From Callorhinchus milii (lineage: Eukaryota), in the NCBI RefSeq assembly GCF_018977255.1, contig NW_024704742.1, positions 73,162,001-73,226,000 on the forward strand: a stretch of DNA of 64,000 nucleotides, given 5' to 3'. The position numbers and the translations under genes are program-made. The notes beneath the pieces are model-generated. The model was not told where the DNA came from and did no database searches. It saw nothing but the letters and a program-made list of their open reading frames with translations. Positions 1 through 64,000 of the stretch are shown one piece after another. Each line of letters starts with the position of its first letter. The first letter of the stretch is position 1.

Positions 1-1565
1 GGCTGGTGTTTGGTGGCCTTCGGGCACGTCTGGCCATCCCGAGAGGGAAGGAGATGGCCGGTCCCGGGGCGATGAGCAATGTCACCCCCGTCTCCATTGC
101 ACAACTTCAAGGCGCCTCTCTCTCTCTCTCTCTCTTCTGGGGGAGGAAGGCGTGGAGTAAATGGCTATGGGCATCAGGCTTTGTGCTTCCAGTTGCCTCC
201 GCGCCTGGAGACACCACTGAGAGGTACAGAAGGAGTGAGCGAGCAAACAGGGAACATCAGAGACATGGAGAGCACAAGCAGGAGAAAAACCGTCAGAACA
301 CATCACAACAAGAAGGGCAAAACCAGGAAATGCGTTCAAGACAAGTACATGGGTCTTAAAGCGAATCACTGGGGGACAAAGCGCCAAAGTTAACTGAGAA
401 TAGGAGTAATGGGTACAATATATCCTGTGAAGCATTTTGAGACGTGATAAAGTACTATATCAAGTGTAAGGATTATTATTATTAGAGACTAAAGACACAG
501 GTTTGGGAGGTTTGGCGCTTTTGCAGGTGTCAACCTGGAGCCAAGATTCAAGGTACCACATGTTCAAGGTATCCATCTCACGTTTGAGTTATTTTCATAC
601 ATCAGAAGAATTCCTAGTCTGTTTTGACCATTTCCAGAAAAATGGTTCCAGATTTCATTCACTCTCAGTAGTGGATCAATGAGTTGTTTTCTGAGTGGCA
701 GTTTCACTTTGGGGATGGTTGTTGGAATATAATTTCTTGCAACAAAATGGTGATAAGAATACATAAATCAGTTTGAATATCCTGCCATGCCCACTGAGAA
801 TTACTTCCAAAGAGCAGCGTTGAATGACTTTTGTTCCACAATTTGCAACGGTATCAGCAGTTTGTACAGGTTAGAACTTAAGTGCAATTTGTGTTACATA
901 TTATGTTTGTACAAGCACATTTTTCAATTCATGAAAAATTCTAAATCTATACCTCAGATAGTTATGAAGAGCAAAATATGTCTCCAAAGATTCTATGCTA
1001 TTATGGTTCTAGTAGAGAAAGAATGAACATTAAAGAAATAACAAAGTTTTCTTTTCTCTGCCTCCAGATGAATTAAATGTCTTGTTCCACATTGCTAGTA
1101 GTTGACTGGTCCATTGATCAATCAGCAACATCAGATTTGGAACAGATCCATAAAGGCCAGGAAGCATTTCCTTCCCTTGAGGGATATTTATGTATCAAAC
1201 TATTATTAGTCCACATTCTGTGCTTTAATGCAGAGTAAATTAGCCATGCATTTGGGGAAAAATAACAGGAGTACAATAAAGAATCAGTGATCCTCACTAA
1301 TTGGAACCAATCCTGTTGTGGATACTGAAATGGAAAAACTGCTTGGTTAAAAAAAAATCAGCATTCACAAACTGGCTATGATGCCAATTACATCCGGTCT
1401 CATCCACCCCCCGCATCTCTAACACTGCACAGCATATACTTATCTCACATTGCTGATTTAGTTTAGGTAAACTACAGATCAGGGAATTTTGTGTGCATTT
1501 ATGTTTGGTAGCATTGCATTTCCACATCAGAGCCAAAAGCAGATAATCCATGTTCTACTGCATAC

Positions 1566-2260
1566 AAAATTACATTTGTATACCACCTTTCATGTTGGGA
1601 GGAAGTCCCAAGTCACTGGACAGGCAGGGATTTGGACCTGAGCAGTGGGGTTTGGGTTCAAGGAGGATGAGGGCAGGGAGTATAGCTGAAGGCGCAGTCA
1701 GAGGAAGGTCTTGAGACATGCCTTGAAGATGCAAGGAAGGGAGCAAGGCAAAGGAAATGTGGCAATGGAGTTCCAAAGAGTGGGGCAGAGAAGCTGAAGG
1801 CCCGACCGCCAATGGTTGGGCAGGTCAGGCGGGGGACATGGAGCAGGCCAAAGCCTGCTGAGTGGAGGGAGCGGACTGGTTGATATGGCGTTAGCAGGTC
1901 ACAAAGGTAGGAAGGATTAAGGCTGTGATTGGTCTTGGAAGATGAGGATTTTGAACTCTATCCTCTACGGGATGGGGAGCCAATGGAGCTGGGTGGGGTC
2001 GATAGGGTCACGGAGGCTGGTGTGGGAGAGGACACGAGCTGCAGAGTTCTGGATGATCTGCAGCTTGTGGAGGGAAGAGTTGGAAAGGCCGACAAAACAG
2101 GGAGTTGACGCAGTCGAGCTTAGATGTGATGAATGCGTGGAAAGGGTTCTTGGTGGTCTGAGGTGATAGGTGATAGGCAGTGTCGGCGATGTTGCGAAGG
2201 TGGGGGAAGGCGAGCGGATCAAGGGACAATGTGGGGTAGAAAGGAGTTTTGGACTCGCAT
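1566..2260 (-). mobile_element. L2 LINE 3' fragment
   Basis: LHKLQIIQNSAARVL...LHWLPIP. Ends in the L2 tail TGAAAGGTGGTATACAAATGTAAT. Confidence 0.9.
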
Positions 2261-3794
2261 CTCTTGCATTTGCTGGCATTGTTGGACTCATGCCAATGAA
2301 GCAGTAATATCTGAGACCACTCTTATGGACATCTCTATATAAAGCTATTTTTAATATAACAAAGTGGAGTAACCAAGCCAACTCTAGAATCTGACTGTCC
2401 TGAATCTAGGATCAAAAACACTTACTATGCTGTAATGTCATGTACAAATCACTTCATGGTCTGACACCTCCTTACCTGTCTGATCTGCTTACATCCTTCC
2501 CCCCCAGCCCGCTTCATTCAGCTGGATCAGCCTCCTGCATATGACTCATCCCCGCCACTCCTCCATTGGCAGCTATGCCTTTAGCCATTACTCCCAAATA
2601 TATGGAATTCTGCCTTCATCCCTTCACCTTGGCCATTCCTTACCCATCTTCAGATCGGCTGATCTGAAGACCTTTGATTGTGCCTACGGTCAGCTCCCCA
2701 CTCTCAGCATCAAGCTTAAGAGCTCCACCACTGTTAAGCGCTCTGAGACACTAATAACATAAAGGTGCTTTATAAGTGTATGTTGGTCTTTGGAAAAAAC
2801 AGAATCTGTTTTAAAAGATAAAATGAGGTAAGGAAGTTGGGCATAATTACTGGACAGAATGCAAATTGAAATCATTTGCAAAATGATTTTCCTTATTAAG
2901 AATTCATTCATATTATACATGTATAATATACAATATAGTTAAGTGAATAAATGATGTATTCCACCTGGTTTGACTGCTCCTGAAATACTAGTTGCCCTTT
3001 GTATGTCTTTCCTCATTTTGGAGCAAGTTTTAGCATTTGGGGCATTCAAATTCTGATATGCTAGGATTTAGAAAGAGCACTGGGAGTGCAACCCTTAGTC
3101 TTGATCTATTCTTCCTTACATCCTGTGATTGTTTCTATAAAACAAATGAAACCTTGAACAATGTCTTTAATGTCTCATCAAAGGGACTGCAACTCTAGGA
3201 ATGCAGCATAGCAACTGAAACTCACCGCGGTGAATGATCTCCAGGCCCCAGGTTACACTCCAGCAATCAACACGGATTCTCAGCAATATCATGGTTTGTG
3301 TTGTCCTTCACACCACTATGAGGTGCCCCTCAGTCAGTCATCCTCTCTCAAGACTGCATGGCCCTAGCTTGCCTAAGCGTCGCTCAATTGATTTCTGTAA
3401 TACTGAGGATAATCCTCATTGCTCTCCTCTGCCCTGGCTCCAGGGGTTGGCCAGTCTAGTCTCCTTGTCATGATGACTGGAACTGTACACAGTATTCAAA
3501 GTGCAGTCTGACCAGAGCACTATACAGTCTCATTATGACCTCAGGGGATCTGATCTCAACTATTTAGCAGTACAACCGAGGATTTTGTTGACCTCATTTT
3601 TTGCTGCCTCACTGTTTTGACATAGTGAGCGATGAGTTCATTAACACTCCGAGATCTTTCAGCTTCCCCTTGGTAAATTTGCCAAATTGAGTATTAAAAC
3701 AAAATGAGCTCTAAGTGATGTATAGGAACGCTAGGACGATATTTCGATTTAAATTGTCTCATCGTATAGGTTCAATAACAGATTAAAAGTCACA

Positions 3795-4148
3795 GAGTCC
3801 TGTAGCTCAGGTGTTAGAGAGCACTCGCCTCGCAAACAAGAGACCTGGGTTTGATTCCCGGCAGGGCAAAACCTTGGGCAGGTTTCCTTACTCCACATGC
3901 CTGTTTACCTAGCAGTAAGTAGGACCTGGTGGATTGCTTTTTTGAGGGTAATAATTCCTTCAAAAGATTTTTTTAAAATAATAATAAATTGGTCACTCAC
4001 CGTTTGTGGGACACTGCTGTGTGCAATAGGCTGCCGCGTTTTGACCACAAAATATAGTCAATTCATTTTACAGTATATTCTGTGAAGCGCTTTGAGCTGT
4101 CTCGAAGACGTCATAAGGCGCTATATCAAATGCAAGGATTATTATTGT
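3795..4148 (+). mobile_element. tRNA-derived SINE, full-length copy
   Basis: A box TAGCTCAG and B box GGGTTTGATTCC, CORE-like ACCTTGGGCAGGTTTCCTTAC, Deu/L2-like 3' part, (ATT)n tail. Confidence 0.9.
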
Positions 4149-4653
4149 TGAACGCGGTTACACTTACTATATTTCATGATATATACTACATAACTAGCAT
4201 ATATTTCTGTTTAATGAAGTCTCATCACTGGCACCTCACTTAACCTCTTTACAAAAAAGTAGTCCTATGGCAAAGTTTTATAGAACGATTTAAAGGTGAT
4301 GCATCACATTTAAAATGTACTTGCAAGTTAGCATGCAATACTTTAAAAAAATACATTTAGAACTGCAATTTCCCCACCCTCATCCATTTTAAATAAGCGG
4401 GGTCTCCTTGGAGCTGAACTGGCTCCAAGGTGACACGCCTGGCAACAGAATGTCAAAATCGAGTCAGCCCTCTGAAGCGGTCTCACAAGTCCAGTTCCTA
4501 AACCCGTTGAGTCCACAGTATTTCAGTGTACTACTGATGACAACACAGTTAGCCTGGCTCAATGGTAGGACCTGAAAGGGCAGACTAGTCACTGGAGGCA
4601 GGGAATCATACCACTCAGTTCCTGTTAACCCTGCAAGCCAAACCCTAACAAGT

Positions 4654-4760
4654 AGATCATAGACCTGAAACGTTAACACATTTTCCTCTCTCTATGGATG
4701 CCTCCTGACCTGCTGAGTGTTCCCAGCGACTTCTGTGTTTATACCAGATTTCCACCATTT
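4654..4760 (+). mobile_element. Probable Penelope-like element terminal-repeat fragment
   Basis: AGACCTGAAACGTTAAC...GATGCCTCCTGACCTGCTGAGTGTTCCCAGC resembles a common shark Penelope-type repeat as recalled. Not verified by search. Confidence 0.5.
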
Positions 4761-6974
4761 GAGGAACTTTGCCTTTGCCTTTGCCTTTGTTCAAAATAGT
4801 CAATTCACTTGACAGTATATTTTGTGAAGTGCTTTGAGACATCGTGAAGACATGATAAGGCGCTATATCAAATGCAAGGATTATAATTATAAGAGTGATA
4901 AAGGTTAATGGGATCATTGGCTCCGAATAGCAGAGAGAAAAAAAATCCTCTTTTCAAATAGTGAAGAAACACAGTGAGCCAGAGTACGGATTCCACTGTC
5001 TTAACAAGTATTTTTAGAATGCTCTACATGTCATTTTTCAGCTGCAAAGGCCCACTATTGATGTAATGTTGTATAAGGTGAGCAGCATGCATAACTCAAA
5101 TTATTCCACTTCAAACAAATCACTTCACTATTTAGGGAATCCTGGTGTAAACCTACATCGAAACCAGTCATCATGCTTTTCTAAAAACAGGAAGCTTGAA
5201 TGTAATGAAAATTAAAGAACAATTTCGCTCATCATTTCTAGAACCAGAATTTAGGACTTTTTTTTTATTAAACTTTTCTCACTTTTTTCAGGAAATAATT
5301 TAAACTGAGGAAGGAAAGTCAAGAATCAAATGCATAATTGTGTGGTTGATAGTAAAACTATTACAATTGCAGTTCCTAAATCAGGTATATGAAGTGCAAT
5401 TTGCAAAGAAAATATCTGTAATGCCCAATTGCATTGATATTGCTGCTTTATGCACACCAATTAGAAATGATTATCTAATTCTACAGCTTAGCCAATAATT
5501 CTGTGCTAAATTAACCAAAGAGGTTTCCTTCAAAGCACTTATATTCAGATATAATTGACCAATCCAGTCTCGTTTCAATTAGGCTGCTAGTCTGCATTAT
5601 ACCTAGCACAGCCATTCAAATTTTACAACATCATAAAAAGAGCAATCTATCTAAGGTCTGCTTTACTACAAATATATTCCTCTAAGCTTCAACACAGTTA
5701 TATCATACCCTGCAGGGGATTTAAGAGAAAACTTCAAATCCAGGTAAAAATTGCTATTTCTTATCACAAGAGATGGCTTTCAGCACATCATTCATCAATT
5801 TCTTATAACTCTAGTTTACAAAACTCAACCACCCTTTCAGGTGACTCGTATCCTGTAATTAATGAAGTACCTCTTAATGGTCTGACTTTGTCGTCTTGCT
5901 GCTTTGGTATATTTGAAAGCACCATTAGGTGTCAGATTTCTCATTAAACATCTTTTGATTGTTTTTGAAGAGGCACAGCTTATCTAATGACTCATTCCTC
6001 TAACTGTGGGAGATTAGTCTACTTCCTTCCCTATGTACTGCTGCTAAGATCATAGAGCTTTGAAGACAAACCATTATTATTAGACTTCCATTTCCAGCAA
6101 ACCAACTTTTTTGTCCTCCAAATCATCCAGGTCTCTACCATGCATCCTGGTAATCTGTTCCAGCTGTTGAGGGCCTGAGTTCCCTCAATTTTATGCAGTA
6201 CTCCAGATGTATCCTGATCAATTTGATAAGGACCTCCAAGATTTCAGGATGGGGGTAGGAATTCAGAATACAAAACTGCAGTAAATGTAGTCGAAAACCC
6301 CAATCACCGCCTTTTCCACCTCATGTAGACTTGGTGAGAAAGTAACACTTGTAAAAGTTTCAATTCTCTCTTTGAAAAGTTCTATCCTACCTATGCATTA
6401 AACATGGCCACTACTTAAATAACTACCACCCGCATTTACATCAGACAGGATAGCGACTTGCAGCGCTCAACAGTGGCTGCACTCAACAAGCATGGGAGAG
6501 GTGTCCGTAGGCACTTGTACTTTATGCAGAATAGGTTTATACAATCATTTCTCATAGCTCATCCCTCAGGATCGAGGCAGTCCCTAAATTCTACTGTAAA
6601 CCTCATGTAAACAATATTTCAGGACTTTGGATTTAATAATGTGGCCATCAAATTACTTGCCTGTTTAATTATTGCTTTACCATTTGAATGGTGAGTTGAG
6701 TCAAATAGCAACACCCCTCAACCTTCCAACTCATCACGGATCAGGACTACCTTAGAAAGGCCATAAACTTTACATAAGACAACTTATAAACTGGCCTGTG
6801 GTCATCTTCCCTTCCATTGGTAAAATAATACCAGCCTTTCACCAATTCAAGGATTTATCAATAAAGGCAAACCTTTCATTATCTATAGCAACCAACTTTA
6901 ACTGATACAAGCAGAAGGAAACTATAAAAGGAGAAAGTTGTGTGGTGCACAAGTTCAGGATCCAAGACACTTTC

Positions 6975-7291
6975 GTGGAGTCCTGTAGCTCAGTGGTTAG
7001 AGCACTCGCTTTGCAAGTGAGAGACCTGAGTTCAATTCCAGGCAGGGCGAAACCTTGGGCAAGTTTCCTTACTCCACACAGAGCCTAATAATAATCCCTC
7101 CAAAACAATAATAAATTGGTCATTTTCAATCTACGACTGTTTGTGGGACATTGCTGTGCGCAATTGGCTGCCGCGTTTGCCCACAAATATACAGTCAATT
7201 CACTTTACAATGTGTTCTGTGAAGCGCTTTGGGACGTCCTCCCGACGTAAAAAGCGCTATATCAAATGCAAGGATTATTATTATTATTACT
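6975..7291 (+). mobile_element. tRNA-derived SINE, full-length copy
   Basis: GTGGAGTCCTGTAGCTCAGTGGTTAGAGC head, B box GAGTTCAATTCC, (ATT)n tail. Candidate TSD ACTTTC at 6969-6974 and 7292-7297. Confidence 0.92.
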
Positions 7292-8279
7292 ACTTTCCAC
7301 TACATCAAAGACACCTCTGCCAAAACATTAAGTGAATACTGTGGCATAGTAACAAGGAATCATTTGGTTTGGAATGTCATAATTCTCAAATGCCACATTC
7401 TCAAATGCTTTGAAGATAATCAAATGATGTTCCCCTCACTAAAAGATCATAAAGGTATTAAACTACTCTAAGCTATAAATTCAGTTGATCTATAAGCCTT
7501 GGGCTGAATTGTGGTATTGCCCAAGTTTACATAATATATTCTAATCTCTATATCCAAAATACAACTCAGTTTTTCAACCTCTCGATAAAACTTCTGAGAA
7601 TTATATAAGGTTTAGAAGTGATGGTTTGCAAATTCTACATACGAATTGTAAATTTTAATATACCAAAAGGTCTACATGCAAACAGCATACCACACTTTGA
7701 AATGGTTAATACAAATTGAATCAAATATTCATGTTCTTTTTCTATCCATTTAAAAATAAGCTACTTCTTCAGTTAAGAAAATTCAGCTCAAGTACATTTT
7801 CAGACTTCCAATAACTGAATTAACATTTAAAAGAAGCAGTGGAAAAAACAAGCTATTGTGGAATCCAGTGACAATCCCACCAACAGTAGCTTAAAGCAGC
7901 AACAGCAGTTTACATCCCACAAATAAATTTAAATACTACAAGCTCCACTCCTTCTTCCAACCAAAATATCTGTAAATTTAAATCTTCCACTGATCTGTTT
8001 CCGGAACTGCATTTTTAGTTTCCATTTGAAATCAAATGTTACTACACATAGTGATTACTTGATCCAGAACAATATATTTTAAGAACCAAAATACATCATT
8101 AAGGCATTTTAAAACTACCAGCTATAAGTTAGGCAAATAATTTCAATTTGTACCATTAAACCGTTCTGAATGGCTCCATTCTAATTTTTACAATGCTTCA
8201 GACTAGACATCGAGATAGTTATTTCAATATAATTGTTCTTTCAAAGAAATCAAGTTGTACTGTATTCATTCAGGCTGCT

Positions 8280-9080
8280 CAAAACTGGTTTATGCAACTT
8301 TATTAAGGAAAAACACAATGACGATGAGCTATTAGTTGATCAGTCTACCACCAACAGATTTGAATCATAATTCAGTGCCATGTAAAACAGTGCCGTGGAA
8401 AACAGATTAACTAATAGTTCTATTTTTTAAAAAAAGCATTACTTTAAGTGAAATTTACAAAATTATCTGACCTAGTTTTCTGGGAGAGGAAGGAAGATTG
8501 AGACAGTAAGTTCCACTTCTGTTTTGTGTAGAACCAACAAAAACCTTCAGTCACTCCTTTTATTAACATGCATAAAATACAGCATATATTTTAATTAATG
8601 CCGATACTATAACATTCAGCCAATCACAACCAATAACAAAGTTATGAGCATAAAGTAAATCATGGAAACTAAAATTTTATTTATCAAGGGAAAATGAAAG
8701 AAGCTGTACCAACACCACACCAATCTTTTAAGGATGGAGCTTAACTGCTGACGCATCCAATTTCATGTAAAAATCAGCACGTTGTTACAGCAATGAGGAA
8801 TGCATCATAACCAAGTTATTATGAGGGTACTGGCTACTTAACACATGCTCCATTTATAAAAGGTCAGAATTTCAGATGATTGATGAAACTACATTAGAAA
8901 TTCAGAAAGCTGGTCTTGTCCAAGCAGAAGTACATTGCCTTCTCATGAGAACATGTGGATTGGGAGTGGAGGGGGAAGGGGGCAAATATGTCTTACAAGG
9001 GGGCAGCCAAATAGGAAAACCAGAGAAAATCAGTAATTTAAACTTTATTCCAGCTATAATGTATTTCAAATTCCAAGGTA
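8280..9080 (-). other. UBE2D3: UBE2D3 3'UTR with several AATAAA signals (may extend to ~7650)
   Basis: Repeat-free AT-rich sequence after the stop codon. AATAAA on the minus strand at 9044-9049, 8676-8681, 8559-8564 and 8299-8304. Confidence 0.75.
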
Positions 9081-9126
9081 TCACATTGCATACTTCTGAG
9101 TCCATTCCCGGGCTATTCTGTTGTAC
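9081..9126 (-). CDS. UBE2D3: UBE2D3 canonical final coding exon 7b (K-YNRIAREWTQKYAM*)
   Basis: Acceptor cttctgttgcag. 46 nt to TGA completes a 444-nt ORF (147 aa). Confidence 0.97.
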
Positions 9127-10179
9127 CTGCAACAGAAGATAAAAGGAGTCATTAAAATTTGGTCACTTCAATTCAACCTTTTAAATATCTGAGATGAACA
9201 AAACTCAAAATGAACACAGGAATGATAGCAAACGCAATAGCACATTCAAGTGTCACTAAATGGTACCAGAGTTGACTTTGCAATCACAATTATCCATCTT
9301 AGCTGTATTGCAATAGCAATGGTGAGATAGTGTACATAAGCATCAACTAACTGGAGTGCATCATATTTCCCTAGACAAAGCAGATGGGGAGTAGGGAAAG
9401 ATCACCAGGCATAACTACACCTAAAATAAAACCTCACTGGGGACAAGTGGAAGTGAAAAACCCCAACCAGAGAGTAGGTTCAAAGCAATTTAAAATCAAT
9501 TAAAGCTTAACAATCAGTCACACTCAATTACAAGATGCAAAAATGTTTTGTGAAGTCAATCATGAAACCACCTGTAGCTTTCACCACAAAATTAGAGAAA
9601 ACAAATCTTTGAACTTGCCTACATTACACACAATAGAGTGGATCACCTTGTTCACAAATCTTCCCAATGTCATAAAAATTTTACAGCACAGAAGGTCCCT
9701 TGTGTCACGTTCTCATATCAATTTCAGAAAAGGGGACAGGCAATGTTTTTTAAAAAACAATATCCAGCTGTCTACACAGTCAATTTTAGTAAACACTTCA
9801 TCTTCTACTTATTTAATAGAGCAGGGACAAGCAACATTACTGGAAGGTAATTGCTGTAGTGTAATCAAATTCTATTGTTCCAGATGCCATGGGTTCTAAA
9901 GATCAAAAAGTACATGAAATGGTACACAGTTCAAAAAAGTGATTTGGCTTTAAAACCCATTCTACAATACCCCATTGCAATATGAGTAAAGACACCTACA
10001 TGACAGCACTGAGTCTTATAAATTAGGTGGTCAGTGTAACAACCAGTCTGTGCTGAGTTAGCATCCAGCTCTGCTATTACAATTGGCTTCACCATCTCTG
10101 CAGGGTGGTGGTGGGGGGAAAAAAGGGAGGGAATATTCTTAATTATTAAACATCCTACCGGAGGGTGCTTGTATAATGC

Positions 10180-10229
10180 AATGTTAAATCAGTTTAAACT
10201 ACAGGGGTAGTTTAAATTGATTTAACATT
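10180..10229. repeat. 23-bp inverted repeat, 4-nt loop
   Basis: AATGTTAAATCAGTTTAAACTAC-aggg-GTAGTTTAAATTGATTTAACATT, one G.T mismatch. Confidence 0.9.
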
Positions 10230-11304
10230 ATATTCCACAGATCAAGCATTCAGATCGCAAAAACAAAATGCCAAGTTAAAAACAACCATAGCAACACAAC
10301 ATGGAAATTGCTACAACTACTAGTACAATTGGCAATTCATGTCACTCCATTCATAAGTTACTAAGTTTGTTCAATTCAATGTTAAATTGAACTATGTAAA
10401 CAAAATAGCAAATATGCAAAATAAATAATCCCCAACTATTACTTATGCTATACCATCAGTTCTAAATGTATAAGCATCACACTGGAGTTCATAGTATCCT
10501 ACATCACTTTGCAGATTTTACATCTCATTGCAAACTTGAAATAAACTGACTGAAACAAAAGCTTTAGTTTTGCACAATTTCTGTGTTTCTACTCTGCATT
10601 ATACAAATAATTATTGAGACCGAAAAAAAGAGGGAAACAAAATTAAAGGCAGGAGAGGACTTTTTAAAAAGAATGCATTAAGAAAAATATATTCTGTACA
10701 TCAAGCCTGCCTCTTTCAGACCTACAAACTCTACTCCATCTTGATTTCACTCCACCCCAATAAGTGAGGAAAATATACTCCCCAAATCTCAAAGGTAATG
10801 AAATTTAAAACCTCCAGAATATTGTCCAATGCCCAATATTCAACCGTGGCAACATTACCCACTACCCCACCCCAACATAATTCATGTTGCTCCTGGAGTT
10901 GTCATTTTATCTTGCAACTATCTTTATATTCAACACTCTTCACAAGGAGTTAAAACTGTATCCGTTCCTTTTTTGTTGGAAGTCTTGTGACATATCTTCC
11001 TTAATTAGGAACAAGGGGGAGAAGGTAAGAAAATAAATGCAAAGCAATTTATAAACAAGTATTTTAACAACCAGTAAGGCATGCCTTACTGTCAGCAAGG
11101 GGAAAACATGGCAGAAACTAAACAGCATTGCAGAATTCATCATAAGCTCAAACATTCAACTTTATTTTGACAATTACATGCACACGTAAAAGATCTTCAC
11201 AGCTAAGAAATTAAACTGCCCTTGGCAGAATGAGCATGGCACCACATATTTAGCTCCTTAGGATTCTATACTTCATTTCCTAGAGTAGCATACTTTTAGA
11301 ATTT

Positions 11305-11690
11305 ATTTCAACAACAAATTACATTTGTATGGCGCCTTTCATGTTGGGAGGATATCCCAAGGCTCTGGACAGTCAGGGATTTGGACCAGAGCAGAGGCTT
11401 GGGATCAGGAGGGCTGCAGGGCAGGAGCTGTAGGGTGGCAAAGAGGAGGGTCTTGAGAGGCTGAAGGTCCGACCGCCGATGGTGGGGCAGGCCAGGCAGA
11501 GGACGTGGAGCAGGCCAGAGCCCGCTGAATGGAGGGAGCGGACAGGTTGATATGGAGTTAGCAGGTCATAGAGGTAGGAAGGAGCAAGGCAGTGGAGGGC
11601 TTTGAAGGAGAGGATGAGGATTTTGAACTCTATCCTCTCGGATATGGGGAGCCAGTTGAGGGTGATAGGGTCACAGAGCCCAGTGCGGGA
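11305..11690 (-). mobile_element. L2 LINE 3' fragment
   Basis: WLPISERIEFKILILSFKALHCLAPSYL. L2 tail ending in (TTG)n. Confidence 0.9.
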
Positions 11691-11974
11691 TAAATTGTTC
11701 AATCGAATAGAGTTCAAAAGAATCAAGATAGCTTAGTATTCTAGTATGGTAGTAGTTAATATTTTAACATGCACAGATCGAACATTTTCACCCCAAAGCA
11801 TCACTCGAAGTCCAAGAAAAAGCTTGTGAACACTTATTCTCACTCCTTCCCCGAGACATGCGCCCACTGGTTAGCTCAGACCCAATTATTCTGTACATCA
11901 TGCAGCACAGGGTTTAGTACAAAGTATTGCTTTTTGTGCATTAAACCTCAAGGTGCAAGCACCTTACCCAGGGC

Positions 11975-12023
11975 CTAGAGCATTGCATACTTCTCTGTCC
12001 ACTCCCTTGCTAGCCTGTTATAC
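11975..12023 (-). CDS. UBE2D3: UBE2D3 alternative final coding exon 7a (K-YNRLAREWTEKYAML*), 148-aa isoform
   Basis: Acceptor ctttaatag with a CTGAC branch-like motif upstream. Same phase as exon 7b, ends in TAG, with a gtaagg donor 7 nt after the stop. Matches the known alternative C-terminus of vertebrate UBE2D3 as recalled. Confidence 0.9.
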
Positions 12024-14164
12024 CTATTAAAGTTGATAAGTACAAAGTCAGGCCTACAGGTAAACAAATGCTTCTATAAATCAGTTTCTCCCAGTTCTGA
12101 AATGTTTTTTCAATCTAATTAGAAGAGTTCAATGGCAAGTTATGATACGGCAATCTCAAAAATCACTTACACAATTAGCTGTATTTTTATAGATAAATGG
12201 GCATTTACTCCACATAGTACTGTATACAAGTTTATTTAATTTTTTTAATCATTAGGTAAATTATTCCAAAACAAGTTAAGCAGCATATTTATTCAGCAAG
12301 TAGCTGAGTCATAAATACAATACTGTTTACATTTATTTAATACGGTTCACGTTGGTAGGATGTCTCAAAGTGCTCGACACTGCTAGTTGGGCATCCGAAC
12401 TGAAGGCGAGAGGCAAAGAGGATGGGGAGGGTAAAGATGACCCAAAGCTCTATCAAACAGAATGGTCAAGATGAGCTTTGAAAAAGGGGAGAGTGAGTGA
12501 GAGATTAAGAGCGGAATTCCAGAGAGCAGGGTCAGAAATGCCTGAAATCCCAGATAGGATAGGAATATGAATCAGGCCAGTATTTGCTGAACAAAAGGAG
12601 TAGCCAAATCAGTTGAGTTGAAGGAAGGATCTGAAGGAGAGAACAAAGACCTTGGATTTGATCTGCTGGGGAGTATGGAGCAGTGAACAAACAAACAGAA
12701 GTCTTTAGCACAGAAGGCCCTTAATGTCTATTTGTTTGCCCTTTTAATAATCCCATTTACCAGCTCTTCCCCATATCCCTAAATGTTTTTACAGATGGTC
12801 CCAGGTTCAATCTATACAGTTATCCATTCAGCCAGCAATGCAAGGTAGCAGCCATTGTTCCTTACTATTATTTTTTCTACCTCTGAAATATTACCCATTC
12901 CCCCCCTCAAGTGATGTGCATCGCTGCTGAAAGCCTCATTCAGGCGCTGGTCACCAAGAATAATCTCTTTAAAATGCTCTCCTGTCTAGCTTTGCTAGCT
13001 CCAACTCATCTAAACTTGACAGCCCATGTTCTCTCCCGCACTAGGCTCAATACTATCCCCAACAAGCAACATCGAATGCCAGAACTTCAGTAGACAAGAT
13101 CCTTGCCCTGACCTTCAAATCACCAGGCTCTCCTCTCTCTATGTAAGCAATCTCTTCTAGCCCTATTTTCTTGATTCCACCCTCACTCTTCTGCATCTGG
13201 TATATTGCTCATTCTTTCCCCAAAACGAAAAGACAAAACAATCTCATCTATCATTGACAGTGCTAAGTCTCCATCTCCAAGTCCTTGAACTATTTGATTA
13301 ATTTCTTCTTATTCCTAAAAACAATCCCTGTATAATATAAATGTAATTTGTTGTTATATATGATCAACATTCTCTTTTCCTGACCGATTAAACCTGTCAT
13401 GTACGTAAATGCAAGCACAAGTTATCGGTATACTGTAGAATACATGCTAATCTAAGTAGCCAAATACTTTGGCAAACTTATCTTGCCTTCACTTTAACCT
13501 CCATTGGGTCAGGGAGACAATCCAATTCTATGTCTCCATTGTAAAGTTTCCTATAGGGGTGCAAGATCATTGGTTAATTATCCTATAAAAACTGCAAGTC
13601 AAGCCTTGGGGCAGATTGGGCTTCATTATGTGGGAAATTGCTGAACAGATATCTGTTCTTACAGAAACACATATGAAGAACTGGCACAACCAATAGTCTC
13701 AATGTCTGCATCTGTAATCAGTCACCACTACAGCACATTAGAGCCATTCTTATTTGTGCTACTAAGGTGACTTAAGAAGTTTTGAGAAACCTGTTTTTTC
13801 AGGTGTAATTCATTCCATCCTTATACCATGCTTAATGACTTCATATTACACTTAACGTATTTCAGTGCCCAGATAGGGCTCTATCTGAGCTGCAGTGTAC
13901 AAAATGGCCACCTATCGTTAAATAATCCAAGAATCTAAATGCCCATCAGTAATGATCATCCTCCAGGTGAGATTAAACTTGACCAACGTCACTGGAGCAT
14001 TTATGCATACATGCATAATAATTGCAAAATTGCACCAGTTTACTAATTTCCCTGCATATGATGGGCCTAGTAAGACTGTATGCATTTTTCAATTCTTGTG
14101 CATGCACCCTTTTTTGCCAGTAGTGCAAAGGAAAGTTTCTGTTAACAACCAAGAGTGAGAGGTT

Positions 14165-14830
14165 AACAAGGTCTGTTAGCAGGGCCCAAAGAGGTGATGC
14201 TGGGAGGTGAGGAGATGGGTAGGGACTGGGTCAAGAGAGGAGGGGGGGGCTGGAAGGGGAGTGAGAGGTGGGGACGGGGTGTCAATAGAGGGGCTAGAGG
14301 TGCCAGAGCAGATCCCTCAACTTTGGATTTGAGTAAACATGTCAAAGATGGCAGAGAGGGAGTTGTTGAGAAGGGTAACCAAGGAGGGTATGTCATTGCA
14401 GGAGGAGGGCCAGAAGGCTAGTTCAGATGCCTCCAGGGCAGTGGATAGGGCATGGAGGGGGATTTTTCTCCAGGGGCAACAGGAGATGCACATGGGGTAG
14501 GTGGCAGGGAAGGGAGATAGAGGAGTTAAGGGAGATGAGATAGTGATCTGAGATGTCTGTCAGTGATGGTGACATCAGAGACGGTAAGGCCTCGGGTGAT
14601 CACCAGGTCTAGCGGGTGGCCATGGATGTGAGTGGCGGGGTTGATGTGGAGGGAGAAGTTGTGAGAGGAGACAAGGGAAGAGAAGTCAGCAGATGTGGAG
14701 TACGAAGAGGTAAAGTGGAGGTTAAAGTCACCCAAGACAATGAGGCATTCAGAATAGACTTTTTTTGGGGTGGGCGATAGATGAGAAAAAATTTTAAGGA
14801 GACTGGAGGGAAAGTAGGGAGCGAATATTT
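14165..14830 (-). mobile_element. L2-type LINE endonuclease fragment
   Basis: IYRPP and GDFNLH...PATHIHGHPLDLVITRGL, APE domain motifs. Confidence 0.8.
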
Positions 14831-16294
14831 TTTTTTAAAAAAAACTCGACTGTCCATTGCCTTGGGACATCATCCAAACGTGATAACAGCTATGTAAATG
14901 CAATTTGTTGGATAATGCAATATGCCTCCATATCCTACAATGAACTGCCCAATTTATCCTGGCTAATATTTTACAATGTTCAGATCAGATTGTCTTTACC
15001 CATACTGTTGGTTACAAGCCAATTATTAAAATAATAATCCTTGTGGCTTGTTAAAGCACTTCAAAGGATAAGCTTTTTTTTAAAAAAACAATAATAGTCA
15101 ACAATGAAGAAACATTTTTATCCAAATGTGACCTAAATCCAAGATTGGTCAATTTTTTTGCCAACAGCCAATGGTTCAATGTGCGCAGCCAGAAACTCGC
15201 TTGGTTGTAACACTGGCCCTGGTGAGCACCTACTTTTGAGTGTATCCATTTCTGATACAACTTCTCCTCAGAACCTCAAATGAAAATTATCAGCTGAACT
15301 AGGCAACTAATCATTCAATTTTAAAACACTTTGGTAGCACAACAGAAATTTCATACCTCAAAAAGTTAATACTAAGAGGAAAATGTTTCAATACCAAGAG
15401 AAAAAAAATGTAATCCCTTCATTGAAACACTGTCTAGACCAGCTCACTTGCATCACTGCTCTCAAGGTTAAGTATTCACTCATTTCTAAACTAATTCAAT
15501 GTCTAGATTCATGAAAAGTACTGGGAATGTATAAAAATATCTAAGCATACATTAAATTTAAGCCCATATCTAATCAATTTAAACCTATGGCTGTTGGGTT
15601 TTAAATTCCTTACTACTAAAGTTATTGCTTCATTAGGATTCATTTCTACTTGAAGACGGTGTTCATTGTCCTCTCACTGGGATCCACCTATAACTTCCTA
15701 TCCAAATTTATGCCTGATCAAGCCTAAAATTCAATATTGCCTATAAAAAAAATCAAATGTCAATTCTGAACTCATCTTACATGTTCACTTTCCACAAAAT
15801 GAGTTATAATGGTCAACCTACATTTTAGTAACAAAATAAAACCATAACTACATAGAGCAAAAATGTTACTGCAATAATTTTTAGGAAACAAAGTATCCAT
15901 TTTGTTTCTCCTACAACTAATTATTCAGGAACTGTGGAAAGGGTTTTTCTCAGTTATCTTCAAGGCATCTGCACAAATACAGTACTTCCAAGTATTGGGA
16001 GTCCCAAATGACAGCTCAAGACTGACTTTGGAGCTTCTGTGGTCTCAGCAGGTATCGTCAAGTCAGTTTTCTCTACCACTTCCACATATTTAGTTTGCGC
16101 AGGTTTATTGAGGTGAAAACCTCCAATGGCTGGTCTTGGAAATTTTATGATTGGAAGGTGATCAAAATTTAAAAAATTGACATTGCCCTAAGATCAACAT
16201 TGAACATTTCCAAAAGCTTTGCTTCTACTAAACATGCGCTCACATTCCCCCTACTCATCTGTTTAGAACCCTACAAGTATACAAGCCATAGGAT

Positions 16295-16580
16295 ATGGCA
16301 AGCATTTACATAGGGGCCTTCACGCCAGACGACGCCTCGGAGCACTTAACAGTGGCGCAGCCCGATGCAGTGGGAGGGGGAAGGTAACCAAAGGCAAGGA
16401 CAAAGAGGAAGGTCTTCAAGTGCGATCTGAAAATGGGAGAAGAGGGGGCAAGGCGAATGGATTGAGGGAGAGTTCCACAGCTTCAGGGCGTAGTGGCTGA
16501 AAGCACGGCCATCGATAGTGGGGTGGAAGTTCCAAGGGACAAGGAGGAGGCCGGAGCCAGTCGAGCGGAGGCAGCGCATA
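16295..16580 (-). mobile_element. L2 LINE 3' fragment (variant tail)
   Basis: LRSTGSGLL...DGRAFSHYALKLWNS. Tail GGCGTGAAGGCCCCTATGTAAATGC. Confidence 0.75.
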
Positions 16581-18134
16581 GCAATGTCTACAAATAACAA
16601 GAGAAACTTTTAAACTTTACAAATAAGTCAAATCAGTTGTCAGGCAAGAATAATGATACTTCATTGGAGCACAACAGCTCTATCATGGTCCAAGGAGCGC
16701 TTGCTGTTCTCACTTTATTACAAGTCTTTCACATGTGAAAAACTGTGGATTAGGTGAAATATAACCTACACCACTCAATTTTCTCTTCCACCAGTCAGTG
16801 TTGCAGAACCAGCCCTTCACTACAGTGATCACTTTCTATTGCCCTCAAAAGGTCAGTTTCAGTTTGGGAAGATGAATTTGTTTTCTTGACAGACTGCCAT
16901 TACAATGTCTTTATTCAGAGAATGTATCGTTTTCCCCAATCCACTGTCAGCAGCAAAAAAGCTAAATTGAGCAAACATTTTGTTCGCACTTCAATTGATT
17001 TCTCAAAGAAATTCCACCACTGGATAAAGCACATGAACAATTAGTGACTCTGCACAAAATTACAGAACAGATTTTGTCTGAACAGACATGTTGTTACCCA
17101 ATGTATGGGACATTAATTTCTTTAGGCTGAGGCTCACTCCAGTATAACCTTCCCTAGTGTGTTTGAGTAACAGTCTGGATTGAAAAATTATCCCTTTTGG
17201 AGATCAAAATATCATTAAGTCTTTGACATAGAAATCAGGAATCCTGGGATGAACTTAGAAGAAGTTTAGGTTGCAGAAACAGATGTTGATAATGACAAAC
17301 AGAGCATAATGGTAGGTCTGCTTCACTTTGACGAGTAACTAGCCGCATATTCTAATTGCCTCTTGGAATGGTCATGAGTAGGGATTTTCGGTATCCCTTC
17401 CATCTTAAACAGTAGTTTTCCTCTGAAAATCTGATCATAAAGCTGGTTCTTCACACAAGTGGATTGGTACTTTTCATGCTGATTGAGCACTTAAAAGCAT
17501 GACATTCCACAGCCACTTAACTAAAGATTTCCTCTGCCTGAATACTGACATTGGATAGTTATCACATTGTCGGCGACAAAGAGTTATATATATTTAGTGA
17601 ACTGGCCTCTTCATGTAAGGGAAAATGACAGGAGGTAGCCTATATACCCACCAGATGAACAAAGTGGCTGCAACCATACATGAAGGAACAAGCAATATGC
17701 ATGCAATAGCTTCCCTGTGGTTATTCTTTCCAGTCAAGAAAATTCAAGTGTGGATTGTGACTAGGGCCTTATGTTTCCAAAGGACTTTGCCGGTATAATT
17801 ACTTTCAAGTGTACTGACTGTGCTTGTAGGAAAACAACAGCCATTTGTTCCAGTAAATATCCCATAAATACCTACAAGGCAAATAATCAAATACTCAAGG
17901 ATTGTCAAGGACACCTAGAAAAACATAACAGCAGCATGGATCTTTGGCTGCTCTGCTTGAGTGGATGTCAGACAGAACTCGTTTGACTTCTTATCCGAAT
18001 GACAAATTCTCACATTGTAGCCCTGGCCCAGCACTGCACCAAGCTTCAGCCTATAAGGTGATTTTTTCATAACAAAGCAGTGGCTGGATTATGACACTAA
18101 AGGAACAATCTCTCCCATTATGCATTATAAACCT

Positions 18135-18720
18135 ATTTTTGGTCACCCAGGAGTCTGACACATGTGGAAAACTCTCACCATGCTTAAGAGCATCCAAAGC
18201 AGAGTTGCATGCATCCCACCTATACATGGAGGTTCCAGAAATATTAGAATGTGCACTCACTCCCTGAAGAAACGCATTATGCTTACCCAATTCTAGACAG
18301 TATTAGGCACACATTTGCGAGAGCCAAGGCTTAGGGACCCCAGAGTGTACAATAGGGTGCTGCTGGAGTCCAACCAGCTAAAACAGCATAGCTTGCCATT
18401 AAAAGCTTTCCTACTGCTTGTTCAGCTAGGACCACCCTACCATTAGGGATTTGTCTTCCAGGGCAAACAGGAGATAAATGGGAAGCGTCCCTGCCCCAGT
18501 AAAATAGATTGGTCTGCCTCTCCAAGTCCTGCTGATGCCCATGCTGTCATCAGCAGTAACTTGGAATCCTGCAGACCTACCTGGCTCAGGAACTGGATTA
18601 CTGAGATCGTCAGACGGTTGACTCGGATACAACATTCGGTTGCCAAACGCATTAACTTGGAGCCAGTTTAGCTCCAAGGAGACCCTGCTGGTCTTCCCTT
18701 ACCCTTCTCCCCCAGGAGGA
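18135..18720 (-). repeat. Unassigned ~600-bp interspersed repeat (family X), complete copy
   Basis: Aligns by eye with 4398-4652, 40036-40720, 44241-44795, 49112-49722, 56135-56569 and 58750-58937. Confidence 0.75.
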
Positions 18721-19828
18721 TAGTCAATAAATTTGTAAGTACTTTCTTGGAAGTTATTCAGAGCTCTTTGGAAAAGACTCTCACTATTCACTTGCTGGGA
18801 AATCAGGATTGTCTTGGGATTTCAGATCTGACTACAACTGATCATAGGTTCCAAATGGGGTTAAAAATGATGCAAGTGTCACCACACACAATAACCCTGA
18901 TCTGTTTGACTATTAAGAGTGATGAATATATTAGTTCATTATGGAAGTGGATTTCTTTCCTCAATGACAACAACAAATTATATTTGTATAGCATCTTCAC
19001 ATCATCCTCAACTAAGATTCTGTCCCTGAATTAAAATCAATTACTAGAATAGGCTGCTAAATAAACCAACTTGACAATGCAAGTTTAAAGATGCAACAGC
19101 TTCCAACTCCAAATTAAAGAAGTAGCTTCTACAATATTGGCTCCAGTTAACTGTTAAGCATCATACAAGCATCATACATGACTAAGTGGCAATATGAAAA
19201 ATGCTGCAGCAAAACAAATATTCCCAACTACTCACACATACTGATTTTGCTCCAGATTGAGAAAAGACACCCAATAGCTCGACCTTGCCTGTACTACTGG
19301 AAATCTTCCAGATTCCAAACCCCTTCAGATTTAGTATTATAAGATCAATCTCATCCGGCTTGTGAGCTTCAAGAACTAGACATCCCAAAAGTTGGGCTTT
19401 AGGTGGAGCTTGTTGGCTGGGACAGTTTTCTGAAGGCTTTCCAGCATCAGATAGATGATAATACCTGCAATAAGGTTCTACATGAGCTAAGGGTATAGGA
19501 TGCAAAGATGGAAGCCCATTTCCATTTCCTCTCCTTACTACTTTTCATCCAGATGGTTGAACTTCAGGAATTTTCTTCTGCTTCATAAACAAACATCACA
19601 TGGTGATGAAAGCTTCTGAGACCAGTAATCACCTGTCTATCTCCTTGAATGATTTGTGAGCATGTGCCCATCCATCTTAACTTTAATTAGAGGGTCTGTT
19701 GGAGGGATGAAAAGGATTCTATCTTCCATCTTCTCCTCAACTGAAATCCATCACTACCACCTGTTCTCTCCAAAGGCCTCTGATAAAACATTTCAGCCAT
19801 AGCACAACCAAGGTTTGAACAATACAAG

Positions 19829-19880
19829 TTAAAATATACGTTTGGCACTAAATTTGTTTAGTGCTAAACGTATATTTTAA
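19829..19880. repeat. 24-bp inverted repeat, 4-nt loop, flanked by ACAAG direct repeats
   Basis: TTAAAATATACGTTTGGCACTAAA-tttg-TTTAGTGCTAAACGTATATTTTAA, one G.T mismatch. Confidence 0.9.
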
Positions 19881-20087
19881 ACAAGACCTAACACAGTAGA
19901 GAAAGAAGTTTGATCAAGGGTTCTGTAACTTGGACCACAGACCGAATTTAAACACCTTATAAAGATTCTACCTAGTAAATGTTAACATATCAACACCAGA
20001 ACTGAATCTGCAGAATACCAAATTTGCAGATTCCAAGAAAGGGACAACTCTTTCTTTTCCTCAGGGAAATTGCAGGTAATTAAAAAT

Positions 20088-20385
20088 AAGCAAGAGGACC
20101 TGGGTTTGATTCCCAAGCAGGGTGAAACCTTAAGCAAGTTTCTTGATTCCACATGCCCCTGTTTACCTAACAATAAGTAGGAACCTGGTTATTAACCGAT
20201 TGGCGGATCACTTTCCAGGGTAATAATCCCTCCTCCCCCATTCAACAAAAAATGCTATACGGAATTAGCTGCCATGTTCTGCCCACAGAATATTCAGTCA
20301 ATTTACTGTACAATATATTCTGTGAAGCGCTTTGAGACATCACAACGTGATCATGCACTATATCAAAATACAAGGATTATTATAA
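20088..20385 (+). mobile_element. tRNA-derived SINE, 5'-truncated copy
   Basis: B box GGGTTTGATTCC, body and tail homologous to 3795-4148. Confidence 0.8.
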
Positions 20386-21455
20386 GTATGGGTAGTGGAA
20401 AGCATGGTTACATAGACAGCAAGGGTTGGGGGAAAAAAAATGCTCAGTGGCCCATGTAGACTGTGCTTCTGCATCTGGTGCAAATTAGGCTCTAAAAATG
20501 TCTGATACTAAACCTAAAGTTTTTCTCAAACATGAAACACCATTGAAGGCCAGGATAAATTCTAGCAAAAGCAAAGAAAGGGCATCTGCTCGTCAAGGTA
20601 TTGACGACAGTCCAGATAACAATTTACAATAAATTCCAAATTTATTGTAAACCGTTACTGGGCAAAAAACAGAATTCTGAAGTTGGTTGCAAATATTATT
20701 TTGTGGGCAATTCATACAATTAAATGGAACACAAGAAAATATTATTTGAATATAAGGATTTTGATTTACATGATTTAATTTTGTTTAGTTCTAACTAAAA
20801 ACAGCCAATAAGGATTCAGATGCTAATGACTGTCAGACCTCAATAGACTATTGATGGACACTTATCTTAACACTCCTCTGTAATAAATTCATTCCTGCAT
20901 TTGATGTAGCACCTGATCATGTTGTTGAAACCTCTTAAAGCACTTCACAGGGATTAAGGTGGTATTGTGTGACTATTTTGTGGGTGAAACACAGCAGGCA
21001 ATTTGAGTACATCATTATGCCACAAACAGCTACGAATTGAATGACTAATTTTATTTGGATTGTCAGCCAGTGCATTGAGAGAAATACCTTTCTCTTTTTG
21101 AATAGCAGATAGCACCTCGCCTAGAGGACTGCACCTCCAACAATGCAGTGGTTCTCCCACGGTCAGCCTAGACTATGAGCTCCCTACTCACCCTCAATCT
21201 TCCAAGTCAGAGGCAAGAATGCCACCAAAATGGGTACAGGAAGAGATAAAGGAGTTAAGCAGACAAAGTAGGGTTTAAACGTATCCTGAGGGAAGAGCAC
21301 ATTTATCTACGATGTCAGAAGGGAGAGATACAAGTCAACTGGATAGTAATAAAGCATTAGGTTGGATTTAAAAAATTAAAACAAACAGCTGCCATCAAGG
21401 AGGGAATCAGTGAATATGCAGGATAGATGGTAAGCTGGCCAGTACTTAATACTAC

Positions 21456-21767
21456 GGAGTCCTGTAGCTCTGTGGTTAGAGCACTCGCCTTGCAAGCAAG
21501 ACACTTGGGTTCAATTCCAGGCAGGGTGAAACCTTGGGCAAGTTTCCTTACTCCACATGCCTAATAATAATCCCTCCAAAAAACAAAATAATAAATTGGT
21601 CATTTTCAATCCATGACTGTTTGTGGGACACTGCTGTGCACAATTGGCTGCTGGGTTTCACCCACAAATATACAGTCATCAATTCACTTTACAGCGTATT
21701 CTGTGAAGCGCTTTGAGACATCTAGAAGACGTAAAATGCACTATATCAAATGCAAGGATTATTATTA
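21456..21767 (+). mobile_element. tRNA-derived SINE, full-length copy
   Basis: Same head, body and tail as 6975-7291. Confidence 0.92.
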
Positions 21768-22208
21768 GTTATCCCGTTTGATTTAAAACTCAAACTGAAC
21801 ATGTGAACATTGTGCACTTTAAAAAAAAATCTCAAATAGAATACACCCAATTTCTGTCCCAACAGGTATAGATCAACAAACATTGCCCTGACCAACTAGA
21901 TTGTTGAGGGAATGTGTTACCATTTGAAACAAAAGATTAGATAATGGATATTGAGGCAGAACAGCTAATAGTTCGTGACCCATGACATCAGAATGTTTCT
22001 CAAGATGAAGCCTACCAAAGCAAGTAACATATCAAGTAAAGATCTTAGGTAACTTTATTTCAAATCATTATTGTTTTATATGGCATTTTAAATCAAAAGT
22101 GACAAGGAAAAGATTGAACATATCAGCAGATTACATAATCTTTGTGATTTTTTAACAAAACAAGCAAATCAAGAAATGGAAATTTGAGATTCATTTTTAG
22201 AATACTCA

Positions 22209-22328
<120 letters not shown>

Positions 22329-23290
22329 TTACAGTATCATCTCAATTAGTAGTTTTCCCCATTTCTTGAATATTTATGCCAGTAGTCAAAACATTGTCTC
22401 CAGAAACAAGAATATAGAAAATATACATCTATGAAATGAGGGTAAAATCATTAGCAACTAGAACATTCCTGGAAGAGAAGCAGGAAACTATAATCTTCAG
22501 AAATAACCAACAGGTCAACACTACTGCTTAAACATACTCTGAGGGAAAGGCACATTTATCTATGTTGGCTACAGTGACTACGAACCAATCAGAACTGGAC
22601 TGACACTGCCCAACCAAATGTCACTTAACTGTGCATTCAACATAAAAAAACCTTCATCCCACAAAGCTTGGCAAACCCAGATTCAAGAGTAGCCCCTTGG
22701 TCACCGATTCATCAGCTAAATAAACAACTGTTTCCCTTTGTAATCTTTGACTAAACATGTGGGGAAAAATACCCTCTTATTTTCATATTCTCTTGTACCT
22801 GGTATTAACCTAGTGAATACACTGCACCTTTGTAACTTAATATCCTTCTTGTAAAGGGGAATGCAAAACAATACACTCAATTATGGCCTACCCGATGCAA
22901 CTCCCAACAATTTTGTCACTGCTGCATCTTGCTAGTCAAAGAAACACCCATCCACAGGTGTGGGTAAATCCCATTCACACTACTAATTCACCATTAATAC
23001 TATATTCCTTAAAATTTGATTTAAAAAAATAAGATTATGAGTAAGATTGCTGAGTTTTGCTATGGTGACTTGGAACCAATCGAACAGGACTGACACTGCC
23101 CAAACAAATACTTTCAATACAATGTCAATACCTTTAACTTTATGACCCATGTGCCTTCCTCCGTTAGTCTACCATTCATCCCACAAAGTTTGGTAAAACT
23201 AGATTCAAGGTTCACCCACACAAAAAAATAGTCAGTTTTTCAAATTTCTGAGCAGTGCAAATTGTTGCCTTGTGACTTGCATAAAGTTTA

Positions 23291-23458
<168 letters not shown>

Positions 23459-23997
23459 CTAGAAACAATGTGGAAAAAGCTAACCCATAAATAATGTGCT
23501 GCAAATACACCTACAGGCCAACACTTTTCATAACACACCTGGGTTCTGTTTCCAGTATCAGTGGACAATGAAAGGGCAGTAACTACCAGCAGGACCGGCT
23601 GGCCTCTGCACATAGTGCTCAGTAAAGCTTTTAGCATCTAGTAGTGCCCAGGAAATCTGCTAGAAATCTCATGTGTAGAGTTGCCAGCTTCCTGCACACA
23701 GGAAGGGAGATTGATGATCACCCAACAACCCAGAAGGTGATTGGTGGCCATTTTTAATATCCATTATAACATGGGTCTGATTTTATGTACCCAAAGCAGC
23801 ATGTTACAACAGGGTCAGCCTGTATTAGGAAAAGTATTCTATATTCATAATAATCTTTGTATTTGACAGTGTCATTCAAGCTGTGAACAAACTGCTTCAC
23901 AGGGTATACTGTAAAATGTAGTAACTGTATTGTGCAGTTCATATCAAAACATTTAGAGTGCCAGCCATTGAATGTTAAATTTCTCCATTTTTCTAAC

Positions 23998-25311
23998 TAA
24001 CGGTCCATCTCCAACCTCTCTTTTATTTCCAAAGTCGTTGCTTCCCAGCTTCACTCATTCCTCTCCTACCACTCCCTTCATGAGACCCTCCAATCTCTGG
24101 TCAAGGTGACAAACGACATCCTGTCCTCTGCCTCCTCGACCTCTCTGTTGCCTTTGATACCATGGACCACTCCATCCTCATCCACCGCCTCTACTCTCAT
24201 CTCAACCTTTAAGGTTCTGACCTTGAATGGTTCAGGTCTCATGACTCACACCATCTCCAATTTGTCTCCGCCAACGGTTTCTCTTTCAGCCCCCGCACAA
24301 TCTGTGTGGTGTTCCTCAGGGCTCTGTCCTTGGTCCCCTTCTCTTCAACCTCTACATGCTCCCACTTGGTGACATCATCTGCAGACAAGGGATCAACTTC
24401 CACATGTATGCGGATGACGCCCAACTCTATCTCTCTGCCTCCACCCTCGATTTCAAGATAACTGGCGTCCTGTGAGACATCAAGTTCTGGATGAAAGCCA
24501 ACTTTCTACAGCTAAATGTCAGCAAGGCTGAGGCCCTCCGGATTGGCTCGTGCCAGCACCTCCGCACCTCAGGCACTGGCAACATCAGCATCCACAGATG
24601 CACACTCCACCTTACCAAGCCAGCCAGGAACCTGGGCATCTTGTTCAACCTTCAACTTTCTCCCCGATATCCATGCCAAGACCCGCTCTGCATTCCCCAA
24701 CCTCCACAACATTGCCCAACTCCACCATTGCTTCACCCCTCAGACCGAAATCCTCATATGTGTGTACATCACCTCAAGGCTCGACTAAGGAAATTCCCCT
24801 CTTATCAGCCTCCCAATTCTTCCCTCCACAAGCTGCAAATCATCCAGAACTCTGCAGCTCGTGTCCTCTCCCGCATCAGGCTCCATGACCCCATCATCCC
24901 CACCTGGCTCCACATCCCTCAGAGGATAAAATTAAAAATCCTCGTCCTCACCTTCAAGGCCCGCCACGGCCTCGCCCCCTCCTACATCTCTGATCTGCTG
25001 ACCCCCTATCAACTCCCTCCACTGAGCAGGCTCCGGCTGTCTCCCGTCCAATCTGCTCTACCAACGGCGCCCGTGCTTTCAGCCTCTCTGCCCCCACCCT
25101 TTGGAACTCCATCCCACAATCCCTTCACTTTGCTCCCTTGCCTCCTTCAAGACCCTCCTTTTCAACCATGCTTTCAGCTGCCCTAATACCTCTCTGCCAT
25201 CCCTCACCCCAAACCTGCCCCACCCCCACAAACTTGGATCCTGATAACCGACTGTTCAGTGCCTTGGGACATCCTCCCAATGTGAAAGGTGCTTTACAAA
25301 TGTAATTTTGT
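23998..25311 (+). mobile_element. L2 LINE ORF2 RT-to-3' fragment, degenerate
   Basis: GVPQG-like segment, ATGTATGCGGATGAC (MYADD), NFLQLNVSKAE and QNSAARVL, then the L2 tail. Confidence 0.92.
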
Positions 25312-26169
25312 AACTTCCCACAGGAAGTAACCAAGATCAGACAATTCAGGCAAGGGGCAAAGAAAGAGATGAACTTTTAACCTAGACTGTGTTAGAAATC
25401 ACATTGGTCATCGAATAATATTGGCCAAAAGTGAACAATTTCAGCATCTACAAATGAAACGATAGCTGACAAATGATTAGTGACGTTACTTTATGCTGCC
25501 TGAATATGAATCTTAAAATGAAAAGATCTGGGGAATTATTACTTTCAATGCAATATCAATGCCTTTAACTTTATTACCCACGTGTCTTCCTGCGTTAGTT
25601 TGCCATTTTGATTTTCCTTTCACACACAATTGAAGCCACACAATGATGGCTTACCAGTACATTCTTGTATACATCCAGAGCCACATCAGTCTATGTAGAA
25701 ATTAGCATTACAGCCCAACCTGCAGGCAGATTTGCAGGTCCCTGAGCTGGGAAAAATAAAGTGTGGGCTGAATTTGTAAGGTGTATAACTGAACATATTT
25801 CATGTTAAACTACATCTGAGGGGTGCACTGAATGCATTTTTTGAGCCTTTCCTCTTACTTCACCAAACTATTCAATGCTACATGTAGTAAAATTAGGAGA
25901 AATCGCTTGTTAAAAGCAAGAGTGTCAGACTACATCTTATTAGAAAGCAGCAATGGAAGCAAACCCACTGCCTACCACTTACTCAAATGAGACTTCAGTA
26001 TTCTGTCAACAAGAGTGAAATCATTGCGTAATTGGCTGCCGCGTTTCTCCCACAAAATATAGTCAATTGACTTTACAGTATATTCTGTGAAGCACTTTTG
26101 AGACATCTCAAAGACGCGAGAAGGGGCTATATCAAATGTAAGGATTATTATTATTAGGCACACTAGAAA

Positions 26170-26480
26170 TGACCCTGTTCGCTCCCTCCACTCAGCTGCT
26201 CTGGCTTGCTTCACGCCTTGTGCGCCCCACTATTGGTAGACGGGCCTTCCACCAATCTGCACCCACCCTCTGGAACTCCATCCCAGTCCCTCCGTCTCGC
26301 CCCCTCCCTTGCCTCCTTCAAGACCTAACTCAAGACCCTCCTCTTCGACCATGCTTTCGATCTCCCTGCTTCCCCCCCTGACCCCCACCCTCCCCCACCT
26401 CGGGTCTGTAACTCTGTCTGTCCAGCACCTTGGGACGTCCCCTCGATGTGAAAGGCGCTATACAAATGTAATTTTGGTGT
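26170..26480 (+). mobile_element. L2 LINE 3' end
   Basis: PTIGRRAF...PTLWNSIP and tail GGGACGTCCCC...TGAAAGGCGCTATACAAATGTAAT. Confidence 0.85.
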
Positions 26481-27554
26481 TATTTAATTGTACTTTCTAT
26501 CATTTGCCTCAGTATTTCACTTTAAGTCAAAATGTCTCAAACGCTTTAATTCTATGCATCAGTTAATTATGCAAACTCGTCTGTCGAGCAACAATAATAT
26601 TCCACAAATATCAATGAGATAGCTCATCCACAGGACATCTCTTAGAACACTGCATCACTTCAGATGAGACTTTAAAGTCCTGTCTGCCTGTCCAGGTGTT
26701 CTTTTAAGACCCAAAGTGCTCAAGGAATAGAGAAGTATCTTGGAATCAGACAAGGTTCACCCCTCTTCCAAATTCATGACAATAGATTAAATCAAATTAG
26801 ATTTTGAACTCAATCTTGGCCAACAGAACAAATTTACATTTATATAGTGACTTTCACATTTGGAGGACCTCCCAGTAATTGGACAGTCAAGGAAGGGGTG
26901 GGAAGATGACCAAAGGTACAGTTAAAGAGGAAAGTCTTGAGATGGACCTTGAAGGAGATGAGGGAAGGTGCGAATGGAGGGAAATGCAGAGAATGGGGGC
27001 GGAAAAGCTGACGCCCTGACCGCCAACGGTGAGGTGAGCAGAGGGAGCAGGCAAGTTGGTAGCATTTAAAAAGTCACAGAGCAAGGCCATGAAGGGATTT
27101 AAAAGTGAGGACAAGGATCTTGATCTCAATCCTCTGGAGCTGTGCAAGGTTGGGGTCAGTAGGCTTGTGGAACCTAATGCAAGAGTGCAGTACACCGCAG
27201 CGTACTGAGGAATACTGCATTGGTGGAGGTAGTGAGGTCCTGAGACTTCAAAGTGAGGTGCCATATGTCTCTTGTGATGTTTCAGTGGATATTAAACCTG
27301 ATTAACTATTTCGAAAACTAGAAGTTCCTCCTGGTCCTCAAAGTGCTAAAAACCCAAACTGGTCTTCATCTCACTGGATTTTTGGAAGCTCCTGGCAGAG
27401 ATCGATTTCATGTTTGCCTTTGTAACAGAAATACTAATTTTCCCATTAGGCTAACTGACTCATGAACCTAGGTGGATAAAAACAAAAATTACTCAATGCC
27501 AGTTTTACCAATGTTAATGTTACGACTGAAATACATCAGGTTCAGCCATAAATC

Positions 27555-30192
27555 TTAGAATCATAGAATGTTATGGCACAGAAGGAGGCCATTCGGCCCA
27601 TCGAGTCTGTGCCGGCTCTTTGACAGAGCAACTGACTTTTATTAACCCCACTCACCAGCTTTCTCCCCATAACCCTGCAAACCTGTCTTCTCCAGATACC
27701 TATCCAGTTCTCTCTTAAAAGCTGTTATCGAATCGGACTTCACTGCCCTTTCGGGCAGATCATTCCAAATTCTAACAACTCGCTGAGTGAAAAAATTTCT
27801 TCTAACCTCCCCTCTGCTTCTTTTGGTAGATATCTTAAGACTGTGACCATGAGTCACAGACACACCTACCAGCGGAAACAGCTTTTCCCTATCTAGCCTG
27901 TCGAAACCTTTCATGATCTTGAAGACCTCTATCAGGTCCCCACGTAACCTTCTCTGCTCTAATGGGAAAAGTCCTAACTTTTCCAGCCTGTCCTCATAGC
28001 TAAGCTTCCCCATTCCTGGTATCATTCTCGTGAATCTCCTCTGCACCCTTTCCAGTGCCTTAATATCCCTCCTGAAGTAAGGTGCCCAGAACTGGACGCA
28101 GTACTCCAGCTGAGGCCTAACCAGTGTTTTGTACAGATTAAGCATAGCCTCCCTACTCTTATACTCTATGCCCCTACTAATGAAGCTCAGTACACCAAAT
28201 GCCCTTTTTACTGCCCTATCTACCTGCTCTGCCACCTTCAATGAATCGCTTACTTGAACGCCCAGATCTCTCTGTACATTCACCCCCCTTAAGATTGAGC
28301 TACCAAGTCTATATTGCCTCCTATCATTTTTCCTACCTAAGTGTATGACCTCGCACTTATCTACATTGAAATCCATCTGCCACATGTCAACCCATTCCAC
28401 CATTCTGTGTATGTCTGCCTGCAGTCCTTCACAATCCTCTTCACTATTTACTACCCTACCTAACTTGGTATCATCTGCAAACTTGGAAATAGTGCTCCAA
28501 GTCCAGATCATTAATATATATTAGAAAGAGCAATGGTCCCAATACCGATCCCTGGGGGGCACCGCTGTACACCTCCTTCCATTGGGAGAAACACCCATCA
28601 ACCACCACCCTCTGCATTCTGTCACTCAGCCAGTTCCTAATCCAAATGGCTACTGTCCCCTTAATGCCGTGGGCCTCCAGTTTTTTTATTAACCTCTTAT
28701 GCGGTACTGTGTCAAAAGCCTTTTTAAAATCCATGTAAATAATGTCCACCGCATTTCCCTCATCAACCCTCGCAGTCACCTCTTCAAAAAATTCTATTAG
28801 ATTTGTTAGGCAAGATTTGCCTTTAACAAATCCATGTTGGCTGTCTCTAATTACCTCGTGTTTTTATTTTGTCCCGGATTACGGTCTCCAGTAGCTTTCC
28901 TATTACCGAAGTTAGGCTGACTGGCCTGTAATTTCCAGGCTTGTCTTTCTGCCCTTTTTGTAGAGTGGGGTAACATTAGCTACTCTCCAGTCTCTTGGCA
29001 CCACTCCTGTGTCCAATGACGATTGAAATATAATGGCCAAAGCCTCCGCTATTTGAACCCGTATCTCCCACAGCAACCTTGGGTGAAACCCATCTGGTCC
29101 TGGTGACTTATCAATTTTGAGCCCAGTCAATCTTTTCAGAACTTCCTCTCTGTCTATAGTAATCTGAGCTATGTCCTCTACCCTGACATCCAATACTGTG
29201 GCATTTGGGGCATCCGTTTCCGTTGTGAAGACAGATGCAAAGTACTCGTTTAGTATATCAGCCAAACCCTCTGTCTCCACAACAAGATTGCCATCATTGT
29301 CTTTGATTGGCCCCACCCTACCTTTAACTAACCTTTTTTCCTTTATGTGCTTATAAAATATTTTAGGATTCCCCTTTGTTACCCGCTAACCTCTTCTCAT
29401 GCGATCTTTTAGCCTGTCTTATCGCTCTTTTAAGATCACTCCTACATTCGCTATAATGCGCTTTGCTATCCTCAGTGTCTTGAATCCGCCAATTGTCGTA
29501 CGCCATCTTCTTCTTTTTCATCCTAGACAGAATATCCCTGGTTATCCAGGCTGGCCTTGGTTCTCGCACATTTCCCTTTTGTGGGAATGTATCTATTTAG
29601 ACCTTGAGCTATCATATCTTTGAAGATCTCCCATTGCTCATAAGTCATTTTACCTGCCATTCTTACTTGCCAGTCCACCAACTCTAGGTCCCTTTTTAGC
29701 CAATCAAAATTAGCTCTTTTCCAGTCAAGCATTTTCACCCTTGACTGTACTTTGTTCTTGTTCATGAGTAATCTAAATCTAATATTATGGTCACTGTTAC
29801 CTAGATGCTCCCCTACCGAAACCTGTTCAACCTGACCTACTTCATTCCCTAGGACGAGATCCAGCAATGCTTCCTTCCTTGTAGGACTGGAGACATACTG
29901 CTCAAGAAAATTTTCCTGTACACAGTTGATGAATCTTTCTCCTGCCTTGCCCTTAACGCTGCTATTTTGCCAATCTATATTGGGATAATTGAAATCCCCC
30001 ATTACGACAACTCTGTTCGCCTTACATCTGTCCGTGATCTGGTTGCAGATCTGCTCTTCTATCTCCTTCCCGCTATCTGGTGGTCTATAGTAAACCCCTA
30101 TCAGTGTAACCACTCCTTTCCTATTTCTGACCTCTAACCAGATCGATTCTGTTGTCGGGCCCTCTAGAGTCTCGTCCCTTTCTACAGCTACA
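27555..30192 (-). mobile_element. CR1 LINE, 5'-truncated ORF2 (partial APE endonuclease + RT), frameshifted
   Basis: ORF pieces contain [37 protein letters not shown] and FADDTKL. CR1 3' tail ATTCTATGATTCT. Candidate TSD ATAAATC at 27548-27554 and 30193-30199. In UBE2D3 intron 4, same orientation as the gene. Confidence 0.95.
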
Positions 30193-31304
30193 ATAAATCC
30201 CATCAGTTTTTTTTAAAAAAAAGAAACGAGAATGCAAACCATGGATCCTTGGGAACATTCCATCATCTAGCGTTAGGTCCTTTTCCAGATCAGGAATAGT
30301 CCTAAAAACCATTATTGGGACTTTTTCCAGACTGATCATATTGACCTCAACTTCATCATAAAACACACCTGCTTTTTGGGGAATCCAAAGAGAGGTTCAC
30401 GAAGCACTCTTGCAAAGGTCAACCTAGTTATCTTGTTCAAATGACAAGATTTCCCCCTACCTCTCAGAATAGTGTACCAAGTTGTCAAAACATCCTCCAA
30501 TAAAGATGCCAATTGAGTCTTCTAATGTTAGCCACTCAAATGACATCAGTGACTGGGACTAGCCACTTAACTTCAGAAATGTGCACTAAACTGGTACTGC
30601 AGTTGTCCAGGGTTACATAGCTATGGATCTGTCAAAACAACTTCCCCTTAAAGTAATTAGAGTAACTATGGTATGCATGCAACCGCTTAGTCGATGGGCA
30701 GATGTCCAAAATGTCATTACTCCATCATTTTTATGAATACAAATATATATTTTTAAAATTATACATAATATTGAACGGGGGATACTCTTCTAGAGTTTGG
30801 GAGGGATTGGGGATCGAGAAGGTAGAAAGTTAACTTTCATTTCTGAAAATTCAGCAATAAATCCAGTTTATCACAAGCAGACCACCAGAGGGGCTAGGTT
30901 CAATTCCCAGTCTGCATTGCGTTAACAGGTCACAACCATTCCAGGAGAAAGGTATTCCAGTTGACTTAAAAACCCCTTGGGAGTTGAAGCAAGGTAGAAT
31001 GCTTCCGTGTGAACATTGGGTCAGTATAAGATTGGGCTTGGCTGTGCTGCCTACCTTCATTATATAGATTCCTAGCACTCATCTCTGGACTCACAAATTA
31101 AGATCTCTTGGACATTACCAGAGAGAAGCTAGCATCCATTGAGTCATATCTCAACATAAATGAACACTTTTGGAAGATATTAGAAAACTGGGGGAAGAGA
31201 GGACAAGTGAGGAGAGGGAGAAGCACTGGAAGAGCAAACAGACAAAACAGATTATTTAACAATTTACAGCAATAATAAAGTAATGCACCAAATCATGGAT
31301 ATTA

Positions 31305-31433
<129 letters not shown>

Positions 31434-31494
31434 TCAATTTTGCCAACTCCTTAGCTTTAAATATTTGTATGTCAAACTTTGAACAAATACTTAC

Positions 31495-31526
31495 AGGTCC
31501 CATGATCGTAGCCTGCCAATGGAACA
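31495..31526 (-). CDS. UBE2D3: UBE2D3 coding exon 3 ((L)FHWQATIMGP)
   Basis: 32-nt exon with pyrimidine-rich acceptor ...ctcttcag and donor gtaagt. Phase-compatible with exons 2 and 4. Confidence 0.97.
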
Positions 31527-34180
31527 CTGAAGAGAAAAAGAAAAACTGGCAATTAGCATGAAATGAAGCGACGGTGTGAAATTACTAATAACTATTGCAT
31601 GTTCCACCAACCAACTGAGGAAAATTCTAGAATCTTAATGTGCTGCTCTACCTTAAATTCAGTGAAGTGTACACGACAGGAATAAAGACAAAACACTACA
31701 TTAGTGCACTGGGCTGCAGGTGCTACCCAGCCTCTTCTGAAATCAACATCCAGGTTTGCAGTCACAGTACGAAGTAGAGCAAAAAACAGGCGTCGCCTTC
31801 CAGCCACAACAGTACTGACAATACACTTCAAGAACTTTACCATAATTTGATCAACTACTCTTTCCTCATATCTGCACAAAACTAGTAGAGGCAAGGACAC
31901 TCGAGATTAAACAAAAACAAAAATATACTAAAATAGTCCAAAGAAAAGTAGAATGACAAAAGGAGTTGTGTAAGTGGAGAAACTACTGTCTTCCTCATTG
32001 AATACATCCTCATTGAATTTGGAGTTGAGGCACAGATCAGCCATGATCTAATAGAATGGCAGAACAGGCTCAAAGGGCTGAAAGACCTCTGTTGGTCCCA
32101 TGTAGACATACAAATGAATGCAAAATACTGAAACTCTAGGATCTATGGGAATAATTTGAAGGACTGAGGACAAAAAGATGGGGTCTTCAAATCCAAATAT
32201 CTAGATCAAGAGAGTGCTTCTAGTTTAAAAGATTCAAGCAACATATTGGTCATAGCATAGCCATGGGGTTGTCAAAGAATGGGTATGACAAACTTAACCT
32301 CACCTAAATACTCAATACAAGGATATGTATTTTGCACCATTTGCTAATATGTTAGTATGACTATACTTTGCTTAAATGTCATTTCAAAGCAAAACAATTG
32401 CCTTGATAGGAAAAGAATCAGTTTCACCTATCTAGAAAGATGAAGTCTTGTGTACAGAGCAAAATGTACTTTGAAATTGAAGGCTTGAGAGTGAATGCTA
32501 GTACAACTTAGATCAAGAACATGAGTACTTTGATTATACAAGCTTGATCATTCTCCCACAACCCGTCGTCCTATAATTGAGTTTATACTGGCATTCAGAG
32601 ATTGGACAACGATATCGGGTCATTTGGATGATGGTGTGAAACCTTGTGATCCTATCTTCTTGACTAAAAAGCAGAACTACGGTCTATACCGGGTATGGTG
32701 AGTCTTGGGAGCATCGCTAGAATAGCTTTTAAAAAAAGTATAAACTAAATCTTTTAAAAGGACATTCAGCTTAATACCTAAATAATAATAATCCTGGTAT
32801 TTGATAAAGCACCTTATCACGTTTTCAAGATGTCTCAAAGCTCTTCAAAGAATTTACTGTAAAGTGAATTAACTGTATATTGTATGGCTGAAACGCAGCA
32901 GCCAATTCCACATAGGGGCATTTTTCAAATTTTAGAAATATTGGGGTCTAATCAAATGCATTTCTTAAAGGGATTCCTGTTAGAATTCCAGGCAACCCAC
33001 AGGAATGCTACTCAAAGTAAATTATGTTTGATGCTTAATAGGAGATCACTACGTTGGATATCCTGAAAATATTGACATGGGGCTAAAGGGTATTTGTCAT
33101 CTGTGATCTTAAAGATTCACCTCATATAGTAGGAAGCTTGGACCTTGGTTTAATTTCAAAACTAGCACCTCTTAACAATGCAGCATTTCTCTAGTACTAC
33201 ACTGGAGTTTCAGCTTGAGTTCAGGTAGACATGAAGCTTCAACTTTCTAATGCACAGGTAAATGGAATACCAACTAAGCCAAGCTGATAACTGTTCAACA
33301 CAATTTATGCCATATCGATTTAAGGAGGCAAAATTAAAATTCCAGAAGTCATTTTGAGCAAGCTACGGCATCAAATTCCAAAATTAGGCAACTTATATTA
33401 GTCAAAGCAAATAGGTGTCCAACAGAAGACCAAAATACTTCTCTCCAATCTTGGGAGAGAAACTATTACTATGCTCAACAGGTGCCTTTCTTAAATTCAC
33501 TGCATAATAATTTCAACCTGGGCCAGATTGTGGCACCTCAACCATCTGATATGAATCGCAATTAAAATAAGGTGAATGATTTACATAACTAGAAAGGAAT
33601 CATGGCATTGAACAACAACTTGCATTTATATATGGCCCTTCACTTAGAACCAGCAAGGGAGAAGGGGAGATGAACAGGAGTTGAAAAGGAAAGTCTAGAT
33701 AGTATAAATAAATGCCAGTCATTCATCAACTATGGCTTGTGCCAGGGCCAATCCGAGTTCTATCTGAAGATGGGCTGAATAGGCTAAAACTGAAACACAT
33801 GGTAAATACGTAACTGCTAATGTAACATTCTTAACTGTGCACCTCTTCTTGGAAGATAATTAAAGCTTTCAATGCTTTAACAAATCTCAAACAGCTACCA
33901 AACTGTGTTGAAATGTAAAAGATGAGAACTTTTATTGTAAGCAAATTGTACGTGGAATAAAAATCAAGACCTGTGAATAATGCAATGGTGAAAATCCCTT
34001 TGTCCAATAATGACAAGTTGTTTTAAATTATCCTAGCTGTTTCTCACATGGAATGATTGCAATTTCCATCGTGCACATTGAGTTAAATGAGAAAGAATGA
34101 ATACATTGTATAATCAGTTGCAGAAAAAGGACATTCCATTTTAAAAAGTTTAAGTGTACCATTTCATTTAAAACACTCAC

Positions 34181-34244
34181 GGTCATCTCCAACTGGACCT
34201 GCAGAACACTGTGCTGGAGGATCACGAGCAAAATCTAGGAGTTC
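34181..34244 (-). CDS. UBE2D3: UBE2D3 coding exon 2 (ELLDFARDPPAQCSAGPVGDD+1 nt)
   Basis: 64-nt exon bounded by ag/gtgagt. Translation matches the UBE2D N-terminal helix and DPP motif. Confidence 0.96.
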
Positions 34245-36249
34245 CTAGATTTAAAATTTAAAAACAATTTAGATTTCCAGTTTCATGCATCAGAAAAACA
34301 AACACCAGTAATTGACAGAATATGATAAGCCTTGCATTTCGTAGACCACCTTATCACAACGGATGTCTCAAAGCTCTTCGCAGGATTTCAAAAGTTTTAA
34401 GTACAAATAACCATCAGCTACATCAAATCAACTCCTTCACCATAACCAACTCACTATAATTGGCAAACATTTTGTCATTGGCTATCCTCAATTTAATAAA
34501 CATTTAAGAACTCCAAAAAAAATCACTTCCTTTAAAATTTGCTATAGGTCTATATTTTGTCTAGATCAGATACCCAAATCATACACAGAATTCCAATCAT
34601 ATTCCACTCACCGTTTCTATTCACTATTATTATACATGATCTCCTCAACCAAGCATCATCATATAAACTCAATTACAAATACAGCATTTCCTAAATGTTT
34701 GGCTTTTTTAATTCTCAATATTATTTCCTTCCTCCTTCTACTAATTAGTGTATTTGAATTAAATACCATTGACATAGCACTGAGCCATGAACAGAATTTG
34801 ATAAAACAGGCAAAACACAAATTAGTACAAGGTGAACTTTCCATAACATATTTGAGTGATTGTATAAATATTATTTATATATGCCAATCAACCAAATAAG
34901 AATGAAATCATGTTGAAGATTGGATCGTTTATTCAAATAAGATCATACATCACTAATGCCAATTTTCTGGGGAGAAAACTACCGTAATCTTAACCTAATG
35001 AATAATTTCAAAACTTGTTCAGTATTTCAGGCATTTGTACCATAACTTTTATATTTACCAAAAATGGCTAAATGGATATTTATTCAGACATGGAGACATC
35101 TGTACAGAGCTCTCTCAAAATAATGATATAAACCAACCTAGAAAACAGATTTAGGTAATGGGTACATATGAAGGACTATATTGAAAAAGAGAACACTAAA
35201 TTCCAGGATTACATTCGTCTGTCAAATTTACAACAGACAATGACCCAGTTAGCACGAGCCATAAAAAACAGAAGTTTACAGGCTTGAGTCCTGCTGAACT
35301 CCGAGTTAGTTCATCTCAATCAGAACAGTTGGGGCAATACAAATGGCTTCAAGGCCCCAGATTAGGGAGAGAAAGAAAAAAAATAGCCAAAGCTCATATG
35401 TGGTTGCTGGACAAGGACAGAACTGGATAGTTAAATAGCATGCTGAGACTCTCAAGGCTCACACGAGCGCACAAGATGATAACCTGGAAATAAGAAATAA
35501 ATACCTTCAGGAGGGCTGGGGGGGATGTGGGAAGAAAAGTATTACAAGCAGATTGGCAAGACATCCTTCCCCAAATTTACAAGTGATGTAGGAAAAAGAT
35601 GCCAAATCTTTTTCTAAAATGAGTTTTTTTTAAAATAGAAAAACACTCACTTATTAAATCTAGTTCAACTGCAGTTTGCTTGACATCAAGAGAAATTAAC
35701 TTTCAAAAAGTTATTTGAAAGCTCAAGTTATCAACTTCAGAATTTGAACCTTGCACTTCTGCACTGACATTACAGGAAGTTTATTTTCAGATGGCAGTCG
35801 AGTTCTTTGCCGGGTCAATGAAAGTGTAAAGTCAGAATTCCAGGTAAAACAAAAAATAAATACAACTACCACCTATTACTATAAGCCCTTCAAGTAACTG
35901 ACCTTTCAAGTAAATTAAGCTCAAATATACCAAATGGTAATCAGAACACTGCTGAGGAAAATAGCTGTATTTCAGTTCATTTCCCACAGAAGAGGAAAGC
36001 AGATTCTTCCCCCAATGTTCTCCCAATGCCTCACCCACTAACAAGAAAAGCAATCACCCATTGGAAAAAGGGATGGAATAATCTTTGGCTGAATCACAAT
36101 CTTGCACAAACATCTCAGCCTGGTCTTCTCCTGTTCCAGCTCATTACCAATTTTCCTCGCACGCTGCTCCACCCTGGTTGCTGGTAAAACAACACACATA
36201 TCCTTCCAATCCACCTTGTGGGTTTCCCATGTTGAGACATTTCCCCTCC

Positions 36250-38300
36250 TCCTCCTCCTCCTCAGCATGTTGAGGGTAGGGTGCCCTGCACTGCCCCTGG
36301 GCTGGGTGCGGAGCTGGAGCTGCAGCTGCCTGGTGCCTGGTGCCGCACAAACTATGTACATAATGTGCTGACGGTTTGCTTTCAGCGGCCGCCGCACGGT
36401 CACGGACACACATCCGCTGTGCTGGGTGGGAGCTGCAGGGCCCGGGCCGCCGCCATCTTCTACTGCGGAGACGATAGGAAACAAGACGACAGGGAGGAGG
36501 GGGGGGGGGGAGGGAGGAAGAAGGAAAGTGGGAGGGGAGACATTGCAGTAGCCGGGCAGCGGGTTGGGATTTATAAACCTTCCCGGGGGCCGTGGATTAA
36601 CCCTCCCCCTCCCCCCCGGGACAGACAGACAGACAGAGAGAGAGGGGTCGCCGGCGGCTCCTTCTGTGGGTTGCGGCCTGTGGTCGGGCCAGGCGCCGAA
36701 CTCACGTTAGAAAGGAAGCGGATGGCAGTGCGGCCTGGAGCAGACCTCCTCTCCCTCTCTCATTGCCCCGAGAGAGAGAGAGAGAGAGCGGCCTAGAGGC
36801 CGCACAAAGCCTCGCGCTCTCCCCACACACCCCCCCCCCCCTTCCCGGTTACCTTGTTAATCCGCTTCAGCGCCATCCGCGGGTCTGTGTCAGGAGCCGC
36901 TCCCCCACTCGCTGTCTCTAAAGCTGCTGGACGTGACCTCCGTGTCCCCGGCCCCGCTCCCTGGATAAAGGCAGAGACCACCACCACAAGCAGCCGCCAC
37001 CGGCCTTAGGTCCTGAGTCGTCGTGGAGCGAGTGAGCGGGAAGCCTGGTGCTGGGCCGCGGGTCGGTGAGGTGCGGCGCTGGGGCTGTGTGTGGGGCTGA
37101 GCGCTGTGTGTGTGAGTGTGTGTGAGTGTGTCTGCGGGCGGCGCCGCGCCTCACCACAAGATGGAGGAGAGCGACCCCCGCCGGAACTATATCCCGCACA
37201 CCACCCCGCGCGCCGTCTCACACCGCCACATGCACCTCCTCGCCCATATGCCCAACACCACCACCACCACCAGCAAATAGTCCCGCCACCGTCACGTTGG
37301 GGCGTTGTTCTGACACCGCTGAAGCGCGCGGCTGTTTGCGGGCGGTGAGGAGTGACACGAGCGGACACTTGTGGACCGGCGGTTAATGGGTCTGCGGCCA
37401 CCAACGGTATTTTAATCTCTGGCCGAAGCTGAACCCGCGGCGCCATCTCACCCGAGGGCCCAGCGGCCGCCCCCGGGGCCTTTTTTGTGGGGGGAGGAGA
37501 AGGAGCTCAGGGGAGGGGAGAGACCCCCCCACCCACCCACCCGGGAAAAGGGGGCGAAACGCACGATCGCCATGTTACACACTGTCAGGGGTTTGCCAGA
37601 AATTAACACGTTCGGAGCCCCCCCAAGGCCGCCCGCCCGCCCGCCCGCCCCCAAAAGTAGCCCCAACGCCCCGTGTCGCCTCCGCCGGGGCAGCAGAGTG
37701 GCGGATTCGGGGTCTCTCAGTGCGTGACGGACGGGACGGGACGCCGTGTGTCTCAAGGAAAAGGCATTGGGGGTTTAAAATCGAACAACTTAGGAATCGG
37801 CCGCGTTTGCCGCACAGTGACGACAGCAGCAGCAACAACAACAACAACAACCCGCCCAATTGAGCGTGAAGCCGCCCACATTGCTGAGTGACAGTCAGGC
37901 GCCGCCTTTGTCTCGCGGGGGGCGGGTGGCGGGTGGCGGCCGCGCGCCTCCCGGGGCAGCATGTGCCCTGCAGGCGGGGCAGCGCGTCGGGGTCTGCATC
38001 CCCCCCCCCCCCCCTCCTCCCCCAGTGCCTTTATTTACTGTTCCATCTGTTCGCATCAATTCATTCCTATGGGGTTTTTTTTTTTTTAAAATCGCACAAA
38101 TAGGGGTTGTGTTTAAAGATTGCAATCGTGTTCCTCGAGCCGCAGGGCCACGAACTGGAGGGAACGGCAGCGCACGCGAACCGCAGACAATGAAATGCGC
38201 TTTATTCCTTTTGTTTCGATCTCCACTCGGGAGGACTGACTGCGGGAATAGCGCTGGGGGGTGAGGCAAGGGCGTGGACTGGAATAGGCTGTGAACGTCA
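36250..38300 (-). promoter_or_regulatory. UBE2D3 CpG-island promoter with candidate non-coding 5' exons
   Basis: High GC and CpG density around the ATG exon. YY1-type motifs GCCGCCATCTT (36449-36459), CAAGATGG (37157), CGCCATCT (37441) and CGCCATGTT (37568). Minus-strand GTGAG donors at 37150-37154 and 37447-37451. Confidence 0.8.
36853..36876 (-). CDS. UBE2D3: UBE2D3 coding exon 1 (MALKRINK)
   Basis: Minus strand ATGGCGCTGAAGCGGATTAACAAG followed by donor gtaacc. The exon probably begins at acceptor ctctgcctttatccag (exon 36853-36960). Lies in a CpG island. Confidence 0.96.
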
Positions 38301-38874
38301 CCACCAGGATCTTGGAAGTCATTCTGTATCTCTTGCGTTCCTCTTTTGAATGGGCGCTACTGAGTTAACATAAACTGAAGCGAGTTCCACAGTGTGTGGG
38401 CAATGAGACGACCTATAAACCTGTAGAAAAAAAATGCCGTCGCTCAATCCGCGACTGCTTGCGGGTTGGCAATTGGCTGCCGCCTTTCACCCACAAAACG
38501 TGCAGTCGATTCACTCTGCGGTATATTCTGCGAAGCGCTTTGAGACATCTCGAGGACATTTTAAGGAGCCATATAAAATGCTCGGATTATTATAAAGTGG
38601 TTTCTCATCATGCCCTCACTTCATTTTGAAAGCGTGCTCTACAATTTGCAATTCAGAAAAAAAAAACTTTATAGGAATGGATTTCAAACACATCTTATTT
38701 CTAGTTCTGAGGTCCATGTGGCACAAAATTGGTCTGCATGAAAAAGACCGATCCTTTGGCCCATCCAATCTCATTCTCTCCAGAACACTCACCCTACTGT
38801 CCCTCCCATCAAGGGTCTCTACCACCTTTCCCGGCAACCTGTTCCAGTCAATGATTTCCCTCTTGAGTACAAAC

Positions 38875-39527
38875 AGGTTAAAATCTGTTAAAAGAACATA
38901 CGGGATACTAGGTTTTATAAATAGGGGCATAGAATACAAAAGTCATAATGAACCTTTATAAAACACTGTTAGGCCTCAGCTAGAGCACTGTGTTCAGTTC
39001 TGGGCACCACATTTTAGGAAGTATGTCAAAGCATTAGAGAGGATGCAAAGGAGATTTACCAGGATGGTACCAGGAATGAGGAACTTCAGTTATCAGGAGA
39101 GGCGAGAGAAACTGGGATTATTCTCCTTGGAGCAGAGAAGTTAAAGAGGAGACTTAACAGATGTTTTCAAAATTAGGAAGGGATTTGATAGGGTGAAAAA
39201 AGAGAAACTATTTCCACTGGTGGGTGGGTTGGTAACCCGAGGGCACCAATTTACAATAGTTGTTAAAAGAAACAGAGGGGAGGTGAGGAGAAATTTTTTC
39301 ACACGGCGAGCTGTTCAGATCTGGAATACATTGCCTGAAAGGGTGGTGGAAGACGATTTGATAACAACTTTTAAGAGAGAAGTAGATAATTATTTGGGGA
39401 GGACAAGTTTGCAGGACTATGGGGAGAGGGCAGGGGAATGGGATTGAATTGGATAGCTCTTTTTAAAGAGCCGACACAGACACGATAGGCTGAATGGAGT
39501 CCTTCTGTGCTGTATAATGATTCTATC
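38875..39527 (+). mobile_element. CR1 LINE 3' fragment
   Basis: Translates to ILGFINRGIEYKS...RGEVRRNFFT...GERAGEW. Ends in the ATTCTATC tail. Homologous to 27555-28250. Confidence 0.92.
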
Positions 39528-40035
39528 ATGAAATTGCCCTTTACAATTCTAAACCCATGCCGTCTTGTTTTATATTATATGCTTTAATATTTTTGAAAAT
39601 CTTAATAGCATTTTTAGAAAGTGGACTCTCAACTGAAGAAAGAAGTATTCTGTGTAGAAGGGAATAAAACATAGTTTTTCTGTACTTAAAAGTTCTTCCT
39701 TGATCAACATAAAGTATGATCCTCAACTGAATTAATTTTATTTTCACAATGTTTGTTAAGGCTAAGCACAAACAAATTTGTCACTTTTGCATACAATTTC
39801 AGTTATTACTGTCATTAAATTAGACAAAAACAATAACTTGCATTTACATAGCGCCCTTCACGCCGGACTGCGTCTTGGAATGATAAATTAGACAAAAAGG
39901 ATAAAACACGAGGTCCCGATGTACTACAGCCAAGAATCCTTATGACTATAGGGACAAGATAGCTGAGGCACCAATAATATATTTAAGAACTCAGTAGAGA
40001 AAGGAACCATGGAAGAGAAGTAGAGTGTGGCAATT

Positions 40036-40720
40036 CTTTTTTACATCAGCCTGGTGTTTGACACATGCAGATACTCATCACCATGCTTAGGAGTATCCAA
40101 ACCAGACTGAGAGCTCTATTTTTGCCACCTACACAAAGAAATTTCCATGTCTGGAAATGGAAATGTGCGCTCTCATCCTGGAGGGACACATCCTGTTTAC
40201 CTAATTTGTGAGAGTATTAGGCACCGATTGGCAACAACAAAGGCTTTGGAACCCAGAGTGAGTGTCAGAGTACCAGCAAACCAACTAAAACTGTATAACT
40301 GCTGAGCAGCATAGCTCAGCATAAAATACGTGAGAGCATTGCCACCATCTTCCTACCCATTGAGTAATGGTTCCACCAGTTGGAGGTGTGGAGCTTGAGC
40401 AGCAGCTGCTTACCTCTCTGCAAACTAAACAAAGGCGCTGGATGTATAAACGTGTGTTCATGAACTTGGATTTCAGGTACCGCCTTGTAGTTGCTGTCAT
40501 CACAAGCTTCCTTATCAGCTATCTGATGGACATCTACCTTCAGCGTGGTGGGAGGACTTTTATCGGACAACTTGTGACGTGCCAGACACCTTGATGTTCT
40601 CGAGATCCAAGTTCAATGTCACGTACCAGCTGCTTAATCCAGGTCTTCAAGTGAGGGGTTTTTCCATATAGATAGATGTGGCCACTACAAAGCCAACTCC
40701 ATCTCAAGGATGCTCAGCAA
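40036..40720 (-). repeat. Family X repeat copy (longer)
   Basis: Reverse complement of the same 3' segment (CATCACCATGCTTAGGAGTATCCAAACC; GTATTAGGCAC). Confidence 0.65.
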
Positions 40721-41013
40721 CAGATCAATATAGGCTTGAGGCCTCCCTCCCTGCAGCTGCTTCCCCCTCTTTAGTACAGAGGGTGGATGGTGAATGTATT
40801 TCCTTTTTTTAAAGAAAGGAGTTAGAGATAATCGAGGAAACTACAGACCAGTTAGTTTAGTGTATTAAATTCTATAACAAACGATGAAATAACTAAACAA
40901 CCCAACGAGAATGTAATTAAAAGCAGCCAGTGCGGATTTATGAAGAGAATATAGTTGACCAACTTTACTGAATTCTTTGAAGTAATAACAGATAAAGTAG
41001 ACAAGGGAAGTTC

Positions 41014-41395
41014 AATAATAATCATTGCATTGATATAGTGCCTTATTACATCTTCAAGACGTCTCAAAGCGCTTCACAGAATATACTGTAAAGTGAATGG
41101 ACTGTAGATTTTGTGGGCGAAACACGGCAGCTAATTGTGCATAGTAGTGTCCCACAAACAGTCATGGATTACATGACCAAATTACTAATTTTTGTAAAAA
41201 AAATGTTTTTAAGGGGTTATTTCTCCCAGAAAAGTGATCCGCCAATCAACTAACAAACGGGTTCCTAATTACTGCTAGGTAAACAGAGGTGTGTGGAATA
41301 AGGAAACATGGCCAACGTTTCGCCCTGCCCTGGAACCAAACCCAAGTCCTCTCTCTTGCAAGGCGAGTGCTCTAACCACTAAACTACAAGACACT
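41014..41395 (-). mobile_element. tRNA-derived SINE, full-length copy
   Basis: Reverse complement of the same family. Confidence 0.88.
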
Positions 41396-41950
41396 ACTTC
41401 AAATAAGTAGCACTTTCTTTTGTAAGATTTACTAAGGATCTTTTAATTTTCTTAGCATATAGAGATAGAAATTCTACCAGTCGAGATTTACTCTATTTTC
41501 TTAACAATTCAGAACATCCAGAATTTGGCAAATTCTCAAATAGCCTTCCTTTTGAAGCCCAAGTTTTCTGTAAGTTTTTTTCAGTGACCCAATAACCTCT
41601 GAATGTAACCAAATCTGGATCATATGTCGTTTCTGCTCTTGTACGTTCCAAATGTTTTTATCTGAAGATATGACTAATAACTGACATCATCATTTCTAGC
41701 TCTCTATAATATTACTTTTTTGTATCTTTTGGTCTGGAAAGAAACATTTTTTTTCTTAAAACACAAAGATTCCTGCTCCTGATCACTAACTAATAATAAT
41801 AATAATCCTTGCATTTGATATAGCGCTTTTCACGTCTTCTGGATGTCTTAAAGTGCTTCACAGAAATTACTGTAAAGTGAATTAACATATATTTGTGGGT
41901 GAAATGTAATATAAACCAAAGTGCTGTAAAATTGTCATGTGTGCATTGCT

Positions 41951-42699
41951 TTTTTTTGAAAATATATATTTATTTATAAATATAATATTCAGTACAACAG
42001 AAATCCAAAACAAACACAACATCTTCTGTTACAATTTTTCCCTTTTCTCCCAATACAAAAAATATTTCATTGTTTATGGTACATTCCTTCCCAGCACATA
42101 GGTTGTGCACACGTTTTTTGGGACGCTCCCTTTAACACAGTTGGGAGTCGCCCCTGTGTACACCACATCCACGTGCGTGCCCACGCACACCGTGATAAGG
42201 CGCATTGGCCGCTTTCGGAAGGCGCCCAATGTGCTCCGTACGCGCACTTGTTTACCGTACATACATTTTCAGGATGCTGTTTGGTTACATTTCGAGCATC
42301 CTTCTGTACCCTTACTTCAGTCAGTTTTGGGTGGGCTCCCCGGTGAGTGTGTCCTGAGTGGGTTGTGCCGGAGCGGTTCCTGCCGGGGTCAGGCTCCATC
42401 TGGCCTTTGCCATGGTTGAGCCGAACTTCAGCTTGTCCCTCAGTATATCGTCCATGATCCGAGCGTGCGCGAGCCTGAGGCAGGGCCTCACCGTCCCCTA
42501 GTTCTGCCAGAACACCTGGTTTAGGGAGTGCCAAAGGGCCGCCTGTACTGAGTTTATGATCCTCCAGGCACACTCTATGTGGGTTTTGCTGTGAGTGCCC
42601 GGGAAGAGGCCGTATAGCACCAAGTGCCGTGACAGCGGGTCCCCGGGGACGAACGGCGAGAGAATCCATTCCATCTGTTTTCAAACTGCCTTTGCGAAA
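41951..42699 (-). mobile_element. Tx1-clade non-LTR retrotransposon 3' end with poly(A)
   Basis: Minus frame reads FAKAV*KQMEWILSPF...VLYGLFPGTHSKTHIECAWRIINSVQAALW...LRDKLKFG...KARW, the Tx1 ORF2 C-terminus. AATAAA then A8 tail at ~41951. Candidate TSD ATTGCT at 41945-41950 and 42700-42705. Confidence 0.85.
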
Positions 42700-44240
42700 A
42701 TTGCTGGAACATGAGGTCAGAATTGGGCTTGGCTGTGATGATTTCCCCCCTTTCCCTCCAGGTTAAGTAGCCCAGTGACTTTCACAGAATACTCTTACAT
42801 GCTTACACTATGGTGGAGTAATGAAAAGCTGTCAGTATGCTAGTCAGTATCACAGCATGAGTCACCACCTTCAAGACAGGAGGAGAAATGAAAATAAAGC
42901 ACACACACATTTAAACTTCCCCAGACTTTAGAAAGAGGGACAGTGTAACATTTTTACATAAAGCTGTTTCACGTATAATTAAGAAAACCATGGTCAAGTA
43001 TTTTTATTCCTCCCCTTCCTGCTTCTGTGAAGCGCTTCAAGAAGTTATCCTATATGAATGGCACTGTATAAATGTTGTTCTAATTGGCCCCAATTGCTCC
43101 TGATTGCTATGAAAAGAGGCTCCTTCAATGAATCATCAAATCATTTGTTTTCCTGGTAGAGTAGCTACAACTTTAGGCCTAAGCATCTCAAGTTTCTCAT
43201 ACACCAAAAGGCATAGCAACTGCTTGTTCTATTTTTGGGTGGCAGAGATTTGTTTCATGCTGAAATTGCTTCATTACCCAGGGGATCATTTGTGAATGGG
43301 GAATGGAGCAAACATGCTGTTATCTGATATGTACAGCTGACGTTAATTTGATCTCCAGAATTGCAGACCCTCACTTTGTCGCTACTCACCTACGGGTTGG
43401 TGCAGTCCTGCAAACAAGGAGACATCTGCTGGTTTGCTGTCCACATTCCAACAGATCTCTCTACAGTGCTATATGCCCAAATGATCCATGGAGTTTTCCT
43501 AACCCTCACCTTCCCAACTTGTTGTGGAAGACAAAAGGGAATTTAGTCTCTGTTTGGACAAACCCTAAAACACTTCTTTCAATACTGTCCTACAATCCTT
43601 AATGTCAAATTTATGTTCAGGTGGTAAGGTTTTCTGTTACATAGAGGATACATGCTGTGAACTAATAGCTTACATAAAGTCACGGACAATAACTAATAAA
43701 ATGGTGGAATAGGTTTGATGGGCTGAATAGCCTCCTCCTGTTCTTATGTTCCAAGATCATATTTAGGCTAACTATTATTAGCTGAGAGACTGAAATTAAT
43801 AGGTTCAAAGTTGTTTTGTGAAACATATAGATTTACAAGGGAACATGCCTTATTGATGAAAGGGAATCAGTTTTGCAGGCTGCAGTGGAAGGTATTCATA
43901 ATACCACTACGACTGTAATTCAAGCATTGACTGGCATCAGAAAGAAGATTACTGAGGTTATACAAACCATAGGATGGCTGATGGTAAGTTGTTTAACGGA
44001 AAGGATAAAACTACTGTACTATGGAACCTTAGACATATCTTCAGAAACCATGCAACAGTGGCTTCTGTGCTGCTTATAAATAGGAGAAGTTGCATCTTCA
44101 CCTATCACATTTGACCTGATGCTAATTGACACTGGAAAACTACCCAGCTCATTTATTGTGACTCAGATACCTTTGGTGCCACACTGCTCAATTGTCCTAA
44201 CAACTTTCTGGCAAATCTGGCATTTCTCAGCTAACAATTT

Positions 44241-44795
44241 CTTTTTGGTCAGCCAGGTGTCTGATACATACAGAAACCCATCGCCATGCTTACAAATATC
44301 CAGACTAGACAAACTGTTCTACGCATGTCACCTACACATAGAAATTCCTGACTCTTGAACGGAACCTGCACCCTCTTCCCAGAGAAACTCATCCTGCTTA
44401 CCTAATACCGTGAAAGCTGAACAGCGAGGACTCCAGAGTGTGCGCTGGAGTCTAACCAGCTAAAACTACATAGCTTGCCAACGATAACACTGTCTGGCAA
44501 GCTTCCTCTTGCTTGTTCAGCTACCACCACCACCATATCCGCTAGGGCTTTGGTTTGTTGTGTTCATAGGAGAGTCTGAATAATCTCTGACCAAGTAACA
44601 CGTCTAATCATCCAATTTCTGCTGAAGAGCCAAGCTGGCTGTTCTGTCATCAGCAGTGCCCTGGAGTACTGCCGACTGCCTGACTCAGAGACCAAGAGCA
44701 CCACAGAGGGCTGGCTTGATTCTGACTTCATGTTGCCAAGCATGTCGTCCTGGAGTCAATTCAGCTCAAAGGAGATTCCCCCCTTCCAAGAGGAT
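44241..44795 (-). repeat. Family X repeat copy
   Basis: Shares CCAGCTAAAAC..CATAGCTTGCCA, CTGATGACAG and the ...CTGACCAAAAA end. Confidence 0.72.
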
Positions 44796-44869
44796 AGACA
44801 TTAGTTGGTCATTTGGCAAGTACAGCTTTGGACCTTGGTGCTTGTCAGAGGCTCACACTTCAAGTGGGT

Positions 44870-45165
44870 ACTTAGTGTGTGCTGCATTGTTGGAGGTGCT
44901 GTTCTTCAAATGAGATGTTAAACTGAGGTTCTGTCTGCCTATCCAGGTCCACGTTAAAGTAACTATGGCATATTTTGAAAAGAGAAAGAGTTTCTCCCAG
45001 TATCCTGGCCAATATTTCTTTAATAATTGCTGTATGCAAATTGGCTCCTGGATTCACCTACACTGACAATCACTGCATTTTACAGTAAATCATATAAAGC
45101 CCTTGAGGCATCCTCTTGACGTGAAAAGGAGTAATATCAAATATAAGGTTTTCATTATTATTTTA
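44870..45165 (+). mobile_element. Older Deu-domain SINE (SacSINE/AmnSINE-like)
   Basis: GCTGCATTGTTGGAGGTGCTG...ATGAGATGTTAAACTGAGG...CTATGGCA...CCTGGCCAATATTT resembles the Deu domain as recalled. Related copies at ~20890-21215(-), 45615-45930, 46250-46430 and 61003-61395(-). Confidence 0.65.
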
Positions 45166-46904
45166 TTCTAACTCCCAGATCAGGTGTACCCAAATACCAT
45201 TTCCTTCGTAAGTCACGACCGTTGCCTCAACTTCCATTGATCCATCTGACGTTAGTAATGTAAATATAGCAACAATATTAAGAATTTGCATGTGCGCAAC
45301 AAAAAAAGGAAGCACAATTATACAGCACACTGATAACTGTTATTTGTAAATGATAAAACACATTTATTCACCCGAGAATAGTTTACAAATTCAAATGAGC
45401 TTGCTATAATAACCTGTTAACATGCCCTGAAGATAATTCAGCATTCTGAAATGGTAAAGATAACACAGGGGAATGATTCAATCAAAAACATTTTCCTGTA
45501 AAGGCAGGTGTGTGGCAACTTGACTGCCATCCTCATCTCCGCCCCAGCTTTGCTCAGTTTGCAGATTGTTGTGGGTTTCAGCCTTGAGATGAACTCAGAG
45601 ACTAGAGTAAAACTGCAGGACAGCGCTGAGGAATCAGTGCATTGTCAGACATGCTAGCCTTTGAATGAGACATTAAATCAAATGCCCATGTGTCTGTTCA
45701 AGTGGACTTTGATCCCATGGTACTATTCGAAAGGAGAATGAGTTTTTCCAGGTGTCCAGGCCAACATCCTCCAGAGAAATGGGTCATTGATACCAAGGTT
45801 GGTTGTGAAACTTTGAAGTGCACAATATGGCTTCTGCTGTTTTTACTTACAAAAATGGTCATTACACTTGACACTTACTATTGAAGGAATTTGAATTATT
45901 GTATTTGATGTGATAAAGGCACCATTGTCCACAACTTTGCTTGAAGGACCCTGTCTTTTTCCAGCATGACTACCTTTCCATTCCTAGATACCCGTCAATA
46001 TATTTGTACTTTTAATTGGTGTGTACTGAAGTGCTCAATCAGAATGATCAAAATATTGTAAGCCTTGCTTTTGAATTCTGAAGGATTGTGGACTATTACC
46101 CATGTACCTGACTGAGCAGCGCTGCACCTACATGCACATGTTGAAAGAGCATAGGCTAAGGAAATTAGTAGCCATGTGTTTAAAGATCATCTCCCATGGA
46201 TTGTAGGAGTTCACCTACAAATACAATCACTTTCACTTTATAATAAATACTGTGGGGTGTTGTCCTTCAGATGAGATATTAAATTGAGCTCCCATCTGCC
46301 TTTTCAGGTGGAGGGTAAAATTCCATGGCACTATTCGAAAAGAGACAAGAGGTTCTCTCGAAGTTCTTACCAACAATCCCCCAAATAAAGATGGGCATTC
46401 ATTCCATGATTGTTTGCAGGACATTGCTGCAAACTTCCTTCCAGGCGAGTGCATTCCAGATCGTAACAACTCTCTGGGTAAAAAACTACATGTATATATA
46501 TAATATATATATGAGGGCAAAGAGAATGCACATATAGTCCTATAGCTTAGTGGAGTCCTGTAGCTTAGTGGTTAGAGCACTCGCCTCGCAAGCGAGAGGA
46601 CCTGGATTTGATTCCTGGACAGTCACATAAATTCAGATTAATTGTTTACTAATTTGATTGTTACTGGGGCATGAATCTGGTGCAGATTGCATGTCGTGTT
46701 TGTCTGCATATCCACGGTATAACTACAATTCAAAGTAAGAGCTTTGAAATGTTTTGACATGGTATGGCACTATATTATTAATATATTATTACATAACTTT
46801 AGCCACTGTGTGCATTTATCTTCAGTAAGCCCTCTCTCATGGCTTAATAGTGCATGGTTCTTCTTGTTGTGTACCTGCAATACAAGGAACCAGAGGGATA
46901 GAGA

Positions 46905-47968
46905 ATACAATACAAAATTACATTTGTATAGCACCTTTCACGTTGGGAGGACGTCCCAATTTGCTGGACAGTCAGTGATTTGGACCCGAGCTGGGGGTTG
47001 GAATCAGGGAGGGTAGGAGAATGGCCGAAGGTGCGGTCGAAGAGGAGGATCTGAAGACCTGCTTTCAAGGAGGCAAGAGAAAGAGCAAGGCGAAGGGAAT
47101 GTGGGATGGAGTTCCAAAGGAAGGCGACTGAGAGACTAAAGGCCTGAAGTCGATGGTGGGTGACTGTAGGCACAGTCGAAGAAGAAGATCTTCAGGTATA
47201 ATCTGAAGACAGACAAGGAGGGGACAAGGTGGGGGAATTGAGACAGAGAGTTTCCAGAGTCTCGTGGATTCAGATTATTTGGTCTGAATGGCCTGTTTCC
47301 GTGCTATATCATTCTATGTAATTCTATTATATCAATGTTTCTGTTTTATCACTGAGGATATTTGATCAGAGTTGTTAATTGGTTAAACCATAGTCCCGCC
47401 TGCCGAAACCCTCACCCACGCATTCGTCACATCAAGGCTCGATGACGGTAGCTCCCTCCTCATCGGTCTGAACTCTCGCACACCAGGCTCCGTGCCCATC
47501 ACTCCCACCCTCGCCCGACTCCACTGGCTCCCCATCCCCCAGAGAATCGAGTTCAGGATCCTCATCCTCACCTTTAAGGCCCTCCATGGCCTTGCCCCTC
47601 CTACCTCTCTGACCTGCTGACTCCCTACAACCTGCCCGCTCCCTCCATTCAGCGGGCTCCGGCCTGCTCCATGACTCCCGCCTGACCCACCCTACCATCG
47701 GTGGCCGGGCTTTCAGCCTCTCTACCCCCACACTCTGGATCTCCATCCTACTGTCCCTTCGCCTCGCTTCCTCCCTTGCCTCCTTCAAGGCCGGTCTCAA
47801 GACCCTTCTCTTCGATCGTGTCTTTGGTCGCCCTCCCACCTCTCTGCCTTCCCTCACTCCTACACCACCCCTCCCCCATGCTCGGGCCTCGACACCTGAC
47901 TGTTCAGCGCTTTGGGACGTCCTCCCGACATGAAAGGTGCTCTATAAATGTAATTTTGTTGTCATTGT
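46905..47968. mobile_element. Two L2 3' fragments in opposite orientation (minus ~46905-47260; plus ~47393-47968)
   Basis: Both carry the L2 tail. The plus copy has the ETLTHAFVTSRLD and LHWLPIPQRIEF frames. Confidence 0.85.
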
Positions 47969-49111
47969 TGCCTGTTCAGGTGGCTGTTCAAGATACCATG
48001 GCACTATTCGAAAAGAGAAGGGAATTTCTCCCGGTATCCCCCAAATAAAATTGGGCACTCACTCCATGACTGTTTGTGGGACACTGCTGTGCTCAACTGG
48101 CTGCCACATTTCACCCACAAAATACCCAGTCAATCCACTTTACAGTATATCCTGAAGCACTTTGAGACGTTTCAACAACCTGATATGGCACTGTATCAAA
48201 TGCAAGAATTATTATTATAATTATAATCTAGGTAACAATAAACACAGTCACTGCACTTGAGATTAATACCATGAAGCTTTTTGAGACATTCCAAGATGAT
48301 AAGGCTATGTAAAAATGCAAATTCTAGATCCGTATATTCTAAACTGTGGAAGCTTCTGTTAGGGCGCATCGAATCTGTTATGAAATGTCACATCGTTTCT
48401 TCCTCTTTTAGAATGCTCGCAACTGAATCATCAAAAGAAAAAGAATATTAGAAAGGAGGAACAGACATAGTTGCACAACTCACCATTTTATTTGTCTTTG
48501 CAACTGTTGTCAATCACCAACAACACTTCAACTCTTTGGTCGACTATTGTATTCAGATCACATATATGCTCCAAGGTACCTTTCACTTTTGAATCACCGA
48601 ATGATATTCCATCAGGTTATAACTTTAAATTGCATTTGTCTAATATGTACGCCCATTCCCAAACTTCAACAGAAGTCTACAACAACAGCAACAACAACTA
48701 GCATATATATATATATATAACAGCCTTCACAGTGGTAGTGCCTCGGCATGCTTAACAGTGGCGGAGCTTGATAGCAACCTGGAGAAAAGTGCCCATAAAC
48801 AAGGTTGAAAAGGAAGGTCATCAGACGTGACCTGAAGATGGGGAAGGAGGGGCAGGGCAGAGCAATTGAGCCAGAGTACCATAGCACAGTGGCTGAAAGA
48901 ACGGCCACCAATGGTGGAGCAGCGGGGACGACGGATGGGCAGGAGGCCACAGCCAGCTGAGCAAAGGCACTCATTAGTGGAGTGGGATGTAAGCAGGTCG
49001 GAGACGTTGAGAGGTCACAGGGTATGAAGTGATGTGTATCTATACAAGGGTACAAAGATTGATAGCTAAACAAAGTATTGTTATTGACTGACAACATTTG
49101 CAAAGTTTATA

Positions 49112-49722
49112 TTCCTTGGGGGAAGGACACATGGAGTTTCCTTCAAGGACAGCTGGTCTATGATGGCCGCTTGGCAACAGAATTTTGAAATGGGGGAAAT
49201 CCTCTGTAGTGGTCTCGGTAATCTGGTTTCTCAGCCAGTCCCACAGTCGTTCCCCAGAGGACTGATGACAGACCAGCCAGCCTGGCTCATTGGCAGGACT
49301 CGGAAAAACATTGTGGGAGGGATTCTTCCATTCAGCTATTCTTAACCCTGCAAGTCAAAGGCCTAACAAAGAGGATGTTGCAAGCTGGACAAGCAGTGCG
49401 AAGTTGGAGTGGTTAACCAGCTAAAACTGCATAACATGCCATTGACATACCTATCTGGCAAGCTATGCGGTTTTAGCTTGTTGAACCTCAGCAGTACCAC
49501 TGTGCACACTCTGGGGTCCCCAAGTCTTGGCTGTTGCCAACCTGTGCCTAATATTCTCCAGAATTAAGTAAGATTCCGGAGACAGATTGCACATTCCATT
49601 CCAGATACAGGGAAATTCCAAGTGTAGGTGGTATACATTATGGAACTCAGTCTGGTTTGGATACTCATAAGCATGATGATGGGTTTATATATGTGTCAGA
49701 CAACCGGCTAACCAAAAATAAA
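49112..49722 (+). repeat. Family X repeat copy
   Basis: TTGGCAACAGAAT, CTGATGACAG and GGTTTGGATACTCATAAGCATG. Ends GGCTAACCAAAAAT. Confidence 0.72.
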
Positions 49723-51902
49723 CACAAGTTACGCACATTAGTAAAGTACTAGGGCTAATGGAATAAAAACACTACTTGGGCGTTGGCAAATTCCATTAGC
49801 TTTAGTCAAATACTAAATATTTAGATACATGCTCAACTGGAATTATAACTCACACATGGACCAGATCTTGATATATGCTGGTATGATAAATAATCTGTCA
49901 ATGATCTAGGAAATATTTGCTACCAGTTCTGAGCTAAAAATAGTGGGTCATGAGTGTGCAACCAGTGGAACTGTGGATTTTTGAAATTAGTTCACCAACA
50001 TTCCTTCTGATCTGTGTTTAAGTAAATATAAAATAGGAACTTATATACATTTCGCCCACAAATATACAGTCAATTCACTTTACAGTCTATTCTGTGAAAC
50101 GCTTTGAGACGTCTAGAAGACGTGAAAAGCGCTATATCAAATGCAAGGATTATTATTATTATTATTAGACAGACTAGAGATTCTAGGCCACTGATCTATT
50201 CCCAAATAGGAGAGCAACAACAACAGCAACTTGGATTTGTATAGCGCCCTCCACACCGGACGGCGTCTCAGCATAAATGATATACTGTAATTCTGACAGC
50301 ACGACATAGACCCAAAATGCACAATACAGTAATAAATATCTTACTTTAATTTACCAGACTCACATGTTGTGCATTTTTCAACCCATGTGATGAAATACAG
50401 GTCTGGGTTTACAATTACACAATATGACAAATGCAGACGTACACATTTGACTACATGTCATTCTGTCCACAATTGAAATAACAATGTAGTACAAATTTGA
50501 CTTAATGCAAATTCTGGTTTGGACCGGATACAATACAGTACATTGTCATTTTAGATCTAAATAATAGTAGACGTTTGAAGGTAAAATTCAAAAGCTACCT
50601 AAAAATATGTCCACTGTGTTTGACTATGTCTGTGAGACAAGTGATCATTCAATTTTTCATTGTTTCAGCAAGTCCAGTTTACAGTGTTGTTGGAAAGGAT
50701 CAGAATAATAATCATTGGAAGCAAACAACAACAAAAATTAACACTTATCCTAGCAGAGAATTATGGCCAGAATCTTTGAAGCAAAAAGCATGAATGTATT
50801 TAAGAGAAACCTTGATACACAAACGAAGGAGAAGGGAATAGAGGGATATCAGGCTGCCCAACCAACCGTGCCAGTATTTATACTGGTTTGGACATGAGCA
50901 CCACCCCTCTTATTCCCCTCTCCTATGCCGCTCTAACATCCTACTCTGCCACCAGGTTTGAACCATTGAAACCAGGTGTAGTATAGCATCCTTTATCTAT
51001 ATCCCTTATCCTTTGTCTTTCTCCTCCTCTGTCTGTCCCCTTGCAGGCTGCTTGGTGTTGTTTCCCAGGTTGGGCAACCTGGCCAACAACACAACGAGTG
51101 GCCCACCTACTCTTTCCTCTCTGTGCTGCCTCTAACCCCCGCAGTCTCCATGTCTGTGGCAGACTATGCCCCACTAATTGCCTGCCTCAAGTCTCAGAGT
51201 GCACATCTTGGCTGCAACCCCTGACCTGAGCTGCCCCCAAAATACCCCCATCCCTGCAACTTTCCTGCTCTGTACTCCTCTCTCCCGTCCTCCTCGCCTC
51301 TTATCTCCACCTGACCATCCCACAGCTTCTCTATGCTCCAGCCGGGGAATCCTCAGTCGGGCTCACTGTGGCACTCGACGTTGGCTGTCCAGCAGCAGCC
51401 ACACTGACTGCACCATTCCCCACTATCACCACAAGCCCTGCCGGACCCAGATGCTGGGGGCCAACATCTCCTCCATCATCCTCATTCCCACCCTCCCTGC
51501 TAAAACCCTCCATCAAACCTCCCCGTCTCACACATTCCCCTGTGTGCAGGAAGGGACATTGATGGTTACCCAATCATTATTCTTGGATGTACACTCCACC
51601 TCACTGAGCCAGTGAACCATGGCATCTTGTTTGACTTTCAACTGTCTTTTAAACCGCACATCCATGTCATGATCCGCTCTGCCTTCCCCTACCTCCGCAG
51701 CACTGCCTCTCAGTAATTTCTTTCTGTTAGTTTAATGTTCATCGGTTTCACTCTTAATGTTTCATTTCTCGCTTCTGCCAGTCTCTCTCCTGTATGTCAC
51801 TGTCTCTCTTTCTCTCTGTATTTGACATTCTTTCGCCCTTTCCCCCTATGAGCCATTGACCCTTGCCCAATTTCTCTGTGAATGTACATCACATGACCAT
51901 GA

Positions 51903-52082
51903 AAATGGTCATTTTCAATCTACGACTGTTTGTGGGACATTGCTGTGCGCAATTGGCTGCCGCGTTCGCCCACAAATATACAGTCAATTCACTTTACAGT
52001 ATATTCTGTGAAGCGCTTTGGGACGTCCTCCCGACGTGAAAAGCGCTATATCAAATGCAAGGATTATTATTATTATTATTAT
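51903..52082 (+). mobile_element. tRNA-SINE 3' half (5'-truncated)
   Basis: Nearly identical to 7116-7290. Further 3'-only copies at ~4790, 26020, 32785, 38430, 41795, 48050, 50050 and 55300. Confidence 0.88.
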
Positions 52083-52643
52083 CTATCTCTCTGTCTCTGA
52101 ATGTATCTCTCTCTCACTCTTTGTTCCACTAACTCTCTTTCAGTCCTTCTGTGCATGTCCCCCTCTTCTCTCTCTGTATATTTTATATCATCTCTCTCTG
52201 GATACCTATATGTGCCACTGACTTTTTTTCTGTCACTCCTTTCGTATACGCTACTTTCTCTTTTTATAAATCTGCCCATCACTAACCCCGTCACTCCCTG
52301 TCTCATCTGTGTTATCTGCTTTCCCCCACCTCTACAACATTGTCCACCTTTCCCCTCAGGCTGCCGAGACTATCAGATTATTCAGAATTCTGCAGCTCGT
52401 GTCCTCCCCCGCACTAAGATCAGTGAGCTGATCACCCCCATCCTCGCCCGGCTTTACTGACTCCCCATCCCCCAGAGGATTGAGTTTAAAATCCTTGTCC
52501 TCACCTTTAAAGCCTTCCACGGTATCGCTCCTCCCTATCTCTGCAACCTGCTCCAAGTCCCCCGCCCTGCTTTGCACAATCGGAGATCGGGCCTTTAGCA
52601 TATATGCACTCACCCTCTGGAACTCCATCCCGGAGCCCCTCCA

Positions 52644-52675
52644 TTGTTGTTGTTGTTGTTGTTGCTGTTGTTGTT
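52644..52675. repeat. (TGT)n microsatellite
   Basis: Direct reading. Other short microsatellites at 116-135 (CT), 36770-36789 (GA), 37085-37130 (TG) and 37825-37851 (CAG/CAA). Confidence 0.9.
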
Positions 52676-53254
52676 AAGGGTTAAATTGCTGCATCATTTG
52701 AGTTACTAAGACAAACGTTTAATATAAAAAATGTTAACAATTTTTTTATAGTGCCTTATATGCTGAAACAACATAAAGTGCTTGAGAATTTTTGTCTTTT
52801 TTTTAGACAAACATGGCAGTAATTTACACCAGGAAAAACAGGCTCGAGTGGTATCACTGATTCACTTGTCACTGATTCACTTGACAGGACACTTGGTGAA
52901 ACTCCCTTCTCTTTTCAATAGTGCAATAAGATCTCCAATAGAACAGTTTCCACAGTTTGACATCTCATTCTAAAGACAGCACCTCCAGCTATCAGTCCTC
53001 CCTAGTACTATACTGAGTATCAGCCTAGATTACAAGCTTAGTTGGCAGTGCATTGTTCATTCATTGTTCAAATGAACAAATATTTCATTTTTCAAGTACA
53101 TTAAGAAATGAGATATGAAGAAGCTTCTAGTAAAGTAAGTATAACAAATTAAGCGACTATGGAAATAAGGAATGTTGACAAAACCATAGTCAAAATGATA
53201 CATTTTAGGAGGATTTTGAAGGCAAGGAACAGAAGTAGTCCTGGAACGAGGTGT

Positions 53255-54570
53255 CACGTCCCAGCTCCGCTTTCTCTCTCCCCATTCCCTCTTTGAACCT
53301 CTCCAATCCGGCTTCCGCGCTGCCCACAGCACGGAAACAGCCCTGGTCAAAGTCACTAATGACATTCTGAACATCTGTGCTCAGGGCTCCCTCTGCCTCC
53401 TTGTCCTCCTCGACCTCTCTGCTGCCTTCGACACTGTCAACTATTCCATCCTCATACACCGCCTCTCCTCTTTACTCAATCTTCACAGACCTGCCCTTGC
53501 CTGGTTCGATTCCTATCTCTCTCACTGTCTCCACTTTGTTGCCTCTAACAGTTTCTCCTCCAGCCCCCGCACTGTCACATCTGGGGTCAACTTCCACATG
53601 TATGTGGATGACACCCAACTCTATCTTTCTACCTCCACCCTCAACTCCAGGACCACTGCTGTCCTGACAGACTGCCTGTCTGACATCAAGTCCTGGATCA
53701 GGGCAAATTTCCTACAGTTGAATGTGAACAAGACTGAGGCCCTCCAGATTGGCTTGCGCCAGTGCCTCAGCACCTCAGGCTCTGGCAGCATCAACCTCCA
53801 TGGTTGCACACGACAGCTCACCAAGCCAGTCAGGAACCTTGGTGTCTTGTTCAACCCTCAACTGTCTTTTCTCCCCCACATTCAAGCCATGACCCGCTCT
53901 GCCTTCCCTCACCTCCATAACATCGCCCGACTCTGCCACTACCTCACCCCTCAGGCCGCTGAAACTCTTGTTCATGCCTTCATCACATCCAGGCTTGCCA
54001 ATGAAACCCCCTGCTTGTCGGCCTTCCCAACTCCTCCCTCCACAGACTGCAGATAATCCAGAACTCTGCAGCCCGTGTCCTCTCCCGCACCAAACTCCGT
54101 GACCCCATCTCCCCCACTCTCGCCCGACTCCATTGGCTCCCTATCCTTCAGAGGATCCAGTTCAAGATCCTGGTCCTCACTTACAAAGCCCTCCATGGCC
54201 TCGCCCCACCCTACCTCTGTAACTTCCTAACCTCCTAAACCCTTACCAACCCGCCCACTCCCTCCGCTCAGCGCCCTCTGTCCTGCTCCACGTCCCCTGA
54301 CCCACCCGCCCCACCATTGGTGAGAGAGCCTTCAGCCATTCTGCCCCCAACCTCTGGAATTCCATCCCCCAATCACTCCGCCTCGTCCCCTCCTTAGCCT
54401 CCTTCAAGTCCCGCCTCAAGACCCTCCGCTTCGACCATCAGCCAGCCCCCTCCCCTCCCTTTCCGCCCCCCCCAACCCCAGCTCGGGTCTGAAATACTGT
54501 ACACTGTCCAGCGCCTTGGGACGTCCTCCCGACGTGAAAGACACTATACAAACGTAATCTCGTTGTTGTA
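53255..54570 (+). mobile_element. L2 LINE ORF2 RT-to-3' fragment immediately upstream of the CISD2 promoter
   Basis: QSGFRAAHSTETALVKV, DLSAAFDTV, MYVDDTQLYL and QNSAARVL. Tail ends CTATACAAACGTAATCTCGTTGTTG. Confidence 0.93.
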
Positions 54571-54599
54571 GTGAATTATGTCCACAATGACAATGATTG

Positions 54600-55300
54600 T
54601 GCGTAAATATCACTCCCGGCTCACTGTCACTCATATATTTGAAATTCCCGCCCTCTCTCTGCGCCGGCGCTGTGAGCCGCGCTCCAGCCCCAATGAGAAG
54701 CCAACAACTGGAGGAGCCGAACTGGTGGGGCCTCACTGCGCATGCTCGCTGCGGCACAGCAGGAGAGAGCGAGAGAGAGAGCGCGTGCGCGGTGGGGGGG
54801 GGGAGGAGCACCGCCCACGTGATTAGCCCCGGGCTGAGGGCTCGTGCAGGGTCCGGGGGGGCGGAGCCACCGGGGACAGAGTCAGTACTGATGCTCGAGC
54901 GTTGCGCCTGCGCACTGTGTGTGAGCAGAGTCGGGGGGGACGATGGTGCTCGACTCCATCGCCAGGATCATTAAAGTGCAGCTGCCGGCCTACCTCCGCG
55001 GCCTCCCCGTCCCCGAGACGCTGGGCGGCTTTATCCGGCTGACAGGTCAGACTGCACGGCACAGGCCGGGCCGGGCTCTCGGGGCGGGAGAGGGAGCGAG
55101 GGAGGGAGCCGGGGAGGGCGGCCTGTGGGAGGAGGCGGGCGGGCGGGCTTCAGGCCCCGCGCTTGGGTCGGGAGGCTGCCGAGCTGCGGGCCCTGTGGCT
55201 GGAGCTGTGCCGCAGCCCTCACTGGACTGTCGGTCCTCGCGCGGTCACTCCGGCCTGTGCTGGAGCTGTGTTCACTGGGGCTCTCTCTGCTCTCTGCAGC
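54600..55300 (+). promoter_or_regulatory. CISD2 CpG-island promoter
   Basis: CpG-rich. NRF1-type motifs TGCGCCTGCGCA (54903-54914), GCGCGTGCGC (54781-54790) and TGCGCATGCT (54737-54746). E-box CACGTG at 54816-54821 and CCAAT at 54690-54694. Confidence 0.8.
54943..55045 (+). CDS. CISD2: CISD2 exon 1 (MVLDSIARIIKVQLPAYLRGLPVPETLGGFIRLT)
   Basis: ATG in good Kozak context (ACGATGG). 103 nt to donor ag/gtcaga. Matches the CISD2 N-terminus. Confidence 0.95.
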
Positions 55301-56134
55301 CCAGTGCCGTTTGCATGGTTTTGCCCACAACACGTACAATCCATTCACTTCACAGTTTATTCTGTGAAGGGCTTTGAGTTGTCCAGAAGGTGGGATCAGG
55401 AGCCTTATCAAATGCAAGGATTATTGTCAATACTATAATCTCAGGAATGTCAGGTCCATTGCTCGGGGCTCCTCTGCACACACTTTGAGTGAACAAAGTG
55501 AAACTTATTTTTTTGTAAACGCCCGGAATCATCTATATTACTCCCATCTTAATTTCTTTCAAATCAGGAAATATAATTGTGTGGGTCTGTCTGTGGGAAG
55601 TGATGTGGAGAATTGACTGCAATCGGTTGTCAGGGTGAAGCTTCAGAGCAGAATTGTGTCCTTATACAAACTCGAAAATGATCTTGACGAGAAGAATTGG
55701 ACAGGATCCTTTTGCTTAGAACTTGTGACATGTCTTGCGCTTCCAATATGCCTGGGTTATAGTTTTTCCTTGCAGCCACTTTTGGCCTTATAACAATTAA
55801 GAAGCTCGCCATGTCTGTGCTTGAACAAGGCAACGTTTACGTGATCAGCGTTGTCACAAATCTGTCCAGTTCCCATTTGAAATCGCCGAGAAATCCAGAG
55901 TTCATTGGTGAGAATTTTCAATTTCTGGAGTGACCCAGTAGCGGTTATGGTGTTGCTTTGATACTGACTGAAGACACTAATTAAAAAAAAATACATTGTT
56001 GCAATCTTACAGAAAATTTCATTAAGCAACTTTATTTTAAAGTAATTTGATGTGTACCTGGCTGAACAAACCAGTTCAAAGTAGGGAATTTACTATAAAT
56101 ACAAATGTGACTGCAGTGTATAAAGGCTTCACAA

Positions 56135-56569
56135 GTGTATTCCAGGGCACTTCTGATGACAGCACAGCCATCCTGGCTCATCGGTAGGACCTAGAAGGGC
56201 AGACCAGTCACTGGGGGCAGGGAGCCCCAACAGGTAGGGTGGTCCTAGCTGGACAAGCAGCAGGAAAGTTTGCCGCCCATCAATATCAATAGCAAGCAAT
56301 GCAGTTTTAGCTGGTTAGACTCCAGCAGTACCCCAAAGCACATTCTGGGGTCCTCAAGTCTTGGCTCTTGCCAACCTGTGCCAAATACGTTCTGAAATCA
56401 GGTAAGCAGGATGCGTCCCTCCAGGGAGAGAGTGTGCATTCCATTCCAACCATCTAACTCTGGGATTTCCATGTGCAGGTGGGATGCACGAACTCGCACT
56501 TTGGTTTGGATACTCTTAAGCATGGTGATGGGTTTCCGCATGTGTCAGACACTCAGCTGACCNAAAAAG
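56135..56569 (+). repeat. Family X repeat copy (5' part missing)
   Basis: CTGATGACAG...GGTTTGGATACTCTTAAGCATGGTGATGGGTTTCC...CTGACCNAAAAA. Confidence 0.75.
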
Positions 56570-56736
56570 ATCTGTTTCATTCCTCGCTTTCTGCCATTGA
56601 CGCGCACCCAATTTCTTAGTGAATGTATGTATGTCTATCTCTCTGTCTCTTTCTCTTTTCATGCCACCAACTCTTTCAGTCCTTCTGTGATGTCCCCCTC
56701 ATCTCTCTCTTTGTTATTCTCTGTATCTCTCTCAGT

Positions 56737-58085
56737 ATAAGACTATAAGACATAGGAGAGGAGAAGGCCATTAGAGCCCTCGAGCCTGCCCTGCCATTTA
56801 ATAAAATCATGGCTGATCTTCTAACTTAATTCCATTTACCAGCCCTATCCCCATATCCCTTAATCCCTCTATCCTTCAAAAATCTATCAATCTCAGATAT
56901 TCCATCCATTCACTACCCTCTGAGTGAAGAAATGTTTCCTCAACTCAGTTTGAAAAGGCTGACCCTTAATCTTGAGCCTATGACTTCTAGTTTTAGATTC
57001 TCCAACCAGGGGAAACAGTCTCACGGCATCTACCTGGTCAAGACCCTTAACAATCTTATAGGTTTATATCACATCACCTCTAATTCTTCTATATTCTAGA
57101 GAATATAATAATAAAAAAAAATAGGCCTAGTTTATTCAACCTATCCTCATAGGTCAACCCCCTCATCCCAGGAACCAACCTAGTGAATCTACGCTGCACC
57201 CCCTCTAAGGCGAGTATTTCCTTTCTTAAATAAGGAGACCACAACTGCACACAATATTTTGGAATGTTGTACACTGTGCAGTGCCTTGGGACATCCTCCT
57301 GACATGAAAGGCACTATACAAATGTAATCTTGTTGTTGTAGGTGTGGTCTCACCAAGGCCTTATACAACTGGAGCAAGACTTCCCTACTCTTGCATTCTA
57401 ACCCTGTTGCAACGAACGCCCACATGGCATTAGCCTTCCTAGTTGGTTGCTGTACCTGCATGTTAACTTTTGTTACTGGTGTACAAGGACATCCAAATTC
57501 CTCTGAACACTAATAATACCTAGTCTCTCCCCCTCTAGAAAATAATCCGCTTTTCTATTTTTACTACCTCGGTGAATAACTTCCCCACGTTATACTCCAT
57601 CTGCCACCTTCTTGCCCACTCGCCTAGCCTGTCTATTTACCTTTGCATTCTTTGTGTGTCTACCTCACAGTTTACTCTCCCACCTGTCTTCGTATCATCT
57701 GCAAATTTAGATATGTTAAGTTCGATTTCCTCATCTAAATCATTGATCTAGACAGTAAATAATTGAGGCCCAAGCACTGATCCTTGTGGCACTCCACTAC
57801 TCACATCCTGGCAATCTGAGAAGGACCCGTTTATCCCTACTCTCTCTTTTCTTCCTGTTAGCCACTCTCCAATTCATGCTAACATATTACCCTTAATTCC
57901 ATGGGCTCTAATCTTATGCAACAGCCTTTTATGTGGCACCTTGTAGAATGTCTTCTGAAAATCCAAATACACCACATCTACTGTTACATCCTCAATAAAG
58001 ATTTGTTAAACATGATTTCCCTTTTGTACAGCCATGTTGACTCTGCCTAATCGTGTTATGATTTTCTAAGTACCCCACGACGACA
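56737..58085 (-). mobile_element. CR1 LINE fragment (RT to 3' end), interrupted by a short L2 tail at ~57255-57340
   Basis: YCVQLWSPYLRKEILALEGVQRRFTRLVPGM. tcatctgcaaa is the FADD motif reversed. Tail (CTTATAGT/CTTATGT)-like at 56737. Confidence 0.9.
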
Positions 58086-58369
58086 TCTCTAATTAATCTG
58101 ATGTGATGTGTCTGATGTGCTACTGACTTTTTTTCTATCACTCTTTCTGTATGTGTCATTTCCTCTTAAAATAAATGTGCCCATCGCTAACCCCTTCCTT
58201 GTCTTGGTCAGTCCCTTATCAGGCTGCTGTGTTGCTGAGGGAGGCAGGGAGGGGAGTTGAATCAACGGCTCGCTCAGGGAGAAGTTTCTGTACAGCACCT
58301 GTGCCATGTTATCTGTTGTCTTTACGAGGCAAGATTTAGCATTGTGGGATCCTTGGGATTTGGGACATT

Positions 58370-58620
58370 AAGATTCAGAAAGAGCACTGGGATTGCAACC
58401 ACTTGTGTTGAGCTTGTAGAATGTGCTAAAACAACAGTAGGGGTTCTACAATTGGCCTCAGTGCAAGAGATGACTGGAGTTCCTGCTCCTCATCACTATC
58501 CAGTGACACCTGCAGCAAAGTGCAAATTAAGTGCTTCATGAAAATGAGGAATGGTCATGTGGCAAGATACCAGAGGGCTTCTGGCACCTATGGAACTGTG
58601 CCCTAGAATAAGGGAGGTAA
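58370..58620 (+). mobile_element. Second old, diverged SINE-like family
   Basis: CTACAATTGGCCTCAG...GTTCCTGCTCCT...CACTATCCAGTGAC. Related diverged segments at ~10030-10170, 30880-31130, 35240-35520 and 41770/42710-42890. Confidence 0.5.
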
Positions 58621-59504
58621 GCAAGTTCCTATTAAATACAAATTAGCATTTACTTTCTTTATTTTAATTCTTATTTAAATGCATGTAATGTTGGCACTAA
58701 TTGGAATGGGATTTTGCAGTTAGTTTTTCTAGCTTCAGGCAATTTATTTTCATGGGGGGTGGGTGGGGGTGCGAAGCGAAGCAGGGGCTCTTTGGAACTG
58801 AACTGGCACATTCCATTCCAAACATGAGAATTTCTGTCTTTAGGTGGCATGCAGGATCTCGGTCTGGTTTGGATACTGCAATATAGTGATGGGTTTCCTC
58901 GTGTATTAGACATCCATCTGGTTGACCAAAAAAAAATTCAAATGGAAATAAATTCTATCTTTCTAAATTGCACTTTAAGGTCTTGACCTGTCCTCATCAC
59001 TCTTCCCTGAACTCTTTCCTTTAGAGATAATGATGTGTTTTTTCAGTCATTTTATCTAGAAGTGACCTCACCAGTGATCTGCATGATGTCTGAACAACAT
59101 TTTGACTTGTTGCCCAGATGCATCCCAGTACTTGACAACCCTAGTTAACTAATGGGCTCAGAGTGATGTTATGAATTCTTTATGTAATCTCTCTCCATCA
59201 CTGTGGCTTTCAGTCCATCTGAAGCAATACCTGCAGCCATTAGGTTTTTCTTTTCTAATATGAAATTATACTTTTTATTAAATCCTGTGAAGCTCAAGAT
59301 TGCTCTTGTCTAAGTAGATTTTGGAAACTTTGCAACCGAGCCTAAACTTTGCAACTGTGAAAATATCAGTGATTGTTTGTAATCTGAAAACTATTTTTGA
59401 TTATAAACCTTTCAGGAGCATTTTATGTAGCTGTGAAAAAGTTTTCAAAGAAATGAGAGTATTTTGTTTCTAGCTGATTCTGCAGTGCAAAGACTTGTTT
59501 GGTC

Positions 59505-60322
59505 AAGCAACCATACTTTATATTTATATAATCTAATGCCTTTCACTTCAGGAGGATATCCCCAAACACTTCCCACAACTGATTGGGGAGCCTGAGCTGG
59601 GGGAGCAAAGGAGGGGAAAGGGCTGAAAGCATGGTCAAAAAGAGGCTTAAGTGGGGGTGGCAGGGGCAGGGAAGAGACATAATGGTTGAGGTACATGATG
59701 TTGTGGAGGTGAGGGAAAGCAGCGTAGTGAACCCAGACGTAAGGTTTGAAAGGCAGTTAGGGATTGAACAAGATAGGTTTTTCTTAACAAAGACACTGAT
59801 TCCGCACCAGCTCAGAGGTGAAATGAGCACCTGTGCAGATCAATACGGAAGTACTGATGGGAGCCAAGCAGGAGAGCCTCTATCTTATTGACATTGAGCT
59901 GTGGAAAATAAGAACTGATCTAGAATTTGATGGCTGATTTGAGTTGGTTAGAACTGCAATGGTCCTGGAATCAAGGGTAGAGACAAGAGAGATAGATTTG
60001 GGTGTCATCCACATACCCTTGCCCCCAGATGATATTGAGTAGGAGAATATAGATAGTGAAGCAAGGACTGAATAGAAATTCCTAAGGAACATCATGTGTG
60101 ACTATGGGATAGGAAGAGAAGGATTTGGAGGTGAGAAAGTGAAGACATTGGGATAGGTAAGAGTGAAGCTAGGAAAGGACAGAGCTGTGGAGGTAAAGAA
60201 GGGAGGAGAGGTGATGCAGCAGTCAACAGTAATGATGGCAGCAGAGAGAGCCCTGGTGGAGAGAATGTCATTGGTGATTTTAACCAGGGCAAGGGCAGTC
60301 TCATTGGCATGGGAGGATCAGA
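59505..60322 (-). mobile_element. Old L2 LINE fragment(s)
   Basis: Degenerate MWMTP/YxDD-region sequence, ETALAxVKITND-like segment and L2 tail. Confidence 0.65.
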
Positions 60323-60498
60323 CGCTGGTTTGGAGAGACTCAACAACAACTTGCATTTATATGCTGTCCTTCAAGTGGGGTGTATCCTGGAATGCAATTG
60401 GAGAGACTCGTAGTGTGAGGGGAAGGAGGAAGCAGGAGATGGAGAACATGTATGGGTCCAATGAGGGTTCTTTGAGAAAGGGGTAATGCTACAAGGAG

Positions 60499-60845
60499 AT
60501 AATAATAATACTTGCATTTGATATAGGGCCTTATTATGTCTGTCTCAAAGCGCTTCACAGAATATACTGTAAAGTGAATTGACTGTATATTTTGCGGGTG
60601 AAACGTAGTAGTCAATTGTGCACAGCAATGTCCAACAATCAGCCATGGATTGAAATGACCAATTTATTATTTTTTTTGAAGGAATTATTACCCCCGGAAA
60701 AGCGATCTGGGTTGCTACTTACTGCTAGGTTGACAGAGACATGTGGACTAAGGAAACTTGCCCAACATTTCTCCTTGCCGGAAATCAAACCCAGGTCTCT
60801 TGCTTGCGAGGCGAGTGCTCTAACCACTAAGCTACAGGACTCCAC
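60499..60845 (-). mobile_element. tRNA-derived SINE, full-length copy
   Basis: Reverse complement head GTGGAGTCCTGTAGCTTAGTGGTTAGAGCACTCGCCTCGCAAGC and (ATT)n tail. Confidence 0.92.
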
Positions 60846-62871
60846 AGTACTTCTTTACAGGTACTGTGAAAGGTTGATGATGTCACCTAGCAAGGGAGCG
60901 AGGAGATGAAGCTGGACGGACAGGAACAGTGTGAGAATAAAATCAAGAGAACAGATGATGGGTTTCATCCAAGAGGTGAAGGGGAGACTGAATCAAAGTT
61001 GGAATAATCCTTGCGTTTGATATAACTCTTCATGTTGGGAGGATGTCTCAAATCTCTTCACAGGATTTACTGTAAAGTACAGTGACTGTATTTGTTGGCG
61101 AATGTGGCAGCCCATTTGTGCACAACAATGTCCCACAAACAGCCATGAAGTCAGTGACCAATTTTATTTGGGAGGCTGATGACCAGCGCAACGGAAGAAA
61201 CTCCCTTTTTTCAAATAATGCCACAGGATCTGTAATTTTCCTGTGAACGGGCAGACAGGACCTCAGTTTAACATTTCATCAAAAGGACAGTCGGTACCTC
61301 TGAGAATGCAGAGCACCCCCAGCACTGCATTAGAGTGTCAGTCTAAAGTATATGAGTTGAAAGCCCCGGGTTTGAACCCTCAACCTTCTGAAGTTGTGGA
61401 ATGAGGTCTGACTAGGCTTGGGGAGGGTTCTGGTGGAGGTAACTGAGCTTGATTTTTGCCTTTAGAAGTCTCATCATGGACACCAAGCAGTTCATTATTA
61501 ATGTATCTTCACTTACACCAAGCAATTTTGAGCTTCATACAGAAGTTTGCTACGTTAAAGATATTGAGACTGCACCCAGTCACATTGTAAATTTCAAGAA
61601 GACTTTAATTAGAACAGGGATATATCTTACTTTGGTTAATAAAGATGCATTAAATTTAAATAAATCGTGGCTTATTTTAAAAAAAAGTGTTGCAGGGCCT
61701 TGAGCAAAACAGTTTAAAATTCAAATTCTGTTATCTCACGGCTGGCCTAGCAATTAAACAACGTTGCTGTTCTGGGAAGATCTTGGCTAGGTCCTATTAT
61801 AGGCAGAACCCGCACTAAAAACTTGATGGTGTTTTGTGTATGCAAAATTTTGCTCCGAAATGTGTAGCCTTTTTTCAAATGGATTGCTGGTGTAATGACG
61901 TAGAGTATTTATTCAGAATATCAAGGTTTTTTTTTAACATGGAAGATAATGCCATTTTAATTTGTGATTTTGGTGAGGTCTTATCTAGTTTCAACAGAAT
62001 TTTCTTTCTTTTTCTTAGCAATTTCTATTCCAATATTCTTGTAGTAATATGTTGTGAGAAACATTCTGATTGAAACTTTCTTGTATTGCTTAGCTTTGAA
62101 CTGCTGTTTACTGCTCCATTACCAGAAGTGAGCATTTTTCTTTGTTTTCCTGCCAACATCCATAATTCTTTTGGGACTTTCCAAAATTGGATCTCTTTTC
62201 ATCCAGTTCAGTACTCGAGATGAAGCATTTTGCGATGTCCAACTGCACAAAGATAAAACAAGAATGTTAATACTGTGCTTGTTTAATCTGAGGGACTGTT
62301 GTTTACTGCTCGTTTTACCCAGTGATACTCAAAAATGTGTGTGTATGGACAGCAGATTGATCAGATTTGCAATCTACTGCCCCCTCCTCCCCATCAAGTA
62401 GCTCTATTTGATATCTAAGCACTGGAGGATAATTAGCATCTGTGAAACCATTTCTTAATGTAAGACAGTGCCTTCAAGAAAGAGAAAACTTTAATGCTTT
62501 TTGAAAACTAGGGCTCTTGAATAGATTTGTCTGAGTGATGAACTTGTAGAGGTATATGAGATACTAAATAGGATTGAGCTAGTAAACCCAGAACATTACT
62601 TTTAGATATGTAAAGGGCAGGATAAGAGGACATAAGGTTCATGCTTGTGAAGGGCAATTTTAGAATAAAGCAGTGAAGTATTTCTTTATCCAAAGGGTAA
62701 TTAACAGCTGGAAGTTTGGATGCTGTAGTTGTTTNAAAAAAAGTTTGATTCTGCAATGAAAAAATTGTAGAATATAATAGAATATAATCTAAAAGGAGGT
62801 CAAATGAGCAGAAGGCCTTTGTCCATATTTCTTGCGATCTTGTTTTTTTTACTTATCTGACTATAAAAGTA

Positions 62872-63210
62872 CTGTATATGCAGAGGGAGCATATAGATAT
62901 AGAAGGGGACCAAGGACAGAGCCCTGAGGAACGCCGCACGAGACTGTGCGGGGGCTAGAGGAGAAGCCATTTGTGGAGATGAAGTGGAGGCGGTGTGAGA
63001 GGTACGATCTGAACCAGTCAAGGACAAAGCCGTGAAGGTCGAGGTAAGAGGAGAGGCGGTGGATGAAGATAGAGTAGTCGACGGTGTTGAAGGCAGCAGA
63101 GAGGACGAGGAGGCACAGGGAGCCCTGGTCACAGATGGACAGAATTTCATTTGTCACTTTGGCCGGGGCTGTTTCTGTGCTGCGGGCGGCACAGAAACCT
63201 GATTGGAGGG
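62872..63210 (-). mobile_element. L2 LINE RT fragment near the CISD2 exon 2 acceptor
   Basis: PLQSGFCAARSTETAPAKVTNEIL...SAAFNTVD...[12 protein letters not shown]. Confidence 0.88.
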
Positions 63211-63296
63211 GTAAAACATAGTAAGCAGACATGCCTGCTTCTTAATTCTTCTATTTTATCACTGTTTCTAATTAAATCTTCTTCTGTGGTCTACAG

Positions 63297-63511
63297 TTGT
63301 AGAATGGTTACGATTACTGCCTTTTCTTGGAGTTCTTGCATTGCTTGGATACCTAGCAATTCGGCCCTTCATTCATCGAAAGAAACAACAGAAAGACAGC
63401 TTGATTAATCTAAAAATTCAGAAGGAAAATCCCAAAGTGGTAAATGAAATAAACATTGAAGATCTGCATCTCACCAAAGCAGCCTACTGCAGGTGTTGGC
63501 GCTCAAAAACG
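63297..63511 (+). CDS. CISD2: CISD2 exon 2 (VEWLRLLPFLGVLALLGYLAIRPF...KAAYCRCWRSKT): TM helix and first two Cys of the CDGSH motif
   Basis: Acceptor ggtctacag and donor gtatgt. 215 nt, in frame with exon 1 (318 nt total). Exon 3 (FPACDGSH) is outside the window. Confidence 0.97.
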
Positions 63512-64000
63512 GTATGTCATTGGAGGGATTTGGGGGTAGATTGCAGGAGGTTGCATTTTATTATGATTAATAAAAATCCTTGGATTTCATATAGTGCAAT
63601 TCTGGAGGACATTCTGGAGTGCTTCATAGGATATGCTGTCAAGTGTAATGATTATTTTGTAGGCAAACGTTTAAAACTTCTGTAGATTAATATCTCCCTA
63701 GTTTCCCACAGCGGATTAACATATTGTGTGATGAAGTTCAAACTAGTTCAATGAGTAGCAAGCCTACATACCTTATCTTGTTCTTTAGAAATGTGGTTTA
63801 TCGTTCAAAATCAAGTGTTTAAGAACATTTTTTAAAATGATTTTCCATTTCATGTATGAACTGAGATATCACGTCAGTAGATGGTTTCAAGTGGGGAATA
63901 TGACAGCTAAGCCCAATCAAATACTTTATTTAATTTACAGTTCTTTAGGTAGCAACTGATTAATGTTAATGCTGGATACATTTTTCTTTTTACTCCTTCC

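Follow-up and report, generated by a model that had tools for sequence, protein, structure and literature searches.

The window analysed here is a 64,000-nucleotide stretch of Callorhinchus milii DNA (contig NW_024704742.1, positions 73,162,001 to 73,226,000), and it carries a UBE2D gene on its minus strand whose coding exons 1–6 all have GT-AG ends (Table 1). The sole Rfam match is tRNA-like and lies in intron 6. Head-to-head with this gene stands a neighbour (54925–63500) that matches MitoNEET_N and scores 95.6 bits with CISD2 compared to 48.2 bits with CISD1; human UBE2D3 also adjoins CISD2. The span from ATG to stop is 27,796 nt, versus 28,258 nt for the elephant-shark gene in PMC7306689, and the C-terminus encoded by exons 6 and 7b is that of the elephant-shark row in Table 1 of the same paper, a C-terminus common to its gar, frog and lamprey rows. 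Judged by its sequence, the host gene is thus UBE2D3 and not another UBE2D, as indicated by the UQ_con match, the CISD2 neighbour, the C-terminus and the span.

Table 1 Features of the UBE2D3 locus in window coordinates; offsets (+) are counted from the exon 7a donor.
Feature	Position	Strand	Remarks
Coding exon 1	36876-36853	-	GT-AG ends
Coding exon 2	34244-34181	-	GT-AG ends
Coding exon 3	31526-31495	-	GT-AG ends
Coding exon 4	31412-31335	-	GT-AG ends
Coding exon 5	23431-23326	-	GT-AG ends; Pfam UQ_con match
Exon 6	22303-22210	-	94 nt, phase-2 donor; joins 7a or 7b
Predicted RNA hairpin	12057-12009	-	12057-12036 pairs with 12027-12009
Exon 7a	12023-11968	-	56 nt; YNRLAREWTEKYAML, then stop TAG (11975-11977)
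Exon 7a 5' splice site	11970-11962	-	TGG/gtaagg; 7 nt past stop; 6/9 consensus matches
TGCATG, +64	11904-11899	-	7a downstream intron
GCATG, +107	11861-11857	-	Absent from the first-pass annotation
TGCATG, +195	11773-11768	-	7a downstream intron
Retroelement fragment	11690-11309	-	382 nt; 3' part of a dispersed non-LTR family
AATAAA	11302-11307	-	Next to retroelement tail; followed by A-rich sequence, unfavourable for poly(A)
TGCATG, +786	11182-11177	-	+404 if the repeat is discounted
AATAAA	11161-11166	-	Upstream TGTA; T-rich downstream element (46% T)
Exon 7b, coding part	9126-9081	-	YNRIAREWTQKYAM, then stop

Between exon 6 and exon 7b lies exon 7a, which is phase-matched with 7b. The first-pass annotation had described 7a as a duplicate of 7b that differs by I137L, Q143E and an extra L148, and the comparison bears this out: 35 of the 43 coding nucleotides are identical, five of the eight differences fall at third positions, and the local BLAST E value is 1e-6. 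Joined to exons 1–6, 7a gives a protein of 148 residues and 7b one of 147. Cys85 and Ala138 are present in both products, so that the Ala138 assigned to both exons was read correctly, and the Ser138 that it had been set against, there called mammalian, is published as amniote-specific (PMC7306689). The 3' UTR of 7b contains AATAAA signals starting at 9049, 8681, 8564 and 8304. We did not find the 7a peptide in the best five of 86 PDB matches.

Exon 7a has been described before. Roman-Trufero et al. (2020, Mol Biol Evol, PMC7306689) name it in their supplementary methods and print the same peptide, and the exon here has that peptide in the same place of the same gene, which makes it virtually certain, as far as sequence comparison goes, that the two are one and the same. 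In that work 7a serves as a marker for identifying vertebrate UBE2D3; it is a minor exon without expression in mouse ES cells, and its peptide is identical in amniotes. Every vertebrate gene in the tables was examined for 7a, Anolis excepted, a set that covers elephant shark and lamprey, and axolotl and medaka-b are the only entries named as lacking it. Its extra C-terminal residue is termed a lysine there, yet is printed as L. Both that paper and a review (PMC9790923) deal with amniote-specific Ser138. Print therefore already covers the duplication, how old it is and Ala138, and we dropped any claim to novelty for the duplication or for Ala138. The proposal that the duplication predates the bony-fish split stands, and with lamprey in the published set it is older than proposed. 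Where PMC7306689 deals with 7a, it uses the exon as a marker only and is silent on its donor, its tissue pattern, RBFOX words and RNA structure.

Such an exon pair belongs to a known class. Martinez Gomez et al. (2021, PMC8373072) surveyed tandem duplicated exons, among which homologous alternative last coding exons resemble 7a and 7b, and 77 of their 236 human cases are C-terminal. As 84% of all their cases reach the shark-human ancestor and 62% reach lamprey, the age of 7a is typical for the class. Their main text does not name UBE2D3.

The geometry of 7a is that of a stop-carrying cassette, as the first-pass annotation had proposed: its donor TGG/gtaagg and the exon boundaries 11968-12023 were correctly placed, and only 7 nt separate the stop from the donor. 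This donor, with 6/9 consensus matches, falls inside the 5–8 range of the six constitutive donors of the gene. Because the 7a stop precedes 7b, only one last exon would be translated in any transcript that contains 7a. Junction-dependent decay is not triggered by a stop less than 50–55 nt from the last junction, and at 7 nt the 7a stop lies well inside this limit, so the escape from NMD that had been suggested is indeed predicted.

A different possibility is that 7a serves mainly as an alternative terminal exon whose 3' end is set by the AATAAA at 11161-11166, and that the TGCATG next to this signal affects poly(A) site choice. Both AATAAA signals that had been proposed for such an exon are present at the positions given, and only the one at 11161-11166 stays a candidate. 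We rejected the signal at 11302-11307 as a likely poly(A) site, since it is followed by A-rich sequence and sits at the tail of a retroelement fragment. This fragment was unnoticed in the first-pass annotation; it has matches at ~15 other places, one copy of which follows an RVT_1 frame at 53220-54056, and it separates the proximal RBFOX-type motifs from the distal TGCATG and both AATAAA signals. The signal at 11161-11166, with its TGTA and 46% T, resembles signals one and two in the 7b UTR and is the better candidate if 7a is ever terminal, a use that may occur to a minor extent. In a teleost orthologue described below (L003), a TGCATG is likewise followed by AATAAA 45 nt later. However, two AATAAA in 900 nt are at chance level (P 0.14), and a UTR ending at 11161-11166 would have to cross the retroelement. 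Intronic poly(A) sites that lie close behind a strong donor are usually suppressed by it. Moreover, a donor is kept past the stop both in the window and in L003, where it lies 2 nt past the stop, and this would be needless for a pure terminal exon. Human duplicated C-terminal exons are mostly chosen by alternative poly(A) (PMC8373072); in contrast, the donor past the stop of 7a points to a cassette. We consider it distinctly improbable that 7a is mainly a terminal exon, and it probably works as a cassette, to judge from this arrangement of signals.

Inclusion of such a cassette might be limited by its acceptor. The 7a acceptor reads taatag/G and has 10 pyrimidines in 16 positions with a longest run of 4, the shortest run among the seven acceptors of the gene. 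It is also predicted to fold into a hairpin in which the acceptor AG is buried together with some of the pyrimidine tract, while a bulge holds a candidate branch-point A (12048). The segment from -40 to +20 has an MFE of -21.8 kcal/mol (z -3.9), and 2 of 500 shuffles were as stable. Among 772 GC-matched AG-centred windows in the gene, only four were as stable: the 7a acceptor itself and three that share a single further location. Pair probabilities in the stem exceed 0.9 in contexts of up to +/-300 nt. The surrounding 381-nt region as a whole folds ordinarily (z -0.4), the acceptor of constitutive exon 2 is also folded, more weakly (z -2.8), and L003 has no acceptor hairpin (z -0.3). We regard the predicted hairpin as a regulatory lead that was found after the fact.

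Downstream of 7a, the three TGCATG elements of the first-pass annotation are all where it had put them, a GCATG at +107 joins them, and a further GCATG lies at +884 past the donor. Since the retroelement lies between the second and third TGCATG, the cluster is best seen as a proximal group plus one distal site. TGCATG is unenriched over the whole window (36 found versus 48 expected), and the introns of the gene contain 10 in 27.3 kb, which we used as the Poisson background. Two TGCATG in the first 200 nt past the 7a donor gave a Poisson P of 0.002 and were matched by 1.3% of 3000 dinucleotide shuffles, three in 800 nt gave a P of 0.001 and 0.9% of 3000 dinucleotide shuffles, and three GCATG in the first 200 nt were reached in 0.5% of shuffles; the window sizes of 200 and 800 nt were picked after the motifs had been seen, so these statistics are post hoc. 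No other 800-nt stretch on either strand of the window has three TGCATG, and the 7a intron is one of two places in the window with three GCATG in 200 nt. At the other six donors of the gene there was no TGCATG in the first 300 nt.

The position of these motifs is the one expected of an activating cluster. In mouse muscle, TGCATG peaks 70–90 nt 3' of exons whose inclusion drops once Rbfox1 is reduced (PMC3536703), and the first TGCATG of 7a, at +64, set beside this peak, counts for RBFOX. Muscle cassette exons activated by RBFOX have (U)GCAUG within ~200 nt 3' of a weak alternative exon (PMC3536703), which is also the motif arrangement here. RBFOX regulation is plausible from motif position and enrichment, and a real contribution of RBFOX to 7a splicing seems somewhat better than an even bet. 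In the literature we found no paper that links UBE2D3 splicing to RBFOX or treats how 7a is regulated; RBFOX CLIP lists in further supplements and subscription papers may include 7a. Four studies with lost or lowered Rbfox were checked for 7a. The 7a event was absent from the supplement tables examined of PMC4541041 (0 UBE2D3 matches in the files searched) and PMC8881802 (0), while the supplement of PMC3536703 has UBE2D3 as a gene-level row only, with no 7a event. Among the rows listed in a zebrafish rbfox-mutant table (PMC9534849) only another exon pair appears, with an FDR of 1, and the main texts of PMC2995044 and PMC4465641 do not mention UBE2D3.

We also searched metagenome, genome and viral collections for 7a. 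The genome and viral collections gave 0 matches each. In the metagenome search the full 7a pattern matched 0 stretches and a shorter pattern gave 8 rows from 7 loci, six of which we rejected as 7a orthologues: they end in KYAM followed by the stop, without the 7a leucine, and belong to unrelated UBC4/5-like genes. The seventh, L003, is a compact ube2d3 gene on a teleost contig with exons 5, 6 and 7a, and is the sole orthologue recovered. Its exon 6 ends in KTDPV, like the spiny-rayed-fish ube2d3-b rows of PMC7306689, a lineage in which 7b shares no more than 60% identity with human across the 20 C-terminal residues. The 7a peptide of L003 is that of the window, with 6 synonymous and 0 non-synonymous differences, and exon 6 differs by 2 amino-acid changes in 30 codons. 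Within 250 nt of the L003 donor there is no GCATG, a single TGCATG follows at +368 (chance P 0.17), and its intron alignment with the window is unconvincing, with three of four comparisons at shuffle level and one at 2% that does not contain the motifs. The further claim that the regulation of 7a also predates the bony-fish split thus gains no support from this single teleost orthologue. The L003 acceptor reads AT and not AG, which may be an assembly error, or decay or loss in this paralogue.

This altered acceptor bears on the idea that 7a is a vestige, hardly used in this species, with its motifs there by chance. The weak and predictedly paired acceptor in the window would fit this idea, as would the absence of 7a from axolotl and medaka-b (PMC7306689). 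However, the peptide is identical in amniotes, the window and the teleost, the latter two differing by 6 silent changes and 0 replacements, and both 7a splice sites are intact in the window. We therefore find it very hard to credit that the exon is vestigial.

Factors other than RBFOX could also set 7a. MBNL, whose word is YGCY, is sequestered in type 1 myotonic dystrophy (DM1), while ACTAA is a QKI-like word. A human 'UBE2D3 exon 10' is among the events whose mis-splicing was validated in skeletal muscle with DM1 (PMC5399563), and UBE2D3 is in a DM1-related gene list (10.1101/728881). By exon count this 'exon 10' is likely to be 7a, and, like the 7a proposed here, it is an alternative exon of UBE2D3 under regulation in skeletal muscle; its mis-splicing points to MBNL rather than RBFOX. 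Exon 7a might accordingly be a regulated cassette set by MBNL, QKI or other muscle factors, with a GCATG cluster that is minor or lineage-specific. ACTAA at +50 and +231 past the donor (0.23 expected per 250 nt), and once in L003, at +161, would agree with this, as would the want of a proximal GCATG cluster in the teleost. However, YGCY stays at its background level (on each side of 7a, 3 per 250 nt compared to 2.6 expected), and we rejected a YGCY cluster near 7a on these counts. The GCATG cluster, furthermore, is the densest in the window and lies at the activating position, and we think it unlikely that it plays so small a part.

The reading we prefer, to which we give a probability of roughly 0.55, is that the known exon 7a would be a stop-carrying cassette (6-7a-7b), predicted to escape NMD, whose inclusion RBFOX would help to turn on, probably in muscle. 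By default 7a would be skipped, owing to a weak acceptor that in this species also lies in the predicted hairpin. RBFOX bound at +64, +107 and +195 would favour the 7a donor, and this inclusion would probably take place in muscle. Once 7a is included, 7b would become 3' UTR, making the two last helices mutually exclusive in the protein. A bolder form of this reading, which we put forward tentatively and hold to be rather unlikely as a whole, is a two-part switch in which the hairpin locks the 7a acceptor and RBFOX unlocks it in muscle. Between cartilaginous fish and mammals the last helix from 7a would then not have changed, as against a main exon that drifted, to Ser138 in amniotes and to a hypervariable end in spiny-rayed fish; in amniotes the switch would give an Aurora-B-proof, more stable muscle E2, and protein turnover would be affected where myotonic dystrophy abolishes it. 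With the exon and its age already known, the motif cluster and the hairpin are candidate regulatory leads and a modest addition, which locates candidate elements in the +64, +107 and +195 motifs and the acceptor hairpin.

UBE2D3 is a hub E2, and a splicing switch at 7a, if true, would be a tissue-level control on ubiquitin signalling. The changes between 7a and 7b fall in helix alpha-4, with E143 beside K144, a residue that is often modified and that lies close to the C-terminus of backside-bound ubiquitin (PMC8946176). Exon 7a is thus likely to alter the surface at the end of this helix, near backside-bound ubiquitin, and we infer that Q143E and L148 may adjust how chains are built or how K144 is modified. 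Because Ala138 is present in both exons here, escape from Ser138 phosphorylation was not the original purpose of 7a. In amniotes, where 7a is a natural Ala138 form, its inclusion would remove the Aurora B site Ser138 as a by-product. In PMC7306689, mouse ES cells with S138A have a ~3-fold higher UBE2D3 level, and in mouse embryos the change appears to be lethal at an early stage.

Exon 7a of the window, the duplicate of the last coding exon of UBE2D3, could be compared with one orthologue, that of the teleost metagenome contig L003, which is of ube2d3-b type and retains its peptide and donor (see table). In both species TGCATGTAA is followed by AATAAA within 50 nt, and the pair lies ~400 nt past exon 7a in each when the repeat inserted in the window is discounted. 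This common arrangement may be due to chance. Two further TGCATG words are found upstream of the window exon.

A hairpin is predicted to span the exon 7a acceptor of the window, and its predicted stability is kept in wider sequence contexts. This hairpin is not seen in L003, the one orthologue compared. The L003 exon 7a acceptor is AT, not AG. A strong-looking acceptor upstream of it opens a 27-codon frame with no relation to exon 7, and might be a decoy or mark an exon specific to that lineage. L004 is an unrelated low-GC eukaryotic contig, in which a UBC4/5-like 3' end occurs twice.

The family inserted past exon 7a corresponds to the 3' end of a decayed non-LTR retroelement elsewhere in the window. 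All three tRNA-Ala-like matches lie inside or adjoining dispersed repeats and are likely the heads of tRNA-derived SINEs. An inverted repeat lies in the 7a-7b intron, and CISD2 lies ~18 kb upstream of UBE2D3, in divergent orientation.

Coordinates of features in the window and in contigs L003 and L004
Feature	Sequence	Position	Strand	Detail
TGCATGTAA then AATAAA	window	11161-11182	-	
TGCATGTAA then AATAAA	L003	1906-1956		
Two TGCATG	window	14010-14106	-	spacing ~90 nt; 2 kb upstream of 7a
Predicted acceptor hairpin	window	12009-12057	-	z -3.9
Exon 7a	L003	1480-1545		
Strong-looking acceptor	L003	1070-1180		CTAAC, pyrimidine tract, CAG/G
UBC4/5-like 3' ends	L004	209-238, 1240-1269		~1 kb apart
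tRNA-Ala-like matches	window	3796-3869, 6980-7049, 21458-21529	+	
Non-LTR retroelement	window	53220-54577	+	RVT_1 frame
Inverted repeat	window	10170-10239		33 bp, 4-nt loop
CISD2 exons 1 and 2	window	54925-63500	+
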